9,909 nucleotides of DNA from Bugula neritina (lineage: Eukaryota > Animalia > Bryozoa), in contig CAXIUT010000040.1 in the NCBI GenBank assembly GCA_964035545.1, forward strand, positions 1 through 9,909, in the 5' to 3' direction. The translations under genes and the position numbers were made by a program. The notes under the pieces were generated by a model. It was not told the origin of the DNA and ran no database searches. It worked only from the letters and a program-made list of their open reading frames with translations. Positions 1-9,909 of the stretch are shown here, in pieces; within the stretch, counting starts at the first letter, position 1; each line of letters starts with the position of its first letter.

Positions 1-105
1 CCCAACCCCAACCCCAACCCCAACCCCAACCCCAACCCCAACCCCAACCCCAACCCCAACCCCAACCCCAACCCCAACCCCAACCCCAACCCCAACCCCA
101 ACCCC
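1..105 (+). repeat. Left telomere, (CCCCAA)n, about 17.5 perfect copies
   Basis: Perfect C4A2 hexamer array at the window start; this is the Tetrahymena-type ciliate telomere, in the orientation expected for a chromosome left end. Confidence 0.98.
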
Positions 106-270
106 TAAAGAAGATAATTTTTATTAAAGAAATCATTAATATAATTTTTAATTATTTTCTTCTCACTTCTTTGTACATTTTTTTTTTAATTACCAATAAT
201 TTTTTTTCTTTAATCTTTGTTTATTATTTTCAATTATTGAAAATATTATTTTATAAGGGAATATCATCAT

Positions 271-675
271 ATGAAGTTTACTCACAACGCAATTACTTCC
301 ATAACTGTGTAAAAAGTTGAGAATATTATTACTTCTATGACACGAGCTGGTTTGGGAGATGATACTTACAGACGGCAGAGAGATAAATAAAGATATTTAA
401 AATTTAAATCTTAACAGGCTTAAAAAGAGGACAAAATGAGAGAGTAATTTTTATATTTACGTTCTTAAAAAATTAGATTGGTTTAAGAGAGAACTTTAAA
501 GAAAAAATTACAAAGAAATAAGAAGAAAGAGCGACAAAAGCAGTTGAAAAAGAAATCTCAGCTCTTAAAAAAACTTTAAGAAAATCAATTAGAAGAGGAT
601 GATTTTTAAAGTGAAGATTAATCTCAAAAATTTAAAGTTGAAATAGCTTCAAATGAAAAAGGTTAATAGCAATGA
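271..675 (+). CDS. PRKRIP1: PRKR-interacting protein 1-like (DUF1168) spliceosome-associated protein, 134 aa with UAR=Glu
   Basis: ATG271 to TGA673-675 is open if TAA/TAG are sense. Translation ITVEKVENIITSMTRAGLGDDTYRRQRDKERYLKFKSEQAEKEDKMREEFLYLRSEKIRLVEERTLKKKLQRNKKK follows the PRKRIP1 pattern (V-x-N-x-x-G-S-x-AGAGSG-x-F-x-x-YR-x-x-RR-x-E...EF...EE-x-TAK-x-R-x-KR-x-KKK), with a divergent core. Confidence 0.75.
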
Positions 676-865
676 TTGAATTAAAATAAACTTGATATAT
701 TTTTTTGAATCAGATATTTAGTCTTCACAATTTTAAATAATTGGAGAATATTTGATAATTTATTTATATAGAAGATATTTTGGAATTAGAAGATTAAGTT
801 CATCGATGTTTTAATTTTATATTAAAAATTATAAAAGTTATCTAGTGATAAAATAATAATAATTA

Positions 866-3205
866 ATGAGATCAACATCATTGAAGAATCTTGATGATAT
901 ATATATCGAGTAGGAGTAAACAATTAATTAAAAATTTAAATAATATGTCCATTCGAAAAACAACATTATCTTACATGACTAATTACTCAGATTCACTGAA
1001 GAATAAGTGTTAATTATATCGAAAAGGTTTAAAGAATTATGCAGTAATCGATAAAATATGAATCTTGAACAGTTTAGAAAAGGTCTAGGTCTTCTTGGTA
1101 GATAAGACTCTTTTATCTGTAGAATATTTAACCTAATAGATGATAATAATGATGGCTAAATCACTTTAAAAAACTATCTTAACTATCTAAATATTATACT
1201 TAAAGGCAATGATCTTGAAAAAGCACGTTTTGGATGGTTAATTCTGACTTAGAAAAAAGGTGATATGGAATTTAAAGATTTTATTTAACTTTTTCATGAA
1301 ATATCCATTGTTTGGAATACTCTGACTGGATAAATAGTTATTCCAAAAAAAAAGTATATTGAAGAGTTATTTAATACTTTTGATGTTGACCAGGATCAAA
1401 CAATTACCTTTAATGAGTATTTTTTTTTATTATTAAGTTATCGATTATTTTTCAATTAACACTTACAGTTATCAGGATGGTTTTAGTACTTTAATGGACT
1501 TTAATATGATGAAAAAAGTTCAAAAAAGGAGTTCGAAAATGTGAGAAAAAAGATGAGAAACAAACTTTAACTTGAAGAAAGTCATTAGATAAATTAAACA
1601 TTTGATCAATTGAAAATACAGGGATATGATTTTTAATTGAATATTGAGAAAAAACTATTAAATTTAACAAAGAGTATGAGAGAAGTTGCTTAAGAAGTTC
1701 GATTAAAAAGAGATCAAATAAATAAAATATAAAGATAAGAAGAATATTATAATTCATCATTTTTTAATTTTAACTAGAATAATTCAACAGAAAAAACTAT
1801 TAAAACAGCTAGCTAATAAAACAGTATGATATCAATTAAGAGTTTTTACAAATACAATCATGAAAGTCTTTTCGAGAGTTCTATTAATAAAATTCACTTA
1901 AGAAAATAACAATTATAAAAATAAACAAAAAATACTCTTAACTATTAAATATCAAAATAATTAAAAAATTTTTTAAATAACACATATTATCTTATGAACC
2001 TATGCAAAAAATATCGATAAATAAAACTTAAATAAAGAAGATACTCACCAACTAAACTAAAACAAATGCAAGTTAAACTTCATTTAGTAAGTTAGAAAAA
2101 TTAAATGTCTGAAAAATAAGCAAAAAAAAAAATGACAGTCTACTTTGGACATTAAAATTGGAATTTAGTCCTTAATATCATGGTCGGATTGAGAAAAAGT
2201 ATAATTTCACTTTCTGGTCCTTCAAAAATCAATGAGTCTCACTTTAGTTTGAATTCACGTCATTAGTTTTATTTAGGAGCTAAAGCTTATAATAATGAAG
2301 GTCCTGAGGCTTTAAAAAATACTTAAAGTTTTTTATTCATTGAAATGTTTCCCTAAGTATTTTAAAAATTGAGAAATAAATATGGAGTTTCGAATAATGA
2401 GTATCAAAGGTCAGTTGGACCTGAAGGTCTTCTTAACCAATTACTTACTGGTGACTTGACTGCTTTAAATTAAAAGTGCTCAACTGGAAAATCAGGAGCT
2501 TTTTTTTACTTAACTTCTGATAATCGTATTTTTTTGAAAACATTACCCCAGCATTAGTTCATTTTTTTCACTAAAATCATATTCAATTATTATCAACATA
2601 TGATGGAACATTAGAACACTTTAATTGTTAGAATTTTTGGACTTTATAAATTAAAAATTTTTCAAAATAAACAAAAATTGAATACTATTTATTTCATTAG
2701 TATGTAAAATATTTTTTGGAAGGTAAAGGCATCATAAGACTGTCAAATACAAGAAGTTTACGATCTAAAAGGAAGTCTTTATGGAAGAACTGGTTCTGAA
2801 GGAGGAGAGCTAAAAGACCAAGACTGGATATAAAATAATAAAAAAATAGAGCTTCCCCAATAACTAGGAGAACTTTTTCGGGAACAAATTACAAATGATA
2901 GCAGATTTTTCAAAAAAAATAATATCAATGACTATTCTTTAATGGTAGCTTTCGTTAAATATGAAGAAATTTTAAATTCATAAGTTGAAGGAAATTTATT
3001 TAAAAGATTTTGTGGAGGTATTCTAAGCAGAAAGAAAGGTCTTCTTTATGTACTATCTATTATAGATATTTTAACAGTGTTTGAGACCAGGAAAAATTTA
3101 GAATATATTTTCAAATCTACATTTCTTAGTAAAGATGTTTCATGCATTCCTCCTTCTGAATACTGTGCTCGCTTTAGATTATTTATTAATGACTCAATCC
3201 ATTGA
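866..3205 (+). CDS. PIP5K: Phosphatidylinositol-4-phosphate 5-kinase with N-terminal NCS/recoverin-like EF-hand domain, ~772 aa
   Basis: One frame without TGA from ATG866 (alternative in-frame ATG806) to TGA3203-3205. N-terminal NCS-like region: FTEEEV..SKRFKELC, RIFNLIDDNNDGEI, FDVDQDQTITFN(D/E). C-terminal PIPK motifs: FGHENWNLVLNIMVG, STGKSGAFFYLTSD..IFLKT, TLIVRIFGLY, YDLKGS, LKDQD, NDYSL, IIDIL, VSCIPPSEYCARF. Confidence 0.95.
1417..1437 (+). other. Putative 21-nt spliceosomal intron in PIP5K (in frame, no stop)
   Basis: GTATTTTTTTTTATTATTAAG has GT..AG ends and the same size class as the required introns. Removal replaces NEYFFLLLSYR with NDYR directly after the EF-hand loop. It is not needed to keep the frame. 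Confidence 0.6.
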
Positions 3206-3260
3206 TATACTAATTTTATTATTTTATTATCTTTTAAAATAGATATTCTTTACAAACTGA

Positions 3261-5743
3261 TCATTATTTCTTCATTGGAGATTTTTGATATCCTCCATTT
3301 CCTCTTGAAAGATATCCTTCCCTACCTCTTGAAGCATATCCATCTCTTCCTGGAGATGAATATCCTTATTTAGCCTTTGATAAATTTATTTCTTTATTCT
3401 GAGAATGATAGTAGTATGAAGAATTAGAATTTCTATTCTGATTTTGATCTCGATTTTTGTTTCCATTTTAATACCCTCCTTTATTTCTATTGTGATATTT
3501 ACTTAGGTTATTATTTTGATAATTTCCTAGATTATGACTTTGATAGTTTCTTTAATAAATAGGTTGCCCAGAATTCTTTCTCTAAGTTTGATGATTTTGA
3601 CTTTGTATTTGATAAAAATGTTGAATTTCAGATGAGTTTTGATAAGGAATTTGGTTTGATTGATAACCAGGGTCACCTTTTTATAAATCTTGACTTCCTG
3701 AATAGTTATCATAAGGGATTCCTCCCATATAGTTCATAATATGAGGTCCTGAATATCTAGAAGAAGGAATCTGATAGTGGGATCCTTGTAGTGAGGGAGG
3801 ATGAGGATGAGGAGGAGGACACATATACATAGGAAAATTAATGTTAATGCTTGTGTTTCCAGCATAAGAATTTTTTGAGCTTCTACCTGTATTTGTAGAT
3901 GGAATATGAGGAACTTCATGTTTTATTTCATTTTTTATTTGAGGATTTTGCGAAGATGTTTGATGTATATAGTAGGGATAATTCCATGGATAATGTATTG
4001 GGTTTTCATATTTTTCATTGTTTTTTCCTTTTTTATTTTCAAAGGTAGCTGCTTCATATTTTCTATTTTTATTTTGAACATACTGATGATCATAGTTGAG
4101 ATAATTATAAGAAGAAGGATAGTAAAATGGATGTGAATCTTCCTGCTTGCTGTGATTAGAGTGAGGATATTAATTTTTTACTCCATTTGAGTCATTATTT
4201 TTATTCAAAGAATCAATATTTAATTGATTTCCTTGATTATTTTGAAGAGAAATGGGTATATGTTGATGATAGTAGTTATAAGATTGAATATTTCTCTACC
4301 ACTATTGTCTTTCTGCTGAAGACATTTTATCATATTTCTATTGTTTATTTGTATTAAATAACTTTACTGTTCTTTTATCTAAACCTGAGGAATAGCTGTG
4401 AGAATATTGAGAAAGCTCTCCTTATTCAATAGATTTTTTTAGACTTTTATTACTCTCTCCAAAACTATTATTCTATTTTATAGAAATAAAAGATGAAGAG
4501 GAAGAACAAGAAGAAGAACAAGAAGAAGAAGAGTATTCCTCTTGCTGTATCTATTCAATTTTAATCTTTTCTTCTATTTTTTTCAATGTTTAACATTTTT
4601 TAATCGGAGAAGATTCAATATTCTTCTTAAGAATATATTTTTTGTTTGAATTTTCTATATTTTCGTGTTATTAGTTGACAGTTGGTCTTAAAATCGTAAA
4701 TACATCTCCTTCTTGGGAAGGTAGAGGTTTAAAATCTTTTTTAAACTTTTAAAGCGAAGTCCCTCTGACAAGTTTATACCTTTCTCTTTCATAATTTCTT
4801 TACTTTCTTTATCTAGCAGCATGAATAGGATTATTTTGAGAGGCAAACATCTGCTTTCTTATAGGAGGTTCGTAAATACTCTTTTTATTTGGGTTTAGTC
4901 TTTTCTTTCCTTTGAGCGAAACGGTATCATCGTTATAAGTATAACGTGAAGAAGGTTTATGTGTAAGTTTGGGTCTAGAATCTACTTTAAAAAAAGTAAT
5001 ACCAATATCAGGATTATCTCCTCGATCACAGTCAAGTAGAGAGTTTGAATATTCTTCAGATGATCCTTATTATGCCATTTTAAGCCTTTGCTCTTCCTAT
5101 TATTCTCGTCTTTTTTCTTATTCTTCATCAGCTTTTTCTTAGCAGCCTTCCCAAAGTTCTTCATAGATGAGACAGATTTGCTTGATATGGTTATTATATT
5201 GACTGAGGTTGATTCTCTCTCGATGTTACTAAGACCGAATATGGTAGTAATAGTTTTTATATTGATCTTTGCACACTGAACATAAAGAATGTTTAGAATT
5301 TGGACGAGGAAAAATCTTAATTTTAAAATATTTACGAGTTGGTTATGTTTTTAAAGAGAGTCTCTGATTTGTTTTTGGTGATCCATGAGTTCTTGCTGTT
5401 AATTTTTTGCGAGCAGACGTTTGTCGACTCCCAATGCAAAAGCAGAAGTGAAAAACTTACAGTCATCATTGTACTCTGGGAAGGTGTGATCTGGAGGAAG
5501 AGGATCTCTTTGAAACTTTGGACAGAATTGAACTTTGATATCATATTTGGAAGAGTTCGTTTTTAAGGTTTGGAGGGAAAATATATGATCTCTACAATCA
5601 TACTCACATCTTCTTTTCCTTTTTCTCTATTCAAACTGCATCAACTTATTTTAATTATTTATACATTGATAGAACTTTTTAAATCTGTTACTTATCTATC
5701 AATCAATATAACCATCATTTAAACTACATTTGTGCGCCTTCAT
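3261..5743 (-). CDS. Dbf4-type zinc finger (zf-DBF) protein with long Asn/Gln/Tyr/Ser/His-rich low-complexity C-terminus, ~800 aa; N-terminal exon structure uncertain
   Basis: Minus-strand frame has no TGA from 5315 to the stop at 3263-3261. It contains CSVCKDQYKNYYYHIRSEEHR (C-x2-C-x9-H-x5-H, ~5220-5282), the Dbf4 motif-C spacing. It joins upstream exons via GT-AG introns 5316-5335, 5645-5664 and possibly 5691-5712. The start could be ATG at 5641, 5718, 5743 or further upstream (~5840) with other introns. Confidence 0.75.
3288..3368 (-). repeat. Imperfect 24-nt coding tandem repeat (~3.4 copies) encoding (E/D/G)GYxSRGR
   Basis: ATATCC recurs at 3288, 3312, 3336 and 3360; the peptide is EGYSSPGR DGYASRGR EGYLSRGN GGYQ. 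Confidence 0.8.
4491..4532 (-). repeat. Coding (TCT/TGT)n microsatellite encoding a poly-Ser/Cys tract
   Basis: The plus strand reads gaagaacaagaagaagaacaagaagaagaa; the minus-strand frame gives SSSSCSSSCSSSSS. Confidence 0.75.
4982..5002 (-). other. Possible 21-nt in-frame intron
   Basis: Minus strand GTATTACTTTTTTTAAAGTAG has GT..AG ends, is AT-rich and matches the size class; it is not required for the frame. Confidence 0.4.
5316..5335 (-). other. 20-nt intron
   Basis: Minus strand GTAAATATTTTAAAATTAAG; removal joins a ~100-codon open upstream exon (5336-5644) in phase 0 to the zinc-finger exon. Confidence 0.8.
5645..5664 (-). other. Putative 20-nt intron
   Basis: Minus strand GTATAAATAATTAAAATAAG lies at a phase-0 boundary of the open exon. 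Confidence 0.6.
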
Positions 5744-5880
5744 ATTTACTAAATCTTTTCAACTTCTCATCTTGCTTATTTATTTCTAAGGAAACAAATC
5801 AAATTCCTTAGTTAAAATCAAACAACATACCAGTAGACATTCATTCCTTTTTCTTAGATAAATTTTAAAATCAAATTAAA

Positions 5881-6858
5881 TCAAGCCTGCATAGTATCAT
5901 CAATTGCTTCGTCATCGTTCACTGAATCTTTAAAATTAAACAATGAAGCTATTTTGGCTGTATTAGATTCGTATTCTTGTTTTAGCTTTTGAATTTATGT
6001 CAAAAACTCTTATTTGAATGCTCCACAAAGATATTTTTTATCTTCTCCTTTTCCTTCTTTCTTAGAGCCTTCCTTAATTTCTTTTCGACTTAATATTGAA
6101 CTTCTTTCGAATGATATTTATGATTAAACAAAAAATGTTTATTACTTCTTGCCTAAATATATTTCGATACTTCCAAAACCTAACTCAAATGGCATTTTCT
6201 TTTCATGATCAAAAACATAACATTTAACTTCAAGAATCTTTAGAAGTTAATTATAATCATCATTATAGATATTTTACTTACTTTCTAAATTTTATTATTT
6301 AGAACTTAGAAGTCTACTCATAGTAATGCTTTATCCTTCAAAAGAAATAAACATCTCATAGTAAAACCAATCTATTTTCCCTTCAAAATTCCTTATTGAA
6401 CTGAGATACTGTATTTATTTAGTAAACTTTTTAAGTCTTTAAGTAAACTTTTTCTTCTCTTATTGACTCAAATATTTATCATGCTTTCTTAATCGATCTT
6501 AGACTAATTTAAAAAGTTATATTATTTTATCAACTTTTTTATTTTTGATCATTAACAAAAAATAGATAAAAAAGATAGTTGTTTCGATATGACTCGAAAT
6601 AAAAAGCTTTTTAATTCTTTTAAAATTATCTGATGAGTAGTGACTAGTAGAACTTTTATGTGAATAATTTTAATCAACCTATTTTCTTTTTTTGTTTCCC
6701 TCTTTTTCAAATATTTCAATTTATTTGATTCTTTAATATTCCATCTCAACTAAACTAAAATACCTTTCAAGAGATCTCATTTGAATATCAACAAATGGTT
6801 TAGCTTGATTTATTTTTCTGTAGAAATCTAATAACAGTTTTTGAAATTATCTTTGCAT
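5881..6858 (-). CDS. Hypothetical protein, 325 aa (UAR=Glu), no family recognised
   Basis: ATG6858 to TGA5883-5881 gives 326 codons with no internal TGA (MQREFQKLLLDFYRKINQAKPFVDIQ...DDEAIDDTMQA*), preceded by an AT-rich spacer. Confidence 0.8.
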
Positions 6859-7122
6859 TATCTTTTTATTAAAATAAAAATATAGAATGAATTGAAACTA
6901 ATCCTTCAAATAAAATAATAATAAAAATAAGAATAAGTGTTTAAGTTCAATAAATCTTTTGGTTTTAAATTAATATTTATTCTATTTATTAAATATCCCA
7001 CTTAAATATAACTAATTAAGATTTTTTGATTGTTCTCCATTTAGAGTTTTTTTTTTGTATATTTGTCTCTCTTCATTATTTACTTTTATCTATTTGATTA
7101 ATTTTTAGTAATCTATTCAAAA

Positions 7123-8032
7123 TCACATTTTATTTAAATCAAACTTTCTACAAGTCTTTATACTTTCCTTTCTCTTGAAAAAAAAATTATTCTCCTTAGA
7201 AATAGACTACAAATCGTCCTCTAATGATAGTAACTTCGCCGACAATCGAATCGATTTAAAAGATTGAATATTCAACCAACAATCTTCTTCCTTATTATTT
7301 ATCCACTTGGAACTTGATTCCATCATTGTAGATAAGTTCTCTTCTCTTTATTTCGATCGTATTTATTAAATAAATGTGACTCTTCGAACTCCTTCCTATT
7401 TCTACTCCTATTTTTAAGCATATTCAAACCTTTCTTCTCCTTCATTCAATATCTTGTATTCTCTTTCATTCATCATCTTTTATTCTCTTTTATTAGTAAT
7501 CCTTTCTCTTAAGAAAATAAAATTTTCATTTTCATCTGAATTACTATCTTCTGAAAGACTAATTTTACTTTGTGTGTTTGATGGAGTGTTAACTTCACTA
7601 ATAATTATCCTTTATTTTTCTATTTAACTCAATAAATGAGGTACTTTCTTATTTTTTTTTTCAGGTTTTCGTTTGATGAGACGAAGAAGGTCTTCTTTGT
7701 TTCTTTGGAAATAGGGATTGGTAAAAGCTGATCCTTCAGAAGATTTTACTTTAGAAAAATTATACATATTGAGCTGTATTATTGATGAATTACTTGTCTA
7801 ATAAAACTTTCATATTTGTGATGCCTAAAGTGACGAGGCAACACATTATTAGTTAGTTTCATAATATTTTTGATGATAAAACTCTTTCCTTCATGCTGCC
7901 AGGAAATAATTTATGCGTTTTAAGGATGCTTAATGGAAAATAAAATACAGATAGAATTGAGTAAGTTTTAAGAACAAAGGTTGCAATCGGCTAGAAATAG
8001 CTCTATTTATCCTCATAAAAGCTATTGTTCAT
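7123..8032 (-). CDS. HSF: Heat-shock factor (HSF)-type DNA-binding transcription factor, 289 aa as assembled, 2 introns
   Basis: After removing introns 7929-7948 and 7774-7793 it reads PIATFVLKTYSILS|HPENAEIISWQHEGKSFIIKNIMKLTNNVLPRHFRHHKYESFIRQ|LNMYNFSKVK...FTNPYFQRNKEDLLRLIKRK, the canonical HSF DNA-binding domain (SFxRQLNMY signature). It ends at TGA 7125-7123 (see frameshift finding). Confidence 0.95.
7774..7793 (-). other. 20-nt intron splitting the HSF SFIRQ|LNMY motif
   Basis: Minus strand GTAATTCATCAATAATACAG; removal exactly restores the RQLNMY signature. Confidence 0.95.
7929..7948 (-). other. 20-nt intron in the HSF DNA-binding domain
   Basis: Minus strand GTATTTTATTTTCCATTAAG; removal restores FVLKTYSILS-HPENAEIISW in frame. 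Confidence 0.93.
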
Positions 8033-8195
8033 TTCTTATTCTCACCACGACCACAATATGTTTACAAGTTATCTATTCATTAAATCAGATATCTATGTAG
8101 AACTGTTATTTAGCAAAATTGCTTTGTCAATATTTAAAAATTAAATCGTCCGAGAAATATAATGAGTGCCTCTTGCTATAATATAAAATATCTAA

Positions 8196-9242
8196 ATGCC
8201 TAAAGTAGAAACTATCATCGATTGTATTTATCTATCTAAAAAAGAACTGAGCAAACAGTGTCCTTCAAGTCTTCCAGAAGTTAGTCAAGCCTTTGAGTCT
8301 GACCCAGATCGCATTCAAGAAGCTATTAAAGTCAGAGGAAAAGGATCAGACTACTATATTAACCTCAGGGTACCTTTTATTTCTAAGCAGATCCTTGAAT
8401 ATCTTACTTTAATGAAACTTTGTTCCAAAGAACCCAAAGAATATTTAAGGCCTCTTCTCGAGATTCCAGTCAAAGATTTGAGTGGTGATTTAAGGGCGGT
8501 ATGAATTCTGATTATAAAGTAAGCTCTTTTACACATCTGTTAGGGAATTATTCATGCTGAAGACCTTTATCGCACGAATACAGTTGATAAATACATAAGT
8601 GATCTAACCAAGGTTACTCTCAATATCACTCAAATAGCCAGATTAGAAATAATCAGTGCTGGAAACAATTTTCTTAAAGGAGATTACCTGAAAGCTGCTA
8701 ATCAATATTTATCTTCAGCTCGAATGGAAGCATTTGTGAGGGATGAAGTCACAAAAACAGCTTTAGTTGAAAAAGCTATTGCTTATGCTTTTTGTTCTCC
8801 TATTAGTAGTGATTCTCATAAGGTTGTTTGTAGTCTTTGTCTCAATTAGACAGCCAAAAAAAGCAGATTTTTTCCTTTTGTTAGTAAACTCTATCGTGAA
8901 GACATTATCACAAAAGAAGAAATTAACGAAATGGCCACCAGACTAGCTAATTTAGTTCTAGAAAAAGACAGAGATGGTGTTAGTATATTGCAACAAGCAG
9001 CATTTTCTCGAAATATGATACCAATATTAAATTCTTTTTCAACAGTGAAGCTTCCAACTTTGCTTCGACTGAGTGGAGTTGCCACTTAAGATGAACTTTT
9101 GATTCTTTTGGAAAAAACATACCGCAATGGAGAAATAAGCATTGATCAAGTAAAAGGAGTAGTTTGCATCAATAGTAAAGCAGACCCTTCAGAAGCTATA
9201 AAATAATTTTTAGGACAAATAGATGTTATCCTCTCAGAATGA
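8196..9242 (+). CDS. CSN4: Divergent COP9 signalosome subunit 4-like PCI-domain protein, 341 aa, 1 intron
   Basis: Exon 1 is the supplied ORF (8196-8498). After intron 8499-8519 it reads GDYLKAANQY...LVEKAIAYAFCSP...SLCLNETAKK..FPFVSKLYREDII...DRDGVSILQQAAFSRN...SFSTVKLPTL...ISIDQVKGVV. This is colinear with CSN4 (KFLEAAQRY...LATLFKDER...LEKMYLDRII...DGSSILDRAVIEHN...IDQIDGIV). Stop is TGA 9240-9242. Confidence 0.8.
8499..8519 (+). other. 21-nt intron containing an in-frame TGA
   Basis: GTATGAATTCTGATTATAAAG; removal eliminates the TGA at 8502 and continues the PCI protein in frame. Confidence 0.9.
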
Positions 9243-9330
9243 TAACCAAAATACATTCATTATCATTATTAATAAATAATTTATCAATAAAGCTATCAGC
9301 TTGATCTTTCTTATAACATCTTAACTATTT

Positions 9331-9413
9331 TTGGGGTTGGGGTTGGGGTTGGGGTTGGGGTTGGGGTTGGGGTTGGGGTTGGGGTTGGGGTTGGGGTTGG
9401 GGTTGGGGTTGGG
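9331..9413 (+). repeat. Right telomere, (TTGGGG)n, about 13.8 perfect copies
   Basis: Perfect T2G4 array in right-end orientation, the reverse complement of the left array. Confidence 0.97.
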
Positions 9414-9897
9414 TCGAGAGGCTTCTTAAAAAAATACTAGGATAGTATGTTGAAAACTTCAGTTCTGAAAATCTAAGCATCGGTATTTGGTCTGGAGAAG
9501 TTATTCTTCGGAATATTTATCTAAAAAAATAAATCATAAAAAAGCTAAATCTACCATTTTTCATAAAGCATAGCTGTCTTGGTTATCTCAAACTCAACAT
9601 TCCTTGGAAGTCTTTGACCTCCAATAAAATATAAGTTCTTCTAGAAGGTCTTTAACTAGTAGTTTCTGAGTTATCTTAATCTAAGTGGGAGTGCAAAAAT
9701 ACAAAAATAATTTAAAAAAGAAAAAAAGAGATTCAAGACTATTGTGAGTCTGTTGTAAACTAATTCGCAAAGAAAGCGTAAAAAAATAAAGAAGGATAAT
9801 AGGGATATTTTTCAAAGTTAGTAGTTAAGATAGTTGACAATTTACAAGTAACAATAAAAAATATTCACATTCGTTACGAGGATTCAATCACCAAAGA
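9413..9897 (+). CDS. VPS13: VPS13 (chorein N-terminal domain) fragment, lacking a start codon and running off the window
   Basis: Translation [74 protein letters not shown]...[27 protein letters not shown] has the classic VPS13 N-terminal motifs. It has no ATG and is followed by a likely donor GTAAGT at 9898. Confidence 0.93.
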
Positions 9898-9909
9898 GTA
9901 AGTCTAAAT

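Follow-up and report, generated by a model that had tools for sequence, protein, structure and literature searches.

UAA and UAG as glutamate codons, and UGA as the sole terminator, in a presumed ciliate macronuclear sequence

The stretch of DNA analysed here (9,909 nucleotides; hereafter the window) is almost certainly somatic (macronuclear) DNA of a ciliate in which both UAA and UAG encode glutamate and UGA is the sole terminator, that is, the code of NCBI table 30. The meanings of the two reassigned codons are shown here, at the level of sequence comparison, by codon exchange with orthologues and by conserved columns in distant homologues, while termination at TGA is seen directly in the genes. 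The reading of UAR as Glu, proposed in an earlier note on this DNA, is right but already known: it is the peritrich code, and UAR=Glu is established in Peritrichia (PMC10553269; PMC10089648). The chief importance of the result is for annotation, the biology itself being known.

Gene models and codon counts

All six frames of the window were read with no stop other than TGA, which gave long open reading frames, and removal of five introns of 20-21 nt yielded seven gene models (Table 1). In these models 112 TAA and 30 TAG codons stand in frame, making up about 5% of the 2,810 codons and about 43% of all glutamate codons. There is no in-frame TGA in the same 2,810 codons, compared with 52 in the +1 frame and 126 in the +2 frame, and TGA terminates all six complete genes (g1-g6), with the orthologues behaving likewise; the sole apparent in-frame TGA, at 8502 in g6, falls within the intron of that gene. 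The earlier note had reported in-frame TAA or TAG in all seven coding regions and TGA, the only stop, at the end of the six complete ones, and our recount agrees. Direct reading of the sequence also placed the individual codons that it quoted (TAA310, TAA388, TAA2471, TAG2555, TAG8847 and TAG9443) at the correct coordinates and in frame.

Table 1. Features of the window, with in-frame TAA/TAG counts and terminators of the gene models
Feature	Positions	Strand	TAA/TAG	TGA stop	Introns	Description
Left telomere	1-105					C4A2 repeats; read directly and matched by regular expression
g1	271-675	+	11/1	673-675		134 codons, lysine/arginine-rich; 3' end TAA TAG CAA TGA
g2	866-3205	+	39/9	3203-3205	1417-1437 (21 nt)	EF-hand and PIP5K kinase
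g3	3261-5641	-	21/9	3261-3263	5316-5335 (20 nt, frame-changing)	786 codons; CxxC...H(x5)H zinc-finger motif, acidic run, Asn/Gln/Tyr-rich tail; 3' end TAA TGA
g4	5881-7116	-	20/1	5881-5883		Protein without family assignment; counts for the conservative model, 5881-6858
g5	7123-8032	-	9/6	7123-7125	7774-7793, 7929-7948 (20 nt each)	HSF-type DNA-binding protein, three exons
g6	8196-9242	+	3/2	9240-9242	8499-8519 (21 nt)	Probable COP9 signalosome subunit 4-like protein
G4T2 telomere tract	9333-9413					End of 9.4-kb chromosome; internal in the contig
g7	9416-9907	+	10/2			VPS13-family lipid-transfer protein, N-terminal part

The Pfam and PDB searches used stop-free protein pieces as queries. The pieces of g2 matched Pfam PIP5K (E=4.9e-13), bearing out the name given to this gene earlier, as well as EF-hand; HSP boundaries in the orthologue alignment, at 1417 and 1436, coincide with its intron, and orthologues were present at three loci (L001, L002 and L005). 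The pieces of g5, which has orthologues at L007/L008 and L010, matched Pfam HSF_DNA-bind (E=1.8e-08), and its spliced model runs in frame from ATG to TGA. For g7, which is without its first few codons at the 5' side and runs past the window edge at the 3' side, a Pfam VPS13_N match and PDB alignments to VPS13A, VPS13C and Vps13 confirm the earlier VPS13 label.

The label CSN4 for g6 is kept as probable: the only PDB matches were to CSN4, but with E about 1, and the PCI domain was not found by Pfam in the stop-free pieces of the gene. Orthologues of g6 were recovered at L007/8, L009, L010 and L011, and an intron lies at the same site, with a length of 20 nt, in L011 and L010. The name PRKRIP1, suggested for g1, was dropped; its stop-free pieces had no Pfam or PDB match, and the gene is left without a name.

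In g3, for which 686 residues could be aligned with an orthologue in L001, the acidic run at 5067-5141 reads in frame as C x EKADEE x EKRRE x z EEQ, as had been described. The zinc-finger motif had been given as HIRS[TAG]EH, the actual motif being HIRS[TAG][TAA]H with two adjacent reassigned codons. Orthologues of g2, g4 and g6 share the aligned end residue of the window's genes, followed in each case by TGA; for g4 this orthologue is in L001, and its alignment extends upstream as far as 6963, past the first in-frame ATG.

The VPS13 coding sequence follows directly upon the internal G4T2 tract, and both flanks of the tract are present in contigs of three runs (X1, X2 and X3), 98 nt apart in each. 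In the papers searched, no report of multi-gene minichromosomes in peritrichs was found.

Glutamate at TAA and TAG in orthologues and distant homologues

The partners for the codon-exchange test were seven non-redundant orthologous loci of related organisms, from other samples, all of which contain in-frame TAA or TAG (TAR). Alignments were made with both codons masked as X, and only non-TAR partners were counted. The test presumes that the relatives share one code, and the relatives do have in-frame TAR.

Opposite TAA (n=141) the partners were E in 62 cases, followed by Q 14, S 9, D 8, N 8 and K 7; opposite TAG (n=53) they were E in 26, followed by T 4, K 3, S 3 and Q 3. In a likelihood calculation based on empirical substitution, Glu ranked first for each codon separately, as the earlier note had proposed, with a margin over the next residue of 99 lnL for TAA and 44 for TAG (144 pooled). 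This ranking was stable at every alignment-quality cut-off, and the same method, applied to sense codons as a control, assigned 59 of 59 correctly.

The exchange is visible in both directions. At least one GAA/GAG partner was found for 34 of the 81 aligned TAA codons of the window, with CAA/CAG at 12 and AAA/AAG at 2, and conversely a TAR partner stood opposite 18-31% of GAA/GAG codons, 4-9% of CAA/CAG, about 3% of GAT/GAC and less than 1% of AAA/AAG. In g6 each of the five TAR codons has a GAA/GAG counterpart in one or more of the other species compared, up to four in number; two of them, TAG8541 and TAG8847, face GAA/GAG in every aligned orthologue, and a relative with 92% identity has GAA both at TAA8520 and at TAG8541. 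Codon meaning can be obtained in this way from about 10 kb and a handful of metagenomic contigs, and since it needs no more than these the exchange test is useful where whole-genome Codetta is impossible.

Because the queries were stop-free pieces only, the test against deep homologues was confined to PIP5K, for which there were 36 distant, full-length homologues. The column of TAG2555 holds E in 33 of 35 and contains no Gln. Other columns are more varied: E 13 and G 13 at TAA2471, E 13 at TAA2861, E 10 at TAA2363, E 9 and D 7 at TAA2153, and E 11 and Q 4 at TAA1004. The best-fitting residue over the columns was E, by a small margin (E 3.5 vs D -3.1) drawn from one family and 15 columns; for TAG alone, with 3 columns only, no residue was clearly favoured. 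An exact look-up for the contig of the closest PIP5K fragment (P0001), which comes from a transcriptome set, returned none.

The distribution of the codons within genes points the same way. In g3, which has a charged half and a half rich in Gln and Asn, TAR is spread over the two as GAR is and not as CAR is (p=0.011 against CAR; p=0.80 against GAR), and in 25-codon windows the density of TAR has a rho of 0.15 with GAR and -0.09 with CAR, which is the expected direction but not significant.

The decoding machinery can be proposed by analogy with other ciliates that have reassigned stops, in which case Glu-type tRNAs with UUA and CUA anticodons would read the two codons and eRF1 would be blind to UAR; alterations of eRF1 have been reported for ciliates with reassigned UAR (PMC10089648). 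A tRNA scan of the window and of eleven fetched loci detected no tRNA gene, and an Rfam scan of the window and loci returned nothing, the window being without rRNA.

Other readings of the two codons

Mixed or ambiguous decoding, in which TAR is mostly Glu and at times Gln, is very unlikely. Gln is the partner of 6.9% of TAR codons vs 3.4% of GAR (p=0.04), or 5.5% vs 2.8% in well-aligned columns (p=0.11), corresponding to an odds ratio of 2.0-2.1 (p=0.04-0.11). The excess is marginal, however, and is accounted for by mutation, TAA to CAA being a transition and GAA to CAA a transversion. TAR also stands at slightly less conserved positions, with Glu-class partners in 57-64% of cases vs 69-74% for GAR, and in no column is TAR paired with Gln consistently across species.

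That both codons are simply glutamine, as in the usual ciliate code (table 6), is hardly credible. An AT-rich genome and a telomere repeat like that of oligohymenophoreans with UAR=Gln would suit this reading, and Gln is the second commonest TAR partner (17 of 194), but the exchange test rejects it: the same 99, 44 and 144 lnL (TAA, TAG and pooled) set Glu above Gln, and the share of CAA/CAG codons with a TAR partner is far below that of GAA/GAG. Gln is moreover absent from the TAG2555 column, and the Gln-rich tail of g3 is poor in TAR.

We give as little credence to a split of UAA=Lys and UAG=Glu, known from Oligohymenophorea sp. PL0344, a member of the same class in which UAG also means Glu (PMC10553269), to UAR=Tyr, or to a context-dependent stop/sense code, which could be suggested by the TAA or TAG among the last three codons ahead of TGA in g1 and g3: Lys provides 7 of 141 TAA partners though Lys codons are the commonest in these genes, and is outside the top five fits; Tyr is outside the eight commonest TAA partners and provides 2 of 53 TAG partners; and the alignments pass through TAR codons to a common TGA end, TGA never being in frame. 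The partner counts in orthologues reject both TAA=Lys and UAR=Tyr.

Annotation and relation to known ciliate codes

With UAA and UAG read as glutamate, the earlier warning that annotation with table 1 or table 6 would be wrong here is justified. The standard code splits each gene of the window into pieces, and in public protein databases the PIP5K and g6 proteins of this clade are indeed stored as fragments of 60-150 residues. Table 6 would miscall as Gln about 5% of residues and about 43% of Glu positions, conserved residues of the PIP5K domain included. This risk is real, given that a study of seven peritrich genomes relied for gene prediction on a Tetrahymena-trained model (PMC12411067).

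As to the organism, the earlier note offered a peritrich or an independent lineage with UAR=Glu, and these are the right alternatives. A peritrich is favoured on circumstantial grounds, namely the G4T2 telomeres, introns of 20-21 nt and the range of GC content among the relatives. To our knowledge, the reassignment of UAR to Glu is currently thought to have evolved once, and a non-peritrich lineage, if true, would represent a second origin. We regard it as improbable that the source is a separate oligohymenophorean lineage with its own origin of UAR=Glu or, separately, that mixed Glu/Gln decoding survives from an ancestral UAR=Gln state.

Among ciliates UAR is read as Gln (table 6) in Tetrahymena, Paramecium and Oxytricha, the first two of which have telomeres of the G4T2 type, and as Tyr in Mesodinium. 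The telomere repeat of the window is of the oligohymenophorean type and identical to that of Tetrahymena, and table 6 reassigns the same two codons and leaves TGA as the sole stop, but the codons mean Gln there and Glu here. The code of PL0344, from the same ciliate class, has UAG=Glu and UGA=stop in common with the window, whereas UAA is Lys there and Glu here (PMC10553269). The introns are very short and uniform, like those of three peritrich genomes (PMC13685798), and the GC content of the relatives, 22-44%, is close to the 25-46% reported in peritrich assemblies (PMC12411067). From the peritrich code itself (table 30; Vorticella, Opisthonecta, Carchesium polypinum and Campanella umbellaria), in which TAA and TAG are likewise Glu and TGA the sole stop, the code of the window does not differ.

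Gene models, introns and the terminator

Open reading frames were taken from all six frames with TGA as the only stop, which resulted in long ORFs, and subtraction of five introns of 20-21 nt from these gave seven gene models, g1 to g7.

Genes, introns and telomere-like repeats in the window
Feature	Position	Strand	Content
g1	271-675	+	
g2	866-3205	+	EF-hand and PIP5K; Pfam PIP5K E=4.9e-13
g3	5641-3261	-	zinc-finger protein with acidic run and Asn/Gln-rich tail
g4	about 6963-5881	-	
g5	8032-7123	-	HSF-type DNA-binding domain; Pfam E=1.8e-08
g6	8196-9242	+	only PDB matches are COP9 signalosome subunit 4, E about 1
g7	9416 onward	+	VPS13 N-terminus
intron	1417-1437		
intron	5316-5335		
intron	7774-7793		
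intron	7929-7948		
intron	8499-8519		in g6
repeats	1-105		C4A2
repeats	9333-9413		G4T2

The earlier note had claimed in-frame TAA and TAG codons in these genes and TGA at the ends of the six complete ones. Both claims were borne out: the models hold 112 TAA and 30 TAG among 2,810 codons and no in-frame TGA, compared with 52 and 126 TGA in the other two frames of the same DNA, and TGA terminates 6/6 complete genes. Every coordinate quoted in that note was also correct and in frame.

The introns all have the form GTA...AG and are each exactly 20 or 21 nt long. The lone apparent in-frame TGA, at 8502, falls inside the 21-nt intron of g6, and a 20-nt intron lies at exactly this site in two contigs from other samples, L011 (a 92% identical relative) and the more distant L010; an insert of 20 nt would shift the reading frame, so both relatives must splice it out. 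The window's own copy is a multiple of three and has an in-frame TGA, so that its retention would end translation, while the other 21-nt intron, at 1417, is without one. The observation of in-frame TAA and TAG is thus confirmed, far beyond chance.

The g6 orthologues of four species share the same aligned C-terminal residue followed by TGA, as do the g2 and g4 orthologues of two species each, and the alignments continue uninterrupted through TAR (TAA or TAG) codons near the 3' ends, with TAA9204 facing TAA, GAG and GAT. Thus, TGA is the real stop, and TAR is non-terminating at these sites. The end of g1 (664-675) reads TAA TAG CAA TGA and that of g3 (3261-3266) TAA TGA. In 2/6 genes, then, one of the last three codons ahead of the true terminator is a reassigned one, which is not significant with TAR at 5% of codons; TAR near gene ends could be a candidate backup stop.

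The amino acid specified by TAA and TAG

A profile search with a stop-free C-terminal piece of PIP5K and a word-indexed search with a piece of g6 both returned many short fragments from close relatives, and we fetched the contigs encoding them (eleven loci from ten samples, corresponding to seven non-redundant sequences of 22-44% GC). In-frame TAA/TAG was present in every aligned orthologue. One contig, L001, matches g2-g3-g4, and two others, L007 and L008, match g5-g6; gene order and strand are kept despite the gap in GC content (43% in L001, positions 1-5203; 40-41% in L007, positions 1-4932, and L008; 28% in the window). On the minus strand at 4784-5351, two overlapping frames each have a long BLAST match to L001, the first at 40% across 686 residues and the second at 48% across 294; the second match probably reflects conservation of a shadow frame together with the true first exon.

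The true frames of the window were aligned to the TGA-delimited ORFs of the relatives and codon pairs were read off, with TAA and TAG masked as X so that they were unable to bias the alignment. With TAR partners excluded, TAA (n=141) faced Glu 62 times, Gln 14, Ser 9, Asp 8, Asn 8 and Lys 7, and TAG (n=53) faced Glu 26 times, Thr 4, Lys 3, Ser 3 and Gln 3. For scoring, these spectra were compared with empirical substitution spectra derived from these alignments for all 20 amino acids. With each codon tallied separately, Glu ranked first for TAA by 99 lnL units and for TAG by 44, in keeping with the earlier proposal that both encode Glu. The ranking was unchanged when flank identity was cut off at 0, 0.3 or 0.5, and the same procedure correctly assigned 59/59 sufficiently sampled sense codons. 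Viewed in reverse, TAR in other species faced 18-31% of GAA/GAG codons, 4-9% of CAA/CAG, about 3% of GAT/GAC and under 1% of AAA/AAG. The Glu signal was seen separately in g2, g3, g4 and g6; for each of the five window TAR codons of g6, one or more of the species compared (up to four) have GAA/GAG.

Mixed decoding of TAR as Glu and Gln is an unlikely alternative. One marginal observation favours it: Gln is the partner of TAR at roughly double the rate seen for GAA/GAG (odds ratio about 2, p=0.04-0.11). TAR, however, lies at slightly less conserved sites, and since TAA to CAA is a transition and GAA to CAA a transversion, a mutational cause is sufficient for the excess. Across the two halves of g3, one charged and the other Gln/Asn-rich, TAR is spread like GAA/GAG and unlike CAA/CAG. 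Exclusive decoding as Gln (table 6) is rejected, Glu being better by 144 lnL units, as is the code of Oligohymenophorea sp. PL0344, UAA=Lys and UAG=Glu (PMC10553269), given how few of the TAA partners are Lys. Decoding as Tyr is not supported.

A further alignment set g2 against 36 full-length PIP5K proteins of other eukaryotes. The column at TAG2555 holds Glu in 33/35; the counts elsewhere are Glu 13 and Gly 13 at TAA2471, Glu 13 at TAA2861, Glu 10 at TAA2363, Glu 9 and Asp 7 at TAA2153, and Glu 11 and Gln 4 at TAA1004. Summed over 15 TAR codons in well-occupied columns, the column likelihood was highest for Glu at 3.5, with Asp at -3.1 and Lys at -5.2, although the three columns of TAG did not discriminate by themselves; 16/18 sense codons were correct in the control. 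This clade-independent comparison, weak on its own, suggests Glu, in agreement with the orthologue test.

Chromosome form

With repeats at both ends, the segment 1-9413 has the shape of an entire somatic chromosome of a ciliate, telomere-capped, 9.4 kb long and bearing six genes; no description of multi-gene minichromosomes in peritrichs was found in the literature searched. The window is AT-rich (22-35% GC), and scans of it found no tRNA genes or Rfam families.

The right-hand tract is internal to the contig, and VPS13 coding sequence, without about its first five codons, adjoins it directly (9333-9450). A natural left end of a chromosome would be C4A2, so the G4T2 tract has the wrong polarity for one. 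Both sides of the tract occur, 98 nt apart each time, on single contigs of three runs from two studies. Candidate explanations are a broken end to which a telomere became joined, a genuinely interstitial tract and an assembly path that recurs between runs.

Database entries and the peritrich code

Public sets represent the PIP5K and g6 proteins of this clade only as 60-150-residue fragments cut at TAA/TAG (P0001-P0015, P0166-P0171), some labeled 'ORF type:complete'; databases thus already contain wrong-code gene calls. Given that the code itself is known, its use in the window genes is ordinary as biology, yet important for annotation.

Sessilid peritrichs are reported to use NCBI table 30, in which UAR is Glu and UGA the sole stop, a code believed to have a single origin in Peritrichia (PMC10553269; PMC10089648). 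Its three defining features, TAA=Glu, TAG=Glu and TGA as sole stop, were all tested and all found here, and the earlier note was right in both observation and interpretation. The source organism is very probably a peritrich: the window shares with peritrichs the G4T2 telomere and a very narrow intron length, as in three peritrich genomes (PMC13685798), and the wide GC range of its relatives resembles the 25-46% of seven peritrich assemblies (PMC12411067).
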